Of a stretch of DNA of 50,340 nt, positions 1 through 50,340 are shown one piece after another. The translations under genes and the position numbers were made by a program. The notes below the pieces were generated by a model. It was not told the DNA's origin. It worked only from the letters and a program-made list of their open reading frames with translations, and ran no database searches. Source of the DNA: Synechococcus sp. (GTDB lineage Bacteria > Cyanobacteriota > Cyanobacteriia > Thermostichales > PCC-7336). The first letter of the stretch is position 1, and each line of letters opens with the position of its first letter. Location of the stretch: contig JBFRWD010000115.1 of assembly GCA_051439425.1 (NCBI GenBank), positions 1-50,340 on the forward strand, written 5' to 3'.

Positions 1-71
1 GAATAGCGTTACATTGGCAATCAGCTTATTCAACTCCCCATGAATGGTAAGAGGTATGCCGGTGAAGTCTG

Positions 72-392
72 CTAGAGCTTGGCCATCCGCTCTGGGCACT
101 TGCGGGCTGACAATGACACCATCGGCAAAAAACGCTTTGGCAACTGTTGCACCTGCCGCAATATACGCCGAATGCCCGCCAGGATAGGAGGGACGGGTGG
201 GAGAACCTTCGCTTCGGGAAAGGCGATCGGTGGCAACCACGTATCATCTTCGTCTCCTCGACACAAGCGTCGATTGAGATCTTGGTTGTGCTTGCAGATG
301 CGATCCAGCACGCAGGTTTGCGTCCACACCTCAGCGCCGGCACCAAACATTTTGTTGAAGGTGTCGTCAAACGGATGGGAATCTTTCCCCAA
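72..392 (-). CDS. possible small hypothetical protein
   Basis: 106-aa ORF with TTG start and plausible composition; no recognisable motif; start uncertain. Confidence 0.3.
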   Translation of the reverse strand: MGKDSHPFDDTFNKMFGAGAEVWTQTCVLDRICKHNQDLNRRLCRGDEDDTWLPPIAFPEAKVLPPVPPILAGIRRILRQVQQLPKRFLPMVSLSARKCPERMAKL

Positions 393-647
393 TTTGAAGG
401 CTTTACGGCAGCGGGTTCAGGGCGCGATAGACGACTTGAGCGATACTGTTGTTCGCTCCATTACTGGATGGGATTTTATCGTTGACCCTGTTTAAAGTGC
501 ACATTTATAGAGACTTGGTATAACAAATCATTTTGTTGGAACAGAACCGCTTTGGCAGCATTGACATTTCATTGAAGCTACAAGATCCACTATTACAGTG
601 CACAAGACCTCATATCAATTTCTGTCCAATGTCAAACGCTATAAGTT

Positions 648-2825
648 CTATTTCCGAGTTGATGAAAAAACTTTGTTATTATGCTCTGAGGCAAATTCTT
701 CGGCAATATCAGAGCTCATGGGTTTTGATATGTAGTACCCTTGGACTTTATCGCAATTCATCTTTTTCAAACAGTGTATCTGTTCTTGAATCTCAACGCC
801 TTCAGCAACCACCTCTATTTCCAGGACTTTAGCAAGCGCAACCATTGATTCAACAATCTTAAGTCCGTTTCTTGTATTGATTTCAGCAGTGAATGAGCGA
901 TCGATCTTTAGAACGTTTACTGGAAGCTGATGTAAATATCCAAAGGATGAATAGCCTGTCCCAAAGTCATCAAGATAGATATCAATCCCTAGGGCATTAA
1001 TTTCTTCTAGCTTCTCCTTAGCTTGTTCAAAGTCCTCTATTAGCATGCTTTCAGTGATTTCAAGCTTGAGATTCTTTGGAGAAACCCTTGTCTCATTTAT
1101 AATTCCAAGGAGCTCTTCGACAAAGAGTGGATGTACGATTTGTTTCCCCGACACGTTAACACTAACGCCTATTGACTTTAAAAAAATATTTCTATCATTC
1201 CACTGCTTCAACTGATAGCAAGCCTGACGAAGAATCCATATCCCTATATCTTTTATTAGCCCAGACTCCTCACAAACTGGTATAAACTCTGAAGGAGAAA
1301 CCCACCCTAATTTAGGGTTATCCCAGCGCAATAAAGATTCGAAGCTGACTATATAGTCTGTTTCCAGGGATACTATGGGTTGATAATAAAGTTCAAACTC
1401 CTCTCTTTCAATTGCATTTCTCAACTCTTGTTCCAATTGAATTTTTCGTTGGGCTAGAGCTCCAATCTGATTGTCGAAGAAAATATATTGATGCAGTTGG
1501 GACTCCTTAGCTTGATACATCGCGAAGTCTGCATCTCGCATTAACTCCTCAGGAGACAAATGTTCTTGAGTACTAATAACAACTCCAATGCTAAGGGAAA
1601 TAGAAATCTTCTTTTCTCGGATTTGTATAGGCTCTTGTAGAGATCGGATCAGTCGCCTAATAATATGTGTTAAGACGACTCTATCTTGAATTCCTTTTAC
1701 AAGAACTGTAAATTCATCTCCTCCCAAACGCGCAACAATATCTTCATCTCTGAAGTTCTTCTTTATCCTTTTGCTAATAACAATTAGAAGACTATCGCCA
1801 AAATCATGTCCTAAGGTGTCATTAATATATTTGAATCTGTTGAGATCTAAAAATATTAAGGCAAATCCTTTGGCGCTAGAATGTTTAAATCTCGAAAACT
1901 CAGTTCCAAGCCCTTCTAGAAAATATCTCCTGTTTCCTAGTAATGTCAAGGGGTCTTGATAGGCATATAGCTGCAATTGTTGTTCAATAATCTTCTGGCT
2001 GGTTATGTCTCGAACAACGATCATCAGTGTTATTTTATTATTGTTCTCAATTAAACTGATTGAGAAGTCAGAATGAAATTCATGTCCATCACTCCTTTTT
2101 ATCTTAGAAGCGCTCCATCTGCCGAGCATAGACTCATCTAAACTATCATTGACTCTGGAAATGGTCTTAATGAATTCACTCTTCCAGGGTTCTGGTAAGA
2201 CGGTTTGGGCAAAGTCTTTGCCAATTATGTCTTTTTCCTCAATACCAACCAGCCTTAAAGCTGCTTTGTTGATGTCCCGTATGGTTCCATCTATGTTTAA
2301 CAGGAATATTGATTCTTTTATTGCATGGAAAATAGACCCATCTGAGTCGATAATTGAATCGGCCTTGATGTTTGTATTCTCACTTTTTCTTGTTGTTGTG
2401 TGTGTAAACCTTGCTTTTACATTGGGGCCAATACGAATTATGTCTCCATCAGATAGAAGGCATTCGGTGACTTTGTTTCCATTTACATATATTCCATTCT
2501 TACTGCTTTTACCATTTAAACTACCATCTCTTATCAAATAGCTAAACCCGGCCTCAGAGCTATCTGAATGAACTCTCTCTAATGTTGCATGGTGATGGGA
2601 TACAAATGTGTTCGGAATATATATAGAAAAGCTAGAATTACGTCCGATTGAGTACTTCTCGCCATTGATCATATAGGTTGTATAGTTGATGCCATCATCA
2701 ACTTCAAGTTTATACTCATGTATTTTTGATACTTTATTGCTGTTATTCTGCTGGCATAAGGATTTATATGTCTCTACTTCATGTTCAAATGAATAAGAAA
2801 TCTCTGTATTAGAGTGTTGACTCAT
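648..2825 (-). CDS. FHA-PAS-GGDEF-EAL diguanylate cyclase/phosphodiesterase
   Basis: FHA (YSIGR...VSHHHA...SKNGIYVNG); PAS (DGTIRDINKAA...IIGK...VRDIT); DPLTLLGNRR, DLNRFKYINDTLGH, RDED I-site and GGDEF; EAL domain with ESLLRW, LEITE, DDFGTGYSS, LKID, EGVE, QGY. Confidence 0.95.
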   Translation of the reverse strand: MSQHSNTEISYSFEHEVETYKSLCQQNNSNKVSKIHEYKLEVDDGINYTTYMINGEKYSIGRNSSFSIYIPNTFVSHHHATLERVHSDSSEAGFSYLIRDGSLNGKSSKNGIYVNGNKVTECLLSDGDIIRIGPNVKARFTHTTTRKSENTNIKADSIIDSDGSIFHAIKESIFLLNIDGTIRDINKAALRLVGIEEKDIIGKDFAQTVLPEPWKSEFIKTISRVNDSLDESMLGRWSASKIKRSDGHEFHSDFSISLIENNNKITLMIVVRDITSQKIIEQQLQLYAYQDPLTLLGNRRYFLEGLGTEFSRFKHSSAKGFALIFLDLNRFKYINDTLGHDFGDSLLIVISKRIKKNFRDEDIVARLGGDEFTVLVKGIQDRVVLTHIIRRLIRSLQEPIQIREKKISISLSIGVVISTQEHLSPEELMRDADFAMYQAKESQLHQYIFFDNQIGALAQRKIQLEQELRNAIEREEFELYYQPIVSLETDYIVSFESLLRWDNPKLGWVSPSEFIPVCEESGLIKDIGIWILRQACYQLKQWNDRNIFLKSIGVSVNVSGKQIVHPLFVEELLGIINETRVSPKNLKLEITESMLIEDFEQAKEKLEEINALGIDIYLDDFGTGYSSFGYLHQLPVNVLKIDRSFTAEINTRNGLKIVESMVALAKVLEIEVVAEGVEIQEQIHCLKKMNCDKVQGYYISKPMSSDIAEEFASEHNNKVFSSTRK

Positions 2826-2925
2826 CTTTAGGGGGATTTCTAAAAATAAACATAATGACTAGTATGCCCATTTCGTATGAATAACTATAATTGACTGGAT
2901 ATTGCATTGATTTTGCTATCGTTCC

Positions 2926-3744
2926 GGTTTTGTTGCAAACTTCTAGATGACACAAGAGAGATTGTAGTTTGAGCCCGTTTACTATCCAAGATTGGCGACC
3001 ATATGTCCGCCGATACTCCGTTTAAAAATCGTCATTCCCTTCCCTCGATCGTAGTCATGGCAGTGAGGTGGTACCTGAGATATCGACTGAGTTATCGAGT
3101 GTGCAGGAGATGCTGGCTGAACGTGGAGTCAATGTTGAGCATTCGGCGAGCTATCGCTGGGTGCAGCGGTGACGGGTGGTGGATTTAATCGGAATTACTC
3201 TGGATTGAATGCTGACCCCCAGACGGGATGCTAAAGCTGCTAAGTAGGTTGTTCTAATCAATTTTGTAGGAGTAGCCACTTCTGTGAGGCTTCTGGGACA
3301 TTGGTTATACGATTAATTCGACCAAGTTACTTAAAAGGTTTCTGTGTAGGATTTTGTAGAGCATACTCAAACGACAAGAGTCACCAACATTGATAGGAAC
3401 GCTTGCTACGTTAAAGCGATCGCCGCACTGAAGCAATCAGGTGAGCTGTCAGAAGACTGCCAGCATCGTCCTACTCAATACCTCGACAATATGGTGGAGC
3501 AGGATCGCTGATTTATCCGATGGAGAGTCAAAGCTAGCTAGAATTTCAAGAACTTTTGGAGTGCTCAACGAACTCTCAGGGGAGATGAAACCATCAATAG
3601 GATTTGCAAGGGGCAACCGGATGGCGTTACGCGGGGAGATGTTGCTGCATGGATCGACTTTGTCTCTCACCCATTTGGGGGTGCTGTATAAAAATGCAAG
3701 AGAAACGACAGCTTTTGTTTGAAAATCACGTCTGCAACAGAATC
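2926..3744 (+). mobile_element. degenerate IS6-family insertion sequence
   Basis: Left end GGTTTTGTTGCAAAC (2926-2940) and right end GTCTGCAACAGAATC (3730-3744) are inverted repeats matching at 12/15 and resemble IS6/IS26 ends; about 820 bp; no target-site duplication seen. Confidence 0.8.
3003..3690 (+). pseudogene. IS6-family transposase pseudogene
   Basis: Fragments PFKNRH...VMAVRWYLRYRLSYR, ERGVNV...YRWVQ, TLD*MLTPRRDAKAAK, NIDRNACYVKAIAALK, YLDNMVEQDR*FIR in different frames with stops; the segment carrying the first catalytic Asp appears deleted. Confidence 0.9.
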
Positions 3745-4225
3745 CTCCCTGACTGCTTTTCCTTGCAAATCGAGTATTGTCGCGGTCTCATTCTTCCGGT
3801 CCTAACGGCAGATTGCTATATCTGTTCAACGAGTTACCGCCCGATTGGGGCTCTTTTAGAAAATTCGTTACTTGCTATGGCGCGGGCTTTTTTTTGAGAA
3901 CGCTCTTAGATATTTCTGTGAAGATCCTCATGTTGACTTCAGGATTGTGTAGTGGCTCGCCTGCATTCTGATACCTAAGCTCATTTTTTAGAGTTTGCAG
4001 GATAACACTTTGTTCAATCATTCTGACCAAGGCACAACATCTGCACGAGTCGTGCCTCGGCAGGTTTGGATATCCTGCAACGCCTCTTCCACAGTCCGTA
4101 GGAGCGAATGGCGATCGCCCCATTGCTTACCGCATTTCGCTATTCCTACTCCTGATTGTGTTTAACTCCCCTGGTTGATTGGGGGAGATCGACTGCACCT
4201 GTCAACACTAACTGAGGACATCACT

Positions 4226-4513
4226 GTGAAAATTCGCCATCTTGCCCTGCTCGGGGTTGCGTCCGTTTTAAGTCTGGCTGCTGTAGCTATTGTGCCGACT
4301 GGGTTGCCTGCTCAAGCCGGCCCTTGTGCAGCCAGTCCTTGTGCCGCTGTCGATCCCTGCGCGGCAATTCCTTGCGCGGCGAATCCCTGTGCAGCGATTC
4401 CTTGTGCAGCCAATCCCTGTGCAGCGATTCCTTGTGCGGCCAACCCCTGTTCGGCTGTCGATCCCTGTGCGGCTGTCAATCCCTGTGCAGCCAATCCCTG
4501 CGCAGGATCCTAG
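4226..4513 (+). CDS. secreted small Cys-rich repeat protein (12 xPCAA-type repeats)
   Basis: GAGGA RBS at 4214-4218, GTG at 4226; signal peptide KIRHLALLGVASVLSLAAVAIVPTGLPAQA followed by 12 [G/S/D/I/N]PC[A/S]A-type units. Confidence 0.85.
   Translation: MKIRHLALLGVASVLSLAAVAIVPTGLPAQAGPCAASPCAAVDPCAAIPCAANPCAAIPCAANPCAAIPCAANPCSAVDPCAAVNPCAANPCAGS
4318..4510 (+). repeat. coding tandem repeat of 15/18-nt units (aatccctgtgcagcc-like)
   Basis: 12 imperfect units encoding xPCAA(V); variation is mostly at third codon positions. Confidence 0.9.
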
Positions 4514-4713
4514 TTTCGTAGCAAAAGCGTCAAATTCTCCGTTGACACTTTCTACTGTTTCTTTGACTGACCGGAGTCATCATGTCGGGCGGGCGAATGA
4601 GAATTCGCAGGCGAGGTGGTGGCTCTTTTCTATTGGGATACCTGCTAAGTGGATAGCAATCCGCTACCTCGGGGATCTGCATTCAACATGATGAGCCGTA
4701 ATGCCAATTTGAA

Positions 4714-5437
4714 GTGAAACGCTACCTTCCCGCTGGTCGATTGCTATTGGCGATCGCCGCTTTGACTATCGTCCTGAGTGCGGTTGCGGCTCCCACTCCC
4801 TCCAGGCTTGCCGCCGTCGCCCAAAAATCGCGATCGCAGTTGTGCCGTTCTACTTGAATCCATCCAACGGGAATCGTTCGATGTGTTGCTCCTGCCGGTT
4901 GTGTTTCACCTACACCGATCACAGCGATGGACAACCCCCGAGCACCTTGACGGTGTGTTAGCAGAAACCCAGCGGATCCTTTCTCAAGCGGATATCGTCA
5001 TGCAGCCGATGTTTGATGCCAACGATGCAGGCACGGAATTGCTGGACATTTATTTCACACCGGAACTACAGATTCGCGGCCAGCCAGCCAATGGCATTAG
5101 TTTTAGTCAGGGGGCTCGGGAAGTGTTTGTCAGAGATGATGTGCGATTGCAGAAGGTTAGCGACTGCCGCCCAACTGAATTGTTGCCAGTTCCCTCTAGG
5201 CACGCCCGCGAGTCCACTCCTGTTGCCGTTCGCGTGTCGGTTGAAGAAGCCGAGCAGGCGAGGACGCTGGCCCACGAGATTGCCCACCAACTGGGGTTGC
5301 CCCATCGGCAAGACGAAATTAACTTGCAGGCTAGCGGCACGACGGGCTGGGTACTGAATGAATCTGAAATCGCAATCATGCGGCAAGTTGCGGTCAGCCG
5401 ATTTGGGGCGATCGCGGTCCCACAGCTATCGACCTAG
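4714..5437 (+). pseudogene. secreted zinc metalloprotease (HExxHxxGxxH), split by one frameshift at the A5 tract 4823-4827 (pseudogene or sequencing error)
   Basis: Frame-1 ORF 4714-4857 encodes a signal peptide (MKRYLPAGRLLLAIAALTIVLSAVAA...); frame 2 continues NRDRSCAV...TLAHEIAHQLGLPH; removing one A joins them as AVAQNRDRSC. Confidence 0.7.
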
Positions 5438-5591
5438 CGATTATTCACCCAGCGATTACAGCCCCAAACAGTCCCGATTCATCAACCCTTTATTACGTCA
5501 GAAAACTATCTAGAGCGGGACCCGCTGTAAAACGCTGGTTGAGGTTGAGAACGTGAGACATTACAAGGGAGCTTCTCATCGCAAAACTGTC

Positions 5592-6350
5592 ATGGACGTT
5601 TTTCGCCTACCTGTTCTCAACGATAACTATATTTTTCTGTTGTTTGACCCGGTAGAACGCGTTGCCGCTGTTGTCGATCCGGCGATCGCAGCCCCCGTCC
5701 TAGACAAGCTGACGTCCCTTAACGCTAGATTGATTGCCATTTTCAATACCCACCATCATTTCGATCATGTGGGAGGCAATCGCGAGCTGTTGGCGCGGTT
5801 TCCCGATGCGGAAGTGTACGGCAGCGCTGTCGATCGCGATCGCATTCCGGGCATAACGGTGGAGCTTCAGGATGGCGATCGGGTGGAGTTTGGCGGAGAA
5901 TTTGCCGACGTGTATTTTGTCCCCGGTCACACGCGCGGACATGTTGCGTACCACTTTCCTGTCTCCCAGCATTTGTTTTGTGGAGATACGCTGTTTGCGG
6001 CTGGATGCGGACGCTTGTTTGAAGGGACTCCCGCCCAGATGATGAACTCCTTGGATCGCCTGCGCCGCCTACCGGAAGAAACACAGGTGTGGTGCGCCCA
6101 CGAATACACGCTGAAAAATCTGCAATTTGCGTTGACGTTAGACCCAGAGAATGAGGAGCTGCAGCAACGGTATGTCGATGTGAAACGAGCCCGACAGCAG
6201 AATCAACCGACGATTCCCACCAGTATTGCGATTGAAAAAGTAACGAACCCATTTCTTCGCTGGGATGCCCCCGCATTACAAGCGGCAACCAATATCTCCG
6301 AGCCTGTTAGAGTGTTTGCCCGCCTACGCGGAAAAAGAGACCGATTCTAG
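5592..6350 (+). CDS. gloB: hydroxyacylglutathione hydrolase (glyoxalase II)
   Basis: [53 protein letters not shown]. Confidence 0.95.
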
Positions 6351-6641
6351 ACCCCTACATCCCTGCCAAGAGGGAAATGGTGCACCCATAAACTGACCGG
6401 ATTGCAGGCAGCCGGAGCTGAGATTCTTTAGGGGGGCTTGAGATTCAGGATTCGAGCCCCGACTTATTAAGGAATGCTTAACTCAGACACTTGATACAGC
6501 GCCTCAAAGGGAGCTGCGTGCTACGATTGGCGCTAGATTTAGTGTGAGACAAGTTTTTTGACTGACGAGGATTGGGCCTCATCTCTGTCGGTATTGAACA
6601 ACGCTTGTCGATCGCTGAAGATGCCACATCGAGTGTGAGTT

Positions 6642-7841
6642 GTGATGGTTAGGGGTTCTGTGGCTGCAAATCGGGTTCTGAGCTACGTGCGGAAGCATTC
6701 TTCTCAATGGAAGCGATTGGCGATCGCGGTTGGGTTGGCCGCGACATTGGCCTTGGTTCCTTCCTCTGCAGAGGCCCAAACCATCGATAGTTTGCAGCAA
6801 CAGCGCCAACAATTACTGCAGCAAATCGAAACGATTCGATCGCGATCGAACACCCTCCAACAGCAGGAGAATCAAGCCCGAAGCCAACTGGGGATCATTC
6901 AGTCCAGCTTGGCGGTAGTGGAAACTCGATTGGAGGATAACGAGTTTCGATTGGCTCGGGCACAGGAGGAGCTAACGAAGTTAGAGGATCGACTCAAAGT
7001 ATCGGAAGAAAAGCTGGAGCGTCAGCGAGAAAGTGCATCCAATCGCCTGCGATATTTGCAGAAACAAGGACGAGAGGAGCGTTGGTGGGCATTGATGCTC
7101 AACAGTTCCGATCTGAACGAATTTTTCGATCGCCGCTATTATTTCCGCTTATTGATGGAGTCGGATCGAACCCTGATCGAAGACTTGCAGCATTCGTCTG
7201 AGGATTTGGTGCAAGAGCGCATTTCGCTGGAAGCTCAGAAGAATGAGATTGCTCTGTTGCAACAGCAGTTGGCGGCTGAGAAAGCAAATTTCGAGGCTCA
7301 AGCAGTCCAGCAAACTCAACTAATTTCCCGGTTGCAAAACGAGCGGGCTGCCCATGCTGCCGCTCAGCGCCGTTTAGAGGCTGATTCGCAACAGCTCTCG
7401 ACATTAATTCAGCGTCTAGCCATTCAGCAATCCCAACAATCAGGGTTTCAGCAAGGGACCGGCCAAATGATTCACCCGGTTTCCGGGCCCGTCACCAGTC
7501 CATACGGATGGCGTACCCACCCGGTTTATCGCACCCGTCGCTTGCACACCGGTATTGATTACGGCGTGGCGGTCGGAACCCCCGTTCACGCCGCCGACTC
7601 GGGCACTATTCTCTATTCCGGTTGGTATGGCGGATACGGCTATACCGTCATCATTAACCACGGCGGTGGACTCACAACCCTCTACGCCCACAACAGTCGC
7701 CTATTCGTCAGCAAAGATCAGCACGTAGCCAAAGGCCAACAAGTCGCCGGAGCCGGTTCTACCGGTCTATCCACCGGCCCCCACGTACATTTTGAAGTCC
7801 GCAAAAACGGCCAACCCGTCGATCCAAGAGCATATCTATAA
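6642..7841 (+). CDS. EnvC-like coiled-coil M23 family peptidase / murein hydrolase activator
   Basis: Signal peptide (RLAIAVGLAATLALVPSSAEA), long Gln-rich coiled coil, M23 motifs HTGID, YAH, GSTGLSTGPHVHFEVR; exact start uncertain. Confidence 0.9.
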   Translation: MMVRGSVAANRVLSYVRKHSSQWKRLAIAVGLAATLALVPSSAEAQTIDSLQQQRQQLLQQIETIRSRSNTLQQQENQARSQLGIIQSSLAVVETRLEDNEFRLARAQEELTKLEDRLKVSEEKLERQRESASNRLRYLQKQGREERWWALMLNSSDLNEFFDRRYYFRLLMESDRTLIEDLQHSSEDLVQERISLEAQKNEIALLQQQLAAEKANFEAQAVQQTQLISRLQNERAAHAAAQRRLEADSQQLSTLIQRLAIQQSQQSGFQQGTGQMIHPVSGPVTSPYGWRTHPVYRTRRLHTGIDYGVAVGTPVHAADSGTILYSGWYGGYGYTVIINHGGGLTTLYAHNSRLFVSKDQHVAKGQQVAGAGSTGLSTGPHVHFEVRKNGQPVDPRAYL

Positions 7842-7842
7842 G

Positions 7843-7912
7843 TAACTAATGACCAATGACCAATGGCTAGTGACCAGTGACTAGTCACCAATGACCAATG
7901 ACCAGTGCCAAG
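7843..7912 (+). repeat. STRR2-like heptamer tandem repeat (consensus TGACCAA)
   Basis: About 10 units: taactaa tgaccaa tgaccaa tggctag tgaccag tgactag tcaccaa tgaccaa tgaccag tgccaag, lying between convergent genes. Confidence 0.85.
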
Positions 7913-7920
7913 TTTTCCAC

Positions 7921-8997
7921 TTAACCCGCCACCTCCACATCATCCCGACTCTCTAGCAACACCTGCGGATTAGCCTGCTCCGGCGACATCACATTAATCA
8001 CCCCCGTCGCCTCAATCGTGACGGAGGGCTCAATCAACGCATTCCGCCCTCTCACTGCCGACTCACTGTTCGCATCCCAAATGCCTGCAAGCTTTTCTTG
8101 GATTGCTTGAAATTCTTGCATGTCCTGAAAATTGACCAGCGTAAAGTATCGATTTATCCCTTCGGTTTCCACTTCGATCGCGAACACGTCCAACGAAATT
8201 TGCGGGCTTTGGGGAAACTTCACCAGATGTCCGGATAGGGTCATGGGGCGATCGTGCCAAGCAAGCATCGAGCTGACAATCTGGATTGGTTCATCGGCTG
8301 TGTCGTCGAGAACTAGATGGGTGGGGCGACTGGGACGAGATTGCAGGCGGTAGGTGATGCGGGCGATATCTCCTCTATATAAGTCTTGGGCAATGGTGTT
8401 CGAAGGAACGAATACTGGCAGAACAGTGTCTTTGTATTCAACCACCAACAGTTTGCCATTGGCTCCAAAGGCATGAATTTTGCCAACAAAGCTATTTTGG
8501 CTACGGAGTTCGTCAGGGATTCCGGCCTCTCGCTCGTATTCGGGAAACTCGTCGAGACCTGACCAAGTGTCGAGTGTTTGCAAGGAGCTAACAAGAATAT
8601 GTTGCAGAGGGCTGGGGTTCTGCAGGATGGAGCCTTGGACGCAAACCAAGTCATGACGGGCCAGTTGCTCTAGAGGCTCGACACCGATTTCAGACCCAGG
8701 CACAAGCGAGTACTCGGCATGGCTAAAGAAATTATTGGGTTCGCGTACTGAGAGAACGTAGGCTTGCGAGTCGGTTGCAGCACCGTGGATGCGACCGATT
8801 AATCCCGTGCTGGTGAGTTCTGTTTCTAAGGCTGCAGGAGCGAGTCCTTCGTAGGCTTCTGGATGGTAAGTGCAGGCCTCTTGGGCTGAACCTCTCGTAT
8901 TCAGAAGGACAACCAGCAGCACCCCCATCACTGCTGGGATGAATTTTAGGTAAGGGGAGGATTGGAGCGATCGCCACACAGAATTCAAAGCTGCCAT
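7921..8997 (-). CDS. exported hypothetical protein with internally repeated beta-rich (OB-fold-like) domains
   Basis: N-terminal hydrophobic segment (FIPAVMGVLLVVLL); two similar blocks, LIGRIH...LARHDLVCVQG...QHILV and FVGKIH...LYRGDIARITY...THLVL. Confidence 0.8.
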   Translation of the reverse strand: MAALNSVWRSLQSSPYLKFIPAVMGVLLVVLLNTRGSAQEACTYHPEAYEGLAPAALETELTSTGLIGRIHGAATDSQAYVLSVREPNNFFSHAEYSLVPGSEIGVEPLEQLARHDLVCVQGSILQNPSPLQHILVSSLQTLDTWSGLDEFPEYEREAGIPDELRSQNSFVGKIHAFGANGKLLVVEYKDTVLPVFVPSNTIAQDLYRGDIARITYRLQSRPSRPTHLVLDDTADEPIQIVSSMLAWHDRPMTLSGHLVKFPQSPQISLDVFAIEVETEGINRYFTLVNFQDMQEFQAIQEKLAGIWDANSESAVRGRNALIEPSVTIEATGVINVMSPEQANPQVLLESRDDVEVAG

Positions 8998-9620
8998 AGA
9001 GAAATTTAGTTCACTAAGCCACTGTATATCGATCCTTTATGCCTGCAGCTCTTCACGAACATGTGACCTGTTTTAAATACTGTCCCCAGCAGGGCATGGG
9101 AATAGAAGTAACGTTTTCTAATTCGCAAGCGCTGCGTAGCTTGCGAACGGCCTTGCCGTTTTTTTGCACTTGCAAACCCAACTTCCTAACTACATATTTC
9201 ATTTAATACTGTCAATATGTCAAAAGATATCGAGAAAAGGTGCATATTGATGAGCATAAGCAGATAAAATAAGGCTGTCTTTAGCTGGCAAAAAGTATTT
9301 GTAGCATTCTATAGTGCGTTTTAGATAAAATCTCTATATTATTTCTCTGTCAAAATATAGTTGCATTATGGTGCTAGTAAAGTAAGTGTGCAGATATAAA
9401 TTACGCTGCTTAGATAGCGTTTGGTCTCGGCAGGTTTTGAACTGACTTGGCCAACACTTGCCTCTCGGTTGCCCAAAATGATTTGTAGATGCTTGGAATT
9501 TATACCTGAAGAGGCTTTTGGAGAAGCTGCTTCCATCTTGGAAGGATGGTTGCTCCCACATGGCTTGAAGCTCTAGTACAGAGAAAGATTTAAAATAGTA
9601 TGTACATGCAGCGTATATGC

Positions 9621-10226
9621 TTATTTCGGTGCAGCGTTAACTTGCTGCCACATATAGAGTGCTAGATACGAACGATGAGGTGCAAAGTAGGCGGCTGTAC
9701 GAGTGGTTTTGCGGTGCGTGCTCGTGAGGCGGGTGAGAGTCTTGCGGGGTGTGACATCGCCATCAGGCCAAATATCGGGGTCGCCGAAATAGAAGATGTT
9801 CATCATGTCGGCGGTCCACTGCCCCACGCCCCAAATCGTAGTCAGGCGTTTGCTGCGATCGCTAGAATTTAATTCGCATAGTTCATCCGCATCCAGCAAT
9901 CTGGCGATGGACGCCAGTGCAACCTCGCGCACGGCCCTTGCTTTGGCTGCAGACAGGCCACAGGCCCGTAAGGTTTCGGGGGTTGCATTGGCCAAATGTT
10001 CGACTAGATCTCCCTTGCAGCCTGCCAGGACGCGATTCCAGATCGATCGGGCAGCTTTGATGGACAGTTGCTGACCGGCGATAGCGCGACAGAGGCGGTC
10101 GGCAAATGGGGACGAGCGATCGGGAACTAATTCAATGGGGCCGATGGAGGCGATCGCCTTGGCCAAGTCTTCGCTAATTGAGTTCGCAATGTCTATAAAT
10201 CGAGCGTGAATCTCATCCGCACTCAT
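9621..10226 (-). CDS. DNA-3-methyladenine glycosylase II family (HhH-GPD, AlkA-like)
   Basis: RAIAGQQLSIKAARSI, LRACGLSAAKA, HhH motif LTTIWGVGQWTADM, DIWPDGD. Confidence 0.9.
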   Translation of the reverse strand: MSADEIHARFIDIANSISEDLAKAIASIGPIELVPDRSSPFADRLCRAIAGQQLSIKAARSIWNRVLAGCKGDLVEHLANATPETLRACGLSAAKARAVREVALASIARLLDADELCELNSSDRSKRLTTIWGVGQWTADMMNIFYFGDPDIWPDGDVTPRKTLTRLTSTHRKTTRTAAYFAPHRSYLALYMWQQVNAAPK

Positions 10227-10382
10227 TTGCAAGGGCTCTTGAGGCTAACGTCAATTAGACGGGCTGTTTGACCTGAATAGTTACTTAGCAAGCCTAACGA
10301 GTGCGCTAAGGTTGACGATGCCCATTACAGTAGTGTTCAAATATATGCCCTCACAGAGGATCCTATTTAAAGGAAAAACTGG

Positions 10383-12050
10383 TTATTCAACTAATCTAAT
10401 AGCTGCATCTAGGTCGTCTTGTGTAAAAGATCGAGTCATTGCATAGTTAAATGCTCCCGTATCTGAGGGGAACGAAACCTCTGTCAGGAAGGATTGGTGC
10501 TCACTAGAGTCATTGACATATGCTTCAAAAAATGAAGTGGCAGTCCATTGCATTACTCGACGAGCAAGTTCTTGATCGGGACCAATCAGTTGCGGAGGGA
10601 GTGCCAGGACATCATCTTCTAACGCTTTTGTGAAGGAGAAGTGAGTCCCATTTTTCACTAGGATCAAGTACCTTTCTTCAGACTGCAGCCAAGTAAAGGG
10701 GACAATTTGCTCCTCCACAGCAGGTGTTACAACATCGTCGGAACTAGCCACCATCATTGTCGGTACGTCTAGTTGCCCCATGCTGGTTGGACTAAAAAGA
10801 GAACTGCTGACGGGGTTGACGGCCAGTACGGCTGCAATGCGCTCGTCTCCTAAGTTGTTAGGCTGAGTAGGCATATCAAGTGCAAAGCATTGCAGTAATA
10901 GCGACAGATTGAAGGGGAGAAGTTTTTCCGCTTCTTCTTTGCATCGTTCAGACAAGTGTTCAAAATCTAAATGAGCTCCCCCCGCAGCGAGTACTGTGTA
11001 GCCTCCTAGAGAATGGCCGAAAATCCCTACTCCATCTGTACTTACTGTTCCCTGCCATGCAGGGTCTTGGGAGACTTTATCTTCCAGTGCGTCTAATAGG
11101 CTGGTGATGTCACGAGGTCTTTCTATAAAGAGATTGGGGTTGGGTCTTTCAGCAAATCCACTCGCTATGTTATCAAACCGCATCGTACTCGTGTCAGGGT
11201 GTTCCATAACGGCCGCAGCGAAGCCATGAGAGGCGAGGTGTTCTGCTAAGTAAGCAAACGTAATACGGTTGGAAGCTACTCCGTGGGAAATAACGATAAG
11301 TGGAGAAGGAGTATCAACGTCTTGAGGCAAGTAAACATCAGCGAAAACAACTTCTGATGGATCTCGCACTGAATTACTAAATGAGATCTCACGTTTTTCC
11401 CATCCCAGAGGGCCAGGCTCAGCAGGGATCATAAAGTCTGCAGGTAGTTCGTTAGGAGAAGATACGTTTAACCCCGTAGCTCCTTGCTGTTGGATGGCTG
11501 CGAAGATCCGATCGTCATCGATGAAAAATGTTTTCAGGTCCCCAACAGCTCTCAGGGCAACCCCCAGGTCGAGTCGTACTTGCGACAAGGGATAGTTACG
11601 AACAGCATTCATCACCGTTAGTCCCCCTTCTTCAAAGGAACCCAAAATCAATGAAGCCCGTAAGGCTCTTAGAAGTGCTTCATCATTAGGCCCTCCCCAA
11701 AACAAGGCCACAGAGCGCTGCAGCAAAGTGCCACCAATATGCGAGTCGATGAATGCGTTCAAGAAATTGGTTTCAACGTTCAGCGGCTCTCGCAGTACAG
11801 CTCTGATTGCCGCCTGTTCTTCAACGGTTAACCGATTGGCATACCATCTCAAACTTCGGGGAACATCACCCGTGTTGACAAAGGTTTCCAGGTCTTCCAC
11901 GGGAATTGCTCGCTGGAACGGGCCAAACCGAACACTGATTTCATCAGCCGAGCGAGCCGGGGATGCAACCAACATTGCTGATGTAAAAGCCAGACACAAC
12001 GCCGATACTGGAGCAGTAATTCTGGAGTATGGATGTTTAAGCTTGTTCAT
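10383..12050 (-). CDS. DUF1400 + alpha/beta hydrolase (cyanobacterial)
   Basis: Signal peptide, then ADEISVRFGPFQRAIPVEDLETF (DUF1400); ISHG, RPRDI, nucleophile elbow GHSLGG, DDVVTP, GTHFS. Confidence 0.9.
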   Translation of the reverse strand: MNKLKHPYSRITAPVSALCLAFTSAMLVASPARSADEISVRFGPFQRAIPVEDLETFVNTGDVPRSLRWYANRLTVEEQAAIRAVLREPLNVETNFLNAFIDSHIGGTLLQRSVALFWGGPNDEALLRALRASLILGSFEEGGLTVMNAVRNYPLSQVRLDLGVALRAVGDLKTFFIDDDRIFAAIQQQGATGLNVSSPNELPADFMIPAEPGPLGWEKREISFSNSVRDPSEVVFADVYLPQDVDTPSPLIVISHGVASNRITFAYLAEHLASHGFAAAVMEHPDTSTMRFDNIASGFAERPNPNLFIERPRDITSLLDALEDKVSQDPAWQGTVSTDGVGIFGHSLGGYTVLAAGGAHLDFEHLSERCKEEAEKLLPFNLSLLLQCFALDMPTQPNNLGDERIAAVLAVNPVSSSLFSPTSMGQLDVPTMMVASSDDVVTPAVEEQIVPFTWLQSEERYLILVKNGTHFSFTKALEDDVLALPPQLIGPDQELARRVMQWTATSFFEAYVNDSSEHQSFLTEVSFPSDTGAFNYAMTRSFTQDDLDAAIRLVE

Positions 12051-12461
12051 GGAATAAGATCGCCTTTATATGCAAATCTGAACCCAGACTGAATTAAACA
12101 ATGTTGGCCTGCATACAGCTGCGTATTCATGGAACGAAAGCAAACATTAGTAATAATTCTTTGAAAATACAATGCTATACAAGGGATTCATATTATCATT
12201 AAAACCTAGGCTAATTTGATTGAAACTATACAACGTAGTTCAAGGATTTATTTTAGTTTTCAATAGTTGCGAGTCTATTCAGCCCAATGATAGTCTCTCA
12301 TTCTTTAGATGCAGGCATCTTGGCAAATAAATATAGGGGACAGCTAAATCCTTGATTTGCCTGAAAAAGGCTAGTAGATTCTCCGTGGCTGACTGCAGAC
12401 AGCTATAGTTCAGAACGACCGCTTAGTTTGATACATCGATATTAGTGTGCGTGCATAAAAC

Positions 12462-15257
12462 ATGTTTTCTCAAGTCTCAGAGCGCTTCATGCATCGGCTT
12501 CAATGGATTTTAACCACCGGCTGGTTGCTAACTATTGGTTCCCTGTTTTACGATCCCTGGACAGCATCATTAACAGTAGAAAACCATCCCTGGAGTCCGC
12601 TCAGCATATCCAGCGAGTGCATTCAATTGCAAGGACAATGCCTTGAGCAGAGCCCATATGCCATTGGTGCAACAGTATTCTGGGGTGCTGTGGTACCCTC
12701 CGGGATCTTTATTTTGCTTGTCTTCGGGCACGAAGTGTGGAGGCGTATTTGTCCCCTCTCTTTCCTGTCTCAAATTCCACGTGCTTTAGGAAAGCAGCGC
12801 CAGCTCAAGCGAGTGAACGAGAAAACAGGAAAAATTCGGTTTGAGATAGCAAAGGTCAAATCTGACTCGTGGCTTGGGCGCAACTACCAGTACCTTCAAT
12901 TCGCTTATTTATTTATCGGTATCTGTGGTCGTATTCTTTTTTTTAATGCAGATCGTCTAGTTCTGGGTAGTTGGCTTCTGTTGACTATTGTTGCTGCGAT
13001 ATCGGTGGGATACTTCTATGGCGGTAAATCTTGGTGCCAGTATTTCTGCCCAATGGCTCCCGTACAAACTGTGTTCAGCGAGCCAAGAGGCCTCCTAGGT
13101 AGCAAAGCGCACATGAGTGAAAGTCGTATTAGTCAATCTATGTGTCGCACGGTAACCCCTGAGGGGGAAGAGCAAAGTGCATGTGTTGCCTGTCAAAGCC
13201 CATGTTTTGACATTGACTCCGAGCGCACCTACTGGGATGGCCTACAGGATCCTCAGGAATTGAGGATTCGCTTCGGCTATCTGGGTTTATTGACGGGCTA
13301 TTTTGTCTACTACTATCTCTATGCAGGCAGTTGGGATTACTACTTCTCGGGGATATGGAATAGAGATCCAAATCAATTGTCTTCTCTAATGAGTCCAGGT
13401 CTTTATCTATTTGGTGAGCCCATTAATATCCCTAAATTGTTTGCTGTGCCAATCGTTCTTGGAGCATTTACCTTTGCTGGGATGGCTTTTGGTCTCTTCA
13501 TAACCCGTCGAGCGGAAGCTCGGTATCAGAGTAGCCTCACAAAAAGTCCATATCTCATAAAACATCGCCTATTTATCCTGACAACATTTTTTGCATTTAA
13601 TATCTTCTTCCTATTTGCTGGAAGGCCACTCTTACAGCTAACCCCACTTTGGTTCCAGTTTTTGTTCGATAGCTTGATTGTGTTTGCCAGTACTCTCTGG
13701 CTATGGCAGAGCTGGGATCGTAGTCCGCCTCAATATAATCGCGAAAATCTGGCAAACCGTTTGCGTCGCAAGCTAGAAAAACTAGACCTAAATATCGACA
13801 ACGTTTTAGAGGGTCGTGCCTTAGACGCTCTCAATGCTGATGAGATCTTTGTCTTGGCTAAGGTGTTACCAGACTTTACTCATAAACAAAAACACCAGGT
13901 CTACAAAGGGGTTTTGCGCGATGCTTTAGCTGAAGGCTATGTCAGCAGTGCCAGTAGTCTTTTCGTGCTTCGACAGATGCGGAATGAGCTTTCAATTTCT
14001 GACAACGAGCACCAAGAGGTATTGGAAGAGTTAGGCGTAGAAGACCCGATCGTACTGAATCCTGATGTCCAGCATTCACTAGAAAATCAGGTTCGACTCA
14101 GTGGCTATCAGCGTTCTCTTGAGCGCTTGATACGGGTGCAACGAACTCAGAGTAATTCATCCACTGTCGAGTCCTCACCCAATGCCGCAGAAACCATGCA
14201 ATCGCTCCGGCGTGAATATTCTGTCTCGTTTCAAGAGGAAGAATGGGCTTTAACGGATCTCAATGCTGAAGCAATCCCAAAGGCTGAGGATTTGTTAACG
14301 AGGCTGAAGTGGTGGTTGGACTGTAGTAAGTCGTTGTCCGCTCCAACTTTACAAGACCATAAAGTGGTTTTGCCTATAGTTCAGGATGCGGTTTCACGAA
14401 AGCAGGAGATTATAGTGCGTGCACTATTAGAGCTTCTACCTGCTCTTCCTAAAGCGTCCGAGGCAGAAGCTGTTTTCCTCGAACTGAATCAGCTCACTCC
14501 CCCATCACTCAAAGATAAAGATCTTCTGGATGAATTATCCTGGGTTAGTTCGAAGACTGAGTCTGTGAGAGAGTCCCTACCCCAACCACTATCCGAGAAT
14601 TCAGATATACCGGTTGAGCCACCTGTCTCGGAAATAATTGAACACTTACAAAGGCTGCTCCAACATCCACGGTCATTGGTTTCAGCCGTGAGCCTATTTC
14701 TTTTGGCTCAACTGGATCTGAAACTAGCCATCGAAGACGCTCAGAATCTTGCCACTGCCAACACCAAGTTAATTCGCGATACCTCAACCCAGTTGATGGC
14801 GATTCAGAATCTACCTCTACTGAGCCAATTTCCTACTCTTGAGAAGTGTGTCTATCTGCACAATAGTGACTTTTTTAATGGCCTTGACTCCGCCACTTTG
14901 ACTACATTATCTGACCAGGCTGAAGTTAGAACCTACGCCCAAGGTGAAGCGATTACCGAGCCAGGAGATACCTGCAGGGAACTATTAATTTTGATGGAGG
15001 GAGAGGCAGACATACATTATCAAAATGCTGGCAATAGTCGGGTTGAGCAATTACATCCCGGTCAAGCTCTTGATGAGCTAGAAGTGCTAGGTCATTGTGA
15101 GTTCGAAAATCGTATCCTAGCAGTCGGTAATAGTACTCGAGTATTAGCTGTACCCGTTGATGCGTTTGATAGCTTAATCGAACTGGATGCGGACTTTGCT
15201 CGCCGTGTTTTAGATTTAGAAAGCCAACGTATTCAGCAGCTTATGCAAGCAAAATAG
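12462..15257 (+). CDS. polytopic membrane 4Fe-4S-binding (NapH/FixG-like) protein with C-terminal cyclic-nucleotide-binding domain
   Basis: WRRICPL, WCQYFCPM, CVACQSPCFDID; many TM helices; C-terminal SDFFNGLDSATLTTL...GEAITEPGD...LMEGEA...PGQALDEL cNMP-like fold. Confidence 0.85.
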   Translation: MFSQVSERFMHRLQWILTTGWLLTIGSLFYDPWTASLTVENHPWSPLSISSECIQLQGQCLEQSPYAIGATVFWGAVVPSGIFILLVFGHEVWRRICPLSFLSQIPRALGKQRQLKRVNEKTGKIRFEIAKVKSDSWLGRNYQYLQFAYLFIGICGRILFFNADRLVLGSWLLLTIVAAISVGYFYGGKSWCQYFCPMAPVQTVFSEPRGLLGSKAHMSESRISQSMCRTVTPEGEEQSACVACQSPCFDIDSERTYWDGLQDPQELRIRFGYLGLLTGYFVYYYLYAGSWDYYFSGIWNRDPNQLSSLMSPGLYLFGEPINIPKLFAVPIVLGAFTFAGMAFGLFITRRAEARYQSSLTKSPYLIKHRLFILTTFFAFNIFFLFAGRPLLQLTPLWFQFLFDSLIVFASTLWLWQSWDRSPPQYNRENLANRLRRKLEKLDLNIDNVLEGRALDALNADEIFVLAKVLPDFTHKQKHQVYKGVLRDALAEGYVSSASSLFVLRQMRNELSISDNEHQEVLEELGVEDPIVLNPDVQHSLENQVRLSGYQRSLERLIRVQRTQSNSSTVESSPNAAETMQSLRREYSVSFQEEEWALTDLNAEAIPKAEDLLTRLKWWLDCSKSLSAPTLQDHKVVLPIVQDAVSRKQEIIVRALLELLPALPKASEAEAVFLELNQLTPPSLKDKDLLDELSWVSSKTESVRESLPQPLSENSDIPVEPPVSEIIEHLQRLLQHPRSLVSAVSLFLLAQLDLKLAIEDAQNLATANTKLIRDTSTQLMAIQNLPLLSQFPTLEKCVYLHNSDFFNGLDSATLTTLSDQAEVRTYAQGEAITEPGDTCRELLILMEGEADIHYQNAGNSRVEQLHPGQALDELEVLGHCEFENRILAVGNSTRVLAVPVDAFDSLIELDADFARRVLDLESQRIQQLMQAK

Positions 15258-15466
15258 CAAGACTCTGTCAGGATTGACATCTTCAGATATTGGGAGCAGG
15301 TTTGTTTCTTGAAGATTCCCGTTCTTGAAAGAACTGCATAGTTGACGATACCTTGAAGTCAGGTGGAACAATCCATACCGGAATCGTTCGCAGTAATGTA
15401 CGCACTGTTTCTGGCTGATGCGACCCAATCACAGTTCAAGCAGTCTAGACATACTGCGGGGTTTGC

Positions 15467-16657
15467 TTAGCGTCCGGATGCGCCAGGGGCAAGTGGTTCA
15501 AATCGCACGATCTTGAATTCCCCTTGGCTGAGATTTTCGCCATCGCTAAGAACCGGTGAACGGTGCAGTTCGTTGACCGTGACGTAGATTTTTCCATCAG
15601 GACCAAAGGCAAACCCATCGGGCCAGGACATCTCGTCCGCTTGGTAAAGGGTCTCGTAGGAACCATCGGGTCGAACCACCCCAATTGAATCGTCCGTAAT
15701 GGAGGTGATGTAGACATTCCCTTCACCATCCACTGTCGAGCCATCGGAAATGGGCTTGTCTCCGTAGCGTTCTACCCGCTCCGCTAATTCCTCTGGGGCT
15801 AGCGACTCGTTCCGCAAGTCAGCCGTTCGTACCCGATACATTGATAAGCCGGACATTGGCGCGAAATAGAGCCACGTGTTAGTGGGGTCAACGGCAATGG
15901 GATTGGCTCCGATGCGGGCGGCTTCTCCGTTCAACAGTACTGTTTCGCCATCGATGACCATATCCAGGTCTTCAGGCCGAGTGAACTCCGACCCGGCCAA
16001 GACTCGACGGGCTCGACCCGTGACTAAATCCACCACGATAAGGGCCGAGGTTTCGGGGGTGGCTGTGTCGGTGATGTAGATGGTTTCGTGTTCGCGATCG
16101 ATCGCCAAATCGTTCAAAAATGCCCCATCACCCACAACAGGAGCCGCAAGGTAAATCACTTGGTGAAGGGTTTCGGTTTGGGTGTTCCAACCCACCAATC
16201 GTCCGGATTGACCTTCACCACCAGAATCGAGCATCCACAGAATCCCTTGGCGATCGGCCCGAATTCCCAGGACGTTGCTGAGGCCGGGACCATCTCCTAC
16301 AGGGGCGTTGGCCCAGTCCTCTGGAGGGTAAGGGGTGTCGGAACCGTCGCTTTCGACCTCAACCAGCTTGAGAGGTTGACCGTAGAATCCGTGCAGGCTC
16401 ATGAAGATGCGGCCATCGGGGGCAATCGCAATATTGCCGGGAGGTGTCTCCGGGCCGAATTCAAATACGGTTTCGATGGGAGAGATGTTTGGGATTTGGG
16501 CGACGATCTCAGGGGTAAGGATCTCAGGGGAGACGCTCTCAGCTAGTTGCTTTGGTGTGAGTTCGGTTGTTGTCGGATTGGCTATGGCAGTGCTTGCGAT
16601 CGCCATCAGTCCAGAAAACAGCATAGGGGCAGACGTAGATATTGTGTAACCAAACAT
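15467..16657 (-). CDS. major royal jelly protein/yellow family (L-dopachrome tautomerase-related) secreted beta-propeller
   Basis: Signal peptide; PGNIAIAPDGRIF, LWMLDSG, FLNDLAID, IYITD, KPISDG, WPDGFAFGPDG. Confidence 0.88.
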   Translation of the reverse strand: MFGYTISTSAPMLFSGLMAIASTAIANPTTTELTPKQLAESVSPEILTPEIVAQIPNISPIETVFEFGPETPPGNIAIAPDGRIFMSLHGFYGQPLKLVEVESDGSDTPYPPEDWANAPVGDGPGLSNVLGIRADRQGILWMLDSGGEGQSGRLVGWNTQTETLHQVIYLAAPVVGDGAFLNDLAIDREHETIYITDTATPETSALIVVDLVTGRARRVLAGSEFTRPEDLDMVIDGETVLLNGEAARIGANPIAVDPTNTWLYFAPMSGLSMYRVRTADLRNESLAPEELAERVERYGDKPISDGSTVDGEGNVYITSITDDSIGVVRPDGSYETLYQADEMSWPDGFAFGPDGKIYVTVNELHRSPVLSDGENLSQGEFKIVRFEPLAPGASGR

Positions 16658-16793
16658 GTCCGAGCATCCAAAAAGAGATAGTGACTATATAGCGCTTGGC
16701 GACCTGCCAGACAGAGTTCTCACCTGGTTTTCTGAATCTCTAGCTGCAGTCTTTCGGGGGGAGTCGCTCCAAAATGGTTGATGAATGATGCAT

Positions 16794-17720
16794 CTAAACC
16801 GACTGACGAATAGGGGCAACTTTGGGGATTGCTGCATAGCGATCCGCGATGAAATCGAGGAATACCTGCACGCGAGGAGAGAGGTTACGGCGATGGGTGA
16901 AGACGGCCTGTAAGAGCAAGCCTGGAGGCATGAGATTGGGAAATAAAGAGATCAGCTGTTGGTTTTTCAGCTCATCAATCACTTGAAAATCGAACAGGCT
17001 GGTAATGCCCAATCCGGCTAGAGCGGCGGTTTTCAAGACAGGGCCGTTGTCGGAGTTTAGGGTGCCACTGACCTGAATGGTGTGTTGGGTTCCATCAATG
17101 TCGAATTCCCACGGTAGGGGTTTGCCGTCATACACGTAGCGCAAGCAGTTGTGCTGCAATAGGTCATTCGGACAGGTTGGGACACCGTAGGTTTTTAAGT
17201 AACTGGGTGATGCGCACAGCACAAATTCTACTCGACCCAAGTGGCGGCGAATTAACCGAGAGTCGGATAAATCTCCCATTCGAACAGCGACATCAATTCC
17301 TTCGGTCACTAAGTCAACGCAGCGATCGGTTAATCTCAAATCCACTTGAATGTCTGGATATATGGCTAGAAATTCCGGCATCAGTTGCACCAGGACGTCG
17401 TGACCGAAGTCGAGAGAAACGCTGATGGTGAGCTGACCGCAGGGTTTGCCCCCCGACATGACTTCATCGTTGGCTTCTTCCAAATCTTGCAAGAGTCGGG
17501 CAACCCGTTCGTAGTAGGTGCGGCCTTCGTCGGTCAGGCTGAGCGATCGCGTTGTTCGTTGCAACAATCGCACCCCCAGGCGATCTTCTAGTTTGGCTAC
17601 CCGCTTGCTAATGGCGGATGGGGTGGTCCCCAGCGATCGCGCTGCAGCGCTGAAACTAGCGGTATCGACACTCTCCACAAATGCGATCAACTCGGGCAAA
17701 TGATTGAGGATTGCTTTCAT
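16794..17720 (-). CDS. LysR-family transcriptional regulator (CrgA/DmlR-like)
   Basis: SFSAAARSLGTTPSAISKRVAKLEDRLGVRLLQRTTRSLSLT; DLVTEGIDVAVR; ASPSYL. Confidence 0.95.
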   Translation of the reverse strand: MKAILNHLPELIAFVESVDTASFSAAARSLGTTPSAISKRVAKLEDRLGVRLLQRTTRSLSLTDEGRTYYERVARLLQDLEEANDEVMSGGKPCGQLTISVSLDFGHDVLVQLMPEFLAIYPDIQVDLRLTDRCVDLVTEGIDVAVRMGDLSDSRLIRRHLGRVEFVLCASPSYLKTYGVPTCPNDLLQHNCLRYVYDGKPLPWEFDIDGTQHTIQVSGTLNSDNGPVLKTAALAGLGITSLFDFQVIDELKNQQLISLFPNLMPPGLLLQAVFTHRRNLSPRVQVFLDFIADRYAAIPKVAPIRQSV

Positions 17721-17742
17721 TTGTTCGTCCTAGGCACAAATG
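17718..17742. promoter_or_regulatory. LysR recognition site (T-N11-A inverted repeat) overlapping the lysR start codon
   Basis: CATTTGT-N11(tcgtcctaggc)-ACAAATG with perfect 7-bp arms, in the divergent lysR/SDR promoter region. Confidence 0.7.
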
Positions 17743-17800
17743 ATTTGCCAGAATGGGGCTTTTTCTTCTATTCAAGCAAGGATTACGGTGAGTACTGTGG

Positions 17801-18529
17801 ATGAACTCAGGAAACTTGGCGGTGGGTAAGGTGGCGATTGTCACGGCATCCAGTCGTGGGATTGGAGCGGGGTGTGCAAGGGAACTGGCGGCACGAGGAT
17901 ACAAGGTGTCGTTGTTGGCCCGATCGCCGTCCGTGATGGATTTGGCTGATGAGCTGGACGGGATTGCCCTGCAAGGCTCGATGACGAATGTCGACGATCT
18001 GGAAGTGCTGGTGCAGTCCACGCTCGATCGCTGGGGCCGGATTGATGCTGTGGTCAATAGTTTTGGCGATCCGCCTCGCCCCGACTTGCTAGAGATTTCC
18101 GATTCGATGTGGATGGACAATTTCGAGATGTTGTTTTTGAGTGTGGTGCGGTTAGCCAGATTGGTGACGGAGCCAATGCGACGGCAGGGCGGGGGAGCAA
18201 TCGTCAATATCTCTGCCTGCGATTCGCAAGAACCCGATTTGGGAACGCCATTTAGCGGCACCCTGCGAGCGGCGATGGAAGGGTTTACCAAGCTGTATGC
18301 CAAGCGCTATCGGGGCGATCGTATCCGCATGAACTCGGTGGCTCCGTATTTTGTTGCGGACAGTCTTGAGGAATTAGAGGGGTGGACGGTGCCAGACAAT
18401 TTGATGTGGGGGCGTCCGGCCACGCATGCGGAATTGGCTAAAACGGTGGCCTTTCTGATTTCGGACGAGGCCAAGTTTGTGACTGGCACCACGCTAAAGG
18501 TGGATGAGGCCAGATCGGCAGGTGTCTGA
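17801..18529 (+). CDS. SDR-family oxidoreductase (atypical active site)
   Basis: KVAIVTASSRGIG, GRIDAVVN, GAIVNIS, FVTGTTLKVD; FSGTLR occupies the position of YxxxK. Confidence 0.9.
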   Translation: MNSGNLAVGKVAIVTASSRGIGAGCARELAARGYKVSLLARSPSVMDLADELDGIALQGSMTNVDDLEVLVQSTLDRWGRIDAVVNSFGDPPRPDLLEISDSMWMDNFEMLFLSVVRLARLVTEPMRRQGGGAIVNISACDSQEPDLGTPFSGTLRAAMEGFTKLYAKRYRGDRIRMNSVAPYFVADSLEELEGWTVPDNLMWGRPATHAELAKTVAFLISDEAKFVTGTTLKVDEARSAGV

Positions 18530-18700
18530 CCCGAGCGAATCTCGGAGAGTCGCGAACCGCGAGGGTTTGGCATTTGTCATGGATGAGATGAAAGCGATCG
18601 ATGGATCGCAAGATTGTGGCAGCACCACAATAGTCAGGCAGACTTCATCCGTCCGAGTTTTTTTGGGTAGCGAAACAACTATCATTTCACTCGTTTAATC

Positions 18701-20083
18701 ATGATTGTTTTACCGATGCGCGATCGCTTGCGCGACGAAATTCGAGAATTTTTGAAGTTAGCCATACCGCTAGCCAGCGCGCAGGTGGCGCAGTCGGCGA
18801 CAGGGTTTGCCGATACGGTCATGATGGGCCGGATGGGGCCGGATGTATTGGCAGCTGGTGGGCTGGCGGCCATTATCTACATGGCGATTATGACGACACT
18901 CGGTGGCGTGGTGATGGGGGTAAGTCCGCTGGTGGCAGAGGCCTTCGGGGCGGGGAATACCTCCCGAATCGAGCAGGTCACTCGCCAGGGTTTGTGGCTG
19001 GCGTTGCTGGTGTCGCTGCCGGTGGCCCACCTGACCGGGCATCTGGATGGTTGGATGCTGCGGGCGGGACAAAGCGAAACGACGGTCGAGCTGGCGGATA
19101 CGTATCTCGACATCATTCAGTGGAGTCTGTTTCCGGTGGCGGGGTTTACGGTGTTGCGGGCGATGGTGTCGGCACTGTCGCGGGCGCGCCCGGTCAGCAT
19201 CACGATTGTGGTGGGGACGGTGTTCAATATATTCGGGAACTACGCGCTGGGCTTCGGGAAGTTTGGTTTCCCGGCGATGGGGCTGGAGGGGTTGGCGCTG
19301 GCGACGGTGTTGGCCTGGTGGGGGATGTTTGCGGGATTGGGCCTGTATGTGTGGCTGCATCCATCGATGAAGGGCTATCGCGTCTTTGGGGGGCTGCGCC
19401 GCATTCGGCTGGGCTGCTTGCGGGAGCTGGCTTGGGTGGGGATACCGATTGGGCTGTTTTCGGGGCTGGAATCGGGGTTTTTCATGACCGTCATGCTGAT
19501 GGTAGGGACGCTGGGGACGGATGTATTGGCGGCCCATCAGGTGGTGTTGCAAACGATTGTGGTGGTGTTTATGGTTCCGCTGGGGATTTCGTTTGCCACA
19601 ACGGTGCGGGTGGGGCAATGGTTGGGCCGTCGGGATGTGCTGGGGATTCGGCAGGCAGCATGGGTGAGTACGGTAGCGACGGCATCGTTTATGGCGGTGG
19701 TGTCGGTGGTGTTTTTGCTGTTTCCCGAGCAGATTATTGGCATCTATTTGGATGTGAACGATCCGGCGAATGCGCGGGTGGTGGCACTAGCGGTGCCACT
19801 GCTGATGGTGGCTGCTCTGGCGCAAGTGATGGATGGGCTGCAAAAGACGGTGTACGGCTCGTTGCAGGGGTTGCAGGACACTCGGGTGCCGATGGTTCTG
19901 AATGCGATCGGGTTTTGGGGGATTGGGTTGTCGCTTGGGTACGTGCTCGGGTTTAGGTTTGGAATGGGCAGTGTGGGGCTGTGGATCGGGCAATCGGTGG
20001 CGGTGGCGGTGGTTGCTTCGTTGTTTATGTGGCGCTTTCAGCGGTTGGTGGACCAGCGACAGCGAGGCTTGGAGGGGGGCTAG
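18701..20083 (+). CDS. MATE-family efflux transporter (NorM-like)
   Basis: LKLAIPL...DTVMMGRMG, FGKFGFPAMGLEGLALAT, FMVPLGISFATTVRVG, LQGLQDTRVPM; about 12 TM helices. Confidence 0.93.
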   Translation: MIVLPMRDRLRDEIREFLKLAIPLASAQVAQSATGFADTVMMGRMGPDVLAAGGLAAIIYMAIMTTLGGVVMGVSPLVAEAFGAGNTSRIEQVTRQGLWLALLVSLPVAHLTGHLDGWMLRAGQSETTVELADTYLDIIQWSLFPVAGFTVLRAMVSALSRARPVSITIVVGTVFNIFGNYALGFGKFGFPAMGLEGLALATVLAWWGMFAGLGLYVWLHPSMKGYRVFGGLRRIRLGCLRELAWVGIPIGLFSGLESGFFMTVMLMVGTLGTDVLAAHQVVLQTIVVVFMVPLGISFATTVRVGQWLGRRDVLGIRQAAWVSTVATASFMAVVSVVFLLFPEQIIGIYLDVNDPANARVVALAVPLLMVAALAQVMDGLQKTVYGSLQGLQDTRVPMVLNAIGFWGIGLSLGYVLGFRFGMGSVGLWIGQSVAVAVVASLFMWRFQRLVDQRQRGLEGG

Positions 20084-20279
20084 AGCGTCCTCATTCCTGC
20101 GTAGGTAGGGGATGCAATGATGGTTTGGCGCTGTTTCGACCCGCCAGATTTTAGCGGATTGGGATAGAAGTGTGGAATTGCAGTGGCTTGCTAGGCCGAG
20201 TAGCGGATACAGTTACTCGGTTGCTTGGGTTGGTGAGATGCTTGCTTAACCCAGGCTTGTTAGGGCCATTGGGTGATGT

Positions 20280-21377
20280 ATGAATTTTGCAAATTGCGAA
20301 GAGCTGATTTCCCAAGCGGAATATGCTAAGTACCTGCGACCGTACCTGCCGAAGGCGGCCTTTGAACCCAATACAAGCCGTCTGCGGTTGTTGTGGATTA
20401 ACGTTTGCATACTGTTGATGGGCTGGGGGATGGCCAGCCAACTCGATCGCTGGATGCCCTCTTTTCTCTGGTTGTTTCTGCCGATCGCGGTGGTGATGGG
20501 CAATAGCGTGATTGTGCTGCTGTTCAGCTCTCACGATTTGATGCATAGCAAAGCGCTTAAAAAGCCTCTGGCGCGGAAGCTTACTACGCTGATTGGGATG
20601 ACGATGCTGTGGATGCCGCCGACGTTGTGGAAGGCGCTGCATAACCGCACGCACCACAATAAAACGAACTCGTTGGACGATCCCGATCGCAATTACTTGC
20701 AGTCGCATCCGAATAATTTTGGCAAGTGGATTCAGAATTTATTTGCGCCATCGTTTAATTCCAATCCGATTTGGACGGCGATTGGTATGGGGTATTCCTG
20801 GGGGATCTATGTGTTTCGCAATCTCGTCTCCGTTCTGTTTTACACCGACGGGACCAATTCGTTTGCGGTGGCGGCGTTTCGGGTGACGGAGAAGGAGAGA
20901 CGGGCGATTGCGAGGGAGTTGCTGGCGATCGCGGCAATACATGTGGGCATTATGGCGTTTCTGTCGTTTGACCCGCTGAAGTTGGCGTTGGGTTATTTTC
21001 TGCCGATTTGGATTGGCCATGCAGGGTGTATGTTTTACATCTACACCAATCACCTGCTGTGTCGGATGACGGAGGTGAACGATCCGCTGATTAATAGCGT
21101 GTCGTTGCGGGTGCCCAAGATTTTTGATGTGTTGCACCTCAATTTCTCGTATCACACGGAGCATCACGTGTTTCCGGGGTTGAATTCGGATTACTATCCG
21201 CAGGTGCAGGCGTTGTTGTTAGAGCATTTTCCGGAGCGGTTTAATTTGCTGCCGGCGATGACGGCTTGGCGGATGATGCTGGCGACGCCGAGGCATTACA
21301 AGGATGAGATGACGCTTACCAACTGGACGGGGGAGCAGAATGTGCGATGCCCGTTGAGTGAGGCGGTTGAAGGGTAG
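20280..21377 (+). CDS. membrane fatty-acid desaturase family protein
   Basis: Three His boxes, HDLMH, HNRTHH and HTEHH, plus TM segments. Confidence 0.9.
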   Translation: MNFANCEELISQAEYAKYLRPYLPKAAFEPNTSRLRLLWINVCILLMGWGMASQLDRWMPSFLWLFLPIAVVMGNSVIVLLFSSHDLMHSKALKKPLARKLTTLIGMTMLWMPPTLWKALHNRTHHNKTNSLDDPDRNYLQSHPNNFGKWIQNLFAPSFNSNPIWTAIGMGYSWGIYVFRNLVSVLFYTDGTNSFAVAAFRVTEKERRAIARELLAIAAIHVGIMAFLSFDPLKLALGYFLPIWIGHAGCMFYIYTNHLLCRMTEVNDPLINSVSLRVPKIFDVLHLNFSYHTEHHVFPGLNSDYYPQVQALLLEHFPERFNLLPAMTAWRMMLATPRHYKDEMTLTNWTGEQNVRCPLSEAVEG

Positions 21378-21405
21378 ATATAGATATCCCTGAATAACAT
21401 GCTTG

Positions 21406-21436
21406 AGTCCTCCGCTACTGGAGGACTTTTGTTTTG
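21406..21436 (+). terminator. Rho-independent terminator
   Basis: AGTCCTCC-gctact-GGAGGACT followed by TTTGTTTTG. Confidence 0.75.
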
Positions 21437-21565
21437 CTTGTGTTCTGCCCGTTTGTTCCTGACAGAGCTAGTAAGAAGAACTCACGTCAGGCTCAGAATT
21501 AACCCGCTTGTTTCTCAGAGTGGTTTTTTATCGTGCGAGCAAGACACGTGAATGGGCCACATCCA

Positions 21566-22375
21566 ATGCAACTGATGCAGAAGCAGACGAATGTTTTACC
21601 GAGACGGGCGCTAGAAACTAAGCATGGCAACACTGTGGCTGCTACCCTACCTCTACTGAACTCGACTGAGGTGGCGGAGTTGCTGTTGTCTTGTGGAGAA
21701 TTGGGGCCAGACCCCAGCTCGGACCATTTCACGAGGCGCACTAAGAATGTTGCCTACGTGCTTTGTCTGGAGGGGGAGTGGTATCAGGTTCGAGCCCATT
21801 GCTTTAACCAGCCTCAGGAGTACAACGACTTCTCGGGAGGCTACAAGCGCTGCTATCGAGAGATGCCAACACAGTTTTTGGATTCCCCTGCTACTCAGAA
21901 AGTCCTGAATGCATTCAAGGCGGCTTACGATTTGCCGGATAACGAGCTTATTTTGGTGCAGGTTCAGACGAGTCACGTGACGACAGACAATGCGGGTCAG
22001 TGTTTGACTGGACAGGGAATTCACACGGATGGGGCCGATCGCGCCTTACTGCTCTGTTTGGAGCGGAACAATGTGGAAGGGGCGGAGAATGCGATTTATG
22101 CCGATTTGGAGGGCAAGCGATCGCTGATCGATCCATTCATTTTGGAAGAAGGTCACGCGATGGTTTGGCAAGATAACCAGGTTTTTCACGATGTTCGGCC
22201 TGCTCGGGTCAGTGATGGAGAGAGTGAGGGGAGCAGGACAGTTTTGATTGCTCACTATCCTGCCATTCATTACTTGACGGGGGCGGCTAACCCTAAAAAC
22301 ACGCTGGGGACTAACAGTGTTGAGGACAATAAACGATTGCGAAATGTAGTGGCTATGGCGGCAGAGTCTGAGTGA
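21566..22375 (+). CDS. 2OG-Fe(II) dioxygenase family protein (PF10014-like)
   Basis: FNQPQEYN...GGYKR, QGIHTDG (HxD), NNVEGAEN, VFHDV, RTVLI; start could also be 21533 or 21575. Confidence 0.8.
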   Translation: MQLMQKQTNVLPRRALETKHGNTVAATLPLLNSTEVAELLLSCGELGPDPSSDHFTRRTKNVAYVLCLEGEWYQVRAHCFNQPQEYNDFSGGYKRCYREMPTQFLDSPATQKVLNAFKAAYDLPDNELILVQVQTSHVTTDNAGQCLTGQGIHTDGADRALLLCLERNNVEGAENAIYADLEGKRSLIDPFILEEGHAMVWQDNQVFHDVRPARVSDGESEGSRTVLIAHYPAIHYLTGAANPKNTLGTNSVEDNKRLRNVVAMAAESE

Positions 22376-22385
22376 TATGAGCTTG

Positions 22386-24731
22386 CTAGCTTGATGCTTG
22401 CATCTGGGCTATTGCATTTCGTATGCCTTTGGCGACATCGGCCCAGGCGCTATCTCGGTCATCCCAACGCGTAATGGGCTTAATATTTTTTGGAAGTGCT
22501 TGAAGCTGTGAAAAAGGACTGCTTTGCCAGTCGCATTCTCTCAAGATGACTGGTATCACTAGTGTCTTACCTGTTTCCCGGCGCTCAAGTGCTCGCTCGC
22601 CTTCCTTTTCGTAGCAGTAATCAGAAGCGATGAAGTCGGCGCTGATTAGGAGCAAGACGATGTCTGCTTGTTCGAGGTTGGTGTCTATTTCATCTTTCCA
22701 TTCGTCTCCAGCAGTGATGCGGCGATCGTGCCAGGGAGCGATGTGGCCTTCCCGTTGCAGTAGCTTGAGATGAGTCTCAAGCTGGTCGCGTAGTGCTTCG
22801 TCTTCGTGGGAGTAGCTATAGAACAGTTTGAGGGGAGCATTGGGCATGGGGGGCAAATCCACTCCTTCTAAGAGTTCTTGAACGTTTAGTCTCTGGGTTT
22901 TGCCGTCGACTGATTTAGGGATGATTTCAATGCCATCTCGTTTGAAATCACGGAGTTCGTTGTAGTCCAGTGCAATTTCTGGATGACCTGGAATGGGGAC
23001 TTGCTCGGCAGGCTTGAAGCTGAAGCTGCTGTGGATGCGCTCGAAGTCATAGCGGATTATGGCTAGCAGTTCTTGTCTCGTGCCAATCGGCCCGTCGATC
23101 GCGATATCAATCCGTTTGTTGCTGCGATCGCTTACGACTAGGGCACGGTTGCCGTTCTTTTTTAGGATGACTCCAGTGCGCCAGCGGACATTGATATCAG
23201 TACTGAGGGGATAGGTGCGGGTGATGAAGCGGGGGATGATGCCTGCGGGGAGGATGGTGGGGTATTGGAATTGGAAGTTGAGACAGGCTTCGAGGTTGAA
23301 GGTTTCTGCTTCGGAGGGTTGTTGTTTGTCGAGTAGGTCGGTAACAAGATAGCGAGTCTCACTTTCGTCGATGCGAAAGGCAAGTTCGAACTTTCGCATT
23401 AGTTCTAGCAAGAAACCGTAGCGATCGGTTGGGTATTCGTCGCGATCGAGGATTTCATCAAGCTTGTCTAAAAGTAAGTCTCCTTTGCAATTGGATAGTC
23501 TTTCATCGTTGAGGATGGTGTAAATACCATTCGTGACCCAGTGGGGGTTTAGTATTTGAGTGTCGCGCAGCCGAGGGTCTTCACGATAGTTGAGAGAGAT
23601 ACCCAGTTGATGAAGGATGTTAGCGAGTGAGTTTTGCTTGTCTGTTTCGGGTTCTCCATTTTCTTGACATAGTTGTCTGAATCGCTCGAATGATATGAAG
23701 TTTTCAGGCATCTCCGCCAAGTAGTTTTTGACGTTAAACCAACTACCAGGAAATGGAATTCGTAAATTTTCTAACTGGTCAGTTTCTTCTGCGATCAGGT
23801 TTTTAAGTTTTCCAATATTCCTACCATGTGGATGTTTTCCATTGCCATTACTACAGTCCGTTTCGATGAAATGACGAATATTGGGAAACTTTTGACATAG
23901 GTAGCTGCGATTGAGGTTGAAAGCGATTTCAGAAAACTTGTTAAGGACAACAATGACTGGGGAGTTGCGACCAAAGCTTCGAATTAAGTTTAGCCAGTAT
24001 TCTGCATCTTCATCCTCGTGGCCTTGGCGTCCGTTTAGAACTAGTAGATAGAGGCTACGCTCGGTGAGGAAGAATTGGTGGGTGGAGTGCATGATCTCCT
24101 GGCCACCAAAGTCCCAGATGTTGAGTCGAATATCTTCCTCAGGATGAATTTGGATGGGCCATTCAGTGATATTGATGCCGTCAGTAACGGCTTCAGAAGG
24201 ATTGAATCTTCCATCAATTAAACGATTTACTAGAGAGGTTTTTCCAACTGCACCAAAGCCTACAAGAATTAGTTTTCCCTCGTTTAGAGGGCTACTACCA
24301 TAGTTGACTAATGAAAAGTAGTAGTTGAGAATATCTTTTGGGCTTGCTGCTGCTTTGTTCAAAAAACTATATACCTCTCTGAATGTTGGCCCTAGAATCT
24401 CTGACGGAATATGTAATTTTTCATTGCCATGGAGATAGATCTCCTTCAAAGACCTTAACTGTCCTAGAAACTCCGGCAGCTTGTCCAATTGGTTGTTCTG
24501 GAGGCATATCACGTCTAGAGATCTCAATTTTCCTAGAGACTCCGGGAGTTCACTCAATTGGTTGTCCTGGAGGTGTATTCTCCTCAAAGAAGTCAATAGT
24601 TTTATGGAGTCTGGTACTTTTTTTAGGCTTAATCCACTCAGATCTAGAAAAGATGAATTGTTTTTGAGACCGTTAATAATTCTTGTTTGGGCTCTTTGAA
24701 ATCCAAGAACGCTATCTTCCATTCCCATCAA
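22386..24731 (-). CDS. Roco protein: LRR-Roc GTPase-COR-TIR
   Basis: About 4 23-aa LRRs; Roc G1 GFGAVGKTS, G3 WDFGGQE, THQFFLT; COR (SWFNVK, ILNPHWVTNGIY, FELAF, WRTGV); TIR LFYSYSHED...WHDR...ADIVLLLISADFIASDYCYEKE. Confidence 0.93.
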   Translation of the reverse strand: MMGMEDSVLGFQRAQTRIINGLKNNSSFLDLSGLSLKKVPDSIKLLTSLRRIHLQDNQLSELPESLGKLRSLDVICLQNNQLDKLPEFLGQLRSLKEIYLHGNEKLHIPSEILGPTFREVYSFLNKAAASPKDILNYYFSLVNYGSSPLNEGKLILVGFGAVGKTSLVNRLIDGRFNPSEAVTDGINITEWPIQIHPEEDIRLNIWDFGGQEIMHSTHQFFLTERSLYLLVLNGRQGHEDEDAEYWLNLIRSFGRNSPVIVVLNKFSEIAFNLNRSYLCQKFPNIRHFIETDCSNGNGKHPHGRNIGKLKNLIAEETDQLENLRIPFPGSWFNVKNYLAEMPENFISFERFRQLCQENGEPETDKQNSLANILHQLGISLNYREDPRLRDTQILNPHWVTNGIYTILNDERLSNCKGDLLLDKLDEILDRDEYPTDRYGFLLELMRKFELAFRIDESETRYLVTDLLDKQQPSEAETFNLEACLNFQFQYPTILPAGIIPRFITRTYPLSTDINVRWRTGVILKKNGNRALVVSDRSNKRIDIAIDGPIGTRQELLAIIRYDFERIHSSFSFKPAEQVPIPGHPEIALDYNELRDFKRDGIEIIPKSVDGKTQRLNVQELLEGVDLPPMPNAPLKLFYSYSHEDEALRDQLETHLKLLQREGHIAPWHDRRITAGDEWKDEIDTNLEQADIVLLLISADFIASDYCYEKEGERALERRETGKTLVIPVILRECDWQSSPFSQLQALPKNIKPITRWDDRDSAWADVAKGIRNAIAQMQASS

Positions 24732-24956
24732 CCGGCAAGATGCCGTTTGTTTGCCTACAACAGCCTTAAATTTAATCCCTGTCTACTCAAATTGTCATCG
24801 TGATCGCCGATTCTTCCAGTTTAAACAACACAGCCATGGCCAATTGTCGTCATGGCGATCAACTACCCAGTTAAGACGGTAGTGGAAATGGCGATCATCG
24901 TCCTAACCTACTTCATCCCAGGCAAACCCACAGCCACCCTCCCGAGTGATCGCATC

Positions 24957-25004
24957 CAATACCTCGATTATTCACCGATCGCACGGTGAATAATCGAGGT
25001 ATTG
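24957..25004. repeat. perfect 21-bp inverted repeat with 6-nt spacer
   Basis: CAATACCTCGATTATTCACCG-atcgca-CGGTGAATAATCGAGGTATTG. Confidence 0.95.
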
Positions 25005-25077
25005 AGGATGAAAGCAACCCTCTACAGCAGCTCCGCTACACTACGGATACGATTCGGGTTATTCATCGAGCACTTCC

Positions 25078-25269
25078 ATGAACAATGCCAGCAACCCAAC
25101 CGGTTCAAACGTAAGCGACGATTTAGAACGCCAGATCGGTGAAATTTTTCTCGAAATCGACGCTGCCGATCGCCGCATCCAAGCAACCCAAACCGACATC
25201 GATCGCCTAAGAACCGAAACTCAAGCGATCCTGCACGACCTGAAAGCATCCACTGCCCATGCTGGCTAA
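25078..25269 (+). CDS. small coiled-coil hypothetical protein
   Basis: 63 aa with heptad-like LERQIGEIFLEIDAADRRIQATQTDIDRLRTETQAILHDLK; overlaps the next start codon. Confidence 0.65.
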   Translation: MNNASNPTGSNVSDDLERQIGEIFLEIDAADRRIQATQTDIDRLRTETQAILHDLKASTAHAG

Positions 25270-25402
25270 GCTTCTGGGATACGCTACCCGGCTCCTTGCA
25301 CTCAAACAACAAACCGAACGGAATATTGCAGAAATTCGCGAGCTGCGCCAAGAAGTCAAAACCTTGGCATAAATCGTTCGTCAACTCCAAACCGAAAACC
25401 AG
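25259..25402 (+). pseudogene. small coiled-coil protein, probably truncated by in-frame TAA at 25370-25372
   Basis: MLAKLLGYATRLLALKQQTERNIAEIRELRQEVKTLA*IVRQLQTENQ; the heptad pattern continues across the stop; ATG overlaps the upstream ORF by 11 nt. Confidence 0.5.
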
Positions 25403-25675
25403 GTCGTGGCCAGTAGTATTGTTCCGGTACAGCGTCCGGACTGCCTTCTTAGCGCCAAATTAAGAACAAAAACCTCACATCCCCCAGCGAACCTAGCCTC
25501 CGAATTTAAACAAAATTCCAGGTCTCAGTAGGAAGCCTTATTGAATCAGTACGAACCCATTTCCAGAGCTAGGATTCTGTAGAGAAAAAACGGACATCGC
25601 CTTGCCTGTCATCAGTCAAGCAGGCGATTGACATGCTTGAGAACACTCTTAGTCGCCTCTTTATTGGAGTAAGGG

Positions 25676-26179
25676 ATGGTTGATACCCTGTTGCCTCCGC
25701 TGAACAACCACAACCTGCCGTATCCCGACACCATTCACCCCATCGTGGTGCACTTCGTCATTGCAATGGTGCTGTTTGCCGTCACGTGCGATGCCATCGC
25801 CTATTTCACCAACAACTCGCGCCTACAGGAAGTGGGCTGGTGGAATATGGTCTTTGCAACCGTATCGATATTCGTCGCGATTATTTTTGGCCAGATCGAA
25901 GCAGGGCTATCCATGCCCTATGCGGCAGCAGTGGCAGATTTAAACTTGCATACCCTGCTGGGATGGTCGCTCTCCGGCGTCCTAGCCGTCATTACGGGCT
26001 GGCGCTACGTCCTCCGCTTGCAAGGGGCAGCGCGGCTACCCGCCGCCTATATGGGGGTCAATGCCGTCTTGGCCCTCATCGTCCTGTTCCAGACCTACCT
26101 CGGAGATAAATTGGTGTGGATCTACGGCCTGCATACCGAGGCCGTTGTGGAAGCGACCAGAGGGGGATTGTTGCCGTAA
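25676..26179 (+). CDS. DUF2231-type membrane protein
   Basis: GGAG RBS; TIHPIVVHFVIA, LHTLLGW, GDKLVWIYGLH; about 4 TM helices. Confidence 0.85.
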   Translation: MVDTLLPPLNNHNLPYPDTIHPIVVHFVIAMVLFAVTCDAIAYFTNNSRLQEVGWWNMVFATVSIFVAIIFGQIEAGLSMPYAAAVADLNLHTLLGWSLSGVLAVITGWRYVLRLQGAARLPAAYMGVNAVLALIVLFQTYLGDKLVWIYGLHTEAVVEATRGGLLP

Positions 26180-26817
26180 TGTTGCCCTATCCGCTAATGG
26201 CCGCAGGCATCAATGGATTACCCTACGGCTTGCCCATCCATCCCAACCTCGTTCACCTCACACTAGGGCTGTTTATCGTGGCGATCGCCTTCGATATCGT
26301 TGCTAGTTTTTACGTCCTAGAAAAGCCATTATTCAAGTTTTTGGCCATCCCCGTTTCCCGCACCGGACTTTACGATGTGGGCTGGTACAACATGGTCGCC
26401 GCCGCCATCATCACCTTCTTTACAGTGGCAGCCGGTTTCTACGAAATACTGCTGGCCGATCCTCCCCAAGACATGCTCAGCCCTTGGGGCCTGAGCGCTC
26501 GCGACACTATGGTGTGGCACGGCGTTGGTGGGGTGCTGTTGCTGGGGTTGATTGTGGGCATGACGATTTGGCGAGGACTGCAACGCTATCTCTGGCGGGA
26601 AGACCGAGGCCAACAGGTGGAATGGAATTATTTGTTTGCCGGACTATTTATCTTTGTGCTGATGTTTGCCCACGGCACCCTAGGAGCTCATTTGGGCAGT
26701 GATTTTGGGATTCACGTTACAGCCGATCGCTTAATCCGAGAGGGGATCGATTCCAATACTCCCATCGAGGTTTCGCTCAATGATGGACCCACCGCACCGC
26801 AACTGATGGTCGATTAA
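26179..26817 (+). CDS. DUF2231-type membrane protein (second copy)
   Basis: TAATG stop/start overlap; PIHPNLVHLTLG, VGWYNM, WHGVGG, HGTLGAHLGSDFGIH. Confidence 0.85.
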   Translation: MLPYPLMAAGINGLPYGLPIHPNLVHLTLGLFIVAIAFDIVASFYVLEKPLFKFLAIPVSRTGLYDVGWYNMVAAAIITFFTVAAGFYEILLADPPQDMLSPWGLSARDTMVWHGVGGVLLLGLIVGMTIWRGLQRYLWREDRGQQVEWNYLFAGLFIFVLMFAHGTLGAHLGSDFGIHVTADRLIREGIDSNTPIEVSLNDGPTAPQLMVD

Positions 26818-26968
26818 TAGAGCGATGGCTTACTGATTGGAGTTGGCTTTGACAAGCCACGTTACCCCGATGGTTTAGACCGCAGTTCGAGACGCCCGAC
26901 CGAGGCACTTAAACGACCTCGTATCTAAACCGAACTCATAGCTCACGCAACCTTACCAACCGCGACGC

Positions 26969-27901
26969 ATGGTCAATGACACCCAACCCCGATCCCCGGG
27001 CCAATTGTTAACCCGTCGGCAAATTGCTTGGCTAGTTGGACTGGCGATCGCCAACCTACTGGTCAGTTTGTGGATGGGGCAACAGGCCTACAAGTGGATG
27101 CCCGCTCAGGCATCGGCAGAAGCCGTGCTGGTGGATCGTCTGTTTAGCTTTTTTACAACAGTAGGCACTTTTATCTTTCTGGGAGTGGTTGGTACTCTGC
27201 TCTACTCCATGATTTTTCAGCGAGCTGCCAAATACGATGCCAGCGATGGTCCTGCAATTGAAGGGAACGTCACTCTGGAGGTCGTTTGGACGACCATACC
27301 GATTCTGTTGGTGATTTGGATTGCGACAGCTAGCTATCAGACCTATCACCAGATGGACATTCTGGGTCCGATTACCCCCCAAGCCTCAACCGAATCGGCA
27401 ATAACACCGGTCAGCGCCACCTCCCCCGCAGAGACTCAACCCATTGAAGTGCGAGCTCGGCAGTGGTCCTGGGTGTTTTACTATCCCGACTCCGGCATTA
27501 CCAGCACCGAGCTACACCTACCTGTTAACCAGCGAGCCCATTTCAAGCTCACCTCTGACGATGTCCTGCACGGCCTATTCGTGCCTGCATTTCGCGTTAA
27601 GCAAGACATCGTGCCCGGCAAAGTGATTGATTTTGCCTGTACGCCAACACAAGTGGGGCGCTATCCCCTACGAGATTCTGAATACAGCGGCACCTATTTT
27701 GCGGCCAATCAAGCTTATGTCGTGGTCGAAACTGCAGAAGACTATCAGCAATGGCTTGCCTCTGCCGCTCAGACCTCCCCCACACCGGCCCCTAACCGAG
27801 CATCCGAAGAATTCGACACCGCCTCTCAACAAACCACAGGTCTTCGCTGGTCCACAGTCACGCCTGCGCCACCCCCAGTGGTGAATTACTCAGCCTCGTA
27901 A
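26969..27901 (+). CDS. ctaC: heme-copper oxidase subunit II, ARTO type (CtaCII, no CuA)
   Basis: LEVVWTTIP, ARQWSWVFYYP, SDDVLHGLFVPAFRVKQD; the CuA motif CxExCGxxHxxM is replaced by DSEYSGTYFAAN. Confidence 0.92.
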   Translation: MVNDTQPRSPGQLLTRRQIAWLVGLAIANLLVSLWMGQQAYKWMPAQASAEAVLVDRLFSFFTTVGTFIFLGVVGTLLYSMIFQRAAKYDASDGPAIEGNVTLEVVWTTIPILLVIWIATASYQTYHQMDILGPITPQASTESAITPVSATSPAETQPIEVRARQWSWVFYYPDSGITSTELHLPVNQRAHFKLTSDDVLHGLFVPAFRVKQDIVPGKVIDFACTPTQVGRYPLRDSEYSGTYFAANQAYVVVETAEDYQQWLASAAQTSPTPAPNRASEEFDTASQQTTGLRWSTVTPAPPPVVNYSAS

Positions 27902-27943
27902 TCACTCATCTTCTTGACGCGATCGCTCATCGAGACACTTGCC

Positions 27944-29632
27944 ATGACCAACCCCTCCCTAGAGCTCCCTTCAAATCCACCATCTCCAGAGTTTCAGCAG
28001 CCCCAATCCCCCGAGAACTGGAGACGATTTTTTAGCTTCAGCACCGACCACAAAGTCATTGGCATCCAGTACATCGTCACGGCCTTTTTCTTCTTTCTGG
28101 TCGGTGGGCTGCTGGCAATGGTGATGCGCGGCGAGCTGATCACCCCCGACTCAGATCTGGTCGATCGCACGGTCTACAACGGGCTGTTCACCATGCATGG
28201 AACGATCATGCTGTTCCTGTGGACATTTCCGATGCTGAACGGGCTGGCTAATTATTTAGTGCCCTTGATGATCGGGGCCCGAGATATGGCGTTTCCCCGC
28301 CTGAATGCCGCAGCGTTCTGGCTCGTACCGATATTTGGTGTCATCTTAATCGTCAGCTTTTTCGTGCCCGGTGGTCCCTCTCAGTCAGGGTGGTGGGCTT
28401 ATCCTCCCGTCAGTTTGCAAAATCCCACCGGTCACTTAATTAACGGCCAGTCCTTGTGGATCTTGGCAGTTGCTCTCTCGGGAATTTCATCCATTATGGG
28501 GGCGGTCAACATTGTCACCACTATCTTTAGGATGCGCGCCCCAGGAATGGGGTGGTTCAAAATGCCTGCATTCTGTTGGACGGTGTTCGCTGCCCAGATC
28601 ATTCAGCTATTTGGCCTGCCAGCCCTGACAGCGGGTGCAGTTATGCTGCTGTTCGATCTCACATTGGGTACTTCCTTTTTTGAGCCCAGTCGTGGCGGCG
28701 ATCCGATCCTCTACCAACACTTCTTTTGGTTCTATTCCCACCCGGCTGTCTATGTCATCATCCTGCCTATTTTTGGGGTGTTTTCGGAAGTGTTTCCGGT
28801 CTATGCCCGCAAGCCTTTGTTTGGCTACAAAGTGGTGGCGCTTTCTTCTCTCATCATTACGGGGCTGAGCGGCATTGTTTGGGTGCATCACATGTTTGCC
28901 AGCGGCACAGCAGGGTGGATGCGTATGTTGTTCATGTTCACCACCATGACGATCTCGGTCCCGACAGGGATTAAGGTATTTGCCTGGGTGGCGACAGTGT
29001 GGGGGGGAAAGCTGCGACTGACTTCAGGCATGCTATTCGCTCTGGGGGGTCTATTTACCTTCTTATTTGCCGGCATTACCGGAATTATGTTGGCCTCAGC
29101 CCCATTCGATATTCATGTCAACAATACGTATTTCGTGGTGGGGCATTTCCACTACGTGATTAACGGTGCCGTGGTGATGGGATTTTTTGCGGCTATCTAC
29201 CACTGGTTCCCCAAGATGACCGGCCGCATGTACTACGAAGGGCTGGGGAAGCTTCACTTCTTGCTGACCTTCTTAGGGGTCAATCTCATTTTTCTGCCCA
29301 TGCATCCTCTGGGATTGCATGGGATGCCCCGACGGGTAGCGTCTTACGATCCCGAGTTTGCGTTTTGGAACGTGATTGCCAGTTTGGGTGGCTTCTTGCT
29401 GGGGGTGTCAATTTTGCCGTTTATCTTGAACATGCTGAGCTCTTGGACTCGTGGCGATGCTGCTGGTGATAACCCTTGGCGAGCCATTGGCTTGGAGTGG
29501 TTAGTGTCGTCCCCACCCCCCCACGAAAATTTCGAGGACATTCCGGTGGTGCTGTCGGGGCCATACGGTTACGGCAGCGGCGAGCCCTTGGTGGAGATCC
29601 AAGGTGCCCCAGATGGCCAGATAGAGCCGTAG
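27944..29632 (+). CDS. ctaD: heme-copper oxidase subunit I, ARTO type (CtaDII)
   Basis: STDHKVIG, FTMHGTIM, DMAFPRLN, FWFYSHPAVY (A2-type), WVHHMF, VVGHFHYV, GMPRR. Confidence 0.95.
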   Translation: MTNPSLELPSNPPSPEFQQPQSPENWRRFFSFSTDHKVIGIQYIVTAFFFFLVGGLLAMVMRGELITPDSDLVDRTVYNGLFTMHGTIMLFLWTFPMLNGLANYLVPLMIGARDMAFPRLNAAAFWLVPIFGVILIVSFFVPGGPSQSGWWAYPPVSLQNPTGHLINGQSLWILAVALSGISSIMGAVNIVTTIFRMRAPGMGWFKMPAFCWTVFAAQIIQLFGLPALTAGAVMLLFDLTLGTSFFEPSRGGDPILYQHFFWFYSHPAVYVIILPIFGVFSEVFPVYARKPLFGYKVVALSSLIITGLSGIVWVHHMFASGTAGWMRMLFMFTTMTISVPTGIKVFAWVATVWGGKLRLTSGMLFALGGLFTFLFAGITGIMLASAPFDIHVNNTYFVVGHFHYVINGAVVMGFFAAIYHWFPKMTGRMYYEGLGKLHFLLTFLGVNLIFLPMHPLGLHGMPRRVASYDPEFAFWNVIASLGGFLLGVSILPFILNMLSSWTRGDAAGDNPWRAIGLEWLVSSPPPHENFEDIPVVLSGPYGYGSGEPLVEIQGAPDGQIEP

Positions 29633-29785
29633 CTCACGCAACTGTAATGGGACGAGATTTACACTCGCCTCAGCCCAGCCATTCCCTTGCTTTCTGTTGG
29701 AAACAGGCAATGAGACCTCAGGGCAGAGGAGTTTGCTGAAGTCAGGACCGCTTCATTCGCCAAGAACCCCTATCACCTAGACGTT

Positions 29786-30397
29786 ATGACAGTATCTGAC
29801 CCCACTCTCAATCCGGAATCGCAGCCGTCTGTAATGCCACATGCCGAGAGTCATGAAGAAGACTTTCGGATGTTCGGCTTTATTGTTTTTCTGCTGTCGG
29901 AAAGTGTTATCTTCCTCAGCTTTTTTACTGGTTACATCGTCTATAAACTCACGGCGACTGACTGGTTACCAGCCGGTTTTGCAGGGCTAGAGGTACGAGA
30001 TCCCTTCATCAATACCGTTGTGCTGGTTTCGAGTAGCTTTGTGATTTACTTTGCAGAGCGATTCTTAAGGCGAGAGAACCTGTGGGGGTTTCGCCTATTT
30101 TGGCTGTTGACGATGGCCATGGGTAGTTACTTTCTGTACGGGCAGGCGGTGGAGTGGATGAGTTTGCCGTTCGGATTTAGGGACGGTGTGTTTGGCGGTA
30201 CGTTTTATTTGCTCACGGGTTTCCACGGTTTGCACGTTCTGACAGGAGTGTTGCTGCAAAGCATTATGCTAGGCCGTTCGTTTATTCCAAATAACTACGT
30301 CGGGGGTGAGTTCGGTGTCGAGTCTACATCCTTGTTTTGGCATTTTGTCGATGTGATTTGGATCGTGTTGTTTCTGTTGATCTATGTCTGGAAATAG
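29786..30397 (+). CDS. ctaE: heme-copper oxidase subunit III (CtaEII)
   Basis: FLLSESVIF, NTVVLVSSS, TGFHGLHV, FWHFVDVIW. Confidence 0.93.
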   Translation: MTVSDPTLNPESQPSVMPHAESHEEDFRMFGFIVFLLSESVIFLSFFTGYIVYKLTATDWLPAGFAGLEVRDPFINTVVLVSSSFVIYFAERFLRRENLWGFRLFWLLTMAMGSYFLYGQAVEWMSLPFGFRDGVFGGTFYLLTGFHGLHVLTGVLLQSIMLGRSFIPNNYVGGEFGVESTSLFWHFVDVIWIVLFLLIYVWK

Positions 30398-30497
30398 GTT
30401 CTATCTCTGCAAATAGATAGTCTTCAGAACAAAAACTGTAGCCGCACTTCAGGCTATTGCAGGTAAAGTTTGTCGCACTTAATGGCTGTAGCAATCG

Positions 30498-32030
30498 ATG
30501 ATTATTGACGATCGACAGTATGACGTAATCATTGTTGGCTCTGGTGCTGGAGGGGGGACCCTAGCGCAAGCATTGGCACCAACAGGCAAACACATTCTGG
30601 TCCTAGAGCGTGGCGAACGCATGTCTCTAGAAGATCAGAATCGGGCTGATATCGATATTTTTAAGGGCGATCGCTATCGCTCACCCGAACAGTGGTACGA
30701 CGAAACGGGAGAGCCCTTTTCCCCTCAGGCAAACTACGCCGTGGGAGGGAATACCAAAATCTACGCTGCGACGTTGATGCGCATGCGCGAGCGCGATTTT
30801 GAGGCGGTGCAGTACCAAGATGGCGTCACTCCAGAATGGCCTCTAAAGTATGCCGACTTTGAGCCCTACTACAGCGCAGCCGAGCAGCTATACCAAGTCC
30901 ACGGCGATCAAACCAACGACCCGACCGAGCCTCCCCATAGCTCTAGCTATCCCTCTGCCGCCTGCCCTCACCCTCCGGCGATACGACCGTTTGTTGACAA
31001 GATCGTTGCCGAGGGTCTTCACCCCACTGCACTGCCTGCCAGCTTGACAGACAGGCGGGAGGAACCCACCGGTGATGCGGAGGTGTTTGGGATTGATGTC
31101 GCCCTCCAGCATCAAAACGTGACCTTGATAACCAATGCAAAGGTCACTGCTCTCCATACCAATTCGTCGGGGAGTGAAATAAAGGGGGTCCAGGCAGAGG
31201 TTGGCGAACACACCGTGATGTTCACCAGCAATATCGTGGTGCTTGCCTGTGGGGCCGTTAATTCAGCCGCATTAATGCTGGATTCGGCGAATGAAAAGCA
31301 TCCCAATGGTCTCGCCAATCAGTCGGGGATGCTGGGTCGAAATTTGATGAAGCATCTGATGACCGTGATCGTAGAACGGGTTCCCGGCAACATCAAAGGA
31401 ACCTTCCCTCCCAGTGTGAGCGTCAACGACTTCTACTGGGGCGATCGCGACTTTCACTATCCGATGGGCCACATCAAAAATAGTGGTGGTCTTCTGCAGG
31501 ATCTGATTTTCGCTGAATCTCCGCCGATTTTGTCTGTGATTGCTCGCGTTGCTCCCGGAGCTGGTCTGCAGCAGCTGGTCAAGCGATCGATTGGTTGGTG
31601 GGCCCAAACGGGAACTCTACCCAACCCAAACAATCGCATTTACTGGCAGAAAGATACTCATTTTGGTCGCAAGCGTAAAAAGCTGCGCTATGAATTTACG
31701 CCAAACAATTTAGAAGCCCACGATCGCCTTGTGTATCGCTGGATGGGCGTTCTTCGGGATATGGAGAATAGCGGTGTCGGTCTGCGATCGGGGTCGCTGT
31801 ATCCGCGTGGGGAATCTCCGATTCAGGTGGTGGGCTATCAAAGCGGCACTGCTCGGATGGGCACCGACCCCGACAGCTCTGTGCTGGATATTCATTGCCG
31901 AACCCACGAAATTCAGAACCTATACGTGGTGGATAGCAGCTTTTTCCCGTCTTGTGCAAGCGTCAGCCCGGCATTGACGATTATGGCCAATGCATTGCGA
32001 GTGGGAGACCATTTGGCCACTCAACTATAG
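30498..32030 (+). CDS. GMC-family oxidoreductase
   Basis: YDVIIVGSGAGG, VLERG, VGGNTKIY, VVLACGAVNS, GRNLMKH, GTARMG, NLYVVDSSFFP, PALTIMANALR. Confidence 0.9.
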   Translation: MIIDDRQYDVIIVGSGAGGGTLAQALAPTGKHILVLERGERMSLEDQNRADIDIFKGDRYRSPEQWYDETGEPFSPQANYAVGGNTKIYAATLMRMRERDFEAVQYQDGVTPEWPLKYADFEPYYSAAEQLYQVHGDQTNDPTEPPHSSSYPSAACPHPPAIRPFVDKIVAEGLHPTALPASLTDRREEPTGDAEVFGIDVALQHQNVTLITNAKVTALHTNSSGSEIKGVQAEVGEHTVMFTSNIVVLACGAVNSAALMLDSANEKHPNGLANQSGMLGRNLMKHLMTVIVERVPGNIKGTFPPSVSVNDFYWGDRDFHYPMGHIKNSGGLLQDLIFAESPPILSVIARVAPGAGLQQLVKRSIGWWAQTGTLPNPNNRIYWQKDTHFGRKRKKLRYEFTPNNLEAHDRLVYRWMGVLRDMENSGVGLRSGSLYPRGESPIQVVGYQSGTARMGTDPDSSVLDIHCRTHEIQNLYVVDSSFFPSCASVSPALTIMANALRVGDHLATQL

Positions 32031-32173
32031 TCAGTCTGAGTTTGATAGCTCTTATCCCTGACCCTTTGCCAGCAATGGCCGGAGGGGCATTTAACTACTC
32101 TTTATTTGTAATGCGTATGGAGTTGGAATTTGAATCTGACACTTTATTGTTTTACTAAAGCTGAGTAAACCTG

Positions 32174-33904
32174 TTACGGCAAACCTAAAACCCGAATGGC
32201 TCTTTCAGGAAGTTCTCGAACTACATTGAAGTTAAAGGGATCTTCACTAACAGCTTCGATATAGGGGGCAGCTAAATATGGCTCGAATGTGGAATCTCCA
32301 GCCACATGGACTTGAGTAAACGCAATAATCACCGATAGATTGACTCCCTCTACAAGATCCAATGCATCCTCAAGCTCCTGGTCAAATTCCCTACTTAGAT
32401 CAAGGTCGAGAGTCGTAAAGTCAATATTAGGGAACGTTTCCTGAATGTTTTGGTCGTAGTCATCCGCAAGATTTAGCACAATGCGAGTGAATCCAGTGCT
32501 AGATCGGGAGTGGGATCCCTGCTCTCCAAGGAACAGATATTTGTCAGGTGTTTGCAACCAGTTAAATGCTAAAACCTGTTGGGGAACGATTGGTGTAATG
32601 ACGTCAAATGCTCCTGCCATCAGCGCTACGGGGACCTCAATTCGGCGAAGGCCCGATTCCCCAAACAATTTAGTCACGGGGGTAAAGCCCATCGCAGCCG
32701 CCACCCGCTCGTCTCGGACCCCTGCTTCTCCCAATCGCTCCACAGCATTTTGGTCTTCGGTCAGCTCAAGTGCCCTGCATTCCAATAGCATGGCCGTATT
32801 CACCAAAATGTTGGCATCGGGAGCGCACCGTCGCTCTAACTCCTCAAAATCTATAGTTGCTCCTGCTATCGCCAACGCCGTATAGCCGCCAAAGGAATGT
32901 CCTAACATGACGACGCGATCGAGCTCTAGCTTGCCTTGATACTCGGTCTGATTTGCCTGCGCCAATTCGTCGAGCACAAACGACACATCAAGGGGGCGAT
33001 CGAGAAACTCCCGGGCCGAAAATGCCTCATTTGAAAGTCCAGCTCGCATGGCCTCCTTTTGGGCTTGGTTGCTACCAATATGCTCTAGAAGGACAACAGC
33101 TATGCCATGGGTGGCTACATGAGCAGCTTGCTCGTAAAAACTCGTGCGCGTATCGCCAAACCCGTGAGACATTACCGCGACTGGAATGGGCTCTTGGAAT
33201 GCATCTAAATTTGCTGGCAAAAATAAGTCGGCAGGGAAAGACCGTTGGCGTGAAGCATCTTCTAGGGCCAACTCCACCCTTTCAACGCTGTAGGGACCGA
33301 CATCGGTTAGATCGGGTAACGCTTCCAGATCGACAGGGGGACCCTGCTCAGCATCTGCTGTCGATTGTTGCGAGACTGCGTCGATAACAGTTAGCGTCAC
33401 GTTAACATTTTCAATCGTCTGGCGAGCATAGGCGATGGTTTGCGAAATATCGACGACCAATCTCTGGGAAGGGAAATTCTCGATCAGTTCAAGCAAGGTA
33501 AGCTCGCCATCATCGGCAAGCGAAGCAATAATTGCCGCACGAATTGCTTTCTGTCCGTTTAGTCGTGCCCTGGTCTGAAATAATTGCCCGGCAAACAGCA
33601 GGGTTCTTTCTCCCATTGGTGAGTTCAACCATCGAGAGAGCTGAACAATATCGAATTCTTGGCTTTCGGTCAGCGCAAGCCTCAAAGAGTCCTGCTGTTC
33701 TTGGTCCAAATATTGCAGTACTCCTGCTGTCGTTCCATTTTCAAGAAATTCATTTAGAGAAGATACCGTTACAGAGCGATTAACGGAACCTAGGTCCAAC
33801 AACACTTCTTCGGCTGCCCGGGTGGGTAATGCCGATAGGGCAGTAGATGCAATGACCAAGGCCAAAGGGGAAAGCGATCTGAATACCCAAAGAGATTTGA
33901 GCAT
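32174..33904 (-). CDS. DUF1400 + alpha/beta hydrolase (second paralog)
   Basis: Signal peptide then AEEVLL; MSHGFG, DRPLDVSFVLD, GHSFGG, FDVITP, GSH. Confidence 0.9.
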   Translation of the reverse strand: MLKSLWVFRSLSPLALVIASTALSALPTRAAEEVLLDLGSVNRSVTVSSLNEFLENGTTAGVLQYLDQEQQDSLRLALTESQEFDIVQLSRWLNSPMGERTLLFAGQLFQTRARLNGQKAIRAAIIASLADDGELTLLELIENFPSQRLVVDISQTIAYARQTIENVNVTLTVIDAVSQQSTADAEQGPPVDLEALPDLTDVGPYSVERVELALEDASRQRSFPADLFLPANLDAFQEPIPVAVMSHGFGDTRTSFYEQAAHVATHGIAVVLLEHIGSNQAQKEAMRAGLSNEAFSAREFLDRPLDVSFVLDELAQANQTEYQGKLELDRVVMLGHSFGGYTALAIAGATIDFEELERRCAPDANILVNTAMLLECRALELTEDQNAVERLGEAGVRDERVAAAMGFTPVTKLFGESGLRRIEVPVALMAGAFDVITPIVPQQVLAFNWLQTPDKYLFLGEQGSHSRSSTGFTRIVLNLADDYDQNIQETFPNIDFTTLDLDLSREFDQELEDALDLVEGVNLSVIIAFTQVHVAGDSTFEPYLAAPYIEAVSEDPFNFNVVRELPERAIRVLGLP

Positions 33905-34117
33905 GGAAAGAAAATCCTTTGTGTTGAAAGAATCGGAGATAGCCTGAGATGCCGTGTAACAATCACTTCAATGCCTTCAAAGCCCCCATTCCAAGGCCGT
34001 CGATTTCCACTCAAGATTATCCTTTGAGCAGTGCGAGGCTACCTCAAATGCCGCTGCTCTGAGCGTGAAACGATGACCCAACTGGCAAGTGAGCCAGTAA
34101 CCCCATTTGCAACGCGA

Positions 34118-34948
34118 TTAACTGGGGTCAGACGGCTCCGATGTCTGGGAAGATTGTTTGATTCGCTCTCTTACGGATTGAATCGCTTGGGAACTTCCCG
34201 TTAGCTCTATCTGTGCAATATCTGCCAAGCCCTTAACCTCTTGGGCTAGTTCACGAATGGTAATTGATTGAAGCTTTTCGCGAATCGCGGGGTGCTGTTC
34301 GTAAAATCGAGCCAATTGTTCGACCGGCCAAGCGATGTAGCGCGAGGGTTGACTTAGCTTAATTTCAAAAGAGATGGGCTCGCCAAGTAACAGCGTCGAA
34401 AGGCCTAAGAGCTTCCCGTCTGGAATTTTCGCCAATTCTTCACCATCTAAATAAGCAATAGCCTCACCGTGGCATAAAATCGAAATTTCTTGACAGGGCC
34501 GATCGGGAACGATAAGGGTGTCTCCGGCTATCCCATCACGCCATTCCCCTGCTGCCAAAAGCTTAAGAAACTCGCGTGGACTTAGAGACCTGAACGCCAA
34601 GTTATACAATTTGCGTTCATCATCGCTAAATTTGACAGGCTTCTTTTCGAGTATCAAGAGAATCACGTTTACAAGATTCACCATTAAAAACAGCACGTTC
34701 CAAATAGCAGGTGTCCAGAGCGGCGGGGATTGCAATAAGCAATAGGGAATGAATGTCAGCTGCGCACCGATCGCCAACAGCCGCAATGCCAGGATTCCAC
34801 GAACGGTGAAGGAAATCAGAGTGAGAACGCTGGACAAGTTGACAAGGGCATCCGGTGTTAACCAGTTTGGTGGCAGTTGTGACGCGGCTATGGCGAGGGC
34901 GATACCGAGAAGCACTAATCCACCAGAAATCCATTTTTTTTGCTTCAT
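34118..34948 (-). CDS. Popeye-domain-like membrane protein with cNMP-binding fold
   Basis: ISFTVRGILALRLLAI...WNVLFLMVNLV...EKKPVKFSDDERKLYNLAFRSLSPREFLKLL, followed by a jelly-roll region (GDTLI...LCHGEA...DGKLLG). Confidence 0.75.
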   Translation of the reverse strand: MKQKKWISGGLVLLGIALAIAASQLPPNWLTPDALVNLSSVLTLISFTVRGILALRLLAIGAQLTFIPYCLLQSPPLWTPAIWNVLFLMVNLVNVILLILEKKPVKFSDDERKLYNLAFRSLSPREFLKLLAAGEWRDGIAGDTLIVPDRPCQEISILCHGEAIAYLDGEELAKIPDGKLLGLSTLLLGEPISFEIKLSQPSRYIAWPVEQLARFYEQHPAIREKLQSITIRELAQEVKGLADIAQIELTGSSQAIQSVRERIKQSSQTSEPSDPS

Positions 34949-35282
34949 TGATACTCTCTCGCATCTAAACTCAAAAAATTTTTACGAGCTTTATTGGTCT
35001 GAGTGCTGCATGTACAGTCAACCCGGCTTTATCTACTGTCAAGAACGGAAATGATGATAGCAAATAGTGCTCCCTAACAATTCGAGCTGATACGGTTTGA
35101 GTCTTGAAAGTAAATGCCCGTAAGCAAGGACGGATCTGTTGTCGGAGCTGAAAGGCCGACGTGTTGATATCGAGACAACCAGTGTTGTGATGCAATACGT
35201 GCTATTGGGTACGACAGGCAGCGTAATTATCAGCGCAACTTATCAATTGATACTGACATTATTGATTCAAAACGAAGCCCGC

Positions 35283-35888
35283 TTAGTCTATATCGGCGGG
35301 TGTATCCATCAGAATGAATCCGCCTACCAGGATCAGTAAAATCGGCAACAGGAGACTCCTAAATCGCTGTAACTGGGTCGAAATCCATACATATCCAGAC
35401 AACCACCTGGCCAATGCCACCCAGCTTATGGCCATGCCTATGCTCGTTAAGAAAATAACTAAGTCAGCTGAATATCGAGTATCTGCAAACAGAGAAGTGA
35501 ATACTACGAACGAGTCTCCGCCACTGGCCAAGGTGACCGTCCCAACCACCATCATTGCGCGTGAAGCCCTAATTTTTTCAGCGTTAAGGACTATTTCCTG
35601 TTGACTCTCCTGCAGTCGATATCTTAGCTTGATGAGCTCCCAACCTCCTAGTAAAATAGGTAGGAAACCCAAGTAATGAATCCAATTCTTTGGCATCACC
35701 AATGTGACTTGTGAAACCCCATAACTTCCAGCCAAAATCAACCCTGTTGAGATAACATACCCAAATGAAACAGACTCAATTGAATACTGCGGGTAGTGCA
35801 AATAAGCCAGCAAGATAAGTTGGTTCTCCAAGTTAGTTGCCCAGAATGCTAAAGCTGACACCAATATTGTTAAAAGAATTGCATCCAT
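35283..35888 (-). CDS. cadmium-resistance transporter (CadD-like, LysE superfamily)
   Basis: AFWATNLE, YLGFLPILLG, VTLASGGDSFVVFTSLF, LLPILLILVG. Confidence 0.75.
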   Translation of the reverse strand: MDAILLTILVSALAFWATNLENQLILLAYLHYPQYSIESVSFGYVISTGLILAGSYGVSQVTLVMPKNWIHYLGFLPILLGGWELIKLRYRLQESQQEIVLNAEKIRASRAMMVVGTVTLASGGDSFVVFTSLFADTRYSADLVIFLTSIGMAISWVALARWLSGYVWISTQLQRFRSLLLPILLILVGGFILMDTPADID

Positions 35889-36485
35889 GGAGATTGTCAG
35901 AGTTGGGTAGATGTCAGAACTGGATTATTAGTAGAGAGTTCGGAGATCGCATTGTTTAGCTAAGCAACCTCTTTTCGCAAATATTATACTTGGGCTCATT
36001 TAAGGTGCGATCGCAGTCGTGACAGCGAAAGACAGGGTCGCCAAGGTTGGTCGTGCGTTTGAGATAAGTGGTGTTACTGGCCAGTCAATGCGGGCAGTTC
36101 ATTCAGTTCGAAAAGCCAGTGTTTGAGAAAGGATTGTACAGCTTAGCAGAGCGAGCACTCCCTGCGGAGAGCTGAAATCTGACACAATCAGCCATAGCGG
36201 TATTAAGTGCTTATCAAGAAGTTAGATTACTGGATAAAACAGGACTGCAGAGGATTTGTATCATCTCTCTAGCTAGCGCGCTTTTTACTCAATTCCAGTG
36301 ACGAATGGTCTCGTAGCTCGCCTCGTCCATCGTTGTACGAAGAGTTCCTCTACCTCTCAATCGCAACGAGTTTACGTGACGTTTGCGGTCTGGCTCATAT
36401 TCTTAGCTAGTCATAACAGCTAGTGGGAGAAATGGTGGCTAAGGTTGCGGCAAAGATACTGTGCTGACCATGGCAGGAGGTTTGG

Positions 36486-37685
36486 ATGTTGCTGGATGAG
36501 CGACAAACGGTGATTGCGGCAATTTTGGTGCTGTTTTTGGGCAAGTATCTCAATCGCAAGATTAAGTTTTTTCAGGAGTACAACATTCCAGAACCCGTAT
36601 CGGGGGGGATTATAGCGTCAGTTCTATTTTGGGCGGCATACAGTCTCTTCCAAGTGGAGGTGTCGTTTTCGTTAGGCCTCCGCGATGATTTATTGATTAT
36701 CTTCTTTACGACAATTGGGCTATCGTCCAAGCTGAAAACGCTCCTGCAAGGGGGAAGAAAGTTATTGATTTTGTTGGTAATCGCCATCAGCTACTTAATA
36801 CTGCAAAATCTCGTAGGAATCATCCTTGCGGCAGGTGTAGGGATGCCCCTGCCAGTGGGCATATTGGCCGGGTCGGTGGCTCTCAGCGGGGGGCATGGAA
36901 CTGCGATCGCTTGGGCCCCAAAATTTGTTAGTGACTTTGGGATTGAGAATGCTTTGGAGGTAGGGATTGCCTGTGCGACGTTTGGTTTAGTGTTGGGAGG
37001 GATGATAGGCGGACCTTTGGCGAAGCTATTGATACAGCGTTACAGGTTGCAATCTCAAGAACCAGATGCGCAGTTAGTGGTGGGGACTTCCTACGAGAAG
37101 GAAGACGTCAAGATCGACTACAACACAATGTTGATTTCTTATTTGGTCATTTGTTTAGCAATTGGCTTGGGAATCAATATCAACGATTTGATGGAGCTAA
37201 CTGGGTTATTACTGCCTGATTTTGTTGCGTGTTTGCTGGCCGGAATTGTGCTGACAAACACGATACCTTACGTCTTTAAGAGAATGCCTTGGCCCGCAAA
37301 CACGCCTTCTATGTCATTGATTTCAGAAGTAACGTTGGGCCTGTTTTTGGCGATGTCGCTGATGAGTTTACAGCTGTGGACGTTGGTGGATTTGGCAGGA
37401 CCAATCGCGGTTATGTTGTTCGGCCAGTTGATCACCATCACTGTATTTACCCTCTTTGTGGTGTTTAAGTTGATGGGAAAAACCTACGACGCGGCAGTAA
37501 TTTCGGCTGGCTATGCGGGATTGGCACTGGGGGCAACACCGACCGCAATCGCTAATATGACGGCCGTGACAGAGCGCTTCGGTCCCTCGTCTCAGGCGTT
37601 TATTGTGGTGCCATTGGTGGGGGCGTTTTTCATCGATATCGCCAATGCATTCATTGTTCAGCAAGGACTGGGGTGGCTGGGCTAG
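36486..37685 (+). CDS. gltS: sodium/glutamate symporter
   Basis: AGGAGG RBS; YNIPEPVSGG, FFTTIGL, LSGGHGTAIAW, ATFGLVLGGMIGGP, LGATPTAIANM, VPLVGAFFID. Confidence 0.95.
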   Translation: MLLDERQTVIAAILVLFLGKYLNRKIKFFQEYNIPEPVSGGIIASVLFWAAYSLFQVEVSFSLGLRDDLLIIFFTTIGLSSKLKTLLQGGRKLLILLVIAISYLILQNLVGIILAAGVGMPLPVGILAGSVALSGGHGTAIAWAPKFVSDFGIENALEVGIACATFGLVLGGMIGGPLAKLLIQRYRLQSQEPDAQLVVGTSYEKEDVKIDYNTMLISYLVICLAIGLGININDLMELTGLLLPDFVACLLAGIVLTNTIPYVFKRMPWPANTPSMSLISEVTLGLFLAMSLMSLQLWTLVDLAGPIAVMLFGQLITITVFTLFVVFKLMGKTYDAAVISAGYAGLALGATPTAIANMTAVTERFGPSSQAFIVVPLVGAFFIDIANAFIVQQGLGWLG

Positions 37686-37772
37686 GTACTGAGCAGTAAT
37701 TGCTTTGGGGGTTAGGCGTCCTGTTTGAGCTTGTCAATGCAGGACTCAACAGCATCCGTTTCCTCAACAGCT

Positions 37773-39278
37773 TCAGCGCTTGTACCGGCGCGATCGTTTA
37801 TTGTTTGGCTGACTGACCTGACCGGTTGAAGCATCGTAGATCGCCTCATTTGCCTTCACCGACCTAAAAAAGTCCACCACCGGTCTCGGATAATCCACGC
37901 CTAACTGGCAGTTAAACCGCTTCTGCTCCTCCGCATTTAGCTTTTCAGGCTGATGCACCTTATCTCCCGGTACCTGCGCCAGTTCGGGGAGCCAATGGCG
38001 CGCGTAGTCCCCCTTCAGGTCGTAAGTCTTCGCTTGCTTCGGAATGTTGAAATAACGGAACCCGCGAGCATCATTTCCCACTCCCGCTGTATAGTTCCAA
38101 TTCCCCCAATTGCTGCAGACGTCATAGTCAATCAGCAGAGACTCAAACCACTCCGCTCCCATCTTCCAGTGAATGCCCAGATTCTTAGTCAAGAAACTAC
38201 CCACATTCTGCCGCCCGCGATTGGACATAAACCCCGTCGCCGCCAACTCCCGCATATTGGCATCCACCAACGGATACCCTGTCTTCCCCTCTCTCCATAG
38301 GTCGAACCGCCTCCAGTCCTCTTTCCAGGGGATATGTAGTTTTTGCAAACCAGAGGGATAGAAGATGCGATCGCCATGTTTCTCGCAAATAAATCGAAAA
38401 AAGTCCCGCCAAATCAGCTCAAAAATCAGCCAATAGGTCGAGTCATTTCGCACCCGCTGAGCTTCGTATTCCTCCACCTGCTCCGCAATCCAGCGGGGTG
38501 AGAGACAGCCCAACGCCAACCATGCCGAGAATTTAGATGAATAGTCCGCCCCCAACATTCCATTGCGGGTTTGCTTGTAATCCTTCAGGCAGTTTTGAGT
38601 CCAGAAATATTCCTTCAACCGTGCCTTTCCCGCCGTCTCCCCTCCTTTAAATGCCAGAACAGCGCGATCGTCCCTGATAGGAGCCTCTAGCCCCAAATCT
38701 GTTAGCTGTGGCAGTTGCCCCACCGCGATCGCCGGTAACGGAGGTAATTTCTTTGGAGTGGGATATGTGGGCCGCAGCGAAGAATTCTTCTCCACTTGTT
38801 TGCGGAAGTTAGTGAATAGCTCCGGCATCCGCCGCACGTCAAAAGGCAGATCGTCGGGATGGTATAGTGTCGCCCCCCAAAAAGCTTCCAGCTTTACTTG
38901 TATGGAGATCAAAGCCGCTTCTAGGGCATCTTCGACGGCTAGCTCTTCCGAAGTGACTTCTTCGTGATAGTGAACGGCCTTTGCTTCTAGCTGTTTGGCT
39001 AACGTCGGAATCACCTCTTCTGGCTGACCAACACGAATTATCAGATCGCTGCCCTTCGCTTGCAGCGATCGCTTCAAATCCGCCACACTCTCCAGCAAAA
39101 ACTGGGCTCGAAACGCCCCAGTCTTCGGAAAACCATAGGAAGTCTGACCAAAATGACGCGGATCGAAGCAGTACACCGGCACAATCTCTGCCTGTTGCTT
39201 CATTGCCTCGTACAAGGCTTCGTGGTCGTGCAGGCGCAAGTCGTTGCGGAACCAGAGGAGAATGCGATTTTTGGGCAT
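37773..39278 (-). CDS. DASH-family cryptochrome
   Basis: WFRNDLRLHD, FKGGETAG, YKQTRNGMLGADYSSKFSAWLALGCLSPR, FELIWRDF, GFMSNRGRQNV, DYDVCSNWGNW, GVGND. Confidence 0.95.
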   Translation of the reverse strand: MPKNRILLWFRNDLRLHDHEALYEAMKQQAEIVPVYCFDPRHFGQTSYGFPKTGAFRAQFLLESVADLKRSLQAKGSDLIIRVGQPEEVIPTLAKQLEAKAVHYHEEVTSEELAVEDALEAALISIQVKLEAFWGATLYHPDDLPFDVRRMPELFTNFRKQVEKNSSLRPTYPTPKKLPPLPAIAVGQLPQLTDLGLEAPIRDDRAVLAFKGGETAGKARLKEYFWTQNCLKDYKQTRNGMLGADYSSKFSAWLALGCLSPRWIAEQVEEYEAQRVRNDSTYWLIFELIWRDFFRFICEKHGDRIFYPSGLQKLHIPWKEDWRRFDLWREGKTGYPLVDANMRELAATGFMSNRGRQNVGSFLTKNLGIHWKMGAEWFESLLIDYDVCSNWGNWNYTAGVGNDARGFRYFNIPKQAKTYDLKGDYARHWLPELAQVPGDKVHQPEKLNAEEQKRFNCQLGVDYPRPVVDFFRSVKANEAIYDASTGQVSQPNNKRSRRYKR

Positions 39279-39438
39279 GGCCAAGGATTGGAGGTTCGAG
39301 TAGAGATGTTTGCAGGGGGTGCGATTTCTTACGGTAAACCTTAATAGTTAACTTTTGTAAATATTATGAATGACATAAGGGAGCTAGAACTCAGATGCAA
39401 TGCGATGTTTCCTGGGTGTTTGCAGAGGTGGCAGTGTC

Positions 39439-40944
39439 ATGACGGTTGGAGTTTGGATTCTGGGGGATCAGTTATGGGCTGGGCAGGCGGCCCTGTTGCG
39501 GCGTGCAGCGAATAAAGCATGCACTCCGGTTATTGCGATCGAGTCAGCTAATTTCGCCCGACAGCGTCCCTACCACCGTCAGAAATTGGTACTGGTGTGG
39601 TCTGCCATGCGCCACTTTGCGACAGAACTACGGGAAGATGGCTGGCCGGTTACTTACAAGATCTGCGATGACTTTGAATCCCCATTAAAGGCGTGGATTA
39701 CGTCCGAAGGCATCACCGATTTACTGGTGATGACCCCCAGCGATCGCCCCTTCATTCGCTTTCTCCAATCTCTCGATCTTCCCTGTACTCTCACCCTGGT
39801 GCCCAACAACCACTTCTTGTGGACGGATGCAGAGTTCAGCCAGTGGGCCAAAGGTCGCAAGAGCCTGCTGATGGAAACCTTTTACCGTCAGGGCCGCAAG
39901 CGATTTGATGTGCTCATGGATGAAGAAGAGCCAGAAGGTGGGAAGTGGAATTTTGATAAGTCCAACCGCAAGCCACCCAAGGGGCAGCTGAATCCCCCCG
40001 CACCGCTGGTGTTTGACCCCGATGAGATCGCTCGCGCGGTGATGGACCGGGTTGAGTCCGAGACTATTTCAACCTATGGAGATATGGAGCCCTTTCGGTG
40101 GGCCGTGACCCGCCAGCAGGCACTGCAGGTGTTGGATGACTTTATCGAGCAGAGATTAACCACGTTTGGCCCTTATCAAGATGCGATGGTGACGGGTCAA
40201 GACACTCTCTGGCATGCCTTACTCTCTCCCTATCTCAACCTGGGGTTGCTGCAGCCATTAGAGGTGATTCGCGCGGCTGAACGAGCATATCGAGATCGCC
40301 AACTGCCTCTCAATAGCGTTGAAGGACTGATCCGACAGGTGTTGGGATGGCGGGAATATGTGCGAGGGTTGTATTTCTACGTGGATGACGACTATGGCCA
40401 GCACAATTGGTTTGGCCACACGGTTCCGCTACCGGACTTCTTTTGGACTGGTGACACCCAGATGAACTGCCTCAGGCAAGTACTGACGCAGGTGAAGCGG
40501 ACTGGCTACGCTCACCACATTCAACGTCTTATGGTGTTGAGCAATTTCGCTCTAATCGCAGGACTCTCCCCCCAAGAAGTGGAGCAATGGTTTCACTCTG
40601 CCTTCATTGACGGATACGACTGGGTGATGCAAACGAACGTGTTGGGGATGGGACTGTTTGCCGATGGAGGACTGCTGGCGACGAAACCCTATGCCGCATC
40701 AGCCAACTACATTCATAAAATGAGCGATTATTGCAAGAGTTGCGCCTACGATCGTAAACAACGAGTTGGAGATAACGCCTGTCCGTTCAATACCTTGTAT
40801 TGGGATTTTCTCGATCGCCATCGCGATAAGCTGAAAGTGAATGGCCGCATGAATCTTGTGTTAGCAAATTTAAATAAAATATCTACAGAAGAACTGAATC
40901 AGATTCGAGATCGGGCGGCTATTTGTCAATCAGAATTTTCATAA
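39439..40944 (+). CDS. FeS-BCP / PhrB-like cryptochrome-photolyase (bacterial (6-4) photolyase clade)
   Basis: ILGDQL, HRQKL, SAMRHF, GGKWNFD, FGPYQDAM, RQVLGWREY, HHIQRLM; four FeS Cys (MNC, YCKSC, ACPF). Confidence 0.92.
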   Translation: MTVGVWILGDQLWAGQAALLRRAANKACTPVIAIESANFARQRPYHRQKLVLVWSAMRHFATELREDGWPVTYKICDDFESPLKAWITSEGITDLLVMTPSDRPFIRFLQSLDLPCTLTLVPNNHFLWTDAEFSQWAKGRKSLLMETFYRQGRKRFDVLMDEEEPEGGKWNFDKSNRKPPKGQLNPPAPLVFDPDEIARAVMDRVESETISTYGDMEPFRWAVTRQQALQVLDDFIEQRLTTFGPYQDAMVTGQDTLWHALLSPYLNLGLLQPLEVIRAAERAYRDRQLPLNSVEGLIRQVLGWREYVRGLYFYVDDDYGQHNWFGHTVPLPDFFWTGDTQMNCLRQVLTQVKRTGYAHHIQRLMVLSNFALIAGLSPQEVEQWFHSAFIDGYDWVMQTNVLGMGLFADGGLLATKPYAASANYIHKMSDYCKSCAYDRKQRVGDNACPFNTLYWDFLDRHRDKLKVNGRMNLVLANLNKISTEELNQIRDRAAICQSEFS

Positions 40945-41470
40945 GTAATTTCTCTATACCCATTGATTGACTAAGCGTAAACACCGAGCAATTGGGTGTG
41001 GTTCATTCAAAAACGCGATGAAGAGACTTGCTTTAGGAAGTGGCAAATAAATCTTGAGTTCGTTTCTTCATGAAACCCCAACAATGTTTATCAGAATTTT
41101 ACAGAGATGTAAGAAAGCGGAGAGTGTGGGTAATGTATCTCCAGAAGAGCAGGCGGAGAACATGATGTGCTCGCGTACTTGCTCTCTAGTTCAAAATATT
41201 CCGATGGCAACCTCATAGTTAGAGTCACCTGACGATATAGGCAGTCAATCAGCTAGCGAAATCGTTATGGTTGAGGGAATTGATACAGCACGATAGTTTC
41301 TACGAGTTGTTTATCAAGTCGAGAGTCTCGTGCGTATCAATTAAACATATTAGATATCTGCAAAACCATTCTGCGAGAGATGCCAAATCTTGGCCGCTCG
41401 CAATTTTTTGTGGACATACGTTCTGCTTGGCCATCGGAATAGATCTTCATCACAAACAAGGAAAGAAACG

Positions 41471-42037
41471 ATGAACGTCAAGCATCTGATTGCGGGTTCA
41501 ATGTTAGGATTTTTCGCTGTTGCAGGTGGCGCGATCGCGGCTCCTCTAGAGGCAGGGGTGTCCTCCGGTACCATCCAAAATCCTTCCATTCGCTTTATCG
41601 AGGCTCGCGAGCAGAATTTCCAAGAAGCGGTGCGTCAAAATAACGCCCCTGTTGCTGCCATGTTCAGAGATTCTCAACAGACGACCAATATGGCGACCGG
41701 TTTGTCTGACGATCTTCAGGGCATCGGCGTGGGCGAAAACAGCCAAATGGCCCGCACTCTCTGCGCCATTTCTGCCGTAGAAGTATCCACTCGCCAAGAA
41801 GACTTGGAAGACATGTACTTCCACCTCAGCAAAGTTGAAGGGTTGTTGGCCGAGCACGATGCTAACGCGGGTGCAATTTCCTCCGAGCTGAGCAGCACCT
41901 ACAGCCGCGATCGCGATGCCGTTTACCAAGCCATGCACGCATCGATGGAAACCACCAACTGCGTTCCCGCTTCCGTTAACGCAGCCATCGACCAATCTGA
42001 AGCTGCTCGTCTGGCGATCGTTCAGACCGCTCGCTAA
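41471..42037 (+). CDS. secreted hypothetical protein
   Basis: AGGA RBS; signal peptide MNVKHLIAGSMLGFFAVAGGAIA; helical body with two Cys. Confidence 0.8.
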   Translation: MNVKHLIAGSMLGFFAVAGGAIAAPLEAGVSSGTIQNPSIRFIEAREQNFQEAVRQNNAPVAAMFRDSQQTTNMATGLSDDLQGIGVGENSQMARTLCAISAVEVSTRQEDLEDMYFHLSKVEGLLAEHDANAGAISSELSSTYSRDRDAVYQAMHASMETTNCVPASVNAAIDQSEAARLAIVQTAR

Positions 42038-42092
42038 ATCCCGCTTGTCAGGCTCTCAGAGCCCCTTAAACCATTCACTCCAGAGGTGACTT

Positions 42093-42326
42093 ATGAGTCG
42101 CAAATTAGCTCTGGCTTGTGCTGCCGCGATCGCTTCGCTGTCGTTTGTTGGTGCAGCCAATGCCAACCCCCACGGCCCCACTGTTGTGATTCAAACCAAT
42201 GCTGACGGTACCCACCGGGTGGCAGAGGTTGGAAATCAACGTACCCACACTGATGTGTGGAAGCGCGGTTTGATTCAACGGGAGTACGACGTTCTCGACA
42301 CCGAGCAGTACAACGGTCGTTGGTAA
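42093..42326 (+). CDS. small secreted hypothetical protein
   Basis: GAGG RBS; signal peptide MSRKLALACAAAIASLSFVGAANA; about 53-aa mature part. Confidence 0.8.
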   Translation: MSRKLALACAAAIASLSFVGAANANPHGPTVVIQTNADGTHRVAEVGNQRTHTDVWKRGLIQREYDVLDTEQYNGRW

Positions 42327-42370
42327 CACGATTCCAACTGAGACTCCGTTAACTGATACTCATTATTGTC

Positions 42371-42401
42371 AAAGAGAAGCCCTTTTCGGGCTTCTCTTTT
42401 T
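42371..42401 (+). terminator. Rho-independent terminator (potentially bidirectional)
   Basis: AAAGAGAAGCCC-ttttc-GGGCTTCTCTTTTT. Confidence 0.85.
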
Positions 42402-42476
42402 GAGGGTGTAGGTTGTACCCCGTGCTGCTGGGGGCAGATTCAATCTGCTGAGGGCGTTGAGCTTTATACTGCCTGA

Positions 42477-43382
42477 ATGCACGACGATTCGAGACATAAC
42501 AAGCGAATACCGTCATGGCGAGAAAACGTCTTCATCAAAGCGTTCGATCTCGCACGAACCCTAAACGCTCCGAAGCTGAAGTTGAAGCCCACATCGGAGT
42601 CCGTTCGTCATTCCATCCAGATCTCGATTGGTGTTGTTCTTGGGGTTTGCATTTTAATTGGGGCGATCGCATTTCCTGGCCATACTTTCGCCTCCCCAAA
42701 TGCCCCGAGATGGACTTATGAAGGAGCCTCGGGGCCCGAGCATTGGGGAGAATTGACTGAAGCATTTTCAACCTGCGCCACCGGAACTCAGCAATCTCCG
42801 ATCGATCTTCACGCTGCAATTGATGCTGAGTTAACAGAACTGGAGTTCCACTACACATCAACTCCGCTCCACATTGTGAATAGCGGTCGTACCATTCAAA
42901 TCAACTCCGAACCCGGCAGCACCTTAACCCTGAATGGCCAGATTTACGACCTCTTACAATTCCACTTCCACAATCCGAGCGAGCACACTGTCAACAGTCG
43001 CAGGTATCCGATGGAAGCTCATTTCGTTCACCAAAATGCCGATACCGGTGAATTGGCTGTCGTCGCTATCCTGTTTGCCATTGGCAATAATGACAACGCC
43101 AGCCTGAAGCCTATTTGGAACAATATTCCTTTGAATACCGGTCAGGGTACCGACGCAGAAGAGATTGAGGTCAACGTCGCTGAGTTCTTGCCTGACACCG
43201 TTCAAGAGAACTATCGATATGTCGGCTCTCTCACAACTCCCCCCTGCTCTGAATCAATCAATTGGATTGTGATGAAGCAACCGATGATGGTTTCACCGCA
43301 GCAGGTAGAACGTTTTGCGGGGATTGTCGGCAACAATGCTCGACCGATTCAGCCTCTCGGACGAAGACTCGTGCTTGATTAG
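42477..43382 (+). CDS. alpha-class carbonic anhydrase (EcaA-like, exported)
   Basis: WTYEGASGPEHWG, QSPID, QFHFHNPSEH, MEAHFVH, YVGSLTTPPCSE, NARPIQ; hydrophobic N-terminal segment; start uncertain. Confidence 0.93.
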   Translation: MHDDSRHNKRIPSWRENVFIKAFDLARTLNAPKLKLKPTSESVRHSIQISIGVVLGVCILIGAIAFPGHTFASPNAPRWTYEGASGPEHWGELTEAFSTCATGTQQSPIDLHAAIDAELTELEFHYTSTPLHIVNSGRTIQINSEPGSTLTLNGQIYDLLQFHFHNPSEHTVNSRRYPMEAHFVHQNADTGELAVVAILFAIGNNDNASLKPIWNNIPLNTGQGTDAEEIEVNVAEFLPDTVQENYRYVGSLTTPPCSESINWIVMKQPMMVSPQQVERFAGIVGNNARPIQPLGRRLVLD

Positions 43383-43669
43383 CATGTCGGCAGATACTGC
43401 CGCCATGGCATTTAGCTATTCACTATGGAGAGTTCTCCAATCATTTCTCCTTGAGGATTAAGGCTTTGAGCCGTCTCCCGACTCTAGACCTTACAGTGGA
43501 TTGCAATACCAAAGAACCTCTCGCAGCCTATTGGCGAGAGGTTCTTTGGTATTGGAGACTAACAGCATAGCGATACAGCGTTTATGAGTTAGTCTTTCAG
43601 ACACCGTTTTATAAATACCGGATTTTAGCCAATCACTCAGTCTGGACTGTGCCAATTGATTGGAGATAC

Positions 43670-44398
43670 CTACCGTTGAGACACGCCCAAACGTGCACAC
43701 CAATATTTCACCTTGCTGTTGGTGGGATAGGCTTCCAACATCTCAGCGGCTTCTTTGCGTATTTTTGGGGTGACTCTGCGGGAGTAAGCAACAGCGTCGG
43801 CGGCAGTTTGGAAAAAACGATCCAGCGATCGGCGACGGTTTTGGCAAGAGCTGGTTAAACAATTGCTGAAGTCCGAGTTCGCGAGATCGGCACTACGACC
43901 ATCAGTACCGCGACCACTAGCGGAACTAACCTGCAGAGGGGTCGTGTAGGTCTCTGCAAAGTAATTGGCCGTTTGGTGAGAAATATGGTGGCGATCGGCT
44001 AAGGCTTGACCCAGGAGTTGGTGCTGTCCCTTGCTCTGCAATTCCTCAAGAGTTTGGTGGATGGCTAGCTGAGTCACTAACCCCGCAGCAACAAGATAAT
44101 CACCAATCCGCCGACCACTAGCAGGGATGGGATCGGCTTGAGAAAAGAATTGGATGGTTTGAGGCTGAATTTGGATGCGCTGTGCCAAAACGTCTGCAAA
44201 GCTGCCTCCTACACACCTCCATTCCTGTACCAAGCGGCAGACTTCGGACATCGTCAAGGATGCGAGGCCAGCAGCAGAGAGACGCTGAACCAACGGAGAT
44301 TGTATGACCTTATGGGCGTAGTTTCTGTCAGCTACAGATACGCTGCTAGCAGAGGAGAAGCTCCCGCTACTATTAAAACTGGCGGCGAAATTCGTCAT
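43670..44398 (-). CDS. hypothetical protein with MshEN/GSPII-E N-terminal-like motifs
   Basis: RRIGDYLVAAGLVTQLAIHQTLEELQ...LLGQALADRHHIS; ATG at 44398 preferred, though the ORF extends to 44467. Confidence 0.7.
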   Translation of the reverse strand: MTNFAASFNSSGSFSSASSVSVADRNYAHKVIQSPLVQRLSAAGLASLTMSEVCRLVQEWRCVGGSFADVLAQRIQIQPQTIQFFSQADPIPASGRRIGDYLVAAGLVTQLAIHQTLEELQSKGQHQLLGQALADRHHISHQTANYFAETYTTPLQVSSASGRGTDGRSADLANSDFSNCLTSSCQNRRRSLDRFFQTAADAVAYSRRVTPKIRKEAAEMLEAYPTNSKVKYWCARLGVSQR

Positions 44399-44869
44399 TG
44401 TAGGTTTGGGTTCCACACAGACAAACGTAAGTAGGATTGACAACAAGAGAAAAATCCGTGTTATCACTTGTTAATTATTACACGGATGCTGGGTAGTGAA
44501 AAGTCCTAAAAGTGAAGAAGGTCTGTAAAGTCGATCGCTTAGTTCGGCATGCTTAGGTTACAGAATAACTAGTAATGAAGGAGGGCTTCCCCTTCTGTCG
44601 AGCGAGAATTCTGTTGAAAACAGAGAAGCTAGATTCACTATTGAGACTTGCATAGAGGTTCGTCAATGGTGGCTATTCGCAATAACGGAACCATGGACGA
44701 TATACCGTAGAAATCATCATTCAAGCGTTGAAGGGTATTCGATAGGTTGACTGGGGAGTGTATTGGTGTGCAATGGGTCGCATTGCCGCATCAAATAGCG
44801 ATCGCGCTTGGATTGGGCATCCATATCTTGAGGGCGTTACCGTTCAGCGGAATGGCAGCCTGAGGGCAC

Positions 44870-44905
44870 GACCATTTGAAGGAGTGACCATTTGAAGGAG
44901 TGACC
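44870..44905 (+). repeat. 16-bp tandem duplication containing the xrtO Shine-Dalgarno sequence
   Basis: GACCATTTGAAGGAGT twice, then GACC. Confidence 0.9.
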
Positions 44906-46453
44906 GTGCAAAGTGCAATGAAACGCGATGCCGAGTGGCAACAGGGTGGTTCAGCTTGGATAACGTCAATATCCCTATTTGGCATTTGGGGATTTGCGAA
45001 TGCTTCTGCCCTCCAATGGCTGGCTTCTACCGTTGAGTCTGCCTCTTTACTTAATCTCGGCTTGGCCCTGGGGGTTGTGGGGGGCGTGGCGCTTTCTTTA
45101 ATGGGCAATCGCCCACTTACAAGGCTGAAACGACAGGTTGTTACGCGCCCTCAAGTTCAGTGGCTACCCCTTGTGGTGATGCTCGGAGCGCTCTCTTCCA
45201 CCATTGCAGTTAAAAGCTGGGCGGATATTCCTCAGCTTGAATTAGCGCTGTTCGTGTTGGGGACCTACGGGTTGCTGGGATTGTTTCTAAAATCCACTGC
45301 TTGGAAGCAAGGGGTAGTATCTGCCATCTTGCTGGCCTGCGTTCTTCCCTTCAGCACTCAATTTCAAACGGGTTTGGGCATTCCTGCCCGCGTTTTGACT
45401 GCGCATTTCGTCGAGCAAGCCATGCATTTGCTGCAATTTTCGGCAGTATCTGCCAATGACATTATTGTGCTGGAGAACGGGATTGCCCATGTTGATTTAC
45501 CCTGCAGCGGTTTGAAAAGCCTGTGGACGGGTAGCTTGTTCTTGTTGTTAGTGACTTGGCTAGAGCATCGGCAACTGGGGTTGAGGTGGCTTATGGCGGC
45601 TTCTGGAACGATTGTGGCGCTGTTCTGGGCCAATGCTGTGCGGGTATTGTTGCTGGTTTTACTGGCTCACGGTCTGAATACCCGCCAGTTTGCCGAGATG
45701 TTGCACGTACCGTTAGGGCTCATCGGATTTTGTATATCTTGTGGGTTGGGTTGGCTGTTTCTGCAGTGGGTTCCCAAGCGAGAGAGCGATCGTGTTGAGA
45801 ACGAACACCTGCATTCAACTCAACAGTTTTTAGTGCGTCACCCTTCAGCAAAATGGCAAGTGGGCTTGGTTGCTGTCTTAGCAGTTTTGGCTGTGGCAAG
45901 CAACCACGTGACTCCTCCGATGCCCAGCACCACAATCACAGCCATCCAACTCCCTCCACAGCTACATGCCACTTCGCTTCCACTGACCCAAATAGAAACA
46001 CAATTCTTCCAACATTCCACCTTCCCGATTGCCGAAAAATGGCGCTTTGACTGGGATGGAACGAGCGGGTCGATGTTAGTGGTGGCCAGCCATGCTTGGC
46101 AGGCCCATCACCCTCCCGAACTGTGTTTTGCTGGCAATGGATTTGACGTAGACGACATGACGCACCAGCAGATTGCCGAACATCTTGATGCTCGTTGGCT
46201 ATCGCTGGAAAACGGTACCCTATCCGCCACCTATTGGTTCCAATCTCCTCAGGGCACGACCGATGACTTCATGGCCCGGTTCGTAGAATCGATTACCCAC
46301 CGCAATACCCCCTGGACAATGGTCTCTATTTTGTTCGATCGCCCGCTAGCGCCCAGCGATGAAGAGGTACGAGCTTTAACTGCCACTATCCGGTCGGCAG
46401 TCGCTGACAGCTTTATCCCGAGCCATTCTGCGCCCGACTCTTTACCCAGCTAA
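44900..46453 (+). CDS. xrtO: exosortase O
   Basis: Polytopic membrane protein with Cys/Arg/His triad VDLPCSGLKSL, ANAVRV, LHVPLG; C-terminal HHPPELC domain; adjacent PEP-CTERM target; start may be 44906 or 44918. Confidence 0.85.
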   Translation: MTVQSAMKRDAEWQQGGSAWITSISLFGIWGFANASALQWLASTVESASLLNLGLALGVVGGVALSLMGNRPLTRLKRQVVTRPQVQWLPLVVMLGALSSTIAVKSWADIPQLELALFVLGTYGLLGLFLKSTAWKQGVVSAILLACVLPFSTQFQTGLGIPARVLTAHFVEQAMHLLQFSAVSANDIIVLENGIAHVDLPCSGLKSLWTGSLFLLLVTWLEHRQLGLRWLMAASGTIVALFWANAVRVLLLVLLAHGLNTRQFAEMLHVPLGLIGFCISCGLGWLFLQWVPKRESDRVENEHLHSTQQFLVRHPSAKWQVGLVAVLAVLAVASNHVTPPMPSTTITAIQLPPQLHATSLPLTQIETQFFQHSTFPIAEKWRFDWDGTSGSMLVVASHAWQAHHPPELCFAGNGFDVDDMTHQQIAEHLDARWLSLENGTLSATYWFQSPQGTTDDFMARFVESITHRNTPWTMVSILFDRPLAPSDEEVRALTATIRSAVADSFIPSHSAPDSLPS

Positions 46454-46530
46454 ATGCTGCGAATTCTGAATGGTTTTAATATGGCGACTCTTCACTATCA
46501 CGTCCCGCTCGCAAGAAGGTAAATGCTCAT

Positions 46531-49353
46531 ATGACCCGTTTGCAACGGCTGCGTTCAATCGCCACTCACTTAATTTTTTGGGGATGGAATGCGATCTTCC
46601 TGCTAATTGTGTTTGCGGGGATTTTGCCGGCTATTGGTGTGCCTTTATTTCAAGGGCTAATCGCAGGAGCAGTTCCCTACTCGATTGCTTTATCGTTATC
46701 CGGACTATTGGCCGTGCCCGTGGTCTGTACCGTACTCGGCATCATCAAGTTCCGTAAAAGTACCCGTCAGTTGTGGCGCTTGTTCTATGGTGTGGAGGCT
46801 CCGCTATTTTCGCTTTGTCTCGTGCGCCTATTCTTGTTGAGAGAATTACCGGCAGGAGCATCGATCGTCGTCTTCACGGTATTGCTGGCGATCGCGGTTT
46901 TTTTGACCAGCTTGTGGCGGCAGCAGGCCGATGTGAAAAGCGAACACCCTGTACGAGCTTGGTTCAATCTTTCCGGCCAAACAGCAGTGTTTTGGGTGGG
47001 AGCCTATTCCAGTTTAGTGTTGCTGTTTTATGTGGTGCCGCTGGCCCTGTGGCTGGTGCTCGGGGCAATCTCGCTAGACTGGCTGAACGTCCTGGGGAAT
47101 GCCTTTCGGTATGGAGGCATTTGGACTGTTCTATCGCTAATTCTGTTTGGGTTTTCCGCCACGCTATTTCTGGGGATGCCCGTAGCCATGTGCTGGCTTT
47201 ACGTGCGGCAGAGCGGGGAAAATTATCAACAATTTGCTCGCCGGTTTGGGCGCGCTTCGGCATGGGGAGGGATCGTTGGGGCGACGGCTGCTGGGGCGAT
47301 CGCCTGTTTTCTACTGCAACAGCAGCCCGCAGCCACTGCGTTTGAATTGCTCGCCACTCCCCCGCAAACCGATGCCGAACGACAGGAGGTCCTCGCCGAA
47401 GCCAGTACGATTCGGAAGGGTCTGCGGCATGCCTATTTATCGTCCTACCGCTACTTGAGCACCACTGCCGAGAACAATCATATTTTTGCCATATACCATC
47501 TCTACATGGGGTTGCCGGAAAGTATCAGCACGGGACTGCAACAGGCGTACAACGAATTGATGGCACCGTTTCTCTATGACGGCTCTCGTGGAGATGTGGA
47601 ACAAGCAGAGAAGCTGTACGCCCAATTTTTCGACACTTCCATCCAAAAAGGGGAGCGGCAAGCGATTCGCAAAGCCTTGCAATCGACATTTAACCGAGAA
47701 GAAGCTCAAGCTGGATTAATCAATATCGATCGCCAGCTAGTGTTGCTCAAACAACAAGATATTTTGCTTGAAGAGCATGGTGATTGGGCAGAAGTGGAGC
47801 TGCACGAGCAGTATCAGAACCAGACATTTCAAGATGAAGAGATTTTCTATTCCTTCTCGCTGCCGGAGAGTGCCGTAATAACGGGGGTTTGGCTGGGAAA
47901 TAGCGATCGCCTAGACGAACGGTTTGAATTTCGGGTGTCACCGCGAGGGGCCGCACAGCAGGTATATCAGCAGGAAGTCAGTCGACAGGTAGACCCCGCC
48001 TTGCTAGAGCAAGTGGGGCCGAGACAATATCGACTGCGAGCCTTCCCCATTCCTGCCAAACAGGTGGGAGAGGAGGAGCAACCGGAGCTGCATTTGTGGA
48101 TGACCTATCGGGTGCTGCAGGAAGGGCAAGGGTGGCCGCTACCCAGACTAATCGAACATCGTAATGTTTTTTGGTCGAATCAAACAGAGCGCACAAGGCC
48201 GGGGTACGTTAGCCCAGCTAACACGACTGTGGATGGCTGGCTGGAAGAATCCGTACCGGCCACAACCGCATTCGAGCCAAAAGCTCATATGGTGAACTTC
48301 TCGAATGGCAATAAGGTTTTCGCCACCCCCTTCCCCCTCAACCGCCTGGATGGAGGAGAAAGGCTGCTGTCCAATTTCCGGATAGCCATTTTGCTCGATC
48401 GCTCCTACAGCATGGAGGCTCACAAAGCCGAAGAACTTCAGGTGTTCGAGTGGTTAACTCGCGAGTTTGGGCCGGCGAATCTGGGCAATAACGATGCGGA
48501 TCTGTACCTATTTGACCGAGAGGATGCTGGACTCATCGAGAACTTGAGGGACTTTAATGCCAGACGGGTGGTGAATTACGGCACGACCCAACTCCAAGAT
48601 ATGCTGGCTAGCTTTCAGCAAATGAACGTGGGGCAAAACTACGATGCCGTGCTGGTCATCACCGATGAAGGCAGTTACGAGCTGGCCAGCGATCGCTCGT
48701 TTGACGATCGACCTTCAGCGCCCATCTGCATTTGGCACTTGGGTGGAGCATTACCAGCGGCTTACGATGACGCCACTCTAGAGATGATTCAGACCAGTCG
48801 GGGAGGAGTGGCTACCGATCTGGTTGGAGTACTGTCTTTGCTGGAGTTTCACTCTGAATCGTCTGCCCTTCCAGGATCGGCAACGCTATTGCCTAGGATT
48901 GATAATTATTCGTGGCTGTTGACTCCCGAGAACTACGAAAACCTGGATGGGGCAAGCATTCCGGCTGGCACGATCGATAGTTCTGATGACGGATTTGCAG
49001 CGATCGCTGCTCGACAACTCATTCTGGGATTGAGTCGCACGGAGGGAACTTCAGAACTAGCCCAGTTGGATCGCTTGCACGATATTGCCAAAACCTACGA
49101 AGTGGTAACACCTTACTCCTCCATGATTGTGTTGGTGAACGACCGGCAAGAGGAGGATCTGGATGCTGCTGAGGAGGCGTCAGATCGGTTCGATCGCGAG
49201 GTTGAATCGGGTGAAGAAACCCTGCAACAGCCTCACGACCCCCTGACTGTAACTGGAGTGCCTGAACCGGAGGAATGGATGTTATTAGGATTGGTGGCGA
49301 TTGCTCTAGTTCTCTTGGGGGGGAGGCGTTTTCAGCAGGACACCCCTGTTTAG
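46531..49353 (+). CDS. TIGR02921-type PEP-CTERM integral membrane protein (TM region + VIT-like + vWA + PEP-CTERM)
   Basis: IFWGWN, LFYGVEAP; FSLPESAVITG...DPALLEQVGP; MIDAS DRSYSM, ITDEG; VTPYSSMIV; C-terminal VPEPEEWMLLGLVAIALVLLGGRR. Confidence 0.88.
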   Translation: MTRLQRLRSIATHLIFWGWNAIFLLIVFAGILPAIGVPLFQGLIAGAVPYSIALSLSGLLAVPVVCTVLGIIKFRKSTRQLWRLFYGVEAPLFSLCLVRLFLLRELPAGASIVVFTVLLAIAVFLTSLWRQQADVKSEHPVRAWFNLSGQTAVFWVGAYSSLVLLFYVVPLALWLVLGAISLDWLNVLGNAFRYGGIWTVLSLILFGFSATLFLGMPVAMCWLYVRQSGENYQQFARRFGRASAWGGIVGATAAGAIACFLLQQQPAATAFELLATPPQTDAERQEVLAEASTIRKGLRHAYLSSYRYLSTTAENNHIFAIYHLYMGLPESISTGLQQAYNELMAPFLYDGSRGDVEQAEKLYAQFFDTSIQKGERQAIRKALQSTFNREEAQAGLINIDRQLVLLKQQDILLEEHGDWAEVELHEQYQNQTFQDEEIFYSFSLPESAVITGVWLGNSDRLDERFEFRVSPRGAAQQVYQQEVSRQVDPALLEQVGPRQYRLRAFPIPAKQVGEEEQPELHLWMTYRVLQEGQGWPLPRLIEHRNVFWSNQTERTRPGYVSPANTTVDGWLEESVPATTAFEPKAHMVNFSNGNKVFATPFPLNRLDGGERLLSNFRIAILLDRSYSMEAHKAEELQVFEWLTREFGPANLGNNDADLYLFDREDAGLIENLRDFNARRVVNYGTTQLQDMLASFQQMNVGQNYDAVLVITDEGSYELASDRSFDDRPSAPICIWHLGGALPAAYDDATLEMIQTSRGGVATDLVGVLSLLEFHSESSALPGSATLLPRIDNYSWLLTPENYENLDGASIPAGTIDSSDDGFAAIAARQLILGLSRTEGTSELAQLDRLHDIAKTYEVVTPYSSMIVLVNDRQEEDLDAAEEASDRFDREVESGEETLQQPHDPLTVTGVPEPEEWMLLGLVAIALVLLGGRRFQQDTPV

Positions 49354-49602
49354 AGACGCTGAATGTGGAGAAACAGACTTCTTGTGGAGCTGCAGTTACG
49401 CAATTAACTGCTCAATGACAACCTCAACCTCTGGCAATGCTCCTGGCGAGATCGTTCCCCTATCCTGCATTTGCCGAAACGTTTAGACTCCGTCAATGGG
49501 CTGTGGGTGAATCCATACTTACTGCCGAAAATTGCCCTCACGGTTTCACTAACATAACTTCGTAGACTCAAGGTGTGGATACCGCGTTAGCGGGAGAGAA
49601 CC

Positions 49603-50139
49603 GTGAAACGAATTCTGATTGCTCTAGACAAATCTGAATTGAGCGAAGTGGTATTTGAGGAAGGGGTCGCATTGGCCGAGGCGATGGACGCACAGGTTAT
49701 GTTGCTGAACGTAACGTCTCTGTTTGAGGGGATGTCCTTAGGGGGCGATATGCCCAATCTGTCGTTGATTATGGAGCGGTCAGCGGAGTTACACCAGCTA
49801 GGGGTGGAGTTTCTCAAGTCGTTTGCCGATCGCACGTCAGAGGCGGTTCGTAAATATGCGGAACGAGCACCGCAGGCAGTAGTCGAAGAAGTTCAGTACA
49901 GCCATCAGTTTGGTGAGCCGGGAAAAACCATTTGCGAGATTGCTGAGAATTGGAATGCAGATGCGATCATCATCGGTCGGCGCGGTTTAGATGCCATTAA
50001 AGAATTACTGGTGGGGAGTGTCAGTAACTACGTAATGCATCATGCACCGTGCTCGGTGGTGATTGTCAACAACAGTAAGAACACACACAAGAAGGAGATA
50101 GCCAGAGACGCAGAGACAATAAGCGTCGCTGCGGATTAA
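49603..50139 (+). CDS. universal stress protein
   Basis: KRILIALD, GEPGKTICEIAENWNADAIIIGRRG...LVGSVSNYVMHHAPCSV. Confidence 0.93.
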   Translation: MKRILIALDKSELSEVVFEEGVALAEAMDAQVMLLNVTSLFEGMSLGGDMPNLSLIMERSAELHQLGVEFLKSFADRTSEAVRKYAERAPQAVVEEVQYSHQFGEPGKTICEIAENWNADAIIIGRRGLDAIKELLVGSVSNYVMHHAPCSVVIVNNSKNTHKKEIARDAETISVAAD

Positions 50140-50150
50140 ATCCGCAGCTT
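50128..50150 (+). terminator. stem-loop over the usp stop codon
   Basis: GCTGCGGAT-taa-ATCCGCAGC with only a weak T tract. Confidence 0.35.
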
Positions 50151-50215
50151 GTGGTTCACAGCTCGTCATCCTTTCAGGCTCAGCTTGATAGGAGCAATTA
50201 CCTGTACAGAAATAG

Positions 50216-50340
50216 ATTAGGGGTCGACGGAGCAGTTACCCGCTCCGCCTCCCATTCAAAACCGTGCATGCGAGTTTCCCAGCACACGGCTCCTCCTTAG
50301 TTAGCCAAAGTAGTAGGGCTAGCGACCCGAGTGGGGGGTC
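50216..50340 (-). mobile_element. 3' end of a group II intron (domains V and VI; IIB-like), continuing beyond the window
   Basis: Minus strand reads GAGGAGCCGTGTGCTGGGAAACTCGCATGCACGGTT (DV: AGC triad, GAAA loop), then TTGAATGGGAGGCGGAGCGG-GTAA-CTGCTCCGTCGACCCCTAAT (DVI with bulged A, ending in AY). Confidence 0.9.

Follow-up and report, generated by a model that had tools for sequence, protein, structure and literature searches.

Introduction

Roco GTPases have been studied mainly for LRRK2 and Parkinson's disease, and to our knowledge the bacterial Rocos are structural models without a known biological output. Among the STAND (NLR-like) receptors of bacteria, Avs and bNACHT are encoded by one gene each, in which a sensor made of repeats is joined to an NTPase switch and an effector. 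TIR domains that act as NADases require self-association, a requirement established with SARM1, AbTir, plant TIRs and Cat1.

The closest described systems are those of Kaur, Iyer, Burroughs and Aravind (eLife 2021, PMC8195603; GT4 section and Figure 6D), a computational study in which proteins with leucine-rich repeats (LRRs), an AP-GTPase (Roc) domain, a COR domain and at least 24 kinds of C-terminal effector, TIR included, are presented as counter-invader systems. Members of this class have a patchy distribution, and a genome may hold several copies with different effectors. For the Roc-COR part, the available text of the Wauters 2019 review describes the Chlorobium tepidum Roco as a monomer with GTP and as a COR-B-mediated dimer when nucleotide-free. 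Our literature search brought up no paper with experiments on a bacterial Roco-TIR, and a first reading made from the sequence alone (hereafter the sequence-only reading) knew of no demonstrated defence role for such proteins.

Here we analyze a Roco-TIR gene in a window of 50,340 nucleotides of Synechococcus sp. (contig JBFRWD010000115.1, the whole stretch of DNA under study). Its architecture and a counter-invader reading of it are not new, having been published as a prediction (PMC8195603), and since the idea is already in print this copy is mainly one more example.

Gene model and domain architecture

The LRR-Roc-COR-A-COR-B-TIR protein is encoded by an intact frame of 781 codons (Table 1), whose true start is probably the ATG at 24726-24728 rather than the TTG at 24729-24731. 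The public gene call (P0002, 658 aa) begins at residue 124 of this frame and leaves the LRRs out; the long form is favoured because residues 1-125 have homology, in relatives, to the cap and the LRRs at the N-terminus. A promoter-like site was seen 38-67 nt upstream of the start, where such sites are no commoner than in shuffled sequence.

Table 1. Features of the Roco-TIR locus; residue numbers are those of the 781-residue frame.
Feature	Position in window	Strand	Basis or remark
LRR-Roc-COR-TIR gene	22386..24731	-	781 aa counted from TTG 24729-24731
Stop codon TAG	22386-22388	-	End of Roco-TIR ORF
TIR domain, residues 634-781	22389..22832	-	Pfam, fold, profile
E710 codon, family-invariant Glu	22602..22604	-	Aligned to catalytic Glu of Cat1 and plant TIRs
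COR-B domain, residues 482-623	22863..23288	-	Pfam 4e-28
COR-A domain, residues 328-467	23331..23750	-	Pfam 6.8e-39
Roc (Ras-of-complex) G domain, residues 150-320	23772..24284	-	Pfam, PDB homology
Seven-residue insert G296-N-G-K-H-P-H302	23823..23843	-	pLDDT below 50
G5, T291-D292-C293	23853..23861	-	Asp in place of canonical Roco Ser (T-S-C)
G4, N264-K265-F266-S267	23931..23942	-	NKxD guanine-specificity Asp absent
G3 / switch II, W206-D-F-G-G-Q211-E-I	24093..24116	-	118-120 of 120 rows alike
P-loop (G1), G158-F-G-A-V-G-K164-T-S166	24234..24260	-	Alignment
N-terminal cap helix and four leucine-rich repeats	24357..24731	-	Pfam, full-length model
Promoter-like site ATGACA, 18 nt spacer, TAAATT	24769..24798	-	Consensus match alone

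The sequence-only reading had proposed a sensor (LRR), a switch (Roc-COR) and an effector (TIR), and all these parts are borne out by Pfam matches and confident models. The E-values for Roc (residues 153-266, 1.5e-29), COR-A, COR-B and TIR_2 (residues 637-745, 8.3e-17) lie far outside chance level, and the full-length AlphaFold model has a pLDDT of 82.9. In the sensor, LRR_14, LRR_8 and LRR_4 match residues 29-108; the cap helix spans residues 4-24 and the LRR beta strands lie at 28-30, 51-53, 74-76 and 97-99. This array is short: the N-terminal region measures 157 aa, whereas the median for the family is 346 (range 94 to 590 aa).

Fast-evolving N-terminal LRRs, Roc, COR and a variable C-terminal effector are common to this protein and to the class of Kaur et al., and the source genome likewise holds a second Roco, which has no TIR. 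Set against the GT4 section and Figure 6D of PMC8195603, the Roco-TIR shows no difference in kind. With Avs and bNACHT it shares the logic of repeat sensor, NTPase switch and fused effector in one gene; however, the switch here is a small-GTPase-type Roc with COR and not a STAND AAA+ ATPase, and the two are analogous, not homologous. No family of the STAND type (NACHT or NB-ARC) appeared among the Pfam and NCBIfam matches, the NTPase being Roc.

Two minor observations concern other frames. An ORF at 25022-25390 (-), 122 aa, considered as a co-transcribed partner, is probably spurious (no Pfam match, odd composition), small ORFs on the opposite strand being more plausible. P0122, a closer relative, is an 80%-identical fragment.

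The Roc-COR switch

A Ras-like Roc G domain followed directly by COR, the arrangement of Roco proteins, was found both by Pfam and by homology to PDB entries, the Roc-COR sequence matching the solved prokaryotic Rocos 4wnr (3.4e-83) and 6hlu (4.5e-70). Homology to the C. tepidum Roco (3dpu, 6hlu, 8r4b) and to Methanosarcina barkeri Roco2 (4wnr) extends across LRR-Roc-COR, and the conservation of the P-loop, of switch II and of the two halves of COR makes it probable that the nucleotide-dependent monomer/dimer cycle applies here as well. Those two Rocos have no enzymatic C-terminal effector, whereas the present protein adds a TIR.

The P-loop, the switch I Thr and the DxxGQ motif are all intact, and the three glycines and the lysine of the P-loop are invariant in 120 of 120 aligned family rows. 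G1 (GxxxxGKS/T) and G3 (DxxG) read as canonical, G4 (NKxD) does not: C. tepidum and M. barkeri Rocos have N-K-I-D and S-C-K at G4 and G5, against N-K-F-S and T-D-C here. The sequence-only reading had called the G4 motif degenerate (NKFS); LNKFS is indeed present at residue 263, but it is a trait of the clade and not decay in this copy, the G4 Asp being missing in 119 of the 120 rows. Position 292 in G5 holds D in 118 rows and E in the other 2. Moreover, in the Roc-COR tree a single starred branch parts all 36 rows with the G4-Asp-lost/G5-Asp state from the 42 others. The alignment presents the non-canonical G4 as a clade-wide variant, which is no ground for exclusion from the Roco family. It also suggests that members of the clade carry the guanine-specificity carboxylate no longer in G4 (NKxD) but in G5 (T-S-C to T-D-C), and nucleotide binding is therefore expected to be kept, via an altered pocket.

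We did not find this G4/G5 swap described in the literature searched (a non-exhaustive set), including the available text of the Wauters 2019 review, nor were the relocation and the clade structure found in the available text of Kaur et al. 2021 (PMC8195603), whose source-data tables may already list the Roco-TIR clade.

The TIR domain

A linker of some 10 residues separates COR-B from the TIR, which is modelled with a pLDDT of 91. A Foldseek search with this model gave 43 matches at E <= 0.001, including RPPT-TIR, AbTir, SARM1, Cat1 and SPARTA; against the active form of AbTir (7uxu_A) the TMt was 0.77 and the rmsd 2.8 A. The fold is shared with AbTir (7uwg, 7uxu), Cat1 (9mud), SARM1, RPP1 and Roq1, and so is an S-x-[WY]-C...E segment with an aligned Glu. 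Here this segment reads C706-Y-E-K-E710, with one residue inserted relative to the C-x-x-E of known TIR NADases.

The strings YSYSHED and SDYCYEKE were found at residues 638 and 703, and a Glu of the latter had been placed at the catalytic position. Such a conserved Glu, expected in the helix that comes after strand D, is present; it is the last one, E710, and not E708. Of the 120 family rows 119 have Glu at position 710, as do all 34 TIR domains taken from genome loci; at position 708 the family alignment shows 53 rows with Glu and 49 with Asp. In the profile alignment E710 pairs, across a one-residue insertion, with the Glu that Cat1 and AtTIR use for catalysis; a single-sequence alignment to AbTir picked E708 instead, so the assignment rests on conservation and profile. 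The conserved Glu and the fold matches to NAD-cleaving TIRs agree with the earlier description of the TIR as putatively catalytic, although the folds of non-enzymatic TLR adaptor TIRs match about as well as those of NADases, which counts against an NADase reading. A two-copy TIR complex prediction (alignment A2), run without controls, scored 0.00, a value that weighs neither for nor against self-association.

Plant TNLs, Cat1 and the Roco-TIR all link their TIR to a sensor and an oligomerisation module; the switch is a Ras-like GTPase here and a STAND ATPase or a CARF domain in TIR-NLRs and Cat1. The same TIR subfamily is also fused to EAD adaptors, and on cyanobacterial plasmids it adjoins NB-ARC or CHAT genes, both of which count for an effector role of the TIR.

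Distribution and genomic neighbourhood

No ortholog of the gene was found in 30 relatives (3 of the same genus and 27 further related genomes), and a sample of 300 genomes from the phylum held one with a close homolog. The sequence-only reading had placed such architectures in cyanobacteria; the family does occur there, but it is not confined to them, the gene falling in one large starred clade that mixes at least seven phyla. The gene is low in GC (0.459, 4.9th percentile), the long ORFs of the genome averaging 0.530. Together these features point to an accessory, probably horizontally acquired gene. In related genomes family members lie at differing insertion sites, and among sister Rocos the C-terminal module is swapped for PNP_UDP_1, MCU-like, other TIR (TIR_2) and EAD7 modules. 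Patchy spread, low GC, varying LRRs and swapped tails would fit an immune-gene-like mode of evolution; the class of Kaur et al. is likewise characterized by sporadic occurrence, horizontal spread and repeats that change rapidly. As for mobile carriers, the 35 plasmid records with a match all cover less than 80% of the query, and phage records gave no match.

Across 33 homolog loci no neighbour is conserved. A conserved operon partner was rejected, since the largest cluster of neighbouring genes occurs in 7 of the 33 at scattered positions, and the Roco-TIR gene is a single-gene unit. Enrichment of homologs in defence islands, which had been proposed as a check, gave no clear signal: PADLOC matches (<= 1e-8) were obtained for 27 of 234 neighbours within 4 genes, mostly to generic domains, a count that by itself speaks for enrichment neither way. 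Specific-looking defence genes stand in about 6 of the 33 loci, such as Septu PtuA/PtuB beside L058, and none of the 10 neighbours in our window has a PADLOC match. Immediately adjacent genes are mostly ordinary metabolic ones, and neighbours in the window and at most homolog loci are of a housekeeping or regulatory kind. Conservation of homologs in housekeeping contexts had been named as evidence against a defence role; the contexts found vary from locus to locus and are not conserved housekeeping ones, so that this objection does not arise.

The 2OG-Fe dioxygenase and DUF2231 proteins that flank the gene were not found in three same-genus genomes and one same-family genome; because both are absent from the genomes compared, an empty insertion site is not definable, and the region around the gene seems to be variable.

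Proposed function and alternative explanations

The most likely reading, to which we give a probability of roughly 0.55, is the NLR-like one of the sequence-only reading: the gene would by itself provide a sensor whose GTPase gates a TIR NADase, within the conflict class of prokaryotic Rocos ('AP-GTPases'). In such a receptor the LRRs would bind a ligand derived from an invader or from stress, and binding would shift the nucleotide and oligomer cycle of Roc-COR. The COR-B domains, and with them the TIR domains, would be brought together; the associated TIRs would then build a composite active site and cleave NAD+, and the infected cell would stop growing or die. Guanine binding is an assumption in this scheme because the G4 Asp is missing, which counts against the GTPase-gated part. 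If the reading is true, the Roc-COR switch gains an easy read-out (loss of NAD+, or growth arrest or cell death), and a GTPase-based class joins the ATPase-based (STAND/NLR) single-gene immune sensors.

The TIR could instead generate a signal, as ThsB does in Thoeris, a cADPR-type nucleotide activating an effector encoded elsewhere in the genome. The TIR domain matches the PADLOC ThsB1 model very strongly (7.2e-61, 204 bits, on the N-terminal half of the profile), and this model is subfamily-specific, matching only 4 places in a genome with 17 TIR_2 sites; a preprint (Yirmiya et al. 2025) shows, in its available text, about 30 kinds of effector that receive signals from many TIRs of bacteria. 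Thoeris, however, places a ThsB gene in an operon with a sensing effector gene, and effectors adjoin the TIR gene there, whereas no adjacent ThsA, other effector or conserved partner in the 33 loci accompanies the Roco-TIR, whose TIR, unlike ThsB, has a sensor and a switch in the same chain. The Thoeris survey of Yirmiya et al., in its available text, does not mention GTPase or LRR fusions of TIR. As to candidate partners elsewhere, the single SIR2_2 match in the genome is a PNP-SIR2 fusion, the one DUF4231/SLATT gene, in itself a point in favour, lies on another contig near no TIR site, and a search of the genome with STALD (PF18185)/SLOG profiles gave no match, which weighs little as the control genomes were silent too. 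No ThsB structure appeared among the sequence or fold matches of the TIR. We regard a signal generator as unlikely. The same holds for the view that the protein serves not against phages but, with LRR-GTPase-TIR logic unchanged, as a host regulatory or cell-fate switch, for example in stress-triggered growth arrest, kin discrimination or programmed cell death in filaments. Housekeeping or regulatory neighbours, the lack of a clear defence-island signal and of phage-record matches would suit it, as would the tie of these systems to multicellular prokaryotes drawn by Kaur et al. (available text of PMC7159879 and PMC8195603). Conservation within the genus would then be expected, but same-genus and related genomes lack an ortholog, a single clade covers unrelated phyla with differing insertion sites in related genomes, and LRR number and effector vary as they do in immune receptors.

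A further alternative is that the family is functional and this copy a decaying or impaired remnant, with a truncated sensor and relaxed constraint. Its end branch (0.61) is the longest in the subclade, where the others range from 0.09 to 0.30, and it departs from the family at 41 of 310 conserved columns, more often than any other of the 120 rows (median 8), with K182V, D272N, G305N, F525K, E526N, R554E and E597K among the changes. These deviations and the presence of only four LRRs mean that the copy could be impaired; the seven-residue insert, at most of whose columns 118 of 120 rows have a gap, and the automatic gene call that left out the LRR part point the same way. Nevertheless, the 781-codon frame is open, none of the deviations falls on a catalytic or nucleotide-binding motif residue, 15 of the 41 are accounted for by missing LRR repeats, and four other family members have still shorter N-terminal regions. 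The query row is moreover expected to be an outlier, because the other rows were selected by their similarity to it and form clusters with one another, and both the TIR and the full-length models are confident. We regard decay of this copy as improbable.

Returning to the GTPase-gated sensor, its switch could depart from an ordinary GTP switch. It is conceivable, though we think it rather improbable, that the clade has rebuilt the base-recognition pocket of Roc, yielding receptors with altered nucleotide choice or affinity. With an altered pocket, the ligand could be a xanthine or inosine nucleotide, ATP or an alarmone, or exchange could be very fast; activation of the TIR could then follow infection-induced changes in nucleotide pools, the short LRR providing a second input. 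The clade-wide relocation of the Asp from G4 to G5 is in any case a concrete and testable clue to nucleotide binding by these switches.

By eye, the second Roco of the same genome has V-V-A-T-H-G-G and V-D-S-K in the G4/G5 region.

Gene model and domain architecture

The Roco-TIR gene is an intact open frame of 781 codons with a TAG stop, and a Pfam match was obtained for every domain, confirming the LRR-Roc-COR-TIR architecture proposed by the sequence-only reading; every sequence string quoted there is present in the protein. Among solved structures, the Roc-COR part has clear homologs in the prokaryotic Rocos of M. barkeri (Roco2, 4wnr, 3.4e-83) and C. tepidum (6hlu, 4.5e-70), with LRRK2 ranking below them at ~1e-26. 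In a full-length AlphaFold2 model built with 26 aligned sequences (mean pLDDT 82.9), a helix at the N terminus and four LRR strands are followed by the G domain, the two halves of COR and the TIR domain; a TIR-only model (34 sequences) reached a pLDDT of 91.

The public gene call P0002 begins at an internal TTG, from residue 124, and omits the whole LRR region, probably because the GC content of that part is only 39.5%. We prefer the long form, since residues 1-125 can be aligned to the cap and LRRs at the N terminus of the relatives, and fold as such in the model.

Coordinates of the features described (nucleotides of the window unless a locus of this or a homolog genome is named; residues of the Roco-TIR protein)
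Feature	Position	Strand	Remark
Roco-TIR gene	22386-24731	-	781 aa
Likely start codon, ATG	24726-24728	-	long form
Public gene call P0002	22386-24362	-	658 aa; TTG at 24360-24362
LRR_14 / LRR_8 / LRR_4	residues 29-108		Pfam
Roc	residues 153-266		Pfam 1.5e-29
COR-A	residues 328-467		Pfam 6.8e-39
COR-B	residues 482-623		Pfam 4e-28
TIR_2	residues 637-745		Pfam 8.3e-17
Protein with cyclic-nucleotide-binding domain	12462-15257	+	931 aa; domain at residues 823-907
Inverted repeat	24957-25004		21 nt, 6-nt loop
ORF overlying the small ORFs	25022-25390	-	122 aa
Two overlapping small ORFs	25078-25372	+	63 aa and 37 aa
DUF2231 pair and COX2-COX1-COX3 operon	25676-30397
Second Roco of this genome	L002 (contig C154) 1-2883		960 aa
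PNP_UDP_1-SIR2_2 fusion	L015 (contig C156) 1384-3306	-	640 aa
Septu pair	L058 (Verrucomicrobiaceae) 12432-14275		same strand as Roco-TIR

Distribution and phylogeny of the family

Of 7,999 candidates scored in a search of a large protein collection, 4,909 matched at E <= 1e-10. In all of the 119 best non-self relatives, which together with the query form a 120-row alignment, the alignment to the query extends through the TIR motifs; the nearest is 61% identical to the query and most of the others 48-58%. Scanning one genome per species confirmed 609 relatives of 620 pattern matches, and 80 loci were retained; by simple ORF calling 76 of these hold a Roc-COR ORF, in 33 of which the same ORF ends in this type of TIR. 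The 33 Roco-TIR loci belong to Cyanobacteriota, Acidobacteriota, Bacteroidota, Planctomycetota, Verrucomicrobiota, Nitrospirota and a Nealsonbacteria bin. Among 300 genomes evenly drawn from the phylum, with at most 3 candidates scored per genome, a Roc-COR relative at <= 1e-60 was detected in 38, a close full-length TIR-type homolog in a single one (59% identity, residues 55-778) and distant TIR-type homologs (31-35% identity) in three more. Phage records gave no match to the query, and none of the 35 plasmid records with a match covered >= 80% of it.

A Roc-COR-only tree (FastTree, 78 rows, unrooted, its support being local values only) grouped 31 of 34 TIR-type rows together in a single starred clade of 35 rows and mixed phyla, the TIR label changing 6 times over the tree as compared with a mean of 25.7 when shuffled. 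The query falls in a cyanobacterial subclade (11 rows, support 98) with an end branch of 0.61, whereas those of its sister rows are 0.09-0.30.

A coupled G4/G5 change in the Roc domain

In the Roc domain the G1 motif (GxGxVGKTS), T183 of switch I and G3 (WDFGGQE) are essentially invariant in the family. The G4 motif had been called degenerate; it does read N264-K265-F266-S267, without the Asp of NKxD, yet this is not peculiar to the protein, an Asp in the fourth position being found in only 1 of the 120 rows. The G5 motif of the family is T-D-C (D in 118 rows, E in 2), where S-C-K stands in the Rocos of C. tepidum and M. barkeri. Across the locus set the states of the two motifs are coupled.

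G4 and G5 states in the locus set (number of rows)
Group	G4 Asp absent, G5 Asp	G4 Asp absent, G5 Glu	Both Asp	NKxD with T-S-C	Other
TIR clade, 35 rows	33	1	1	0	0
Outside clade, 44 rows	2	0	0	40	2

The two outside rows scored as swapped are L047, the first branch beside the TIR clade in the Roc-COR tree, and a misaligned row of the second Roco of this genome. Accordingly scored, a single starred branch of the unrooted tree parts all 36 real acidic-G5 rows from the 42 others. The swap is also present in four clade members whose tails are other than this TIR, and thus belongs to the Roc-COR lineage and not to the TIR; two Nostoc Rocos with a different acquired TIR (L078 and L083) retain NKKD and T-S-C.

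The N1/N2 edge of guanine is bound in Ras by the G4 Asp, to which the G5 Ser is hydrogen-bonded. From the sequences we infer that the specificity carboxylate has been relocated from G4 to G5 rather than lost, probably in one event maintained through deep divergence, related rows not being independent. No description of the swap was found in the portion of the literature covered by a non-exhaustive search, and this clade-wide relocation is the only point that goes beyond the published catalogue.

The TIR domain

F637, S639, Y640, D644, G675 and S703 are invariant in the 120-row alignment, and C706 and E710 are each kept in 119 rows. A profile of 34 domains matches Cat1 (3.3e-9), AbTir, Arabidopsis AtTIR and the TIRs of TLRs. 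When it is aligned to Cat1, AtTIR and TLR15/2, the Roco-TIR family has one extra residue immediately before E710, and E710 is paired with the catalytic Glu of Cat1 and AtTIR. On the basis of this alignment and of its conservation, E710 is taken as the predicted catalytic residue. A single-sequence alignment to AbTir pairs E708 instead; this candidate was set aside, as residue 708 is variable (E in 53 and D in 49 of 120 rows) and the profile favours E710. Foldseek returned 43 PDB matches at E <= 0.001, including the NAD-cleaving TIRs of RPPT-TIR, RPP1, SARM1, Cat1 and SPARTA and likewise the non-enzymatic TIRs of TLR and MAL, the best by TM-score and rmsd being 7uxu_A, the substrate-analogue-bound filament form of AbTir (TMq 0.67, TMt 0.77, 2.8 A).

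The same subfamily occurs in short proteins (of 956 candidates of 85-273 aa, 929 matched at <= 1e-10); many of these are evidently Roco fragments, and some are fused to EAD1, EAD7 or WD40. It also forms the C-terminal domain of ~365-aa proteins on cyanobacterial plasmids, adjoining NB-ARC and TPR genes in Acaryochloris pREB8 and CHASE2, DUF928 and CHAT genes in a Calothrix plasmid.

Genomic context

The neighbours of the Roco-TIR gene in the window are ordinary genes, and PADLOC matched none of the 10 nearest. One flank carries genes for a LysR regulator, an SDR, MatE and a fatty-acid desaturase, together with a convergent 2OG-Fe dioxygenase gene that ends 10 bases from the Roco-TIR stop codon; the opposite flank carries two genes for DUF2231 membrane proteins, followed by a cytochrome oxidase operon. 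No tRNA was found in the window. The GC content of the gene is 0.459 (LRR part 0.395, Roc 0.429), at the 4.9th percentile of the genome ORFs of >= 400 aa (mean 0.530, sd 0.035). In none of 30 related genomes (3 of the same genus, 3 of the same family, 23 of the same order and 1 of the same class) was a full-length relative found, their best matches being Roc-COR-only proteins of 32-36% identity. Searches of the same-genus genomes likewise failed to recover the two flanking genes, which makes the whole region variable.

A perfect inverted repeat without a T-run lies some 225 nt upstream of the start of the Roco-TIR gene; blastn-short against the 4.8-Mb genome gave no further copy of it. The two small plus-strand ORFs beyond it, coiled-coil-like in sequence, look more gene-like than the overlying minus-strand ORF and could represent a single small gene that a frameshift has divided; PADLOC gave no match for the 63-aa ORF. 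Three same-genus genomes and one same-family genome yielded no counterpart of the first of the tandem DUF2231 proteins, whose genes precede the COX2-COX1-COX3 operon, and for this reason the segment may include an accessory terminal oxidase cluster. In the 931-aa protein the C-terminal cyclic-nucleotide-binding domain is the sole Pfam match, the first 800 residues being without annotation.

Among the 477 neighbouring ORFs of the 33 Roco-TIR loci no conserved neighbour was found at a fixed position, the biggest cluster reaching 7 loci at positions scattered from -8 to +10. The two nearest genes on each side (Pfam, 120 proteins) are chiefly housekeeping and vary by locus. At L031 and L041 (Pyrinomonadaceae) the gene is flanked by PrkA and DUF444, and since these are usual adjacent partners, an insertion into a conserved operon is suggested; its neighbours at L033 and L040 are TilS-HPRT on one side and argB-argF on the other. 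IS110 transposase, resolvase, RelE, PIN, Uma2 and a MoxR-vWA pair are scattered among the neighbours. Lacking a fixed neighbour and with flanking genes that vary by locus, the Roco-TIR gene is a mobile unit that stands alone. Defence-island enrichment, the check proposed by the sequence-only reading, received no clear support: within four genes on each side 27 of 234 neighbours (14/118 and 13/116) had PADLOC matches <= 1e-8 as a raw count, and most of them are generic (AAA/FtsH-like, kinase, cyclase, ABC ATPase, TPR, sigma-54 activators). More specific-looking are an AbiL/HEC-01A-type ATPase at L094, PADLOC candidate families at L026, L028, L045 and L078 and, directly downstream of the Roco-TIR gene at L058, a complete Septu pair (PtuA 4.5e-74, PtuB 5e-49).

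Proposed function and state of this copy

Prokaryotic conflict systems centred on an AP-GTPase, frequently in several copies within one bacterium, are described by Kaur, Iyer, Burroughs and Aravind (eLife 2021, PMC8195603). Similarly to those systems, the related Rocos here carry varied C-terminal tails: in 41 of them Pfam gave PNP_UDP_1 (3), MCU-like (2), other TIR_2 (2), EAD7 (2) and no match (32). The supplementary tables of that paper may list this very clade. In the available sections of a 2019 review all prokaryotic Rocos then known are LRR-RocCOR only and TIR is unmentioned; CtRoco is a monomer with GTP and a dimer when nucleotide-free, with micromolar nucleotide affinity (PMC6337361). 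Fusions to a GTPase or to LRRs go unmentioned in the accessible part of a 2025 survey of TIR signalling systems (bioRxiv 10.64898/2025.12.03.692087). Literature searches brought up no experiment testing a bacterial Roco for a role in defence.

The immune reading as sensor, switch and effector is already in print as a prediction, and a reasonable one. In the most likely mechanism, to which we assign a probability of about 0.55, the LRRs would sense a ligand, this would drive a nucleotide and oligomer switch in Roc-COR, and the switch would juxtapose the TIR domains for NAD+ cleavage. A Thoeris-like signalling role, with an effector unlinked to the gene, could be drawn from the PADLOC ThsB1 model, which is subfamily-specific and scores 204 bits on the TIR domain (209 in a genome scan, where the next of its four places score 89 and 84); we consider it unlikely, however, given that the 33 loci have no conserved neighbour and that, by its fusions and plasmid neighbours, the TIR subfamily fits better as an effector module reused by conflict systems with an NTPase switch than as half of a Thoeris-type signalling pair. 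Equally improbable is a non-immune role in cell fate, which would agree with the mainly housekeeping neighbours and the unclear defence-island result but not with the missing full-length relatives in the 30 related genomes nor with one clade spread across many phyla.

That this copy is functionally impaired seems less probable still, despite the longest end branch in its subclade, the most deviations at conserved columns and a short N-terminal region (157 aa before the P-loop, fifth shortest of 120; range 94-590, median 346). The query deviates at 41 of 310 columns that are >= 90% conserved (median 8, next-highest 32), where it is expected to appear as an outlier because the other rows were picked for likeness to it; 15 of these are missing LRR repeats and 26 substitutions, and none is a nucleotide-binding or TIR motif residue. 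A seven-residue insert at 296-302, modelled with low confidence, is a gap in 118 of 120 rows at most columns (113 to 119 across the seven). We read this copy as divergent yet intact.

Other predicted conflict-type genes in the genome

One further COR protein is encoded in this genome, an LRR-Roc-COR without TIR whose last ~250 aa, beyond COR-B, carry no annotation. The G4 region of this second Roco (V-V-A-T-H-G-G) and its G5 region (V-D-S-K) are in neither the canonical nor the swapped state. The 17 TIR_2 matches in 4.8 Mb are a large TIR repertoire; several lie within open frames of 450-930 aa, with a single internal TGA in one and two in another. The fusion of PNP_UDP_1 phosphorylase-type and SIR2_2 domains matches the PADLOC candidate PDC-M60C (5.4e-36) and looks like a further predicted conflict effector.
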